Assembly (NCBI GenBank): GCA_965205015.1
Contig: OZ242029.1
Span: forward strand, 3,360,001-3,424,000
Reading direction: 5' to 3'
Length of the DNA: 64,000 nucleotides
Origin: Candidatus Poribacteria bacterium
GTDB lineage: Bacteria > Poribacteria > WGA-4E > WGA-3G
Made by a program: the position numbers and the translations under genes. Each line of letters opens with the position of its first letter. The stretch's first letter is position 1. Positions 1 through 64,000 of the stretch are shown in pieces. The notes beneath the pieces were generated by a model, which saw only the letters and a list, made by a program, of their open reading frames with translations, was not told where the DNA came from and did no database searches.

Positions 1-506
1 TATGTGACACGGCTGAAGGTATTGTGAACATCGCCAATTACAACTGTCCCGGACAATTGGTAATCTCTGGCGAAATCGAAGCTGTCAACCACGTTCTCGA
101 ACTTGCTAAAGCCGAGATTGGTGCAAGACGGTGTCGTCCGTTGCCAGTCAGTGGGGCGTTTCATTCGCCACTCATGGCATCCGCGCAACAGAAATTCGCA
201 GCGCCACTTGAATCGGTGACGATGCAACCACCGAACGTCGATATTGCGATGAATGTAACGGGTGAGTTCGCCACAGATGCAGATGATATCAGAAACCTCC
301 TATTTCAACAGATAACGCGACCTGTCCAGTGGGAAAAAACATTGCAGACTCTTGAGAAAATCGGTATTACGCATTTTGTGGAGGTCGGACCGGGCAAAGT
401 TTTGTCCGGTTTGGTGAAACGGACCTTGCCAGAAAGTAGTGCTGTGAACGTTGAAGATATTGAAACGCTATCTCATGTAAAAGATGAACACGGGAGTGGT
501 GGGTAA
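1..506 (+). CDS. fabD: Malonyl-CoA:ACP transacylase, 5'-truncated by window edge
   Basis: ANYNCPGQLVISG, VSGAFHS, EVGPGKVL motifs; precedes fabG-acpP-fabF. Confidence 0.95.
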   Translation, partial: CDTAEGIVNIANYNCPGQLVISGEIEAVNHVLELAKAEIGARRCRPLPVSGAFHSPLMASAQQKFAAPLESVTMQPPNVDIAMNVTGEFATDADDIRNLLFQQITRPVQWEKTLQTLEKIGITHFVEVGPGKVLSGLVKRTLPESSAVNVEDIETLSHVKDEHGSGG

Positions 507-510
507 AAAA

Positions 511-1287
511 ATGCGTGAAACAACGGAACAAAGTGCCTTTAGAGCAGATGTGCTGAGTGGCAAAACCGCAATCGTTACAGGTGCGTCGCGGGGTATTGGG
601 GCAGCGATTGCACATAGGCTCTGCGAAGCCGGGGCAAATGTCGTGCTCTGCTCTCGTTCCGCCGAAGCAGTCGGACAGATCGCTGATATACTGCAAGGAA
701 CAGGCTATACTGTACTCTCAATGGCTGCTGACATTTCCCAAAAGGCGGATGTTGACGCCCTCATTGAAAAGACGATTGCACAGTTTTCGCACATTGATAT
801 TCTCGTGAACAACGCAGGGATTACCCGTGATACGTTGCTCATGCGCCTCAAAGATCAGGACTGGGACACTGTTGTACAGACAAATCTGACGGGTACGATG
901 TACTGTACCCGGGCGGTCCTTCGCCCTATGATCCGTCAGAAAAGTGGACGTATTATCAACATCTCGTCAGTTGTTGGATTATCGGGAAACGCGGGACAGG
1001 CAAATTATGCCGCTGCGAAGGCAGGCATTATCGGTTTGACGAAGGCTACCGCGAAAGAGGTTGGTGCGCGTGGTATCACGGTCAATGCTATCGCTCCTGG
1101 CTTTATCACGACAGATATGACAGCACGAATACCGGAACAGAATCAGCAGCAACTGCTTGAACTGATTCCACTACGGGAATTTGGGCGCCCAGATGATGTG
1201 GCAGATGCCGTCTGTTTTTTGGCATCGGATGCTGCACGTTATATCACCGGCCAAACACTTCAAGTTGACGGTGGTATGGTGATGTAA
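511..1287 (+). CDS. fabG: 3-oxoacyl-ACP reductase
   Basis: TGASRGIG, NNAGITRD, YAAAK SDR motifs; ATG 511 chosen just after the fabD stop. Confidence 0.95.
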   Translation: MRETTEQSAFRADVLSGKTAIVTGASRGIGAAIAHRLCEAGANVVLCSRSAEAVGQIADILQGTGYTVLSMAADISQKADVDALIEKTIAQFSHIDILVNNAGITRDTLLMRLKDQDWDTVVQTNLTGTMYCTRAVLRPMIRQKSGRIINISSVVGLSGNAGQANYAAAKAGIIGLTKATAKEVGARGITVNAIAPGFITTDMTARIPEQNQQQLLELIPLREFGRPDDVADAVCFLASDAARYITGQTLQVDGGMVM

Positions 1288-1290
1288 TTC

Positions 1291-1379
1291 ATCGGCTCTC
1301 GGTTCTCGGCTCTCGGTTCTCGGCTCTCGAAAATCAAGGGGTTTTCTTGCCGACAGCTGATGGCTGACTGCCGACAGCC
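1291..1379. repeat. Heptamer-tandem inverted repeat element (TCGGYTC)n ... (CYGAYRG)n
   Basis: Tandem 7-mers followed by reverse-complement-like 7-mers, intergenic. Confidence 0.75.
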
Positions 1380-1408
1380 ATAATTTAGAGGAGATCAGAC
1401 AAACACTT

Positions 1409-1642
1409 ATGGCAACAAACCAAGAACGCCTCATCGAAATTATCGCAAAACAACTCGGTGTTGAAGAAGATAATGTCACTCCAGATGCCTCCTTTATGGA
1501 GGACCTGGGTGCTGATTCACTTGATACTGTTGAACTGGTCATGGCACTTGAAGAGGAATTCGACATCGAAATCCCAGACAGTGATGCGGAGAAAATCCAG
1601 ACTGTTCAAGATGCCCTGAGTTACCTGGACGAACACGTTTAG
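1409..1642 (+). CDS. acpP: Acyl carrier protein
   Basis: [20 protein letters not shown]. Confidence 0.98.
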
Positions 1643-1651
1643 GTTAAGGTA

Positions 1652-1761
1652 TATCGTCTATCAGTTGTCGGTCTTCAGTCTTCGGTCGTCAGTTAAAGAA
1701 GGGTTTGATTGCATCAGAACCTTACTTTTAACGGATAACGGATAACTGATAACTGACAACT
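1652..1761. repeat. Heptamer-tandem inverted repeat element (TATCAGT-like ... CTGATAA-like)
   Basis: tatcagt/tgtcggt/cttcagt left arm, ggataac/tgataac/tgacaac right arm, central imperfect hairpin. Confidence 0.8.
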
Positions 1762-1785
1762 ATTCTACAAAAAAGGATCGGTCTC

Positions 1786-3024
1786 GTGGAGCGTGTAGTT
1801 ATTACAGGAATCGGCGTTGTCAATGCAATTGGCAATACGAAAGAAGAATATTGGGATGCGCTTGCTATCGGTAAAAACGGAATCGGACCTTTAACCTATT
1901 TTGATGCCTCTGAGCATCGCACCCAAATCGCCGGAGAGGTTAAGAGCTTCCAAGCGGAACAGTATATGGACCGCCGAGCCGCGTCCAGATTACCGCTGTT
2001 CATTCAGTACGCGCTTGCCGCCTCAATTATGGCACACGAGGATGCGGGTTTGGAACTCGACACCGTTGACCCTTACCGGGCAGGGGTCCAAATGGGTTCA
2101 GGGATTGGCGGCATCGGTGTCCTTGAAGATAACGCGAAACTCCTCGCTGAGAAGGGCGCGAAGCGCGTGAGTCCATTCCTTGTCCCCTATATGATTATTA
2201 ACATGGCGGCAGGACAGGTCTCCATCCATTTTAACCTCAAGGGTCCTAATTCTACGTCCGTCACTGCGTGTGCAAGTGCGAACCATTCTATCGGTGATTC
2301 GTTTCGTATCATTCAACGCGGTGAAGCGGACGTGATGTTTACTGGTGGAACGGAATCGGCGATTACCCCCTTAGCTTTTGCTGGGTTCTGTTCAATGCGC
2401 GCTATGTCTGCTCGAAATCATGAGCCTGAACGCGCCTCGCGCCCGTTTACGAAGGACCGGGATGGCTTTGTGATGGGTGATGGTGCTGGGGTCCTAATTC
2501 TCGAATCGTTATCACACGCCAGCGCGCGCGGGGCCTATATCTACGCGGAAATGGTCGGCTACGGAATGACCTCGGACGCACACGATATGGTAAGCCCACC
2601 TGAGAACGGTGAGGGGGCGGCAAAAGCGATGGAATTTGCAATCCAAGATGCAAAATTGCCGCTGGATGCCGTCGATTATATCAACGCGCACGGCACCTCG
2701 ACACCGATCGGCGATATTGCTGAGACGAACGCCATTAAAACTCTTTTCGGTGAACGTGCCTACAAAATTCCTGTCAGTTCTACCAAATCCATGATTGGTC
2801 ATTTGCTCGGTGCAGCGGGTGCCGTAGAACTCATCGCCTGTTTGGGTGGGATGGGAAAAGGCTTCCTGCCACCGACTATCAACTACGATATGCCGGACGA
2901 AGCCTGCGACTTGGACTATGTTCCAAACGAAAGTCGCGATGCAACGATTGATGTCGCACTCTCTAACGCGTTCGGTTTCGGTGGACACAACACCTCTATC
3001 GCCATCCGCAAATTCTCGGATTAG
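1786..3024 (+). CDS. fabF: Beta-ketoacyl-ACP synthase II
   Basis: [29 protein letters not shown]. Confidence 0.97.
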
Positions 3025-3067
3025 ACAGATGAGCGAAAGTGCAAAATACATGAGGAACTCTTAGTGA

Positions 3068-3634
3068 GTGTTTAATCAGTTTGCGGCATTCACGCATCGC
3101 CCGGGTTCAGCCATGTTGTTATCAACCCCAAACTCCTTGCACGTAGCCTATATTGGTTTTGGAAGCAACATCGGTGACCGTCTGGCACATATCCAAAATG
3201 CCATCCATACGCTATCAAAAACGGAGGGAATCACCTTAAAAAAGGTTTCCTCCATCTATACGACTGATCCGATCGGTTATGAATCCCAAGCACAGTTTCT
3301 GAACGGTGTCGCCGCTATCCAAACCTCCCTTTCTCCCCGCTCCTTGCTACATACCTTAAAAGACATTGAGACCACTATTGGCAGAAAACACCGTATCCGC
3401 TGGGGTCCGAGAGAGATTGACTTGGACATATTAATCTACGGAGATGTGTGTGTTCAAACAGAGAAACTCGTCATTCCGCATCCGGAGATGCATCTCCGCG
3501 GTTTCGTATTGGTCCCGTTAGCGGAGATCGCGCCGGATCTTGTGCATCCAGTCTTTCAGGAAACTATTCAAACCCTTCTCAATCGCCTTGAAGATAGCAA
3601 ATCCGTTCTAAAAGAAGAATATTGTATTTTATAG
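3068..3634 (+). CDS. folK: 2-amino-4-hydroxy-6-hydroxymethyldihydropteridine diphosphokinase (start uncertain)
   Basis: [38 protein letters not shown]. Confidence 0.95.
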
Positions 3635-3767
3635 TTCCGTAGCGGCAGAACTACGTTCCCTTTCAGAAGAATTCCTACGAACCAAAGACTTGCTTTAAAT
3701 TTCCGCATAAATATAGTTTTCACTTTCTGAACAGATTTTGATCCCGATGTCAACGCACCTGAAAAAC

Positions 3768-3796
3768 TTGCAATTTTCTCTTAAGTATAGTATAAT
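3768..3796 (+). promoter_or_regulatory. Sigma70-type promoter for sucC
   Basis: TTGCAA-N17-TATAAT. Confidence 0.65.
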
Positions 3797-3881
3797 TTCT
3801 AAATGCGTGAGTCCGAAACACGTAGACATAATACACCAGTAATTACAAGTGCTAAAGGAGTTTAAGGAAAGTTTTACAAAG

Positions 3882-5066
3882 ATGAACATTCACGAATACC
3901 AAGCCAGACAACTCTTAGAATCCTATGGTGTCAATACGCTACCGGGTAAGGTCGCCGAGACGCCAGAGGAAGCCGAAGCCATCGCACAGGAGCTCAATTG
4001 CCCAAAATACGTTATTAAGGCACAAATACATGCTGGGGGTCGCGGGAAAGGCGGCGGCGTCAAACTTGCAGATTCACCCGCCGAAGTTAAACAGCGTGCA
4101 GATGCCATTCTCGGGATGCAGCTCGTGACACCCCAGACCGGTCCTGAAGGGAAACTCGTCCGTAAGGTGCTAATCGCTGAAGCTGCGGAAATAGAGAAAG
4201 AATTCTACCTCGCCATTTTACTTGATCGAGAAACATCCCGACTCACCTTAATCGGAAGCGAAGAGGGGGGTGTTAACATTGAGGAAGTTGCGGCAGAAAC
4301 CCCTGAAAAAATTATTCGGACGGAGGTGCATCCAGCCTTCGGGTTAACTGAGTTCCAAGCGCGGGAGTTTGCATACAAACTCATCACCGATGTAGACTAC
4401 CGTTCGGTTATCCCAAGCGCCACCCAATTGATTTTGTCGCTTTACAGTGCGTTTATTGCATGCGACTGTTCGTTGGTAGAGATTAATCCCTTGGCTATTG
4501 TAAAAACGGATGACGCATTAGACATTGTCGCACTCGATTCCAAGGTAAACCTTGATGACAATTCACTCTGGCGACATTCCGATATAGCGGAGATGCGCGA
4601 TCCACACGAAGAAGATCCGAGTGAATTAGAAGCAAGCGAATCGGGTTTAAGTTACATCCGTCTCGATGGTGATATCGGTTGCATGGTGAACGGGGCAGGC
4701 CTCGCTATGGCAACCATGGACATTATCAAACAGAACGGTGGCGAACCGGCAAACTTTCTTGATGTCGGTGGTGGCGCATCTGTAGAGGCAGTTGCCCACG
4801 CTTTCCGTCTCATCCTTGCAGACGAAAATGTGAAGGCTGTCCTCGTGAACATCTTTGGCGGCATCATGAAATGCGATACAATCGCAAACGGTATCGTTGA
4901 AGCCGCGAAGCAGGTTGAACTCAATGTTCCCCTTGTGGTTCGGTTAGAAGGGACGAACGTGGAACTTGGAAAACAGATCATTGCTGAATCGGATTTGAAC
5001 GTTCAACAATCAGCAGGTCTCTCTGAAGCGGCGCAGCTGGCAGTGGAGGCGGCGAACGCTGCATAA
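3882..5066 (+). CDS. sucC: Succinyl-CoA ligase beta subunit
   Basis: MNIHEYQ, KAQIHAGGRGKGGGV, NGAGLAMATMD, NFLDVGGG. Confidence 0.97.
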   Translation: MNIHEYQARQLLESYGVNTLPGKVAETPEEAEAIAQELNCPKYVIKAQIHAGGRGKGGGVKLADSPAEVKQRADAILGMQLVTPQTGPEGKLVRKVLIAEAAEIEKEFYLAILLDRETSRLTLIGSEEGGVNIEEVAAETPEKIIRTEVHPAFGLTEFQAREFAYKLITDVDYRSVIPSATQLILSLYSAFIACDCSLVEINPLAIVKTDDALDIVALDSKVNLDDNSLWRHSDIAEMRDPHEEDPSELEASESGLSYIRLDGDIGCMVNGAGLAMATMDIIKQNGGEPANFLDVGGGASVEAVAHAFRLILADENVKAVLVNIFGGIMKCDTIANGIVEAAKQVELNVPLVVRLEGTNVELGKQIIAESDLNVQQSAGLSEAAQLAVEAANAA

Positions 5067-5114
5067 TGATACGGCATTTGGCGACATAACCGTCCGAAAT
5101 CCGTAAATTAAAAA

Positions 5115-6314
5115 ATGGAAAAACTTGAATTAAAGGACATAGACGTTGGTGGGAAACGCGTTCTCGTACGGGTGGACTTCAATGTTCCAATGAAAGATGG
5201 GAAGATTACAGATGAAACCCGTATCACCGCCGCTTTGCCGACACTTTTGGCACTCATCAACGCCGATGCCAAAATTATCCTTGTAACGCATTTGGGCAGG
5301 CCCGAGGTGGGGTCGGCAGCTGACTGGGAAACACTCTCGACTGAACCGATCGCTGTCGCTCTCAGCCGCAAACTCGGTACACGGGTTACACATGTCAACG
5401 ATTGCGTTGGTGAGTCGGTGCAAACTGCCGTTGCGTCAATGCGTAACGGAGAAGTTCTGCTCCTTGAAAATGTTCGGTTCTATGCCGAGGAAACTGCGAA
5501 CGACACGGCATTCGCTGCGCAACTTGCCTCACTCGCGGACGTCTATGTGAACGATGCATTCGGTACAGCACATCGTGCCCATGCCTCAACCGAGGGAGTG
5601 ACGCACCATCTGAGTCCGTGTGCCGTTGGGCTTTTGATGGCACGTGAAATCTATTATCTCAGCACCACCCTTGAAGATCCTGCACGTCCATACATTGCTA
5701 TCCTCGGTGGTGCGAAAATTTCCGACAAAATCACACTGATCGAGAACCTCCTCGGAAAGGTTGATAAACTTCTTATCGGTGGCGGTATGGCATATACATT
5801 TCTGTCGGCGTTGGGCTTCACTGTTGGGAACTCAATTGTCGAGACTGAAAAACTTGACGTTGCAAAATCGTTAGTCGAAAGGGAAGACTTCTCGGATTCT
5901 GTCCTGCTCCCCATCGATCATGTCGTGGGTAAAGCCTTTGACCCTGAAACCGAATCGCAGATTGTGGCCGAAAGTGATATCCCGGGCGGATGGCAAGGAT
6001 TGGATATTGGTCCCGAAACTGTCTCGGCTTTTGGTGGACAGATTGCGACAGCAAAAACCGTCGTGTGGAACGGGCCCTTAGGGGTCTATGAATTTGAGAA
6101 GTTCGCACAAGGCACGATTTCGGTCGCAAAGCGGATTGCCAATTCAGAATCGGTGAGTATTATTGGGGGTGGCGACTGTGTCGCCGCGATACAACAAGCC
6201 GGGGTCGCAGATCGAATGACGCATATCTCAACGGGAGGTGGTGCCTCCTTGGAGTTTTTAGAAGGGAAACTGCTACCCGGGATCGTGGCTTTAACGGATT
6301 CAGAAGGCAGTTAG
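5115..6314 (+). CDS. pgk: Phosphoglycerate kinase
   Basis: RVDFNVP, NDAFGTAHRAHAS, STGGGASLE. Confidence 0.98.
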   Translation: MEKLELKDIDVGGKRVLVRVDFNVPMKDGKITDETRITAALPTLLALINADAKIILVTHLGRPEVGSAADWETLSTEPIAVALSRKLGTRVTHVNDCVGESVQTAVASMRNGEVLLLENVRFYAEETANDTAFAAQLASLADVYVNDAFGTAHRAHASTEGVTHHLSPCAVGLLMAREIYYLSTTLEDPARPYIAILGGAKISDKITLIENLLGKVDKLLIGGGMAYTFLSALGFTVGNSIVETEKLDVAKSLVEREDFSDSVLLPIDHVVGKAFDPETESQIVAESDIPGGWQGLDIGPETVSAFGGQIATAKTVVWNGPLGVYEFEKFAQGTISVAKRIANSESVSIIGGGDCVAAIQQAGVADRMTHISTGGGASLEFLEGKLLPGIVALTDSEGS

Positions 6315-6319
6315 AATGA

Positions 6320-7852
<1,533 letters not shown>

Positions 7853-7855
7853 AAT

Positions 7856-7995
7856 AGTTATCAGTTGTCAGTGCGGGTTGCTACGCAGCCCTTTCAGATG
7901 TCAGTTAAGAGCCGGTATGATTCAGTCAAAAACCGCTTTAACCGACAACTGAAAGCTGATGACCGACGACTCTTAAAACCGAAGACTGAAAACTA
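7856..7995. repeat. Heptamer-tandem inverted repeat element
   Basis: agttatc/agttgtc ... ccgacaa/ctgaaag/ctgatga. Confidence 0.7.
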
Positions 7996-8002
7996 AAAAA
8001 AT

Positions 8003-8884
8003 ATGAGCATACTCGTTAATAAAAATACAAAAGTCCTCGTTCAAGGCATCACAGGTCGTTCTGGACGCTTTCACACAGAGCAGTGTGCAGCTTACGGCAC
8101 CCAGATTGTTGCAGGCGCGGTCCCCGGTAGAGGTGGATCTGATGTGAGTGGTATCCCTGTGTATGACACTGTGGCAGAGGGGGTCGCAGCGACAGGCGCG
8201 GATACCTCGTTGATTTTCGTTCCGGCACATTTCAACGCGGCGGATTCTGTCATGGAAGCAGCGGAAGCAGGCGTTGAACTGATCGTCTGCATCTCTGAGC
8301 ACATTCCTGTTCTCGACATGGTCAAAGCGAAGGCGTATCTTCAAGGGAAGTCAACCCGATTAATCGGACCGAACTGTCCCGGAGTCATCACACCCGGTGA
8401 ATGCAAAATCGGCGTTATGCCTGAGTTTGCCTATACACCCGGCACCGTTGGGATCGTTTCCCGAAGCGGCACCTTGACTTACGAAGCCGCATATCAACTG
8501 AAGCGACTCGGCATTGGGCAGTCCACCTGTGTCGGCATCGGTGGCGATCCGGTGATTGGAACAAACTTCGTTGAGGTCCTCAAGCTTTTTGAAGCGGACG
8601 ACGACACACATGCCGTCGTCTTAATAGGTGAAATCGGGGGAACGGCTGAGGAAAAAGCAGCACAGTTTGTGAAGGACGAAATGACGAAGCCTGTTGTCGG
8701 TTTTATTGCTGGGCAGACCGCACCCCCCGGAAAGCGAATGGGACACGCCGGGGCAATCATCTCCGGGGGGCAAGGCACTGCTCCCGATAAAATTCAGGCA
8801 CTTAAGGATGCTGGGGTCACTGTTGCCGATAGTCTTACCATTATTGGGGAAACTGTTTCAGAGGTGTTGGCTGAGTCCGTCTAA
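8003..8884 (+). CDS. sucD: Succinyl-CoA ligase alpha subunit
   Basis: [27 protein letters not shown]. Confidence 0.97.
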
Positions 8885-8895
8885 AATTTAGGTTT

Positions 8896-8947
8896 GTAGT
8901 GGCGCAATTCATTGCGCCTTGATAGAAGCGATGCATCGCTTCACTAC
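8896..8947. repeat. GTAG-family REP doublet (REPIN-like)
   Basis: GTAGT-GGCGCAAT..ATTGCGCC ... GAAGCGAT..ATCGCTTC-ACTAC. Confidence 0.6.
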
Positions 8948-9020
8948 GAACCATTCTTCTCACTATTTGAAGGTGGACACTCCTGTCGTGGAGCAGTGAC
9001 CAAAGTTAACGGGTAAAGAA

Positions 9021-9851
9021 ATGAAAAAAGACATCGCTTACCTACAGACCAAAAAACAGGAACGGCAACCGATTACTGTGCTAACCTGTTACGACTATCC
9101 TACCGCTTGTCTGCAAGACGAAGCAGGTATTGATATCGTCTTCGTTGGCGATAGCGTTGGAACCAACGTTCTCGGGTATAAAAACGAGACAGAGGTGACG
9201 ATGGGAGATATGCGTCACCATCTCAAAGCGGTGCGCCGCGGTGTGACAGATGCCTATCTCCTCGTTGATATGCCCTATGCCGCAGATCGCGACGTGTCGC
9301 AAGCCATCACCAATGCGAAGTGCTTTATATCCGATGGAGCAGATGGTGTTAAATTGGAAGGTGGCCCAGAAAAGGTACCCATTGTTACCGCACTCACTGA
9401 GCACGGTATAGACACCTGTGCACACATCGGTCACAATCCGCAAATCCATGGGACCAAGGCATCAACCCACGGAAAAACCTTTGCCAAAGCGAAAAGCCTT
9501 ATTGAAGCCGCAGAAGCACTCGCAGCTGCTGGCGCGAAACTCATCGTCCTTGAGAAAATTACTGAAGAGGTCAGTCAGATTATAACGAATAGACTCAGTA
9601 TTCCGACCATCGGTATTGGTGCAGGTCGATTCTGTGACGGGCAAGTGCTCGTTGTTAACGATATATTGGGCATAGGTCCCCCCCTCAAACACGCCAAACG
9701 CTATCAAGATTATAGTCACCTGACTTTTGAGGCGATCTGCCAATACAAGAGAGAGGTAGCGAATGGCGCATTTCCTACAGACGCGAACACCTCACACATC
9801 CCACCTGATAAACTTGAGCGACTGCAGAAGTGGCTAAAATCAACGCCCTAA
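9021..9851 (+). CDS. panB: 3-methyl-2-oxobutanoate hydroxymethyltransferase
   Basis: TCYD, VGDSVG, VKLEGG, GIGAG..CDGQVLV. Confidence 0.95.
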   Translation: MKKDIAYLQTKKQERQPITVLTCYDYPTACLQDEAGIDIVFVGDSVGTNVLGYKNETEVTMGDMRHHLKAVRRGVTDAYLLVDMPYAADRDVSQAITNAKCFISDGADGVKLEGGPEKVPIVTALTEHGIDTCAHIGHNPQIHGTKASTHGKTFAKAKSLIEAAEALAAAGAKLIVLEKITEEVSQIITNRLSIPTIGIGAGRFCDGQVLVVNDILGIGPPLKHAKRYQDYSHLTFEAICQYKREVANGAFPTDANTSHIPPDKLERLQKWLKSTP

Positions 9852-9902
9852 ATCGCTTGAGGGCAGAATCCACCCGTCCACAGGACTGCTGCTTTCATCG
9901 AA

Positions 9903-10670
9903 TTATGCTTCCAGAGGCACTACGTCGGCATAGACGTAGGTGGGTGAAGTGTTCCTGTTTGCGTGAATCTTGTCATTGCTGTCTTTCTGAGAAACAATGT
10001 CTCTCTGGACAACTTTACCCGGTTTCGCGGCAACAGGCGAACTAAACATCGGTCCATCAACAACACATGTATGGAACTCACCGTTTTCACCGAGCGGATC
10101 CACCCCATCGGGTAAATCGGCAAGGAGTTCGGCATCGAACCAACGTCCTGCGAAATCGGCAGGAACCTTGGTCGGATTGAGGGCAGTGATAATGGCACGC
10201 ATGCCGGAAGTGATCATTTTTTCAGCGAGTTGTGTTGTGTTTTCTCCCCATACCGGAAAAATCGGTGTGAAACCGGTTCCGCGTAATTTGTCTTCTCGGT
10301 ATTCACGGATGTCTTCTAAGAACAGATCCCCGAAAGCGAAATGCGATGTTCCCTGATGTTCGGGTAACGCTTCCACTTCAGCGAGAAATTTTCGCATCGC
10401 CTCTTCATAGATCGCATTGGAACAGGGATAGGGGATCGGTATTTCATACAATGGCACTCCAAGTTTCTCCGCTTGCTGTTTGAGCACCCACGCCGGCGTA
10501 GAGTGGATGGAGACGCGATCAAATGTCTTTGTGACAGTCGTAAAAATACCCCGCACCTCGTAGCGTTCCGGCTCCTGACGGAGTGTATGAAGTGCCCATG
10601 CAGAATCTTTGCCCGAGGACCAAGAGACAAAGACTGGGACAGGAGTCGTGTCGTTCGTCTGTTTTGTCAT
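9903..10670 (-). CDS. Adenine nucleotide alpha-hydrolase (Dph6-like ATP pyrophosphatase)
   Basis: SWSSGKDS PP-loop, FGDLFLED, GENGEFHT. Confidence 0.85.
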   Translation of the reverse strand: MTKQTNDTTPVPVFVSWSSGKDSAWALHTLRQEPERYEVRGIFTTVTKTFDRVSIHSTPAWVLKQQAEKLGVPLYEIPIPYPCSNAIYEEAMRKFLAEVEALPEHQGTSHFAFGDLFLEDIREYREDKLRGTGFTPIFPVWGENTTQLAEKMITSGMRAIITALNPTKVPADFAGRWFDAELLADLPDGVDPLGENGEFHTCVVDGPMFSSPVAAKPGKVVQRDIVSQKDSNDKIHANRNTSPTYVYADVVPLEA

Positions 10671-10700
10671 ATTTAAACCTTTCTATTTTTAAGCCCGCGT

Positions 10701-11264
10701 CTACAATGCCAAAAAATTGGAGAGTAAACTCTTTCCAGCAGTCGTCAAAATCGACTCTGGATGGAACTGCACGCCCCAAATAGGTAGCGTTTTATGCCGA
10801 AGCCCCATGATTTCATCCTGATCTGTCCAAGCGGTGATCTCAAGGCAATCTGGTAATGTATCCCTTTTTACGATCAGTGAATGGTATCGCGTGGCTTCAA
10901 ATGGATTGTCCAATCCCTCGAAAAGTTCGACCGCATTATGTTCAATCATTGAGGTTTTCCCGTGCATCAACCGGTCTGCTCTAACGACGTCACCACCGAA
11001 TACGTCTCCGATGCACTGGTGACCAAGACAGACCCCCAAAATCGGAACTTTGCCAGCGAAGTGTTTTATTGCATCGTTAGATATACCGGCTTCTTTCGGC
11101 GTGCAAGGACCCGGTGAGATGACAATCCGTTCAGGTTTGAGGGTATCTAAGGCGTCTAATCCTATTTTTCGACTCCGATGCACCTCCAATTCAGCACCGA
11201 GTTCACCGAGATACTGCACTAAATTATAGGTGAAGGAGTCGTAGTTATCAATCATTAAGACCAT
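10701..11264 (-). CDS. trpG: Anthranilate synthase component II (glutamine amidotransferase)
   Basis: [27 protein letters not shown]; follows trpE. Confidence 0.93.
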
Positions 11265-11295
11265 CTTTTCGTCTCCTTTTTGTTAGAGGCAGCCA

Positions 11296-12798
11296 TCACA
11301 ATAGAAAACCCTGTTCTGCTAAAGCAATGGCACTGAGCATAGCTCGCGCTTTACTCAAGGTTTCGTAATACTCCGTTTCAGGCACAGAATCCGCGACAAT
11401 GCCAGCACCCGCTTGCACATAAGCCGTGCTATCTTTGATAACCGCCGTTCGGATCGTAATCGCTGTGTCTGTGCTGCCAGAGAAACTGAAGTACCCGACC
11501 GCGCCTCCGTAAGTCCCGCGGCGTGTCGATTCGAGTTCATCAATGATTTCCATTGCCCGGACCTTCGGGGCACCTGAAAGGGTGCCTGCGGGGAGGCAGG
11601 CTCGGATCACATCGAAAGCCGTGACATGCTCACGGAGTTTCCCGATCACGTGTGAAACGATGTGCATCACGTGTGAGAAGCGTTCAACTATCATGAGATC
11701 GGTCACTTCAACCGTCCGATACTCGCAGACGCGCCCGAAGTCGTTGCGTCCTAAATCAACGAGCATGACGTGCTCTGCGCGTTCTTTCGGATCTGCGAGG
11801 AGTGACCGTTCCATCTCAAGGTCCTCCTCCGTCGTTTTGCCACGCGGGCGAGTTCCGGCAAGTGGGCGATGCTGAGCGAGTCCATCCTCTACCCGTACCA
11901 TCATCTCCGGGGAGGCACCTACAATATCAAAACTCTCCAGTTTCAGATAATACATGTAAGGCGATGGGTTGACGATCCGCAATGCACGATACACCTCGAA
12001 TGAATCTGCAGATACTGGACAACTCAACCGCTGCGAAATTACCGCTTGGATGATGTCGCCTGCGGCGATGTATTCTTTCGCACGCCGAACCGCGGTTTCG
12101 TAGCCTGACTTTGTGAAATTCGATTGCGGATCGGATAGGATTTCATCATACCCGTCTTGAGACTCGCTACGCGCGCTGCCGACATGCGCTTCGGAAGTCG
12201 CTGTGAGTTTCTCGACCAATGCCTCAATTTTCGCAAGAGCCTCCGCATAAGCCGCGTCCACGTCTCCATCAATATGCGCGTTCGCCACAACCTTGATCTG
12301 ATGGTTCACATGATCGAATATCAAGAGCGTTTCGGCAATCATGAAGAAACAGTCGGGCAGCTGCAGATCATCTTCGGTATTATCTGGCAGTTCCTCGACG
12401 AACCGCACCATATCGTAACTCATATAACCCACCGCGCCCCCGTGAAATTTGGGTAGTTCTGCATTGTGAACAGGTCGGTAATCCTGCATCAATTCCTCGA
12501 GCGCACGCAACGGATCTTCATATTCCTGAACGACGGTTTCGCCTTTTTCCAAGTACTCAATGGTAACCTGATGCCCTTTACTCTGGAAAAGCACTGAGGG
12601 TTGGCTCCCCAAAAAAGAGTAACGCGCAAGATTTTCACCCCCCTCAACGCTTTCAAGCAAGAACACATAATTATCTGGCATCAACTTGTAAAAAGCAGAC
12701 ACCGGTGTCTCCATATCCGCCAAAATCGATCGGTATACCGGTATCGTGTTTCCTGATTTCGCTGCCTCGCGAAAATCTTCCAACGTAGGATAATACAT
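11296..12798 (-). CDS. trpE: Anthranilate synthase component I
   Basis: LLESVEGG, NPSPYMY, AEHVMLVDLGRND, GTLSGAPK. Confidence 0.95.
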   Translation of the reverse strand: MYYPTLEDFREAAKSGNTIPVYRSILADMETPVSAFYKLMPDNYVFLLESVEGGENLARYSFLGSQPSVLFQSKGHQVTIEYLEKGETVVQEYEDPLRALEELMQDYRPVHNAELPKFHGGAVGYMSYDMVRFVEELPDNTEDDLQLPDCFFMIAETLLIFDHVNHQIKVVANAHIDGDVDAAYAEALAKIEALVEKLTATSEAHVGSARSESQDGYDEILSDPQSNFTKSGYETAVRRAKEYIAAGDIIQAVISQRLSCPVSADSFEVYRALRIVNPSPYMYYLKLESFDIVGASPEMMVRVEDGLAQHRPLAGTRPRGKTTEEDLEMERSLLADPKERAEHVMLVDLGRNDFGRVCEYRTVEVTDLMIVERFSHVMHIVSHVIGKLREHVTAFDVIRACLPAGTLSGAPKVRAMEIIDELESTRRGTYGGAVGYFSFSGSTDTAITIRTAVIKDSTAYVQAGAGIVADSVPETEYYETLSKARAMLSAIALAEQGFLL

Positions 12799-12884
12799 AT
12801 TTTAAATTTTCCTTGCGGTTCGGTCAGGTGCGTCTGGAATTCACGTTCTTATCCGTATGTCCGCCTGCGTATTGTTGCAGGCTC
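12799..12884 (-). repeat. Dispersed ~90-nt 'CCGCAAGG' element, copy A (abuts trpE start)
   Basis: GCCTGCAACAA..CGCAGGCG hairpin ... CCGAACCGCAAGG-AAAATTTAAAAT-ATG. Confidence 0.8.
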
Positions 12885-12914
12885 GGTTTTTTAAACTGAC
12901 GAACCTATTAGGGT

Positions 12915-13295
12915 CTAATAGACCGCATCTTCATCGAAAACCTTTTCGCCTACGATCTGCGTTGATTCTCCGTCGGGGGAAACTTCTCGAAAGAAGCAGG
13001 AACGATAACCGACATGGCACGCCGCTACTTTCTGCTCAACCTTTATGAGCAGGGCATCACCATCACAATCTATTGCAATAGATTTAACCGTCTGCGTATG
13101 CCCTGAAGTCTCCCCCTTTATCCACAACTTTTGGCGGGAACGGCTCCAGAAGCAGACGCGCCCTGTATTCAGCGTTTCCTTTATCGCTTCTGCGTTCATG
13201 TAACCTAACATCAGGATTTCGTTATTTGTGTCATCTTGAATGATTGCTGCGACTAAACCATCGCGGTCGTACTTAATTTCCGATAGAATTCTCAT
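12915..13295 (-). CDS. hisI: Phosphoribosyl-AMP cyclohydrolase
   Basis: [31 protein letters not shown]. Confidence 0.96.
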
Positions 13296-13337
13296 CTGGG
13301 TTCTCCTTTACAAATTTTGTCAATCTGCGAACTTTGC

Positions 13338-13378
13338 AAAAAAAATACCTTATGCCGCCGGGATCGGTGTGCATAAGG
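13338..13378 (-). terminator. Attenuator (intrinsic terminator) upstream of hisI
   Basis: Minus strand CCTTATGC...GCATAAGG stem followed by TATTTTTTTT. Confidence 0.85.
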
Positions 13379-13429
13379 CTTCAACAGGACTTAAAAATAA
13401 AAAGTGACGATTTTCAATTTCTATTTCGA

Positions 13430-13531
13430 TTATCTGTTCGAGCGCACACTCCCCCGCAAGCCATTGGACCGCCACCAATGCCAATGGTTAGATATGCGAT
13501 GCAAGCTGGAGTGTGAACCTAAAAATGCCAT
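13430..13531 (-). CDS. His/Trp-rich attenuation leader peptide MAFLGSHSSLHRISNHWHWWRSNGLRGSVRSNR
   Basis: Manually translated 33-aa ORF preceded by AAGGAAAAAGG; HWHWWR cluster; lies between a promoter and a terminator ahead of hisI-trpE-trpG. Confidence 0.8.
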   Translation of the reverse strand: MAFLGSHSSLHRISNHWHWWRSNGLRGSVRSNR

Positions 13532-13596
13532 CCTTTTTCCTTCTCAACAAGGGTTGATGATTACCAAATCTTTGGATGTATCCACATCTACTATTA

Positions 13597-13625
13597 ATAA
13601 TAACATATCTGTTTTGTATTGTCAA
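13597..13625 (-). promoter_or_regulatory. Promoter of leader-hisI-trpE-trpG
   Basis: TTGACA-N17-TATTAT with extended TG. Confidence 0.75.
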
Positions 13626-13645
13626 ATATTTTTTCAAAAAAATAT

Positions 13646-13674
13646 TTGCAGAAAATGGCACAACGTGATATACT
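13646..13674 (+). promoter_or_regulatory. Divergent promoter of the riboswitch locus
   Basis: TTGCAG-N17-TATACT with extended TG. Confidence 0.7.
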
Positions 13675-13702
13675 ATATACATTACAATTAAATAAACGAA
13701 CG

Positions 13703-13860
13703 ATTCAGGTGCCGAATTACGGAGAATAGGGAAGCGCGGTGAGAATCCGCCACGGCCCCGCCACTGTGAACGATCGCAAGTATCCGCTGAAAAAACCACT
13801 GTCAAATCACTGATGGGAAGGTCCAGCGGAAGGATCGGAAGTCAGGAGACCTGCCTGAAT
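13703..13860 (+). ncRNA. Cobalamin riboswitch
   Basis: AATAGGGAA-GCGGTGAGAATCCGC, CCCCGCCACTGT, CCACTG..GGGAAGG, B12 box AAGTCAGGAGACCTGCC; P1 ATTCAGG/CCTGAAT. Confidence 0.93.
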
Positions 13861-13999
13861 TGTGTTTCACGCATCTGCTTTCGCGGGAAAGCGGTGGAAC
13901 GGAACACAGTATCCTGTCAAACGAAAAAGAAATTCTCACATAAGAGATGGAATTCTCTCACACAGTTACAGGATATGCCTTACACAGAGTGTCGCTTCC

Positions 14000-14037
14000 G
14001 CCCCTGTCTTTCCGATGAAAGCAGGGGTTTTTTGTTT
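14000..14037 (+). terminator. Riboswitch expression-platform terminator
   Basis: CCCCTG..TTTC/GAAA..CAGGGG followed by TTTTTTGTTT, just before the RBS (GGAGG) of 14055. Confidence 0.75.
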
Positions 14038-14054
14038 CATTACGGAGGTTTTTA

Positions 14055-15410
14055 ATGAACAAAGTTGTAGCGGCGCGGCTCGCAAGCGCGTCTCAAAAAG
14101 TCGCTCGTCGGCACTTCTCGTGTTATTCACTCCTACTTATCGGTGCGATCCTTTTCACACTCCTCGTGCGTCCCACCTTTGGACAAACAGAGGCCCCAAA
14201 CGCGGCAGTTGTCATAAATGCCTTAACGCATCCCGATCTGGGCATCACCGCCTCGCTCTCACTCATCAATCTGACGGAGCCTAATGAGAGACGGGCTGTT
14301 GACAATGAAATACTCCGCATCGGCTTTGATCCGATATTACGGCGGCGCGCAATTGGTCTCTCTATTTACGGGCATCTCGCCTATGTCACGAGTTTCAACT
14401 TGCCCATCACTGGCGAAACAAGTTCCGGCGACAACATCTATATTATTAACTTGGAAGATCGAGAGTTTGTTGGCGAAATTCCAATCCAAGCGGGCACAAC
14501 GCCGCAGCAAATCGCCTTGGTCAGTGATCAGAAGCTATATGTCACCTGTGCCGCAACGCATGAGGTACACGTCGTTGACATTCCGAATCGCAATGTAATA
14601 AAGGTCCTCACCGGTTCCTTCAACAAACCGACCGGTATCACACGCCTCAATGGCAAAGCCTACGTCGCGAACCCCGCATGGGAGTGGGATCCGGTTGCAC
14701 GGAAAACGACCTATTATGATAGCAGTGTCACAGTGATTGATACGCAGACAGACATCATATTAAAATCCATTCCGGTGCCGACAAATGCAGGGGCGATCAT
14801 CAACGACAACGAATCCACCGTTATTGTCAAGACAACGGGTAATTACAACGATGTCCTGGGGCATCTCGTTCTGATTGACGCAACTACCGATGAGATTATC
14901 GAAACGGTTAAGCTCGGTTTCACGCCTGGTGCCTCTGCCCTTAATTCAGAAAAACAGTTGTTTATCCAAGGCAGTTGGCAAAACCCCGGCTTACTCATCT
15001 ACGATATTGCAGCACAAAACTGGATCCGTGACGAAGATGACACGATCACCAACTTCAGTAACAATGCAGATACACCTATCAGTGGTGGACTGACTTTTGC
15101 ACCCGATGGAAATCTCTATATCATCCAACCCGACTGGTCGGGCGGTGGACAGGATTTCGTTCGCGTCATGGACGTTGCCGATGCCTCTCTCCTGCGATCC
15201 TATCACGTTGGACCCGCTGGCTCTATTTTGGGGTTCGCAACGATTACACCGCGACGTGAAGACATCAACAATGATGGGTTCATCAACATAAAAGATATGA
15301 TAATCGCAGGACGTTTTCTCGGCGACGAAGGTCCCGGGATACGTGCCGATGTCAATGGAGACGAAGTGGTGAATATTCTTGACTTGGTGCTGATCGATCA
15401 GGGACGCTAA
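14055..15410 (+). CDS. Secreted YncE/BtuG-like beta-propeller with C-terminal dockerin-like domain
   Basis: Signal-like N-terminus; repeated blades (KLYVT, KAYVAN, VTVIDT); DINNDGFINIKD...DVNGDEVVNILDL dockerin repeats. Confidence 0.7.
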   Translation: MNKVVAARLASASQKVARRHFSCYSLLLIGAILFTLLVRPTFGQTEAPNAAVVINALTHPDLGITASLSLINLTEPNERRAVDNEILRIGFDPILRRRAIGLSIYGHLAYVTSFNLPITGETSSGDNIYIINLEDREFVGEIPIQAGTTPQQIALVSDQKLYVTCAATHEVHVVDIPNRNVIKVLTGSFNKPTGITRLNGKAYVANPAWEWDPVARKTTYYDSSVTVIDTQTDIILKSIPVPTNAGAIINDNESTVIVKTTGNYNDVLGHLVLIDATTDEIIETVKLGFTPGASALNSEKQLFIQGSWQNPGLLIYDIAAQNWIRDEDDTITNFSNNADTPISGGLTFAPDGNLYIIQPDWSGGGQDFVRVMDVADASLLRSYHVGPAGSILGFATITPRREDINNDGFINIKDMIIAGRFLGDEGPGIRADVNGDEVVNILDLVLIDQGR

Positions 15411-15436
15411 CCTATCATTCGTAGGCGAGGTTTCTA

Positions 15437-17452
15437 ATGGTCATCGCGCATCGGTTATCGGTTATCAGAAGAATAATCGTCAGCCATCAGCAATCAACTA
15501 AAAGCCGACTGCTGATGGCTGATGGCTATAAAGTAGCGCAGGTCTTGTGGGGCTTGCCGCTACTCCTTTCTTTGCTCTGTTGCGCTTCAGCTCCCAAAGC
15601 GGAACCTATCTCATGGGAGGTAACGTTTTTTTCCTTGGGGGCAAAGGTGCAATTTGGAACAACAGCACCGATACGAAACATAAAAGCCTTTAATCCTGAC
15701 GATGTGAGGGTCGCGCAACTCAACTTTCCTGTGCCACCTCGGCAGACGGAATCCCTTTATTTTCAGTGGAGCGAAGGAGAAACCTATCGGTTTGAGGCGA
15801 CCTTATCCACGGGGAACAGTATCGCTCAAAGCGTGACGGCACCGCGAACATACACACAGGGAAATTTAGAGATTGCTCTACCCTATGGTGCCGCGATTGA
15901 GACGGATTTAAGTAAGCCATCAGAAATTGATCAGAAGGCACTTGTTTTGCATGAAAGTGAAATGACAGCCACGGTCCTCGTCACAAACGGGAACGTCCCA
16001 ACGACCTTTGATCTCGAACTTTGTCTACCATCAACCGTCACAGCCGTTCGCTTTCCAGAAGATTGGAAGACAAAAAAAATGGAGTCGAAAACGTGCCTCT
16101 CCGTCACCAGTAGACTTGGTGTTGCATCGGAGGTGTGGTACCGTGAGTTAGTGTTGAAAACATCTGCGGCAAACCCATTGGATAGACAAGAGATTTCAGG
16201 CACTGTCCGTTTCACAACGGATGCAGGACAGATATGGGAACAACAAGCGACCGTGCAACTGCGGATCGCAACTGTTTCTGAGATTGCCGAACACCTCTCC
16301 ATCGAATCCATTGAGATGCCTACAGACGCAACGGGGACGGTCGATCCGAAGCAGCGAGAAAATACCATCTACTATCCACGCCCCTTATTCAGTTGGCTCC
16401 AAACATCACAGACCAATGCGTTCGAGCCGGTAACTTATCAGACAGTCCGACTCCGCAACGGCGGTGAAGAAACAATCCACGTGGTTGTGTCTTCAACGAA
16501 CACGGATACGAAAAGTGGCGAAACTATCCCCTTTCTTGCACCTCCAGAGACAACGAACGGTGGGGTGAATCAGAGCGTAGCGTTTGCGAGTCTGCCGGGT
16601 GGCACGGTTACAGAAATTCCGCTGCCTCTCTATTTCCATCCAGTGTATTTAAGTCAGGGTAAAATGGAGCAGGCGATCCCTGGGGCGTATAAACGTGACG
16701 TTACGGTAAAGGTTTGGGGAAGCGATGCGACAATTCTTCGCCAACAACGTCCACTTCACCTAATCGTTCCAAACCAGCAAGCGTTGCTCGTGAGTCTATT
16801 GGCAATCATCAGCAGTTGCATCGGTTTTGCAATTGTCTTGCGGTTCCATGAGCGACTTTTCGCGGGTTTCACAACAAAGCATCTCATTGTGATTGCCCTG
16901 TTCAGCACAACGGTTTTTGTGGCGGTGATGGTTCCGTCAACCCTGTTCCTTAATTTAGTCCGTGCCATCTTAGGTCCGTTCTCTGTACTGCTAATTGGCT
17001 TAATCAACGAGACGCTCTACTACGCCTTATTGACAGCATTGCTGATTTACATCACTGGAGACCCCAGAAACGCTGAGACGACAAATCATGTCCGCGTGAA
17101 AGGGAGTGGTGTAATCCTGCTTGTCTCTGCGGTACGTCTGCTTCTTGGAGGCGTAACGTTCGGGCTTTTCACACCGATGGCAATCGTCTATACCGGCACA
17201 AGTGTCCTCTTATTGGAAACGGGATTCTTACTTGTGCGGGATCGCCATCTACTGGCGTGGGCAGTCGTATTAGGCATCTGCGACGCCCTCTCTGGTTATG
17301 TCGATTTGCAGCTTTCTATACTCTTCTATCGGCTTTTCTACGCTGATTGGTATATTGTTCTCCGAATTTTAATAGAGGGGTTCGTCTATACATTTATCGG
17401 TGTCCTTCTCGGGGCGCGGTTGGGGAGAGGTTTATGGCGTGTAGCAGAATAG
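15437..17452 (+). CDS. Membrane protein with large extracytoplasmic domain and C-terminal multi-TM (ECF S-component-like) domain; start uncertain (alternative 15515)
   Basis: About 6-7 hydrophobic helices in the last ~220 aa; first ~30 codons lie in a heptamer repeat element. Confidence 0.6.
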   Translation: MVIAHRLSVIRRIIVSHQQSTKSRLLMADGYKVAQVLWGLPLLLSLLCCASAPKAEPISWEVTFFSLGAKVQFGTTAPIRNIKAFNPDDVRVAQLNFPVPPRQTESLYFQWSEGETYRFEATLSTGNSIAQSVTAPRTYTQGNLEIALPYGAAIETDLSKPSEIDQKALVLHESEMTATVLVTNGNVPTTFDLELCLPSTVTAVRFPEDWKTKKMESKTCLSVTSRLGVASEVWYRELVLKTSAANPLDRQEISGTVRFTTDAGQIWEQQATVQLRIATVSEIAEHLSIESIEMPTDATGTVDPKQRENTIYYPRPLFSWLQTSQTNAFEPVTYQTVRLRNGGEETIHVVVSSTNTDTKSGETIPFLAPPETTNGGVNQSVAFASLPGGTVTEIPLPLYFHPVYLSQGKMEQAIPGAYKRDVTVKVWGSDATILRQQRPLHLIVPNQQALLVSLLAIISSCIGFAIVLRFHERLFAGFTTKHLIVIALFSTTVFVAVMVPSTLFLNLVRAILGPFSVLLIGLINETLYYALLTALLIYITGDPRNAETTNHVRVKGSGVILLVSAVRLLLGGVTFGLFTPMAIVYTGTSVLLLETGFLLVRDRHLLAWAVVLGICDALSGYVDLQLSILFYRLFYADWYIVLRILIEGFVYTFIGVLLGARLGRGLWRVAE

Positions 17453-17540
17453 TTTTTTAATTATACCTTGCGGATAAGTAGTGTGGTCTGGAACTTGAAG
17501 ATTTTGGTTTCGAGTCGCCTGCGCCGTTGTTGCAGGCTAC
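17453..17540 (-). repeat. Dispersed 'CCGCAAGG' element, copy B
   Basis: GTAGCCTGCAACAACGGCGCAGGCGACTCGAA...ACTTATCCGCAAGGTATAATTAAAAAA. Confidence 0.8.
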
Positions 17541-17666
17541 GTTTTTGGTGAAGAAGTCAGGAATCGAAATTCCCTTCTACGCGTCTAAGAATTGATAGCC
17601 ATAAATTTGTGATTTGACGACACAGAAAACTTGGAAACTCACAATACAAACACAAGGAATGTCATA

Positions 17667-19358
17667 ATGAAGCGAATTCAATTTTTGAGTCTACTTTGGT
17701 TGGTTATTACCTTACCGCTTAACGTCGCAACAGCGGATATGAGCGTCACTTGGGTCCGGACAGGCGTAATATTTGAAACGGAACACAGAAACGACGTTGA
17801 AGACGAAATCGGCATCGCATGGGAGACGAGCGGCACAACGCACGACATCGTCGAAAGACCGACAATCCAAAGGCTTGATGCAAACCGTGTTTTGTTCCCA
17901 TTGGTATGGCAACCGAACCAGACTTACCAATTTCACTTGAATGATAGCGAAACAACGGCAACGTCACCACTGAAACCTGAATCGTATCTCGTCCGCACGG
18001 TTGAATTAGATGAACTTTTATCGCTGATGGAAAACCTTCGGCAGCCTGCGAAACCCACGGCACTCGCCTTAGGACACGGAGATACCCCTCCATTAGCAAT
18101 TGCAACCGATAGCGGACACCTCGCAATACTCGAACCTTTGACCGGTGAAATTCTCTGGAAAACTCGTGTCTCGGAAGGCTATGTGAGGCAGATAGCGTTC
18201 AGTCCCGATAATACGCAACTCTACATTGGTGAACAGGCGGCAGATGGATTTGTCTACTGCTACGATCTAACGACCGATAAACCGACGCTTCGCTGGAAAT
18301 ACCGCACTGCTGATGACATCGAAACCTCCATGCCAAGTAATCCTGACAGCGTCTACGCGTGGGTAAGCTACCCCGGTCAATCGTGTATGCAAGCGTTGGC
18401 GAATGGAGACCTTTTGGTGGCGAGCGTGCACTCGTGGACAGAGAATAACACGCCGCTTAAGAAATCTCAACTCTACAGATTCAGTGGGGAAACGGGAGAT
18501 ACTATCTGGAAATGGCCCCGTGAAGGCGCGGTGCCAAAAATAATACGCTGGTTTGACGTAAGTGCTGACGGAAAAACACTCGCACTCCTAACGGATAGTG
18601 GGCATAACCTACAAGGAAGTGCAACAGATGAAGACGATGCTGGTAACGGAAAGCTCACTGTTCTCAATGCAGAAGATGGAATGGAAAAGTGGCACATGGA
18701 TATTCAACCGCTACGCGAGTATTTCTCACAAGTCACATTCTGGCGCGGGGTCAGCATGTCTCCCGATGGTAGGTTCATTAATGTAGCAACGGACGATGGT
18801 CGTGCCTTTATCTTTGACGTGGATACGTCGGAGCCGATCTGGCAGGAAAACCTTGCGACGCCACTGGAGGTCAGTGGCATCCCTATTATCGCAACGACTG
18901 GCACAATCGGTGCGACGGATGCCGCTGCACTCTTTGTTACAGGGGATACTTATATCCCATATCATCTCCGGAAGGGGGCACAGAAGCCATCGGTGGGACA
19001 TCCCAACGGGATGACACTGTTTGCCTATTCGTGGCGTGGCGAGAAAATCTGGCAGTGGAAACTTGAGAATATGCCACAAGGCTTACGCATTGACGCTCAG
19101 GATCGTTATGCCGTGCTATCGGTTTCCAAACGAGCCCAGGATCCGAATGAAAGCCTCCATGGGATGTCAGTGTTTGATCTGACAGCGGAGGGCAGCGGCT
19201 TGGCGAAATACCTATACACCTACCGCACAGAGGGGCAATTGCCTTACGACACACTCGCGATCAGTGAAGAGGGTGCTTTGATCGTTGTCGTTGAGGTCCC
19301 GATCGCAATGTCAGACGAAACCGTTCGTGGAAAGAGTCGGGTACATGTGCTGTATTGA
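17667..19358 (+). CDS. Secreted PQQ-like/WD40 beta-propeller protein
   Basis: Signal peptide; repeated 'TGEILWK', 'GDTIWKW', 'GEKIWQW', 'FSPD', 'MSPDG' blades. Confidence 0.7.
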   Translation: MKRIQFLSLLWLVITLPLNVATADMSVTWVRTGVIFETEHRNDVEDEIGIAWETSGTTHDIVERPTIQRLDANRVLFPLVWQPNQTYQFHLNDSETTATSPLKPESYLVRTVELDELLSLMENLRQPAKPTALALGHGDTPPLAIATDSGHLAILEPLTGEILWKTRVSEGYVRQIAFSPDNTQLYIGEQAADGFVYCYDLTTDKPTLRWKYRTADDIETSMPSNPDSVYAWVSYPGQSCMQALANGDLLVASVHSWTENNTPLKKSQLYRFSGETGDTIWKWPREGAVPKIIRWFDVSADGKTLALLTDSGHNLQGSATDEDDAGNGKLTVLNAEDGMEKWHMDIQPLREYFSQVTFWRGVSMSPDGRFINVATDDGRAFIFDVDTSEPIWQENLATPLEVSGIPIIATTGTIGATDAAALFVTGDTYIPYHLRKGAQKPSVGHPNGMTLFAYSWRGEKIWQWKLENMPQGLRIDAQDRYAVLSVSKRAQDPNESLHGMSVFDLTAEGSGLAKYLYTYRTEGQLPYDTLAISEEGALIVVVEVPIAMSDETVRGKSRVHVLY

Positions 19359-19482
19359 TCTGTCCCAAGAATGACCTCGGTAATCTGTTGTGCTATAAAC
19401 GCCGCATCTGCCGTTAATTGCAGTATAGCAATTGCTATACGTAATTCCCGTTTTGCCCAGAGATGAAGCAGCACCAAAAAGT

Positions 19483-19513
19483 GTAGGGGAACAACACCCC
19501 TGTTGTTCCCCTG
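19483..19513. repeat. GTAG REP-like hairpin
   Basis: GTAGGGGAACAACA-cccc-TGTTGTTCCCCT. Confidence 0.6.
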
Positions 19514-19563
19514 ATCGCAACTTCAAAACAATATACGAAAATCCTGAAAACGACTACGCCTGT

Positions 19564-19761
19564 TTACTGTGACACCGCATTCTGAGCGACCGCGTTTTGC
19601 GTTGATACAATCACACCTTGCAGTGCCTGAAAATAACTCATTTCAGCCATCTTGATTGCGTGCGTATCTCCGCTTGCGCGTGCCCGTCTGAGTGCTTCCC
19701 AACTCAATGCCAGCATCCGGTTCGTTTGCTCTAAAATTCGCCAATCCGTATTCGAAATCAT
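19564..19761 (-). CDS. Small helical hypothetical protein (65 aa)
   Basis: SD-like GGGGGA before ATG; 20 bp downstream of the RHH gene. Confidence 0.6.
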   Translation of the reverse strand: MISNTDWRILEQTNRMLALSWEALRRARASGDTHAIKMAEMSYFQALQGVIVSTQNAVAQNAVSQ

Positions 19762-19781
19762 GGAATCCCCCGAAATGTGTT

Positions 19782-20021
19782 TTACGCTATCGGCGGTTTG
19801 TTGTTCCGCTCAAACAGCGCGTTCAACGCCTCACTCAGCAGGTCTTGAATACTCGTGTCCTTCTCAATCGCGAGCATTTTCAACTGCCGATGCACATCCT
19901 TGTCGAAATGCCCAGAAATCATCTTTTTGCCCTGACGGGATGGCGGCACCAGTGGATTCGGTTTCGGTGTCGTCTCAACGGCACCCCCACCCTCGCCTGA
20001 CGGAATTGTTGCTGTTTTCAT
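19782..20021 (-). CDS. Ribbon-helix-helix protein (ParG/antitoxin-like)
   Basis: PPSRQGKKMISGHFDKDVHRQLKMLAIEKDTSIQDLLSEALNALF; GGAGG RBS. Confidence 0.75.
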   Translation of the reverse strand: MKTATIPSGEGGGAVETTPKPNPLVPPSRQGKKMISGHFDKDVHRQLKMLAIEKDTSIQDLLSEALNALFERNNKPPIA

Positions 20022-20034
20022 AGATGTATGCCTC

Positions 20035-20074
20035 CATACATGTCCACATGCGAACATGTATACATGTATGAAAG
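20035..20074. promoter_or_regulatory. 8-bp-period ACATG array (putative RHH operator)
   Basis: catACATG tccACATG cgaACATG tatACATG directly upstream of the RHH RBS. Confidence 0.6.
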
Positions 20075-20275
20075 TATATTACGTTAGTTTTAAAAATCAG
20101 TTTCAGGTGCGTGAAAATTTTTCTCGATTTTCGGCTTCCATACCTGGATGGGAGATTGGAACGCGCTGGTTTTTTCTTGATAAAGACCGGCGTAACTATT
20201 AAAATAGCAACGTGTATCACAACATTTTCGCTAATTTTGAGACGAGTGATGAGAAATAGCAAAGGGGTGAACAAA

Positions 20276-21109
20276 ATGAGAAGATACTTCTGGGTGCTCA
20301 CGGTTTCTGCATTTTGTGTTTTGACTTTCGATGCGACCGCTCAAGTGACGAAGGGTTTACACTTCTATATGCCGTTTAATGAAGGCAAAGGCGATATTGC
20401 CAAGGATGTCGGTCCGAAAGGATTTGAAGCAGAGCTTCACGACAGCGCGAAATTCGTTGCCAAGGGTAAGGTGGGAAGTGCAATTGAATTTTCGGAGGGT
20501 CCGGCACTGATAATTGATCCAGGTGGTCAGAGCGAACTTTACGTGGAACACCTGACCGTTGCGGTTTGGATACATCCTTTTGAAATATCAAAGATTGGTC
20601 TGGGTGACGGACACGTCTATGGGAATATCTTTTACGACAAATCGGGCACAAGCGACGACAACGTTGAATTTGGACTCGGTAGCGGGGAAGGATTGTATTG
20701 GTATATCAATTCAGGACAGAAGAAGATGGGTCCCTTTAACGGTGCAGATGTTGACACAACACTTTCGCTCCCTAACTTGGGTTTAAAGCCTAAAAACTGG
20801 TATCATGTCGTTGGGACCTTTGACGGAGAGAAAATTCAGATTTACCTTGATGGGGAACTGGCGGGTGAGAAAGATGTGCCAAATAATGGTCCTGTAATGG
20901 TTTGGAATGATAACAACATTGAAATCGGGGGCAGACCTGATACAAACGGCGGTGCGAATCTCTACAAGGGCATGCTTGACGAATTGGCGGTATACGATCG
21001 CGCGTTAACGCCGGAAGAGGTTGTAACGGTCATGAATGCCAAAGATATTCTAACCGTGGACATTGCAGGCAAATTGACAACGACATGGGGTGCGCTCAAA
21101 ATAAAGTAG
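20276..21109 (+). CDS. Secreted LamG-like (concanavalin A) domain protein
   Basis: Signal peptide; WYHVVGTFDG..IYLDG, GMLDELAVYDRAL; C-terminal GKLTTTWGALK. Confidence 0.85.
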   Translation: MRRYFWVLTVSAFCVLTFDATAQVTKGLHFYMPFNEGKGDIAKDVGPKGFEAELHDSAKFVAKGKVGSAIEFSEGPALIIDPGGQSELYVEHLTVAVWIHPFEISKIGLGDGHVYGNIFYDKSGTSDDNVEFGLGSGEGLYWYINSGQKKMGPFNGADVDTTLSLPNLGLKPKNWYHVVGTFDGEKIQIYLDGELAGEKDVPNNGPVMVWNDNNIEIGGRPDTNGGANLYKGMLDELAVYDRALTPEEVVTVMNAKDILTVDIAGKLTTTWGALKIK

Positions 21110-21122
21110 GCGGGTTTGCCGA

Positions 21123-21554
21123 TTAGGGAATATCGTATTCGAGAATGGGACCTCCTTCCCATTCTCGCCACTCCGTATCGTTTTCGTAGAAATCCGCCAT
21201 CTCCTTCGCTTGTTCGCTTAAAATACGGTCTCTTTCCTCTTTTGGTAATTGCGGAAATCTACGACGTTCACTAAGTGATCCATCAGAAAGTGGATCCACG
21301 GTGTCGTTCAGGAGCTCATCGATTCCTATATTACAAGATGATTCACCGAGCAATTGGGAAGGCTTAACCCCAAGGGCAGAAGCAATCTGATTAAGAACTA
21401 TCGCTGTCGGTTGCAATTCTCCACGTTCATACTTTGACAGCATTTGACTGTTAACTAATCCATCAATTGCAGACGCTAAGTCCCCGAGCGACATACCACG
21501 GATAACTCTAAATCTTTTCAGTTGTTCTCCGAACATGATTACAATATCCTTCAT
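21123..21554 (-). CDS. XRE-family HTH transcriptional regulator
   Basis: GEQLKRFR..GMSLGDLA...LSKYERG...IASALGV. Confidence 0.75.
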   Translation of the reverse strand: MKDIVIMFGEQLKRFRVIRGMSLGDLASAIDGLVNSQMLSKYERGELQPTAIVLNQIASALGVKPSQLLGESSCNIGIDELLNDTVDPLSDGSLSERRRFPQLPKEERDRILSEQAKEMADFYENDTEWREWEGGPILEYDIP

Positions 21555-21556
21555 TT

Positions 21557-22153
21557 TTAGAACGGGATGTCATCAGATTCATCAGGTGTTACAAGCCCTA
21601 GGTCGGTTAGAAACAAGAGGACGCTTTCGATATCATCTTCACTCACGTTCCAACCATACTCTTCGGCCACCTGTTTAACCTTTCCTACTTTACTTTCCCC
21701 TTCCCAACTCACAATGTAATGCACTTTCGCCGCAATGGAAAGTTTGTTAAAGTCCTGGGATATTCCGGGTTTATTGATTGCTTGGAGTGCTTTATACCAT
21801 TTTCGGTACTCAGGCTTTTGCTGAGCGGTTTTCCATATCTTTTCGGCATCATCAGTCAGAGAATAGGTATGCCTCCGAATTTCGCCGAAAGTGTTCCGCT
21901 CAACCGAAGTATTAATAAAAGATTCCGTGACTTCCTTGATGACACCATAGTTTACCAAACCATCTAAATGCTCCGCAACGAAGCTACTATAAGGTCCGTA
22001 ATAGTGTGCGGAGAACCCGAAATTTTCTTTGCACAGTACGCTTAGAAAATAAATTTTCTTTTGAAGGAGAGTTCTCCCTTGTAACTCCTCCCCAGGTTCA
22101 CCTTTGATAACAAGTAGAAGGATGTCAACAATGTGCATGTTATCTCCTTTCAT
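21557..22153 (-). CDS. YwgA-like / SocA(Panacea)-like protein
   Basis: GRTLLQKKIYFL...FSAHYYGPYS motif; overlaps the stop of the HD gene. Confidence 0.6.
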   Translation of the reverse strand: MKGDNMHIVDILLLVIKGEPGEELQGRTLLQKKIYFLSVLCKENFGFSAHYYGPYSSFVAEHLDGLVNYGVIKEVTESFINTSVERNTFGEIRRHTYSLTDDAEKIWKTAQQKPEYRKWYKALQAINKPGISQDFNKLSIAAKVHYIVSWEGESKVGKVKQVAEEYGWNVSEDDIESVLLFLTDLGLVTPDESDDIPF

Positions 22154-42400: not shown

Positions 42401-45400
42401 CTGAGCGTATCTGTGACTTTAATATCAAGGGTTTCTCGAATGTCGTGTACAACGGGTGTATCAATCCAAAACCGAGTTCCACCGATAGCAGCGCGAGTCT
42501 CATCATAAGCGAAGACCCGCGCGACGCCGCCACCCGGTAGGGCACTATTTGGCACCTCAAGACGAATCGCACCATATTCCCCCTTCCAGACTCTGCCGCC
42601 CGTACGCTGCACGAGGTCATTATTAATATTATCGTCAAAATGATTCGCGAAAGTTGCGAAAGCGGAGAGCGATTCCGTACTAAAATCGGATGCGATCGTG
42701 AAACTCCCATCGCTTGGCACGGCAATCTTTGGACCTTCAATTGTTCCTACCTCGTTCGCCTTGATGACAATTTCATGGGTCTTGTTAAGAGCGATACGTT
42801 CCAATTCGACCTTTATGTCAAGTTCGGGACGCGCAAGGTGAGACGCGGGGTCTCCGAAAAGTGTATATTGCTCTGCCCCGGGGATCCACTGCGTATTCCG
42901 AATGCGACTGACAAAACTAATTTTAGCATCTGCAACGATATATCCTATCGTTGCTGGAAGTTTATCATTACCGTTAATAACGAGTTTAGGTTCGCGACCG
43001 ACCCCTAAAAGGGATTCAAAAAGGTCTTTGTCGAACTCGGCATTTGCTGTGCCGTAGGTTAACCGTGTCGCCGAGAGTGCCGCAATCGCACCATATTTTC
43101 CCAGCAGAAATTGCTCGCTAAGGCAGAAGTTTCCGACTTGTTGGGGTTTGTCAAACTGTCCATTAAGACAGGTCGTTGTAATAACAAAGGGAAGGTATCG
43201 GTTCCGTAAGGTGACAACATCGTCACTATGAAAAATAGCCTCATCTGCCCACGTCTGTATGCCTCCATGTCCAGTATATTCAATAGCAAGTGCGCCTCTA
43301 TTGATAGCAGCACGAATTTGAGCGCGTGTACGATCCGGACTTTTAATTTTTCGGAGATAGATTTGGCGAGTGTCATATCCGACGGGAATAATTTCCTGTA
43401 TCAGTTCATTACGCGATGCCTCAAAGACTCCATCGGATGGATTGTCTGTGTGGTCATCTGACACCTGAATCAATGTCCCTTGCCACAGACCCGTTTTAAG
43501 ATTCGTCTCATAGTTGATGATCTTTTCAACCATAGTTGTGAGCTCTTCAGGGGTCTGAACAGAGAGTCTCCCTATAAGCATGTCGGGGAGTGCATCCTCA
43601 CCGCTGATGTTAACAAAGCGCTGATCCATAGCGGTCTCCCCACTTGCGGGTGCCCATCCATGGTACGTAGGCACAAAGATCGGATAGAGGTTATAGATGC
43701 CACGGAAATTCGGATCACGGCGATAACGCTCAACGATGGTGTGTTTGTAATCATAGTGTGCATCGCCAACGAGGACGACATAAGTGGGCGCCGGCTGTTG
43801 CCAGCTATTATAGGCATATCGGAGGAACCGCCGGATCGCAAAGGGGTTAAAAAGACCATCGCTGAATTCATCGTAGATGTCGTTAATATCAACGACTATC
43901 GTCGTCAAGCCTTGAGAACGCCGAAATTCGACGAGGGGTTGAATGCTTTCGGTGAAATCCGGATGTGTTATGACCACATAGTCTGCTTGGTTGGAAGGGT
44001 TGCGTAGCGACGTTGGTGGTGTCGGAACAAGCGCGTTGATGCTGCGATAGCCAGAACGACTGATAACGAAATAGCGTGTATGTTGGTTGACGGTATCCTC
44101 AAAGAGAATTTGATGACTGGTACCAACACGCGTGACCTGACCCCCCGTGAGTCTACTGGTAATACCGTTCTCATTAATTTCATACACATCAATTGTATCG
44201 TTAAAGATGTTTCGGACGTTGTAGTGGACTTTGCCGCGGTTGCGGGGTTCAGTATTCGTATTGAACTCAAGGCGGCCGGCTTCTGCCTGAAAACTTCGCC
44301 AATAATCAAATTCATACCAATCAAGATAGAAGTCGTAGGACCCAGCAGGGGTGTGATTCTTATCCAATGCCTCGATACGCATAATATTCACTTGGTTGTT
44401 ATGGACGCGGGCCCATGGAATACTGCGGGTTGCGATCTGGGACCCTTGGCGTTTCCACTCTTCAACCCTACCGAGTTGAAGTCCGTTGAAGGAAATTCGT
44501 GCTTGGTGAAGTGCGTTTCCTCTGCGGGAAGCCCCTTGAAATTTGAGACGCAAGGTAGCCAAGCGATTAATCGCAAGCCGCGAGACCGCCGAGGGTACTT
44601 CTATACGTAAATCCTTTCGACTTGTGTCAATATTCCCACCGCGAAAGGCAACCCAGAAGTAGTGATCGGCAAGTTCAGACTTAATCTCGGTGCCAGCCAG
44701 GACATCATGATGGACATTTTCTTCAGATCGAGCGCGTGCTAAAAAAGCGGTGGGTGATACCAAATTGGGTGTCAGCGGCGTGGCATCTCGTTCCTCAACA
44801 CGCGATCCCTCGATGCCGGCATTTGGCTCTCCTTGTAAGGCGAAACGAAGCCAGTAAACGTTTTCGTCGGTGAATTTGTTGTCAGCCAATGCGCGCCCAT
44901 AAAAGATCATCCGTTCGTTTGGGTCAAGAGTGTCGTTCCCATTTTCATCAAAAATATAGATCCCTTGTTTTTGCCCACTGCTGTCTAATCGAACGGTATC
45001 AAGGTCAATATCTTCTGGATCGATGCCTGTTGCTTTAATGTTATTGTACGTAATGCGATATAGATCTGTTCTGGTAATGGGAATTTTAAATCGGAGTGTG
45101 CTGGAAACCGTTAGGGTGGGTGCGCCGGGGGTGTGCCTTCCGTAAGGTAGTTGTCGCGACGCGGGTCTCCGCGTGTGGGAAACCTGCGGGACCATACGCC
45201 ACGATTTTGCTTGCTCATAATTTCGCAATGTTCCTTGGAATAGACTCTCGAAAGGGTTATCAGTAGTCGGTTTTAACCATCGACTCGTGCTTTGCTGTCT
45301 TGTATCAGAGTCGAGTCGATGGTTAAGGTTGTTCGTAAAGAGGTTTGCTGATGAACGGACACCCGCTTGCTGACTGCTATTAAAATCGATACGGAACATC

Positions 45401-46065
45401 ACAGATTTGAAAATTTTCAACTGTTTTGTTGCTGAGTTGTATTGTATCGGATTGATTTGCAAACTCGCAATACGCTGATCCCGCACAAAACCCACGGGGA
45501 TAGTCTCTACCAACCGTGTCGGATAAAAGCCTTGAGTCCGCGAAGTATTGGGGCGGGAGTTTTTGGTCATCAACTCGCTCTGATTAGATTTGTTTAAGGC
45601 ACGAGTTGATGGCCAAGTCAAAGAGGGAAAAATTGGATCGTCTGGCGTTATACGAATATTTTCAACGTTCCTTATCTCTGGACGTGCCTGAATGACGGTG
45701 ACAATTGGTGTGCCTACGATAGGAATACCGATGCGTTGTGTGTAGATAGGTAAACGGGGTTTCCCTACGTCAAGTGTCCAATCCGCACCCGCAAAATAGA
45801 TTTCGGAGGAATGGCTGTCGTCTGTTGGTCGTTGACTTTCAGGAAAGGGATTCTCTGGCTGACGGCTACCGGAAATCGATGGCTGACGGCTATTCCTTAC
45901 TTGAATTTCGGGTAGGGTGAAGCGGGCTGTGAGTGTGTCCGATGTAATTGCAAGAATCTGTAGCGGGTTTTTGCTTGAGGGGTTCCCTAATACTGGTGGT
46001 GTTTGTGCTACGGAAACCAAGTAAAATGCAAAAAATATGGCTAAACAAAATCGAATCTTTCTCAT
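39493..46065 (-). CDS. Large secreted peptidase C25 (gingipain/PorU-like) with propeptide and C-terminal FlgD-Ig/T9SS-like domain
   Basis: Signal peptide; ADYVVIT, IYDEFSDG, YVVLVGDA, IGRL, YTGHGG (His), TTTCLNGQFD (Cys), LFGDP; C-terminal NVPNP..IYSVNGRLLRTL..WDGRD..NGVYLY. Confidence 0.82.
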   Translation of the reverse strand: MRKIRFCLAIFFAFYLVSVAQTPPVLGNPSSKNPLQILAITSDTLTARFTLPEIQVRNSRQPSISGSRQPENPFPESQRPTDDSHSSEIYFAGADWTLDVGKPRLPIYTQRIGIPIVGTPIVTVIQARPEIRNVENIRITPDDPIFPSLTWPSTRALNKSNQSELMTKNSRPNTSRTQGFYPTRLVETIPVGFVRDQRIASLQINPIQYNSATKQLKIFKSVMFRIDFNSSQQAGVRSSANLFTNNLNHRLDSDTRQQSTSRWLKPTTDNPFESLFQGTLRNYEQAKSWRMVPQVSHTRRPASRQLPYGRHTPGAPTLTVSSTLRFKIPITRTDLYRITYNNIKATGIDPEDIDLDTVRLDSSGQKQGIYIFDENGNDTLDPNERMIFYGRALADNKFTDENVYWLRFALQGEPNAGIEGSRVEERDATPLTPNLVSPTAFLARARSEENVHHDVLAGTEIKSELADHYFWVAFRGGNIDTSRKDLRIEVPSAVSRLAINRLATLRLKFQGASRRGNALHQARISFNGLQLGRVEEWKRQGSQIATRSIPWARVHNNQVNIMRIEALDKNHTPAGSYDFYLDWYEFDYWRSFQAEAGRLEFNTNTEPRNRGKVHYNVRNIFNDTIDVYEINENGITSRLTGGQVTRVGTSHQILFEDTVNQHTRYFVISRSGYRSINALVPTPPTSLRNPSNQADYVVITHPDFTESIQPLVEFRRSQGLTTIVVDINDIYDEFSDGLFNPFAIRRFLRYAYNSWQQPAPTYVVLVGDAHYDYKHTIVERYRRDPNFRGIYNLYPIFVPTYHGWAPASGETAMDQRFVNISGEDALPDMLIGRLSVQTPEELTTMVEKIINYETNLKTGLWQGTLIQVSDDHTDNPSDGVFEASRNELIQEIIPVGYDTRQIYLRKIKSPDRTRAQIRAAINRGALAIEYTGHGGIQTWADEAIFHSDDVVTLRNRYLPFVITTTCLNGQFDKPQQVGNFCLSEQFLLGKYGAIAALSATRLTYGTANAEFDKDLFESLLGVGREPKLVINGNDKLPATIGYIVADAKISFVSRIRNTQWIPGAEQYTLFGDPASHLARPELDIKVELERIALNKTHEIVIKANEVGTIEGPKIAVPSDGSFTIASDFSTESLSAFATFANHFDDNINNDLVQRTGGRVWKGEYGAIRLEVPNSALPGGGVARVFAYDETRAAIGGTRFWIDTPVVHDIRETLDIKVTDTLSLSVLVVDDKGPGGIRSIRVLWDDTATFKDEIISMVPARAPLGDVPLGGQWYELEKTIPLPPGGRQIRYRLLITDSTGHEIAIPSKIERNIVRVPEGPNIAIGTDEADRPPIRYAFDEEKNGYQLVGEIVNIGGRPVRADIEVVFAEGNPDKEGDSIIDEDADIIGRVTIKPADWAEGIHALQRVTATLDLDKPLETGVHKIYVFADPEDPTIEDQIYGNIQEARQFDNKKHISFIINEFNYKPQEELTAFSLDRVFDIHFPASALDTEPENKAGIPLSVSSQSPPAPSQPDLQFAPIPRVAALRRGLIRQGTAVAQYYEPAFRTGIKALKKPAEVKLRFDVSALEDTVREETLLQPNNPAFKTELEALTKELAIYAWQADFSAWRRLSSQINYTAEGDFLLENYVTPTQMENASEQELEASAISINPNLTPAGTWILLFLDSNEYEVFLKRKGHALIQKLDKPGQLDNPFREEGFGLELRIPRKESTPLGVNHTFEFADILAFTTDYDPGGDVVLTHTWNANLGNGNATVNSRPGPKGEFEIGDWFIFFTDSVRFELRDASAEPVHHPNGVKVRGKVNEPLYLSHLGLDIIVTASSEKFNFGDKVKFSSARTGTITAEVNELTQFALMRSTDTELPAFSIWVDGIQPQTGSVIPPRPNISIVLQDANGIDTEFLTITKQKDGGPPELITDYELRTQGGFQTVPIDYQPILFPGEHTFNITAQDFNGNTIGGDEGVVTYRFFVTEAPDLTPPTIDIRVTALRPSSTSEPLDEPLIDGTVLTEQSRFKITLTDDSALDETAFHLNFGNVYETLAPLDASHYAETFDPAVPANAAITYAPDLPNGEYQLHITAADTSENTAELVTTFTLNEEVTLSEVFNVPNPTADGKTFFTYHLAQAPDTVTIKIYSVNGRLLRTLVDASANRGANETRWDGRDEIGMRCANGVYLYRVIAQTGDGNRIEQIGKLAILR

Positions 46066-46311
46066 TTTTCTTATTATTGGGTTTTCGCGCTGCCTTCCGC
46101 TGCAAATATGCTCCCTCACAAACGCTAAAAATCCAATGCGAAGAAGGCTAAATCGGTGCTGCGCTTTTTTTGTTATGCGTTTCAGGCAGGTTCGCAGTGT
46201 GGCTGCAACTTGTCCAGGAAGTCTCCATAAACGAACAATCTTCTTTTTAGTTATCAGTTTTCAGTAAAAACTTTAAAAAAAATATAGTACCCTCCCGCAT
46301 ATTACTGATGG

Positions 46312-47421
46312 CTAACCATTATTTTGCGCGAGTCGTGCCGCACACCTGAGTGCTCCGACCAAACTCATTTCGTTAGCGATACCTTTGCCCGCTATGTCGA
46401 ACGCCGTACCGTGGTCTACACTCGTCCGGACTATCGGTAAACCTAAAGTGACATTCACAAGTTCACCAAATCCAAGGAGTTTTATCGGAATATTGCCCTG
46501 ATCGTGATACATAACGATAACGGCGTGCCATTCGCCTTGACTTGCCTTGACAAAAAGTGCGTCGGCGGGAAGTGGTCCGTCAATTGTACCCAAGTGTGTT
46601 TGTGCCTGCGCGATGGCTGGACGGATAAGGAACTCTTCCTCTTTTCCGAACACACCGTCTTCACCAGCGTGAGGGTTTAACCCCGCAACGGCAAGTCTCG
46701 GTTCGGAGATACCACAACGGATCAGTGTCTGTCGAGTGATCCGAATAACCTCAACAATTCTTTCAACAGAGAGATGTTTCGGCACATCAGCTAATGGAAC
46801 GTGATTCGTAACGAAAGAAACCGCTGGAATGAATGGGTTTTCGGTTGTCGGTTGTTGATTTTCAGTGAAGGGGTTTTCGTTTAACGAACCTCTCTTGTCG
46901 CTGATAACCGATGACTGATAACCAATATCAGGGGTACAGAGCATCATTACTACGTGCGGCGTGCTCGTAAAGGCGGCAAGCATTTCGGTATGTCCTGGAT
47001 AGGAAATTCCTGCGCGGTGTATAGCGGCTTTGCAGATCGGAGCAGTAGTGAGGGCATCCAGTTCACCATGCATTGTAAGATGCGTTCCTCTTTCAATGGC
47101 TTTCACGGCAGCGGCGCCCGCGCGCGCATCTATAGTACCGACGGAAATATCCTGAGGGGATATTGAAGACACATCAAGGACATCAATCGTCCCGTGTTTG
47201 GCAAATGCCAGCATTGGGGATTTGATTATATTGAGGTTCAGGGGTGGTTTGTTGGGAGGTGTGAAGCGGGAACACGCGTCCTCAAGGATAGCGGAACTAC
47301 CAATAACGATCGGTTGGCATAACGAATATACACTTTTATGGGTAAGTGCCTTGACAACGATTTCGGGACCAATGCCAGCTGCATCCCCCATTGTGAGTCC
47401 GACCTTCGGTTTTTTAATCAT
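46312..47421 (-). CDS. pdxA: 4-hydroxythreonine-4-phosphate dehydrogenase with in-frame repeat insertion
   Basis: MGDAAGIGPE, GHTEML, GLNPHAGE, MYHDQG, RTSVDHGTA. Confidence 0.93.
   Translation of the reverse strand: MIKKPKVGLTMGDAAGIGPEIVVKALTHKSVYSLCQPIVIGSSAILEDACSRFTPPNKPPLNLNIIKSPMLAFAKHGTIDVLDVSSISPQDISVGTIDARAGAAAVKAIERGTHLTMHGELDALTTAPICKAAIHRAGISYPGHTEMLAAFTSTPHVVMMLCTPDIGYQSSVISDKRGSLNENPFTENQQPTTENPFIPAVSFVTNHVPLADVPKHLSVERIVEVIRITRQTLIRCGISEPRLAVAGLNPHAGEDGVFGKEEEFLIRPAIAQAQTHLGTIDGPLPADALFVKASQGEWHAVIVMYHDQGNIPIKLLGFGELVNVTLGLPIVRTSVDHGTAFDIAGKGIANEMSLVGALRCAARLAQNNG
46831..46930 (-). repeat. Heptamer palindromic element inserted in frame in pdxA
   Basis: TTATCAGcgACAAGAGAGgTTcGTTAAACGAAAAcCcCTTCAC matches intergenic copy 47971-48034. 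Confidence 0.85.
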
Positions 47422-47649
47422 GGTCCCTTGGACGCAGTTCCACTTAGTTCCACTGCGATTCTTGACGTGCTGAATATAAATTCTGCGATCGTACGATGCC
47501 CAATATTCGTTGAAATCTACTTACAACCATCGCGAAATGTAGTGGAGCGATGTTCAAACTTCTATCGTTAGAAGTCCTCTGGGCGAGTCATGGCAATTTT
47601 CCCTCTTACCCGAGGCTAATGTCCCTCACGCAGGAGAGAGTCTACGAGT

Positions 47650-47955
47650 TTAATTTTGACCGCCAACGCGTCTTCTACAGTTTTTCAGAGGCACGCGTTG
47701 ACGATCAAAATAAAGCGTTGCGGCACGGGCACGCGAGACGTTTCCAGAGGGCAATTCAAGCACCTCGTATTCGGGCGCGGGAGCATCCTCATCACCTGAT
47801 GGATGAGGTAAGCGGATCACATCCCCAATAGCGAGCATTTTTCCAGCTTTCGCCGTGTGTCCGTTGACGCTGACTGCCCCTCTGCTACAGAGCGTATTGG
47901 CGATTGTGCGCCGTTTCACGAGACGACTGACCTGCAAGAATTTATCTAATCGCAT
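47650..47955 (-). CDS. S4-domain RNA-binding protein (YabO/Hsp15-like)
   Basis: MRLDKFLQVSRLVKRRTIA...VNGHTAKAG. Confidence 0.85.
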   Translation of the reverse strand: MRLDKFLQVSRLVKRRTIANTLCSRGAVSVNGHTAKAGKMLAIGDVIRLPHPSGDEDAPAPEYEVLELPSGNVSRARAATLYFDRQRVPLKNCRRRVGGQN

Positions 47956-47970
47956 TTTTTCAGAGGTATT

Positions 47971-48034
47971 GATTATCAGTTACAAGAGAGTTTTGTTAAA
48001 CGAAAATCTCTTCACCGATAACTGACAACCCTTC
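47971..48034. repeat. Heptamer palindromic element (intergenic)
   Basis: ttatcagttacaagagagttttgttaaacgaaaatctcttcaccgataactgacaac. Confidence 0.8.
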
Positions 48035-50482
48035 TTACACTGGCGGTTGGGAAGCGACTGGCACTTCTACAGGGACTTCGGGTTCCACGATAGGATCTGT
48101 GAGTGCTTGTTCCAGTACCTGTGTCATATCGCTGACTTTGTGGAAACGGATACCTTCGCGAATTTCGGTCGGGATGTCGGCCTCATCTTTCTCGTTCTCC
48201 TCAGGAATAATGATGTCGAAGATACCGTTCCGATAGGCAGCGAGTGCCTTTTCCTTCAAGCCACCGATCGGCAGGACTCTCCCGCGGAGCGTAATTTCCC
48301 CGGTCATAGCAACATCTTTGCGAACAGACTTCCCAGTTAGGGTAGAGAGAATCGCCGTGGCGACGGTGATTCCAGCAGAAGGACCGTCCTTGGGCACCGC
48401 GCCTTCCGGAATGTGGATATGGATGTCTTGCTGTTCAAACCGATTGTCAGAGAGGCCAAAAGATTCTGATCGAGAGCGAATGTAGGCGACAGCAGTCTGA
48501 ACAGACTCACGCATCACTTCCTGAAGTTGACCTGTCATGTTGAGTTTGCCTTCCCCCTGCATTGTGGTTGCTTCAACAGAAACAATATCACCGCCGATTT
48601 GGGTCCATACCATACCTGTAGCAACACCGACTTCATCGCGTTCTTCAGCTTTCGTGCGCGTCCATTTCGCGGGTCCGAGATAGTCGCTTAAGTTCGTGGG
48701 GGTCACTTCAACCTTCAGATCTGGTGTCTCTTCGGTGACAATTTCCCTTGCGATCTTTCGCATGACGGTCGTGATTGTGCGTTCAAGATTTCGGACGCCA
48801 GCCTCACGTGTGTACTTGTGAATCATCTCAAAGATGGCTTCGTTTGTAAAAGCGACATTGCCCGCTGAAAGTCCATGGCGTTCGAGTTGCTTCGGGATAA
48901 GGCCATTCGGTGTAAAGGTCGCGATGTTATGCTTCTCAAAATCAGTATAACCCGGCAACTCAATGATTTCCATCCGGTCTTGGAGGGCGGGTGGTATCGT
49001 AACGCGGGTGTTGGCAGTCGTGATGAACATAACATCCGAGAGGTCGAATGCAATATCCATGTAATGATCTCGGAAGGTGGAATTCTGTTCCGGATCCAGC
49101 ACTTCCAGGAGAGCGGACGCAGGATCGCCCCGGAAATCCGAACTGAGTTTATCAATTTCATCAAGCAAGAACAGTGGATTTTTCGATTTGACGTCTCGAA
49201 GTCCTTGAATGATACGTCCCGGGATTGCACCGATATAGGTGCGTCTGTGCCCCCGAATCTCAGCTTCGTCTCGGACGCCACCGAGGGACATTCTGACAAA
49301 CTTTCTACCTGTGGCCCGGGCAATTGATTTGCCGAGCGAGGTTTTTCCAACCCCTGGAGGACCAACAAGACAGATAATAGGACCTTTGAGATGTTTGACG
49401 AGTTGTAAAACAGCGAGGTGTTCCAACACGTTTTCTTTCGGTTTCTCTAACCCGTAGTGGTCCTCGTCAAGTATCCGCTGTGCTTCGGGGAGTTCAAGTT
49501 GATGCTCCGTTTGCTCTTGCCAGGGTAGCGCCAGTATCCAATCGACGTAGGTGCGGATAACACCAGATTCGGCAGACTGCGGGGGTATCTGTGCCAGCCG
49601 ATCGAGTTCTTTGAGTGCCTTTTCTTCGGCTTCTTCAGACATTCCGGCGGTTTTCACCTGTTCTCGCAGCTCATCCACTTCAGCGATGTCATCTCTCCCT
49701 AACTCTTTCTGGATAACCTTCATCTGTTCCTGAAGGTAGAACTCGCGATGCGTCTTCTGGACAGATTCGCGAACCTGATTATGAATGTCATCCCGGAGTT
49801 CATTCCGTTCCAGTGCCTGATTCAAAAACTGAATGATGAGTTGTAGACGCCGAATGGGATTCAGTTCCTCCATGACAGTCTGGCGTTCCGATGGAGTGAG
49901 ATTGAGAATTCCAGCGATAGTATCAGCGAGATGTCCAGGTTCTTCTTGCTCTTTAATGGAGCGTTTGACTTCATCAGAGCTTAAACCTTGCGGTTGTGAA
50001 CCCCTGCCTTGTTCCTGTTGACGCGTCTTTGCATACTCATTGAAAAGTTTTCTGGCTTCCTTCATGAGAGACTCGGAGGTACTCGCTAACCCTATCTCCT
50101 CATGAGCGATTTGCACGTCTGCGCTCAAAAAATCATCAGTTTCTGTAAAACGGAGGACTATTGCGCGATGTTCTGAGGCAATAGCGATCCGGATGGTGCC
50201 GTCACCAGGTTCATAAGACTCAATGATATTTGCGACAGCCCCAACGACATGGAGGTGCTCCGGAGCCACCTCCTCTCCTTCTTCCAGTTCTATTTTTTGG
50301 TATAGGAGGAGTATACGCCTATTTGAGCGAAGTGCGGCATGGGTAGCTTGGACTCCCTTTTGGCGGGCAACATTTAAAAGAGATCTTGTCCTCGGAAAAA
50401 TCAAAATCGCATCGAAATCCGGGGGCAAATAGATAACGGGTAAACTTACCGTTTCGTATTCTTTCGTTGCTGTCGAGTTCAT
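48035..50482 (-). CDS. lon: ATP-dependent protease La
   Basis: GPPGVGKT, DEIDK, KDGPSAG, IGGLKEK. Confidence 0.96.
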   Translation of the reverse strand: MNSTATKEYETVSLPVIYLPPDFDAILIFPRTRSLLNVARQKGVQATHAALRSNRRILLLYQKIELEEGEEVAPEHLHVVGAVANIIESYEPGDGTIRIAIASEHRAIVLRFTETDDFLSADVQIAHEEIGLASTSESLMKEARKLFNEYAKTRQQEQGRGSQPQGLSSDEVKRSIKEQEEPGHLADTIAGILNLTPSERQTVMEELNPIRRLQLIIQFLNQALERNELRDDIHNQVRESVQKTHREFYLQEQMKVIQKELGRDDIAEVDELREQVKTAGMSEEAEEKALKELDRLAQIPPQSAESGVIRTYVDWILALPWQEQTEHQLELPEAQRILDEDHYGLEKPKENVLEHLAVLQLVKHLKGPIICLVGPPGVGKTSLGKSIARATGRKFVRMSLGGVRDEAEIRGHRRTYIGAIPGRIIQGLRDVKSKNPLFLLDEIDKLSSDFRGDPASALLEVLDPEQNSTFRDHYMDIAFDLSDVMFITTANTRVTIPPALQDRMEIIELPGYTDFEKHNIATFTPNGLIPKQLERHGLSAGNVAFTNEAIFEMIHKYTREAGVRNLERTITTVMRKIAREIVTEETPDLKVEVTPTNLSDYLGPAKWTRTKAEERDEVGVATGMVWTQIGGDIVSVEATTMQGEGKLNMTGQLQEVMRESVQTAVAYIRSRSESFGLSDNRFEQQDIHIHIPEGAVPKDGPSAGITVATAILSTLTGKSVRKDVAMTGEITLRGRVLPIGGLKEKALAAYRNGIFDIIIPEENEKDEADIPTEIREGIRFHKVSDMTQVLEQALTDPIVEPEVPVEVPVASQPPV

Positions 50483-50499
50483 ATCTTTTTCCTTCAAGT

Positions 50500-50694
50500 G
50501 GCTATCAGCAGAATAGCCATCAGCCGTCAGAGCGGATTTTTTTTCAAGAAATCCTTTCGGTCTCCGTCGGTAGAAGAGATGATCGTTTAAGAACGCCTCT
50601 TTGCTGATTGCGACGCAGGTCTCCGCGTGTGGGTTTGCGGTTAACCCTTAACTCGCCTCCGATACAATATTCAAAGGCACGAGTTGACGGTTAA
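50500..50694. repeat. Composite intergenic repeats: heptamer element, 24-bp motif (50610-50633) and TTAACC..ACTCG/CGAGT..GGTTAA hairpin (50641-50694)
   Basis: Each component recurs inside the C25 gene (45156-45179, 45273-45326, 45563-45616). Confidence 0.7.
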
Positions 50695-50701
50695 AATGCT
50701 A

Positions 50702-52237
50702 TTAAGCAGTTTTAAGTGCTTCGGATTTCCTGTAAGCAAGTTGTGGCGGTTCATTCTTACGCACGGTATCTTCGCTGACATGGCACGCTTCAACATCATC
50801 AAGCGAAGGGAGACGATATAGCGTATCAAGCATAATTCTTTCAAAGACAGCCCTTAACCCACGGGCTCCAGTTTCACGTTCAATTACCTCATCTGCGATG
50901 GCGGTTAGCGCCTCATCCGTCACATGGAATTCTACCCCTTCATAAGCCAAAAGATACTGGTATTGCCGCACCAAAGCGTTCTTAGGTTCAGTGAGAATGC
51001 GCACGAGAGCTGGGGCATCCAATTCATGCAGGGTTGTGACAACCGGCAGTCGCCCAATCAATTCTGGTATAAAACCGTATTTAATGAGATCCTTGGGTGT
51101 TGCCTGTGCAAGGATTTCATGAATTTTTGTTTCGTTCTTAGGTTGGATAGGCGAACCAAAGCCAATGCTCTGTTTCCCAAGTCTATCCTTAATTCCCTTT
51201 TCCAACCCGATGAAGGTCCCACCACAAATGAACAACACCTTTTTGGTGTTGACCTCAATCATCTCTTGATGTGGGTGCTTCCTGCCGCCGCGCGGTGGAA
51301 CATTCGCCGTTGTGCCTTCAAGGATCTTAAGCAATGCCTGTTGAACACCTTCACCGGAGACATCACGGGTAATTGATGGATTTTCAGATTTTCGTGTGAT
51401 CTTATCAATTTCATCAATATAAATGATACCGGTTTCCGCACGCGCGACATCACCATCTGCGGCTTGAACCAACTTCAAGATGATATTTTCGACGTCTTCA
51501 CCGACGTACCCTGCTTCTGTCAAGGTCGTTGCATCGGTAATAGCAAAGGGCACGTCTAACACCTTAGCAAGGGTTTGCGCGAGGAGCGTTTTTCCCGTGC
51601 CTGTTGGACCAATGAGTAAGATATTGCTCTTGTCTAATTCAACCTCATCAGTTGTGTTGCCATGATGTAAACGCTTATAATGTGTGTAAACGGCAACAGA
51701 TAACGTCTTTTTCGCATTTTCCTGACCAACTACGTATTCATCAAGTTTTGCTTTAATTTCTTTGGGGGAAGGTGGTACTGCGAATGTGTCTTGTTCATTT
51801 TCGCTTCGAGGGTGTGTTGTGTTCGCAAAGTCGTTTTCCATTTGTTCGTGGGAACTACTTCCACGTGCCCGTGAAGATCTACGCTGGGGACCCGCGCCAG
51901 ATCTTTCCTTTTCGCTTGAACTACCGCTTTTAAAGTCCTCTATAGAAAGGTCAAGACTACCATCTGGCTCACGAGTGAGAATGTCATTACAAACAACGAT
52001 ACATTCGGCAAGACATTTCTCACAGATATGCGCGTCAAGTCCATTAAAGAGTCTTTCGACTTCGGTGTTATCGTGCCGACAAAATGAACAGACAGCACTC
52101 TCTACAGTGGACGCTGACAATCGGACAATACATTCAACACAAATATTTGCTTCTCTGCCCTGAAGGAGTCGGCGGACTTGCGTACTGTCCTGTTGACAGA
52201 AGGAACAGAACAGATCACGATGGATGGATTCGGACAT
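50702..52237 (-). CDS. clpX: ClpX ATPase with tandem zinc-binding domains
   Basis: CSFC..C..C twice; [21 protein letters not shown] loop; AGGAG RBS before ATG 52237. Confidence 0.94.
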
Positions 52238-52354
52238 AGAAGTTCTCTCCTTTTTTAATGGCTGTCGGCTATCGGGTCGGTTTTTTCTTCCGAAAAAACC
52301 TTTCAGCAATCGGTAAAGAGGTTTTCGTTTAAGGAGCCCTGTTGCCGACTGCTA

Positions 52355-52954
52355 TTATGGCTGTGTGGCACGTTGGGAGACGACTTGATCAACGAGGCCG
52401 TATTCAAGCGCCTGTTCCGCAGTCAGGTAATAGTCCCGGTCGGCATCAGTCGCGATCTTCTCAACATCTTGGCCCGTATGCGCTGCTAAAATAGAGTAAA
52501 GTCGGTCCCTTTCCTGCAGAATCTCTTTTGCATGGATGCTAATATCAGAGGCTTGACCGCCAATGCCACTCGCCATCGGTTGGTGAATGAGTGCTTTGGC
52601 ATGTGGTAGCGCGTAGCGCTTTCCAGGGGCTCCAGCGGCGAGAAGGATAGCGCCCATACTATAAGCTCTCCCTAAACACCAGGTCTGCACATCCGCTTTG
52701 ATGTATTGCATCGTGTCGTATATTGCCAAACCGGCGGAAACGGAACCACCGGGTGTGTTAATATAGAGCACTATATCTGCATCCGGGTCCTTCCCCTCAA
52801 GGAAAAGCATCTGTGCCGTTACAATATTGGCGATGATATCATCATCGATCGGTGTGCCGATCATGATAATTCGATCTTCAAGTAGACGAGAATAGATATC
52901 GTATGAGCGTTCGCCTCGGCTGGTTTGTTCAACGACGATAGGTACAAGGTTCAT
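52355..52954 (-). CDS. clpP: Clp protease proteolytic subunit
   Basis: [22 protein letters not shown]. Confidence 0.96.
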
Positions 52955-52961
52955 AGTTTTT

Positions 52962-53070
52962 TAGTTATCAGTTATCGGTTAACAGTTATCAGTTAACTGC
53001 TGGTGGCAGTTACGGTTTCCATATCCATCAATCACTTTAACTGACAACTAACGCCTGACGACCGACAACC
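52962..53070. repeat. Heptamer-tandem inverted repeat element
   Basis: agttatc x3 ... ctgacaa/ctgacga/ccgacaa. Confidence 0.75.
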
Positions 53071-53075
53071 ATTCT

Positions 53076-54380
53076 TCAGGTAATTATGAGCGACTGCTTG
53101 GCGGATGCCCGGTTAATCAGGAACTGATAAATTTTCTCGTGTTGTAATTGTCCTCGAAAATCCTCTAATCGGTTGCTTGACTTTAGCAGAGAAGCATATT
53201 TTTGTGCGTCTCGATTTTGTTGTTCTGCAGCGCGTCGAATCTCGGATTCTAATTCGTCATCGGATACAGAAATGCCTTCCTTCTCAGCAATTGTCTCGAA
53301 AATCCATGACTGTTTTGTTTGTTGAATAACGTCTCGACGTAACTCGTCGGGCAGGGTATCCATGTTAATCCCAGCATCTTCAGGACTTCTCTGCTCATTT
53401 GCCAGTTGTTGTTTGACGTTCTGAAGCGTTTGTTGTACATATTGATCGACTAACGGTTCTGGGATGGTAATCTCGATTTTTTCGATGAGTTGCTCCAGCA
53501 ATTCTACCTTCTGCTTATCAACATGTAGACTTGTTTCTTCCTCAACAAGATTATTCCATATCAACCCATAAAGGTGGGTGTAGCTTTCATAGCCAAGGTC
53601 TTTGGCAAACTCGTCATCTAAGGGTGGAAGTTGTTTTTGCGTAATAGCGTGCAGCGTTATTTCGTATTGCGCGGATTTGCCTGCGAGTTCAACGACGCTA
53701 TGATCTGGTGGAAATTCGATATCCACGTTATTTGTATTCCCGATCTCCATTCCGATTAACGCCTGCTCAAGTTTTTCGTGTATAGCCCCAACGCCGAGTT
53801 CTATATCGACATCTTGCCGCGATTCAGCATCAATTCGATTTTCGTCGAGTAAGCATTCCCAATCTATCCGAACACAGTCATTTTCTTGGACTGGACGTTC
53901 AACGTCAAGCGGTTCATAAGTTGCAGATTGTGCTTGCAATCGCGTGATATAGGCATCAACATCTTCCCGGGGCACGTTAACAGGATTTTTATCGGTTACG
54001 AGTTCATCATAACTCGGGAGGCTGATAGTGGGTCGGATATCTACAGTGGCTGAGAACGTGAAAGGTTCATTTTCTTTGATTTGTAGTTCATTAAGTGGCG
54101 GTGTGAAGGTGGGTTGCGTCAGAGGATTGAGTCGCTCGTTATAGATTGCATCTTCGTAGGCGGGAGCGACAAGATACCGAACGGCTTCACTGTTGACGTA
54201 CTCAGGAAATCGTGATTTGAGGATTGCTATCGGGACACGCCCTCTCCGGAACCCCGGAATAGAGACTTGGGTCCGTAACGACTCACAAGTTTCCGCCAAT
54301 GCTGTGTTGACATCTTCAGCAGGAATTTCTATGTCCAAACGGACTCTCGTGGGGTCTAACCTTTCAATTTGAACTTTCAA
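53076..54380 (-). CDS. tig: Trigger factor (TTG start)
   Basis: IPGFRRGRVP signature, LDDEFAK; upstream of clpP-clpX-lon. Confidence 0.92.
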   Translation of the reverse strand: MKVQIERLDPTRVRLDIEIPAEDVNTALAETCESLRTQVSIPGFRRGRVPIAILKSRFPEYVNSEAVRYLVAPAYEDAIYNERLNPLTQPTFTPPLNELQIKENEPFTFSATVDIRPTISLPSYDELVTDKNPVNVPREDVDAYITRLQAQSATYEPLDVERPVQENDCVRIDWECLLDENRIDAESRQDVDIELGVGAIHEKLEQALIGMEIGNTNNVDIEFPPDHSVVELAGKSAQYEITLHAITQKQLPPLDDEFAKDLGYESYTHLYGLIWNNLVEEETSLHVDKQKVELLEQLIEKIEITIPEPLVDQYVQQTLQNVKQQLANEQRSPEDAGINMDTLPDELRRDVIQQTKQSWIFETIAEKEGISVSDDELESEIRRAAEQQNRDAQKYASLLKSSNRLEDFRGQLQHEKIYQFLINRASAKQSLIIT

Positions 54381-54468
54381 TTTTTTAATTGTTCCTTGCG
54401 GTTCGATTGGAGGCAAAACGGAATTTGACGTTCTTTTTGATAGTGCTGAAGAAACACCCAAGCAAAAC
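54381..54468 (-). repeat. Dispersed 'CCGCAAGG' element, copy G (abuts tig start), carrying the 17-bp GAAACACCCAAGCAAAA motif
   Basis: CGAACCGCAAGGAACAATTAAAAAA-TTG. Confidence 0.7.
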
Positions 54469-54479
54469 TTTTACGATGA

Positions 54480-54564
54480 TGGGCGAGGAGGGACTTGAAC
54501 CCTCACGAGGCGTAACCCCAATAGATCCTAAGTCTATCCTGTCTACCAATTCCAGCACCCGCCC
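54480..54564 (-). tRNA. tRNA-Leu(TAG)
   Basis: Cloverleaf with long variable arm, anticodon loop CT-TAG-GA, GTTCAAGTCC. Confidence 0.93.
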
Positions 54565-54588
54565 GAACGTGCTTTAAGGCACTCAAGA

Positions 54589-54661
54589 TGCGCCGTGAAG
54601 GAATCGAACCTTCAACCGCCTGATTAAGAGTCAGATGCTCTGCCAATTGAGCTAACGGCGC
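54589..54661 (-). tRNA. tRNA-Lys(CTT)
   Basis: Anticodon loop CT-CTT-AA, GGTTCGATTCC. Confidence 0.95.
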
Positions 54662-54769
54662 GCCTGTTCCCACTGCGAAGCATTTCTTTCTGACCGTAGA
54701 CGCTCTAAGGACCACTCGCTAATTGTTAGGTGCACTTTCAAAGCGCACACCCGGCACCCAAAAAATATC

Positions 54770-54842
54770 CGCGTCCGGAGGGATTCGAACCCCCAACTTA
54801 TAGTTCCGAAGACTATTGCTCTATCCATTGAACTACGGACGC
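54770..54842 (-). tRNA. tRNA-Arg(TCG)
   Basis: Anticodon loop CT-TCG-GA, GGTTCGAATCC. Confidence 0.93.
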
Positions 54843-54850
54843 ATATTAAA

Positions 54851-54923
54851 GGTGGATGATGGGATTTGAACCCACGCCCACTTGATCCACAGTCAAGTGC
54901 TCTACCCCTGAGCTACATCCACC
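54851..54923 (-). tRNA. tRNA-His(GTG)
   Basis: Anticodon loop CT-GTG-GA, encoded G-1. Confidence 0.93.
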
Positions 54924-54956
54924 ATGCTTCGATTTTTCATCGAGCTGTCTGAAAAG

Positions 54957-55030
<74 letters not shown>

Positions 55031-55058
55031 TCGTGCTATGAATTTTGATCGTTTCTGA

Positions 55059-55134
<76 letters not shown>

Positions 55135-55239
55135 AGATTCCTTATAATACAAACTTGCCAACAACAAAAATGCTGTTAGCAACTACGAGGGCAATATATG
55201 CTTAAAATCACGCCGATATTTCTTATCGGTATTGTTTAA

Positions 55240-55268
55240 ATTATACAACATCCTCTCGCGTTTGTCAA
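55240..55268 (-). promoter_or_regulatory. Consensus sigma70 promoter of the tRNA(-tig) operon
   Basis: TTGACA-N17-TATAAT. Confidence 0.8.
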
Positions 55269-55557
55269 ATTATAATGAAAAATTCTTGTCTTTTTGCCAA
55301 CCCATTTTGCCTTGATAGACACCTCTCGCTGAAGCACGGAGTTTTATCAGGTAAATTTAGAGAGGCGTGTAGCATTTCGCTTTACCAATCCGAAAATGAA
55401 TCCAATTTCCAGAAGTTGAATCATTATGTAACCGAAAATAACCGATTAAAAATCTTTTTACATGAAACTTGTATAAACCTATTTACGATAATTATGTCAA
55501 ACATTCTCAATAAACACTTTTATGACAACAAACACCCAAGAAAGTTCAGGAGGAACC

Positions 55558-56859
55558 ATGCGCTTAATTGAAGGGATATCCATTGGAATCTCCGCAATTC
55601 GTTCAAATAAAATGCGCTCGCTGCTGACGATGCTTGGTATTATCATCGGTATCGCGGCCGTGCTGGCAATGATCGCTATCGGGGATGGGGCTAAGCAAAT
55701 TGTGATAGAAGATGCAAAAAAAATGGGAGGGGCAACCCGAATCACACTCTACCAGACCTCCTACAAACGAGAAAATAACAGATGGGTGCGTATTCGTAGC
55801 AACGAATACATGGAATATGAAGATGTATTGGCGATTGAGGCAGAATGCCCATCTGTGAGTGCTGTCACACCGAGAATTGCGGATTGGAGGGGGGTTCTGT
55901 TTCAGGGTCCGGGCGGCACGGAAGCCCGCGCTGGTTATAACGGCGTAAATGCTACCTATACAACCGCAATGGATTGGGATATTAAGGCGGGACGCTTCAT
56001 TACAGACGAAGATGTCCAAAACGCAACAAAAATCTGTGTGCTCGGAGACGAATTAGCAACCGAGTTATTCGGCAATGCATCCCCTTTAGGACAAGAAATC
56101 AAAATTGCCAGAGATGTCCGATATTACGATCCGTGGGGCAGAAGACGGCGAGACAGATTGACCGAACGTTTCACGGTTGTGGGTACACTCATGCCGAGAG
56201 GTACGAGTTTCCAGTTTGGGTGGACTTACGATAACATCGCCTTTATCCCTGTGTCAACCGTCCAAGAACGTTTCACCGGCGACGACCAGGTTCGGAATAT
56301 TATGGTCTTCGCGAATAACGTTGACGATGTTCCCAAAGCGATCGAAGAGGTGAAGACAGTCATCAGAAAACGGCACAGAAACCAAGATGAATTCGTCAGA
56401 ATCTTTGAAATGCGTGCGGGTATGGCACAATTACAGAAAATCAGTAAGATGATCAAGATCGCATTGGGGAGTATCGCAGGCTTCTCACTGCTCGTCGGCG
56501 GTATCGGCATTATGAATATGATGTTAGTCGCTGTCACGGAGCGAACCCGTGAAATTGGGCTTCGAAAGGCACTCGGTGCCAAATCCTTAGATATCTTGGC
56601 TCAATTTCTCATAGAGGCAGTGATCATGTGTGCTGTCGCTGGGGCAATCGGTATCGGTTTGGGTATCTTTGCTGGTGAAGGTATGGCAATGCTTGCTGTT
56701 AAAATCGCCAAAATTGTTCCCGAATGGCCCTCGGTTGTTTCTATGCAGTGGGTCATGATTTCTGTATCATTCTCCGCGGCAATTGGTATATTTTTTGGCA
56801 TGTATCCTGCAATCAAAGCTTCCAGCCTTCCACCGGTTGAAGCATTACGCAAAGAATAA
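55558..56859 (+). CDS. MacB/FtsX-family ABC permease
   Basis: RSLLTMLGIIIG, GGIGIMNMMLVAVTERTREIGLRKALGA. Confidence 0.92.
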   Translation: MRLIEGISIGISAIRSNKMRSLLTMLGIIIGIAAVLAMIAIGDGAKQIVIEDAKKMGGATRITLYQTSYKRENNRWVRIRSNEYMEYEDVLAIEAECPSVSAVTPRIADWRGVLFQGPGGTEARAGYNGVNATYTTAMDWDIKAGRFITDEDVQNATKICVLGDELATELFGNASPLGQEIKIARDVRYYDPWGRRRRDRLTERFTVVGTLMPRGTSFQFGWTYDNIAFIPVSTVQERFTGDDQVRNIMVFANNVDDVPKAIEEVKTVIRKRHRNQDEFVRIFEMRAGMAQLQKISKMIKIALGSIAGFSLLVGGIGIMNMMLVAVTERTREIGLRKALGAKSLDILAQFLIEAVIMCAVAGAIGIGLGIFAGEGMAMLAVKIAKIVPEWPSVVSMQWVMISVSFSAAIGIFFGMYPAIKASSLPPVEALRKE

Positions 56860-56861
56860 AG

Positions 56862-57115
56862 TAATATGCGGGCAGGCACAAGACCTGCCTCTACAATAAT
56901 ATGCGGGCAGGCACAAGACCTGCCCCTACAATAATATGCGGGCAGGCACAAGACCTGCCCCTACAATATGCGGGCAGGCACAAGACCTAGGGAAACACCC
57001 AAGCAAAAACCCCCTACAATGTCTTTTTGCTTTGATGAAGATTAATTTTTTAATTCGGTAATATGCGGGCAGGCACAAGACCTGGGGAAACACCCAAGCA
57101 AAAATCCCCTACAAT
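56862..57115. repeat. Tandem array of five 35-bp GTAG-type REP units; copies 4 and 5 carry a GAAACACCCAAGCAAAA insert
   Basis: (TAATATGCGGGCAGGCACAAGACCTGCCYCTACAA)n; reverse strand reads GTAGGGGCAGGTCTTGTGCCTGCCC. Confidence 0.88.
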
Positions 57116-57235
57116 GTCTTTTTTGGGATAGGATTACCGAAATATTTATTTAAACTTCATGGAAGTGCGCCTTTCCTCATTAAAATTTTCAATCCCTATT
57201 TCCCAACCAACAAACAATAAACCTATTTGACTTAA

Positions 57236-57264
57236 TTGCGTCTAAATTCTATAGGTGCTATAAT
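57236..57264 (+). promoter_or_regulatory. Putative promoter for 57376
   Basis: TTGCGT-N17-TATAAT with extended TG. Confidence 0.55.
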
Positions 57265-57375
57265 TTGGCAATCACTTGGATAAAAAAGAAATTGCTACGA
57301 AAAAATCGAACTTTATTCCCCCTTTTTTGTCTAACGCATTAAGGTTAGGAATACTTTAGAATCTGGAGGCATGAA

Positions 57376-58680
57376 ATGCGTATAGTTGAAGGCGTATCGG
57401 TTGGCATTTCCGCGATTCGTAGCAATAAACTGCGTTCTTTGTTGACGATGCTTGGGATTATTATCGGTGTTGCCTCGGTGCTGGCGATGATAGCCATCGG
57501 TGATGGTGCAAAGGCGATTGTCCTGCAAGACGCCCAGAAACTCGGGGGTGTGAACCAATTTACGATGTACCGAAGTAGCCATAAACGAGTGCGTGGGCGG
57601 TGGATGCCAAATCGTAGTAATGAATATTTTGAGTATGAAGACGTATTGGCGATTGAGGCGGAATGTCCATCTGTAAAGTTAGTCGTTCCAAGAATTCCAG
57701 AATGGCGGGGTGTGCTTGTCCAAGCCGCCGGTGGCGCAGAACACCGGACGGGTTATAACGGTGTAAATGCATCCTTTTCGGAAGCAATGGATTGGGACAT
57801 CCAGCAGGGGCGTTTTATTACAAACGAAGATATTGATAATGAAGCGAAGGTCTGTGTGCTTGGTGCTGAAGTGACGGCAGCCTTATTCGGGAATACATCT
57901 CCTTTAGGAAAAGAGATTAAGATCGGCAAAGGTCCCGGGGGTCGTTTTGATCGGTATGGCAGAAAAGACCAGAAACGGATCACTGAACGTTTCACTGTCG
58001 TCGGCACAATGGAAACCAGAGGACGCAGCTTGCGGTTTGGCTGGAACTTGGATGACATGATATTCATCCCGCTCACGACAACGCAGGAACGCTTCACTGG
58101 CAACGATAGGATTGTGATGCTCTCAGTTCATGCGAATACTGTTGAAGAGGTCCCGCAAGCAATTGAAGAGGTGAAAACTGTTCTCCGAAAGATGCATAGC
58201 GGTCAAGACGATTTCTTCTCAATCTGGGATATGCGGGAAGGTATGGCGCAGTTGGATAAAATCAGCAAAGTCATAAAAATCGCATTGGGGAGTATTGCAG
58301 GATTTTCGCTACTTGTGGGTGGTATTGGGATTATGAATATGATGCTGGTCGCCGTCACCGAACGCACTCGCGAGATCGGTTTACGAAAAGCGATCGGTGC
58401 GAAACGTATGGACATTATGTTACAGTTTTTAATAGAAGCGGTTGCAATGTGTAGTGTAGGCGGTGCGTTGGGTGTTCTATTGGGAATTTTTGCTGGCGAA
58501 GGGATGGCGATGCTCGCTGTCAACATTGTCAAAATCGTTCCCGAATGGCCCTCGGTTATCTCTATGGAGTGGATATTAATTTCAGTCTCCTTTTCAGCGG
58601 TAATCGGTATCTCTTTTGGGCTCTATCCAGCAATAAAAGCCTCTGCACTCTCACCGATTGATGCACTCAGGGCTGATTAG
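57376..58680 (+). CDS. MacB/FtsX-family ABC permease (paralog of 55558)
   Basis: Same motifs, visibly near-identical long stretches. Confidence 0.92.
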   Translation: MRIVEGVSVGISAIRSNKLRSLLTMLGIIIGVASVLAMIAIGDGAKAIVLQDAQKLGGVNQFTMYRSSHKRVRGRWMPNRSNEYFEYEDVLAIEAECPSVKLVVPRIPEWRGVLVQAAGGAEHRTGYNGVNASFSEAMDWDIQQGRFITNEDIDNEAKVCVLGAEVTAALFGNTSPLGKEIKIGKGPGGRFDRYGRKDQKRITERFTVVGTMETRGRSLRFGWNLDDMIFIPLTTTQERFTGNDRIVMLSVHANTVEEVPQAIEEVKTVLRKMHSGQDDFFSIWDMREGMAQLDKISKVIKIALGSIAGFSLLVGGIGIMNMMLVAVTERTREIGLRKAIGAKRMDIMLQFLIEAVAMCSVGGALGVLLGIFAGEGMAMLAVNIVKIVPEWPSVISMEWILISVSFSAVIGISFGLYPAIKASALSPIDALRAD

Positions 58681-58692
58681 GAGGCAATCCAC

Positions 58693-60009
58693 ATGAATTT
58701 GATGGAATGTATTATACTCGGTATCTCGAACTTGCGGCGGAACCCCCTTCGATCCGCACTGACGATTTTAGGGATTATCGTTGGTGTAGGTTCCGTTGTC
58801 AGCATGGTATCTGTCGGCGACGGGTCGAGTGCCATGGTTTTGCGAGAAATTGAACGGACTGGTGGCACGAAAATGATCGAGATCTATAAAGATGCCTGGG
58901 ACAAACAGTCGGGGACCTTGAGCCGTGCGGCTGGATCGGCTGTGCGTGGGAAAAGCCGCTGGCAAAGGAATCGTGCCGAAGATTTGGAAACCGAAGACGC
59001 GTTTGCAATCCTTGAGAGAGCCAGAGGAATTGTCAATGTCGTTGCCGAAGATGACATGCCCGGGTGGAGTGTGAGTTACAAGGGGCGGACGAAGGAATCG
59101 CGTATCGTTGCTTCAACCGCTGGATATGATCGGTCGCACAATTGGTACCCATCAGACGGTCGGTTTTTTACAGTCGAAGAAGTGGAAGCTGCCAGTAGTG
59201 TTGCAGTTATCGGTTCCAAAATCAAGGAAGAGGTTTTTCTTGACGAAGATCCCGTCGGCAAAGAGATTAAAGCCTCGCGTCCGTCTTACTGGCGGGGCAA
59301 AAGAGGGCTTTATGAGGTCCGTCTAAAGGTGATTGGTGTTATGGAAGAAAAAGGCGATGCGATGGACACCTCCGGCTGGGATGACCGATTCGTTATCCCG
59401 ATAACAACGCTACAACAACGCTTTAAGGGCAGAGACGACGTTGAACGCCTTCGCGTAGAAGCAGTAGACGTGGAGACGATTCCACTGGCTATAGCCGATG
59501 CCAAACGGATCTTAGGAAGACAACACAATAACACGGGTGAAGAATATAACTATTGGACGGCTACGGAGGAGTTGGCAACTGCCAGGAAAGTCGGGTTAGT
59601 CATGAAAGCGCTGATGGGCGGTATCGCTGGCATCGCGCTTATGGTGGCGGGGATCGGCGTAATGAACATCATGCTTGTCTCTGTAACCGACCGAACGAAG
59701 GAAATCGGACTCCGAAAGGCGCTCGGCGCAACCCGTAACGATATTCTGGCGCAATTTCTGGTTGAGGCAGCTGTGCTGACCCTCTCCGGCGGAATTATCG
59801 GCGCAATTGCGGGCGTGTTCATGGGACAAGGAACAGCCGCTCTTATTTCCAGGTTCGTTTGGGAAGGAAGCAATTGGCCCTCAGTGATTTCATTCGGAAC
59901 GATGGTGATCGCATTACTCGTTTCTGTAGCTATTGGTGTTTTCTTCGGGTTGTATCCTGCCAATAAGGCAGCCAAACTTACACCCGTTGAAGCCCTCCGT
60001 TCCGATTAG
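58693..60009 (+). CDS. MacB/FtsX-family ABC permease
   Basis: RSALTILGIIVG, MNIMLVSVTDRTKEIGLRKALGA. Confidence 0.92.
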   Translation: MNLMECIILGISNLRRNPLRSALTILGIIVGVGSVVSMVSVGDGSSAMVLREIERTGGTKMIEIYKDAWDKQSGTLSRAAGSAVRGKSRWQRNRAEDLETEDAFAILERARGIVNVVAEDDMPGWSVSYKGRTKESRIVASTAGYDRSHNWYPSDGRFFTVEEVEAASSVAVIGSKIKEEVFLDEDPVGKEIKASRPSYWRGKRGLYEVRLKVIGVMEEKGDAMDTSGWDDRFVIPITTLQQRFKGRDDVERLRVEAVDVETIPLAIADAKRILGRQHNNTGEEYNYWTATEELATARKVGLVMKALMGGIAGIALMVAGIGVMNIMLVSVTDRTKEIGLRKALGATRNDILAQFLVEAAVLTLSGGIIGAIAGVFMGQGTAALISRFVWEGSNWPSVISFGTMVIALLVSVAIGVFFGLYPANKAAKLTPVEALRSD

Positions 60010-60019
60010 GTTATTTCAT

Positions 60020-60126
60020 TAGTTATCAGTTATCAGTTATCAGTTATCGGTTGTCAGTCTACAAGAGGTCTTCGGATTACCAAAACCCTCTTTTAACTGA
60101 TAACTGACGGCTGACGGCTGACGACT
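60020..60126. repeat. Heptamer-tandem inverted repeat element
   Basis: agttatc x4 ... aagagg..cctctt ... ctgataa ctgacgg ctgacgg ctgacga. Confidence 0.85.
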
Positions 60127-60145
60127 CCTATAGGAGGAATTACCC

Positions 60146-62029
60146 TTGAAGAAAGTAATTATTGCTGCCGCCGTTGTTTTGGTCCTCGTCGTTGCCATCG
60201 GTTGGGTCGTCCTGGGCCGCGGGAGAAACGGGGCAGACCCATCTCTGGATAAAAAAATTGAAGTCGTTGAACGTGGCGATTTCCAAATGCGCATCAGTGC
60301 AACCGGCAACTTGGAACCGCTCATCGACGTAGAAATAAAATCCAACGTTGAAGGTGAAATCATCAGACTCCACGTTCAAAACAGCGATAAGGTTGAAAAA
60401 GGTCAAATATTACTGGAACTGGATCCCGAACTCTATGAAGAGGGAAAAAAACAGGCGCAAGCAGATGTAGCAGCTGCCAAAGCACAAGTCAGACAAGCAG
60501 AACTAAACATAGAACTCAAAAACGAGCGGCTTGACAGCCAACTCACGCAGTCTGACGCGGATCTGAAAATCGCTCAAGCCAACCTTGAGACCACCAAAGC
60601 CACAACTATCACACAAGTCAGTCAGGCGGAAACAAATGTCCAGACTACTCGCAACTCGCTTGCCCAGGATAGAATTGCTCTGGATCAAGCCGAGATCGCG
60701 CTTGCCCAGGCAAAAATTACGTTATCTGAAAATGAAGCGTCGCTCAGATCCGCAAAGGTTTCCTTGGATAACGCCAAGTCAGAACTGGATCGGAACACGG
60801 AACTCTTTGACAAGGGACTGGTTTCCAAAAAGGCGTTGGAAGATGCCCAGGCGCAGCACGCCACTTCAGAAGTCCAACACGAAAATGCTCAGAAGCGTGT
60901 AGATTCACAGGAACAAGCGATCACATCGCAAGAGCGAACCATAAGCACACGCGAGACTGCGATCGTAACACGTGAGGCAATATTAGCAAATGAGGAACGG
61001 AACCTTGAAAATCTGAAAAAAATGCGGCAGAAAGCGGAGGAAGAGGCACAACTTCGTGTCGACAACTCCGAAACGCAATTACACGAACTGATATCGACTT
61101 TCGACAATGAAAAATTGTTAACGCAGCAATCCAGGGTGAGTGCTGAAGCAAACAAACTTCGTAGAGAAAGTAATCTAAAAAATGAGGAAGAACGACTGGA
61201 TTGGACTACCATCAGGGCACCGATGGCTGGGATTGTCACGCTCCTTGAATTGGAGGAGGGGGAAATTGTGACTTCTGGACGCTCTGCCTTCTCGCAAAGT
61301 CCGCCCATTATGACGATTGTTGATCCTTCCAAAATGGTCGTCAAAACCTTCATCAACGAAGTCGATATGGAACGCCTACGCCTCGGCCAGCGCGCAGAAA
61401 TCAAGGTGGATGCTTACCAAACAAAAACTTATGACGGAAAAGTCTATGAAATTTCACCGAGTGGACAGGAACAGGATAACATCATCTCATTTGAAGTGAT
61501 GGTAGAAGTCAGTGGTTCCCCGGAGGAACTCCGCCCCGGCATGAGCGCGGATGTCGACATCATTACCTATGAGGAAAAGGGGGTCCTGCTGCTACCGATT
61601 GACGCCTTGGTAAACGAGCCTTCAGCGACCGTCACTGCACAGGTTGATGATACCAAACCGTATAAAGTAAATCAACCGATTGAAGTCCAGACGATCAGTG
61701 AGAAAATTTTCAGAGGCACTGTGACAAATGTGGGTTCCAACGATGTCACCATTAGTCTTGATAGTTCGCAACGCGGGATTCGTCCTGGCTCGACAACGTT
61801 ATCGCTTTTGGTGAAAGGGAAAAAGAAGGCAGACGGGGTACGTGCCACGATTAATATGTCGAAGGGAAAATCCGTTATGATCGATGACGGTGGCAGCAAA
61901 GGCAAACGGACAGAGGTTGAAACCGGCATGCAGAACGAAACACACGTAATTATCAAGAGCGGACTCAAGGCAGGGGACCGCGTCGTTCTACAGCAACGGA
62001 AACCGCCACAAGGTGGATTCGGTAGATAG
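60146..62029 (+). CDS. Efflux periplasmic adaptor (MacA/HlyD-like) with extended coiled coil
   Basis: N-terminal TM; VEIKSNVEGEI, TTIRAPMAGIV lipoyl halves; LRPGMSADV. Confidence 0.85.
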   Translation: MKKVIIAAAVVLVLVVAIGWVVLGRGRNGADPSLDKKIEVVERGDFQMRISATGNLEPLIDVEIKSNVEGEIIRLHVQNSDKVEKGQILLELDPELYEEGKKQAQADVAAAKAQVRQAELNIELKNERLDSQLTQSDADLKIAQANLETTKATTITQVSQAETNVQTTRNSLAQDRIALDQAEIALAQAKITLSENEASLRSAKVSLDNAKSELDRNTELFDKGLVSKKALEDAQAQHATSEVQHENAQKRVDSQEQAITSQERTISTRETAIVTREAILANEERNLENLKKMRQKAEEEAQLRVDNSETQLHELISTFDNEKLLTQQSRVSAEANKLRRESNLKNEEERLDWTTIRAPMAGIVTLLELEEGEIVTSGRSAFSQSPPIMTIVDPSKMVVKTFINEVDMERLRLGQRAEIKVDAYQTKTYDGKVYEISPSGQEQDNIISFEVMVEVSGSPEELRPGMSADVDIITYEEKGVLLLPIDALVNEPSATVTAQVDDTKPYKVNQPIEVQTISEKIFRGTVTNVGSNDVTISLDSSQRGIRPGSTTLSLLVKGKKKADGVRATINMSKGKSVMIDDGGSKGKRTEVETGMQNETHVIIKSGLKAGDRVVLQQRKPPQGGFGR

Positions 62030-62059
62030 AGAAAACCGACCAGTGATTTATCTGATTTA

Positions 62060-62133
62060 TGCTGATAGAAGGAGAGAATGGGAGGCTGGTAGATTGGGAG
62101 TAACCATCCTTCCAACTTTCCAACCTTCCAAGC
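62060..62133. repeat. Octamer inverted repeat (GGAAGG/CCTTCC-like) between convergent genes
   Basis: atagaagg ... gattggga / ccatcctt ccaacttt ccaacctt cca. Confidence 0.5.
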
Positions 62134-62182
62134 AATATAATTAGCATGGTAAATCACATAATCATATAAGTCAGAGTTCAGA

Positions 62183-62983
62183 CTATAGTTGAATTACCTG
62201 TCCATCATAGGCGAGGTAGGCATTGTCCGGGAGTTCAATGTCCATCTCTTCGCACTGCTCTGGGAAATAGCGATGATCCAGTCGGTGCATAATATGCGTA
62301 AAATAGGTTTCCCTCGGTTTTAGGGCAGCACTGATTTCCAATGCTTCACCAACTGAAAGATGTGTTGGATGTCTTGGGTTAAAACTCAACGCATCAATTA
62401 CCAACACCTCAATCCCATTCAGTAGATCTTGGGATGCCTTCGGCAATCGCTTCACATCTGGTAGATATCCGAAGTCGTTGATGCGATAGCCGTAAGTGGG
62501 AACGTTCCCGTGTTCGACTGGAATTGACAGAATATCGAAGCCATGCAACGCCAGTTGTTCCTTTTCTTCAATTACATTCGGTAGCAGATGTCCGACACCA
62601 CCCCCTTGGAAGGTCTCTTTTGTAAACATATAATCGAAGTTGCGTTGTAAGATGCGAATCGTCTGCTCAGGACCGTAGATAGGCATATCCATCTGCTGTT
62701 TTCGACACGGCATCACAATGTCGTTCGTTCCACTGACATGGTCGGCATGTGAGTGTGTGAAGATAACGGCATCTATCCGCTCAATCCGATTCCGGACAAT
62801 TTGGTCCATGAAATTGGGGCCGAGGTCGAATTGGAGGTGCTTCCCATCTTTCTCAATATGGACGGATGAACGGGTCCGGTAGTTTTTCGAGTTGACATCC
62901 CGCGCGTCTTCACAGGTTTCGCAGTCGCATTTGTACTCAGGAACGCCTGTTGAGGTGCCTGAACCCAAAATCGTAATCTTCAT
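62183..62983 (-). CDS. MBL-fold phosphodiesterase (PhnP-like)
   Basis: LGSGTSTGVP..C.C..C, THSHADH, HPTH, THIMH, AYDG. Confidence 0.88.
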   Translation of the reverse strand: MKITILGSGTSTGVPEYKCDCETCEDARDVNSKNYRTRSSVHIEKDGKHLQFDLGPNFMDQIVRNRIERIDAVIFTHSHADHVSGTNDIVMPCRKQQMDMPIYGPEQTIRILQRNFDYMFTKETFQGGGVGHLLPNVIEEKEQLALHGFDILSIPVEHGNVPTYGYRINDFGYLPDVKRLPKASQDLLNGIEVLVIDALSFNPRHPTHLSVGEALEISAALKPRETYFTHIMHRLDHRYFPEQCEEMDIELPDNAYLAYDGQVIQL

Positions 62984-63015
62984 GTTTTTCCTACTTTAAG
63001 ATGCCTCACTGTGGG

Positions 63016-63078
63016 AGCAGTTGCCAGTTACAAGAGGATTTTGTTAAACAAAATCCTCTTCACTGAAAACTGTTAACT
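63016..63078. repeat. Heptamer palindromic element
   Basis: cagttacAAGAGGATTTTGTtaaACAAAATCCTCTTcactgaaaactg. Confidence 0.75.
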
Positions 63079-63083
63079 ATCAA

Positions 63084-63848
63084 ATGACTAAACTTACACC
63101 CCAAGAATGTCTCACACTGGCTGATCTTCTTGGCGACACTCCAATGACGGTTATCGCTGTGTCCCGCTTGAAACAGGAAGCGTGCGATGCCTATATCGCT
63201 GGATCGCTATCAAATAATGTTGATGCCGCTATCGTTTTTGATGCGTACTGCTCGGACGAACCCGCGGGTTTCGGCACCGATGCCGGGGCACTGTGGCAAC
63301 TTTTGAAAGCGCTCGATGGATGGGGTTGTATCAACGTTGACAACGCCTGTGCTGCATCTCTCGGTGGACTCATTGAAGCCGACAGAGGTGCATCCATCCG
63401 TTATTATGGTGATGTCTATCATGCACTCTTAGTGCCTGTCCACTCCTATCCAAACGAGGCGGTTCGTCTTTTGACCTTAGGAGATACTGAGCGTTTGGCA
63501 AAGGCGCCGACGGAAGTCCAAGGCAACGGTTACAAAACGCCCGAAGCGATGCTAACATATGGTATTGCCGCTGGCGCCATTGTAGATGACAACATTGTCG
63601 CCATCGCGCATACCTATGCAGAGACTGAGCTACATGCTGACATCGGTGTTTCGACGGTCGAGCAGTGGCGCGAAGACGGATTTGCTACCGCCGCGGCATC
63701 CCTCGTCGCCGAAGAGATTCAGGCAAAAGGTAAGGTGCCCGCCTGGAGTTGTGGTGAAGACAACTTCGCCTCGCTTCGTGTGGCAGAGAAACTCGGATTC
63801 ATTGAAGTTGGTCGGCGCACGTATGTCATCCCCGTTTCACCAGAATAG
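63084..63848 (+). CDS. GNAT family N-acetyltransferase
   Basis: IGVSTVEQWREDGFA, NFASLRVAEKLGF. Confidence 0.8.
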   Translation: MTKLTPQECLTLADLLGDTPMTVIAVSRLKQEACDAYIAGSLSNNVDAAIVFDAYCSDEPAGFGTDAGALWQLLKALDGWGCINVDNACAASLGGLIEADRGASIRYYGDVYHALLVPVHSYPNEAVRLLTLGDTERLAKAPTEVQGNGYKTPEAMLTYGIAAGAIVDDNIVAIAHTYAETELHADIGVSTVEQWREDGFATAAASLVAEEIQAKGKVPAWSCGEDNFASLRVAEKLGFIEVGRRTYVIPVSPE

Positions 63849-63855
63849 GGATTCC

Positions 63856-64000
63856 TTATCCGAGGGCATCGTCCACTTTATTGATTGCGGCTGCCATCAA
63901 TCGCGCATGCTCTTCCTGCATATTCACGTTAAACCCAAATCGCAGCGCACGCCCGAGAATTGACAAGGTCTGTGGGCACATATCCCGAGAGTACTCAACA
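63856..64000 (-). CDS. C-terminal fragment of a gene entering from the right, possibly DegT/DnrJ/EryC1/StrS aminotransferase
   Basis: Manual translation VEYSRDMCPQTLSILGRALRFGFNVNMQEEHARLMAAAINKVDDALG*. Confidence 0.45.
   Translation of the reverse strand, partial: VEYSRDMCPQTLSILGRALRFGFNVNMQEEHARLMAAAINKVDDALG

Follow-up and report, generated by a model that had tools for sequence, protein, structure and literature searches.

A putative leader-peptide attenuator with mixed His and Trp codons ahead of hisI-trpE-trpG in Poribacteria

Transcription attenuation through a leader peptide is a textbook mechanism, described mainly in Proteobacteria, with only a few groups besides. The enterobacterial his leader carries seven His codons in a row. 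Multivalent attenuators include thrL, with Thr and Ile codons, and ilvL and ivbL, with Ile, Val and Leu codons, and a shortage of any of these amino acids de-represses the operon concerned. To our knowledge, multivalent attenuators sense the amino acids of one pathway family. In Sinorhizobium meliloti, according to the accessible part of PMC6614838, only trpE(G) is attenuated through trpL, and the other trp genes are located in separate leaderless operons.

The window analyzed here is a 64,000-nucleotide stretch of a Candidatus Poribacteria genome, in which the genes hisI, trpE and trpG are preceded by a leader on the minus strand. This leader is very probably a Trp-responsive leader-peptide attenuator. 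Judged from its sequence, it probably acts as a ribosome-mediated transcription attenuator of hisI-trpE-trpG whose sensor consists of mixed His and Trp codons, with His as a functional input. The first structural gene, hisI (12915..13295, minus strand; phosphoribosyl-AMP cyclohydrolase, monofunctional, 126 aa), matched NF000768 with 173 bits against a cut-off of 126, and also PF01502. It is followed on the same strand by trpE (11296..12798; anthranilate synthase component I, 500 aa; TIGR00564 with 587 bits, cut-off 518) and by a trpG/pabA-type glutamine amidotransferase gene (10701..11264; 187 aa; TIGR00566 with 276 bits). The fourth same-strand gene, 30 nt past trpG, encodes a diphthamide-synthase-like ATP pyrophosphatase (9903..10670; 255 aa; PF01902 with 86.8 bits), and its membership in the operon is uncertain.

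A sigma-70-type promoter was located on the minus strand at 13597..13625, with the -35 hexamer TTGACA at 13625-13620, a 17-nt spacer and an extended -10 element, TG-n-TATTAT, at 13602-13597. The hexamers agree with the consensus at 11 of 12 positions, TG precedes the -10, and hexamers resembling them were also present in leaders L001 and L072. The ribosome-binding region for the leader ORF (13532..13545, minus strand) is rich in purines and contains the Shine-Dalgarno-like AAGGA at 13542-13538. The ORF itself has 33 codons and a stop (13430..13531, minus strand; ATG at 13531, TAA at 13432-13430). It includes four His and three Trp codons, of which codons 16-20 form the regulatory cluster H16-W17-H18-W19-W20 (CAT TGG CAT TGG TGG; 13472..13486, minus strand), and the background codon shares in the long open frames of the window were 1.95% for His and 1.16% for Trp. 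The first-pass annotation had described a TTGACA-N17-TATTAT promoter, a Shine-Dalgarno sequence and a 33-aa ORF with this His and Trp content and a contiguous HWHWW, and each element was recovered at its place on the minus strand.

Ahead of hisI, an intrinsic terminator (13338..13379, minus strand) follows an A/U-rich spacer that runs from the leader stop codon (13381..13429, minus strand) and differs in length among clades. The terminator stem is formed by GCCTTATGC and GCATAAGGT, with more pairs above, and is followed by A and T8. It had been placed at 13378-13338 before, and folding returned the hairpin with its T8 at 13379-13338. A simple terminator scan of the window did not list it, the loop being longer than the limit of the scan.

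Three minus-strand segments compete for pairing. Seg1 (CACACTCC, 13508..13515) spans codons 6-8 with His codon 7 inside, and is the partner of seg2 in the untranslated leader, as an anti-antiterminator. Seg2 (13443..13455) consists of a G-tract and GAGTGTGCG, and pairs alternatively with seg1 or with seg3, the latter as the antiterminator. Seg3 (13359..13373) joins TGCACAC, from the upper part of the terminator 5' arm, to the loop C-tract TCCCG. The minimum free energy (MFE) fold of the window leader (-75.3 kcal/mol, z -2.1; 2 of 200 shuffles equally stable) contained the terminator together with CACACTCC (13515-13508) paired with GGAGTGTG (13452-13445), which is the sequestering by codons 6-8 that had been predicted. 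The antiterminator proposed earlier, GTGTGC (13449-13444) with GCACAC (13372-13367), does pair; as a 6-bp helix it was incomplete, and it is part of a 7-pair core that is joined by a second helix, G-tract:C-tract, which extends into the terminator loop. The duplex energy of seg2 with seg3 in the window was -19.1 kcal/mol.

This anatomy resembles that of trpL in E. coli and Salmonella (RF00513) in its short ORF with adjacent Trp codons, its intrinsic terminator before the first gene, the control of trpE, and the presence of one segment, here seg2, that chooses an upstream partner or the terminator 5' arm. However, the Poribacteria leader has no sequence or covariance-model similarity to trpL, its Trp codons lie in the seg1-seg2 loop instead of within seg1, and, in contrast to the E. 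coli geometry, a ribosome stalled at codons 16-20 leaves seg1 (13515-13508) physically uncovered. It also differs in its 33 codons with interleaved His, in hisI as the first gene, and in the operon behind it, where only trpE and trpG follow hisI and the other trp genes are located elsewhere, with trpB distant. Enterobacterial hisL (RF00514) likewise has His codons in a leader ORF before a histidine-biosynthesis gene and a terminator/antiterminator switch, whereas the Poribacteria leader has one to four His codons mixed with Trp, matches no model, and controls hisI as the only gene of the his pathway, hisG having no leader in five genomes.

As in thrL, ilvL and ivbL, one leader carries regulatory codons of more than one amino acid. 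Those attenuators serve one branched pathway family each, whereas His and Trp belong to unrelated pathways that are joined here only by the hisI-trpE gene order; a sensor mixing the codons of two unrelated pathways would set this locus apart. The S. meliloti trpL-trpE(G) system is similar in that attenuation is confined to the trpE(G) unit, and it differs, as presented in the accessible part of PMC6614838, in its 14-aa leader with Trp codons only, its lack of hisI, its phylum and its RNA sequence. In Rfam, no family matched the minus strand at the gathering score, nor at E values up to 10 over 13250-13900, RF00513, RF00514 and the T-box RF00230 included, and a T-box or another known RNA family was rejected as a candidate on this result. 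In the partial texts that it covered, a literature search turned up neither a His+Trp leader nor an attenuator from Poribacteria; a wide survey, that of Lopatovskaya et al. 2010 (mentioned in PMC4833913), was outside its reach.

Relatives were gathered through TrpE and then by genome, which gave a sample of the window and 92 genomes (93 in all). Among 175 species genomes of Poribacteria, 170 had a hisI match, which was the only one in 165 of them, and trpE follows hisI wherever the contig allows in the window and the 92 genomes. The core TGG-NNN-TGG-TGG, whose Trp codons are invariant by definition as the search pattern, stood before hisI in 86 of the 93 genomes. The first-pass annotation had raised two contrary outcomes, His codons lost beside a conserved WW and an ORF or terminator absent from relatives. 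Instead, the middle codon was His in 85 of 86 cores (CAT 81, CAC 4; the other one TAC), and both the ORF and the terminator were present phylum-wide.

An in-frame ATG without an intervening stop was found in 84 of 85 leaders, compared to 0 of 85 in each other frame. Of 84 leaders, 50 had an SD-like triplet 4-16 nt ahead of the start, and 69 had the first Trp 16 codons past ATG. Furthermore, the aligned leaders differed in the distance from start to Trp cluster by multiples of three only. By these sequence measures, the leader ORF behaves as a coding sequence. The peptide outside the 4-8 residue cluster was wholly different between clades, with (H)HWHWW(W)(H) retained. In genomes throughout Poribacteria, the leader ORF with its H/W core recurs beyond chance, as do the seg2 box and the terminator, and about 100 genomes gain the annotation of a small ORF and a regulatory RNA.

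The anatomy of the attenuator was conserved and covaried among these leaders. In the terminator stem, 99.7% of cells were paired, two pairs changed from U-A to G-C in 29 leaders, and the covariation score was reached by 0 of 500 shuffles; RNAalifold independently recovered the same 9 pairs. The antiterminator core has seven pairs, for which 98.5% of cells were paired across 85 leaders (row shuffles: mean 91.9%, maximum 94.1%), counted after a 2-column correction of the MAFFT alignment, where seg2 was two columns out of register between clades. A U to G change in seg3 between clades was matched by A to C in the terminator 3' arm and by G to C in seg2. The covarying stems that had been suggested as a check among relatives were found, the terminator and the antiterminator core co-varying between clades at the same nucleotide. 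Additional compensated antiterminator variants occurred in L140, L145, L126, L137 and L184. For seg1 with seg2, the share of paired cells was 93.8% in 56 clade-A leaders and 79.3% in clade B. The seg2 nucleotides were kept whether they lay inside the ORF, at its end or past its stop, as in L072, where the stop precedes seg2.

In energy, the antiterminator duplexes were only moderately better than dinucleotide shuffles, with a mean of -18.8 kcal/mol compared to -13.3 (sd 3.8), and 9% of shuffles were as good. When segments were swapped across clades, clade A seg2 paired equally well with clade B seg3 (-17.6 vs -17.9), giving no cognate advantage for clade A. Sliding the antiterminator by 2 columns retained 69-76% of the pairing; its register is not unique because the GU/AC repeat keeps the slid pairing high.

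A mixed His/Trp operon switched on by stalled ribosomes is the most likely reading of these features, and it would place textbook logic throughout an uncultured candidate phylum. Transcription would begin about 60 nt ahead of the leader ATG. With tRNA-Trp and tRNA-His charged and plentiful, the ribosome would reach the leader stop and cover or pass seg2; seg3 would then be free, the hairpin and U-run would form, and RNA polymerase would halt before hisI. In an untranslated leader, seg2 would be held by seg1 and the terminator would form again. When the ribosome stalls in H-W-H-W-W (codons 16-20), seg2 would emerge unpaired and could capture the rising terminator arm and loop (GUGUGCG:UGCACAC, G-tract:C-tract) before the 3' arm exists, which would lead to read-through. 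In the window's clade, His 7 and His 11, which lie within seg1 or adjoin it, may be further stalling sites. A stall at a His or at a Trp codon would leave the ribosome in the same position, and a shortage of either amino acid should therefore de-repress the operon (OR logic). In this scheme we infer that the leader is translated and that its segments fold in the kinetic order given, and the His response is the most inferential step.

The switch was modeled by folding 84 leaders with an assumed ribosome footprint of +13 nt. The probability of the terminator was 0.99 without a ribosome and 0.99 with a ribosome at the stop. In an equilibrium three-state model, the terminator was still favoured under stall in 58-62 of 84 leaders, and support for a switch was confined to the subclade of the window itself (22-26 of 84). 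Since the terminator wins at equilibrium under stall, the proposed mechanism requires kinetic trapping. In a nascent-transcript model, the terminator 5' arm was more sequestered with a stalled ribosome than with one at the stop codon in 84 of 84 leaders (mean 0.69 vs 0.35). The earlier claim that a stall frees the antiterminator and a stop-codon ribosome covers it was thus borne out for all leaders by the nascent model, and by the equilibrium model only for that subclade.

The case for His as an input comes mainly from two separate clades, G003-5 and G064-66, in which hisI is missing and a homologous attenuator stands directly before trpE. In a quick IQ-TREE of TrpE, the SH-aLRT support was 100 for each of the two clades, and G064-66 grouped as sister of the hisI-bearing G060-63 with a support of 97. 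In the two hisI-less clades, the clusters contained no His in three of four cases and one non-conserved His in the fourth. The hisI-less lineages keep W-x-W-W, in which x is Arg or Cys, and the His is gone. By comparison, 92 of 98 hisI-first leaders had His between the first and last Trp, a tally in which L183 (G010) was counted as hisI-less with a short upstream region, although it belongs with the hisI-first leaders, as its contig end overlaps another contig that carries both hisI and an H/W leader. In G010, which is sister to G003-5, hisI has been kept and the cluster reads H-R-W-H-W-W. Among the hisI-first leaders, L173 (W-Y-W-W) and L191 were exceptions without His inside the cluster.

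The two hisI-less lineages amount to a comparative test in which the sensor codons track the gene content of the operon, with the correlation between His content and hisI resting on only two independent losses. The dual His/Trp sensing put forward in the first-pass annotation gains support from this tracking of hisI by His. We lean slightly towards regarding the attenuator lineage as a true two-input (His OR Trp) sensor that joins unrelated pathways and whose codons are rewritten with the operon, His being kept wherever hisI comes first and lost twice together with hisI. Such a codon-built OR gate would be a simple and portable example, and it opens amino-acid regulation to testing in organisms that defy cultivation. 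A rationale for His/Trp co-regulation through PRPP is speculation.

These losses bear directly on a plain Trp attenuator, in which His would be kept through a nucleotide constraint of the RNA, a codon context that tunes Trp stalling, or inheritance. Under this explanation, the parallel loss of His in both lineages, with W-x-W-W (x = Arg/Cys) remaining, would not be expected. The candidate Trp leaders of other phyla also had clusters without His at the loci examined. On the other hand, one His each persists in two of five hisI-less leaders, namely L176, with an inferred GTG start and an alternative frame, and L180, whose cluster has one Trp. The nucleotides AT-TGG-CAT-TGG-TGG were more conserved than the amino acids, NAT preceding the first Trp in 80 of 86 cores; in 18 of the 86, the His at this position has given way to Asp, Tyr or Asn, with the last two letters AT retained. 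The middle His codon was CAT in 81 of 85 leaders, against 51% in the background (CAT:CAC of 146:142 in the window's genes). The CAT bias and the retained AT letters could reflect a constraint at the nucleotide level, and seg1 contains His codon 7. However, the middle His codon was in no feasible conserved helix, RNAalifold giving only a 5-pair mini-hairpin with a 2-nt loop in most rows. The distant hisI-first lineages have other H/W arrangements and encode His by both CAT and CAC, and therefore one fixed nucleotide motif does not account for them.

The amount of His is a further point for a plain Trp attenuator. The Poribacteria leaders have few His codons (1-4), and classical his leaders are far richer in them. 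The sensitivity of an attenuator is set by the number of its regulatory codons, as stated in the accessible part of Elf & Ehrenberg 2005 (PMC1183508), which counts for the same explanation. In the 1.5-kb flanks of hisG and trpB, no H- or W-rich small ORF was found in five complete genomes, and the missing hisG leader also favours Trp sensing alone; with hisG and trpB leaderless, His would control only one mid-pathway enzyme. Upstream of the displaced hisI of the hisI-less lineages, no H/W leader was found. Weighing both sides, we regard a plain Trp attenuator as doubtful, and we retain the mixed His/Trp sensor as the preferred reading.

The TnaC nascent chain responds to free tryptophan, and the W-H-W-W peptide could in principle be functional itself, either through such small-molecule-responsive arrest or as a trans-acting peptide or RNA like peTrpL/rnTrpL. 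Its core is strongly conserved across clades, and the leader is covered by RNA contigs of relatives. Released attenuator RNAs and leader peptides that act in trans are known, peTrpL/rnTrpL of Sinorhizobium among them, according to the accessible parts of PMC6614838 and PMC7298713. However, conservation between clades does not extend beyond the 4-8 residue cluster, which consists of just the two amino acids that match the operon genes, with His content following hisI. Codon-level stalling fully explains the terminator, antiterminator and anti-antiterminator anatomy, and a biosynthetic operon needs induction on shortage, not on excess. A functional peptide is thus very unlikely. The RNA contigs (90-95% identity) covered 13334-13589 and parts of hisI, and contigs of this kind cannot show ends, strand or level. 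The RNA runs, four of which were compared, covered small shares of the stretch.

A leader that is no attenuator at all, whether an element of the T-box or TRAP-like kind that binds tRNA or protein, or an unrelated gene for a small RNA with a chance ORF, would account for the stable structure held by the region, and the letters GGTGGCGGTCC are, on a first impression that we take as such, faintly T-box-like. Direct reading of the sequence showed no run of (G/U)AG triplet repeats, however, the ORF was conserved in one frame only, and its regulatory codons correspond to the genes of the operon. This explanation is highly improbable, and stalling at the mixed His/Trp codons is again the preferred reading.

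Of 78 loci from other phyla, 18 also had the hisI-trpE gene pair. A W/H leader was found neither in the 400 nt before hisI nor in the entire upstream flank of these 18. If the two-input reading is true, the pairing of hisI with trpE may reflect a real physiological coupling of the pathways and not an accident of gene order, and it raises the question of why the two genes travel together in several phyla. In the window, the hisI-trpE spacer (12799..12914, minus strand) contains a hairpin at 12882-12863, after which no U-run follows in the sense direction. It also contains a 5' module at 12836-12796 that is common to other genes. With this module before trpE, trpE expression might be independent of the attenuator in the window's clade. 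This clade has a spacer of 116 nt; relatives range from 12 to 871 nt, with clade B at about 20 nt.

The leader lies on the minus strand, where every part listed in the first-pass annotation (promoter, leader ORF with the HWHWW cluster, terminator and hisI) was found between 13625 and 12915. The sigma-70-type promoter (TTGACA-17 nt-TATTAT, 13625-13597) agrees with the consensus at 11 of 12 positions and has TG ahead of its -10 hexamer. It is followed by a 5' region of 65 nt with a purine-rich ribosome-binding tract at its end, an ORF of 33 codons (13531-13430) whose codons 16-20 read His-Trp-His-Trp-Trp, an A/U-rich spacer, and a terminator consisting of a folded hairpin and A+T8 (13379-13338). 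hisI (13295-12915) starts 42 bases past the terminator and precedes trpE (12798-11296), a trpG/pabA-type amidotransferase gene (11264-10701) and a diphthamide-synthase-like ATP pyrophosphatase gene (10670-9903), all on the same strand. An initially suspected T-box was dropped because the leader matched no Rfam family, even at E up to 10. The same intergenic region contains a divergent cobalamin riboswitch on the plus strand (13690-13872, 113.6 bits in Rfam), whose promoter-like site (13645-13674) stands back to back with the leader promoter. This riboswitch serves the gene of a 451-aa beta-propeller/dockerin-like protein (14055-15410) and a second divergent gene for a 671-aa protein without family match (15437-17452).

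Two Candidatus Poribacteria came out closest when species genomes were searched with TrpE (80% and 76% identity; others at most 59%). Both share the leader ORF with its H/W core, the GGAGTGTGCGC box and the terminator arm. In one of them a stop codon precedes the GGAGTGTGCGC box; therefore, the box is conserved as RNA and not as protein. hisI was matched in 170 of 175 Poribacteria species genomes, as a single match in 165, and its neighbourhood was inspected in 92 of these genomes and the window. Wherever the contig allows, trpE follows on the same strand after a spacer of 12-871 nt. The core TGG-NNN-TGG-TGG was found upstream of hisI in 86 of these 93 loci, with CAT (81), CAC (4) or TAC (1) as its middle codon. 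Among the seven loci without the exact core, L086 and L148 have one Trp codon changed each, L110 and L119 have an insertion within the cluster, L141 is cut by a contig end, L154 has unrelated upstream sequence, and L144, from a distant genome, has a leader with one Trp and no His. The insertions in L110 and L119 are about 40-50 nt long and in-frame or near-in-frame; they split the cluster (to H-W-Q...I-W-W-H in L110) and may put the sensor out of action. In L148, the stretch between terminator and hisI contains tandem repeats of about 35-40 nt, and the hisI-trpE spacers of four loci (L087, L088, L109 and L111) reach 700-870 nt. Small repeats appear to insert preferentially in the operon spacers.

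The 85 distinct leaders that were aligned fell into clade A (56, including the window) and clade B (29). The clade A peptide (..S-H-S-S-L-H-S-I-S-N-H-W-H-W-W-R-S-N...) is entirely unlike that of clade B, save for S-H-H-W-H-W-W-(W)-(H). An in-frame ATG without an intervening stop was present in 84 of 85 leaders (the 85th uses GTG), compared to 0 of 85 in either other frame, and the first Trp lies 16 codons from the ATG in 69 of 84. The leader is kept as an ORF across both clades.

The 9-pair stem of the terminator was paired in 99.7% of alignment cells, and RNAalifold returned the same stem without a supplied structure. Two pairs change from U-A in clade A to G-C in clade B (29 leaders each). 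The covariation score and the percentage paired were reached by none of 500 shuffles; the number of pairs with double changes, two, was not above shuffle counts.

In every leader, RNAduplex paired the region after the Trp codons with the 5' arm and the loop of the terminator (-11.8 to -25.3 kcal/mol). The GTGTGC-GCACAC antiterminator of the first-pass annotation holds but is only part of the structure, which has two helices: GUGUGC(G/CU) pairs with the upper part of the 5' arm, and a G-tract pairs with the C-tract in the terminator loop. MAFFT had set the downstream leader segment (13455-13443 in the window) two columns off register between clades, so the core helix was counted with a custom script after shifting this segment. 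Its seven pairs were paired in 98.5% of cells, compared to a mean of 91.9% and a peak of 94.1% for row shuffles. At pair 7, 54 leaders have G·U and 29 have C-G; in the terminator hairpin, the partner of this pair's nucleotide from the terminator segment (13373-13359) switches from A to C. Covariation of one nucleotide with two alternative partners is expected of an attenuator. Both strands consist of dinucleotide repeats, which leaves more than one possible register: pairing was still 69-76% after slides of ±2 columns. Controls on energy gave a weaker result than the pairing and covariation counts. Cognate pairs averaged -18.8 kcal/mol compared to -13.3 (sd 3.8) for dinucleotide shuffles, of which 9% were as good. 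When segments were swapped between clades, clade B favoured its own partner (-21.1 vs -16.4; 28 of 29 leaders), and clade A showed no such preference (-17.6 vs -17.9).

In the minimum free energy fold of the window, CACACUCC from codons 6-8 was paired with GGAGUGUG, as the first-pass annotation had proposed, and the terminator was formed. This anti-antiterminator was paired in 93.8% of clade A cells. Clade B uses a stretch overlapping the Shine-Dalgarno region of the leader (79.3% of cells), and each solution fails in the other clade (37-42%).

The proposed switch, in which a stalled ribosome frees the antiterminator and one at the stop codon covers it, was modelled in 84 leaders on the assumption that the ribosome hides mRNA as far as 12 nt beyond the first A-site base. 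At equilibrium, the terminator probability was 0.99 both without a ribosome and with one at the stop. Stalling in the H/W cluster lowered it below 0.5 in only 22-26 of 84 leaders, all from the window's own subclade (about 0.01 there), so equilibrium alone does not carry the model. When the nascent RNA ended just before the terminator 3' arm, predicted sequestration of the 5' arm averaged 0.69 with a stalled ribosome and 0.35 with one at the stop, and was higher when stalled in all 84 leaders. Classical attenuation relies on this kinetic setting, in which the 5' arm is captured before the 3' arm is made. The geometry departs from that of E. coli trpL in that a ribosome stalled at codons 16-20 leaves the codon 6-8 segment (13515-13508) uncovered. 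We infer that this segment is kept from pairing with the downstream one in one of two ways: by the bulk of the stalled ribosome standing between them, or by a second ribosome that queues behind it over the codon 6-8 segment, for which the conserved 16-codon distance would give room.

A plain Trp leader, the alternative named in the first-pass annotation, would keep the Trp pair without conserving His. Instead, the His between the Trp codons was kept in 85 of 86 cores, and all surrounding residues differ between the clades. RNAalifold found no feasible conserved helix that includes this codon. In clade B, a run of eight codons holds up to four His and four Trp, and distant hisI-first lineages use other mixtures with both CAT and CAC (W-R-H-W-H-W, H-W-H-W-G-W, W-W-W-H-W..H and H-R-H-W..H). 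Candidate Trp leaders among the loci examined in other phyla have Trp runs without His. Two candidate plain Trp leaders upstream of trpE in Smithella/Syntrophales (L016 and L042; N-N-W-W-W-W-N and N-G-W-W-W-W-A) have neither His nor hisI.

Six genomes carry trpE without a preceding hisI. In five, the attenuator stands directly before trpE, with a terminator and compensated antiterminator pairing. Four of these leaders have clusters of at least two Trp; three lack His in the whole peptide (W-R-W-W-W, W-C-W-W-W and W-W-Y-T-S-W) and the fourth has one His. In the fifth, Trp and His occur once each. Of the 98 hisI-first leaders that have at least two Trp in the cluster, counted with locus L183 (genome G010) in the hisI-less group although it belongs with hisI-first, His stands between the first and last Trp in 92 and within two codons of the cluster in 95, the spurious L144 ORF being one of the three exceptions. 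The L183 contig overlaps one bearing hisI and an H-R-W-H-W-W leader. In a TrpE tree (quick search, eight loci of other phyla as outgroup), the basal Poribacteria lineages carry hisI-trpE. The hisI-less genomes fall into two distinct clades (SH-aLRT 100 each); the hisI-bearing G060-63 are the sister group of one (97), and G010 is that of the other (88). The simplest reading of these sequences is that hisI left the operon twice and that His codons were then lost or decayed each time. This natural experiment is the strongest evidence for a His input.

Several observations weigh against it. Only two independent losses underlie the correlation, two hisI-first leaders (L173 and L191) lack His in the cluster, and there are few His codons. 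Another residue often replaces the His preceding the first Trp, with the last two codon letters retained, and the cluster His is strongly CAT-biased, though window genes use CAT:CAC at 146:142; this could reflect a nucleotide-level constraint or selection for a wobble-read codon. In five complete genomes, hisG and trpB lie far from the operon and have no H- or W-rich leader; histidine would therefore control one mid-pathway enzyme only. The element is very likely a real, conserved leader-peptide attenuator, and it very probably senses Trp. The whole model, with His sensing as well, seems reasonably likely from sequence comparison.

In Enterobacteria, the attenuators of trp and his and the multivalent ones of thr/ilv work in the same way; the Sinorhizobium trpL-trpE(G) unit (PMC6614838) is also similar. 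The Poribacteria leader matches none of their models. A full-text literature search, with coverage that excluded the survey of Lopatovskaya et al. (2010), returned neither a leader mixing His and Trp codons nor any attenuator from Poribacteria. In other phyla, hisI stands directly before trpE, in the same orientation, at 18 of 78 loci (L009, L015, L019, L026, L030, L035, L036, L037, L040, L043, L049, L054, L056, L058, L059, L061, L071 and L080), labelled Actinomycetota, Verrucomicrobia, Acidobacteria and Planctomycetia. None had a W/H leader in the scanned upstream flanks; the gene pair is far wider in distribution than the leader. Four Verrucomicrobia loci have a gap of 560-690 nt between the two genes.

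The hisI-trpE spacer of the window clade (116 nt in the window) holds a hairpin and a module of about 60 nt. The hairpin (12863-12882) resembles an intrinsic terminator only when read on the plus, antisense strand, where T6 follows the stem; on the sense strand an A-run precedes it. The module, (T)ATACGGA .. CCGAACCGCAAGGAAnAATTAAAA (12796-12836, minus strand), ends with CCGAACCGCAAGGAAnAATTAAAA directly before the trpE start codon. Further copies end at 34280 (+), 36687 (+), 36828 (+), 38305 (+) and 54383 (-), and the module abuts start codons of unrelated genes (trpE, a 654-aa ORF, a 263-aa ORF and a trigger-factor-like ORF). In four metatranscriptome runs dozens of different contigs carried it, and their summed depth was very high. 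The module may serve the window lineage as a common 5' UTR, or as a translation-initiation or promoter-proximal element. If it includes a promoter, trpE would be partly attenuator-independent in the window clade. The clade B spacer, only about 20 nt, leaves no room for it.

Other repeats were also seen in the window. Six tRNA genes form a cluster, next to which a unit of about 1.8 kb occurs twice, with about 70% identity between the copies (repeat families D1, D2 and D4); these features lie at 54480-55134 (minus strand) and 55558-58431. A short array with a 35-nt period lies beside the cluster as well, at 56857-57000. The 7-nt unit TTATCAG/T and its complement form short intergenic runs window-wide, for example at 39339-39393, 52954-52994, 60012-60066 and 1727-1766.
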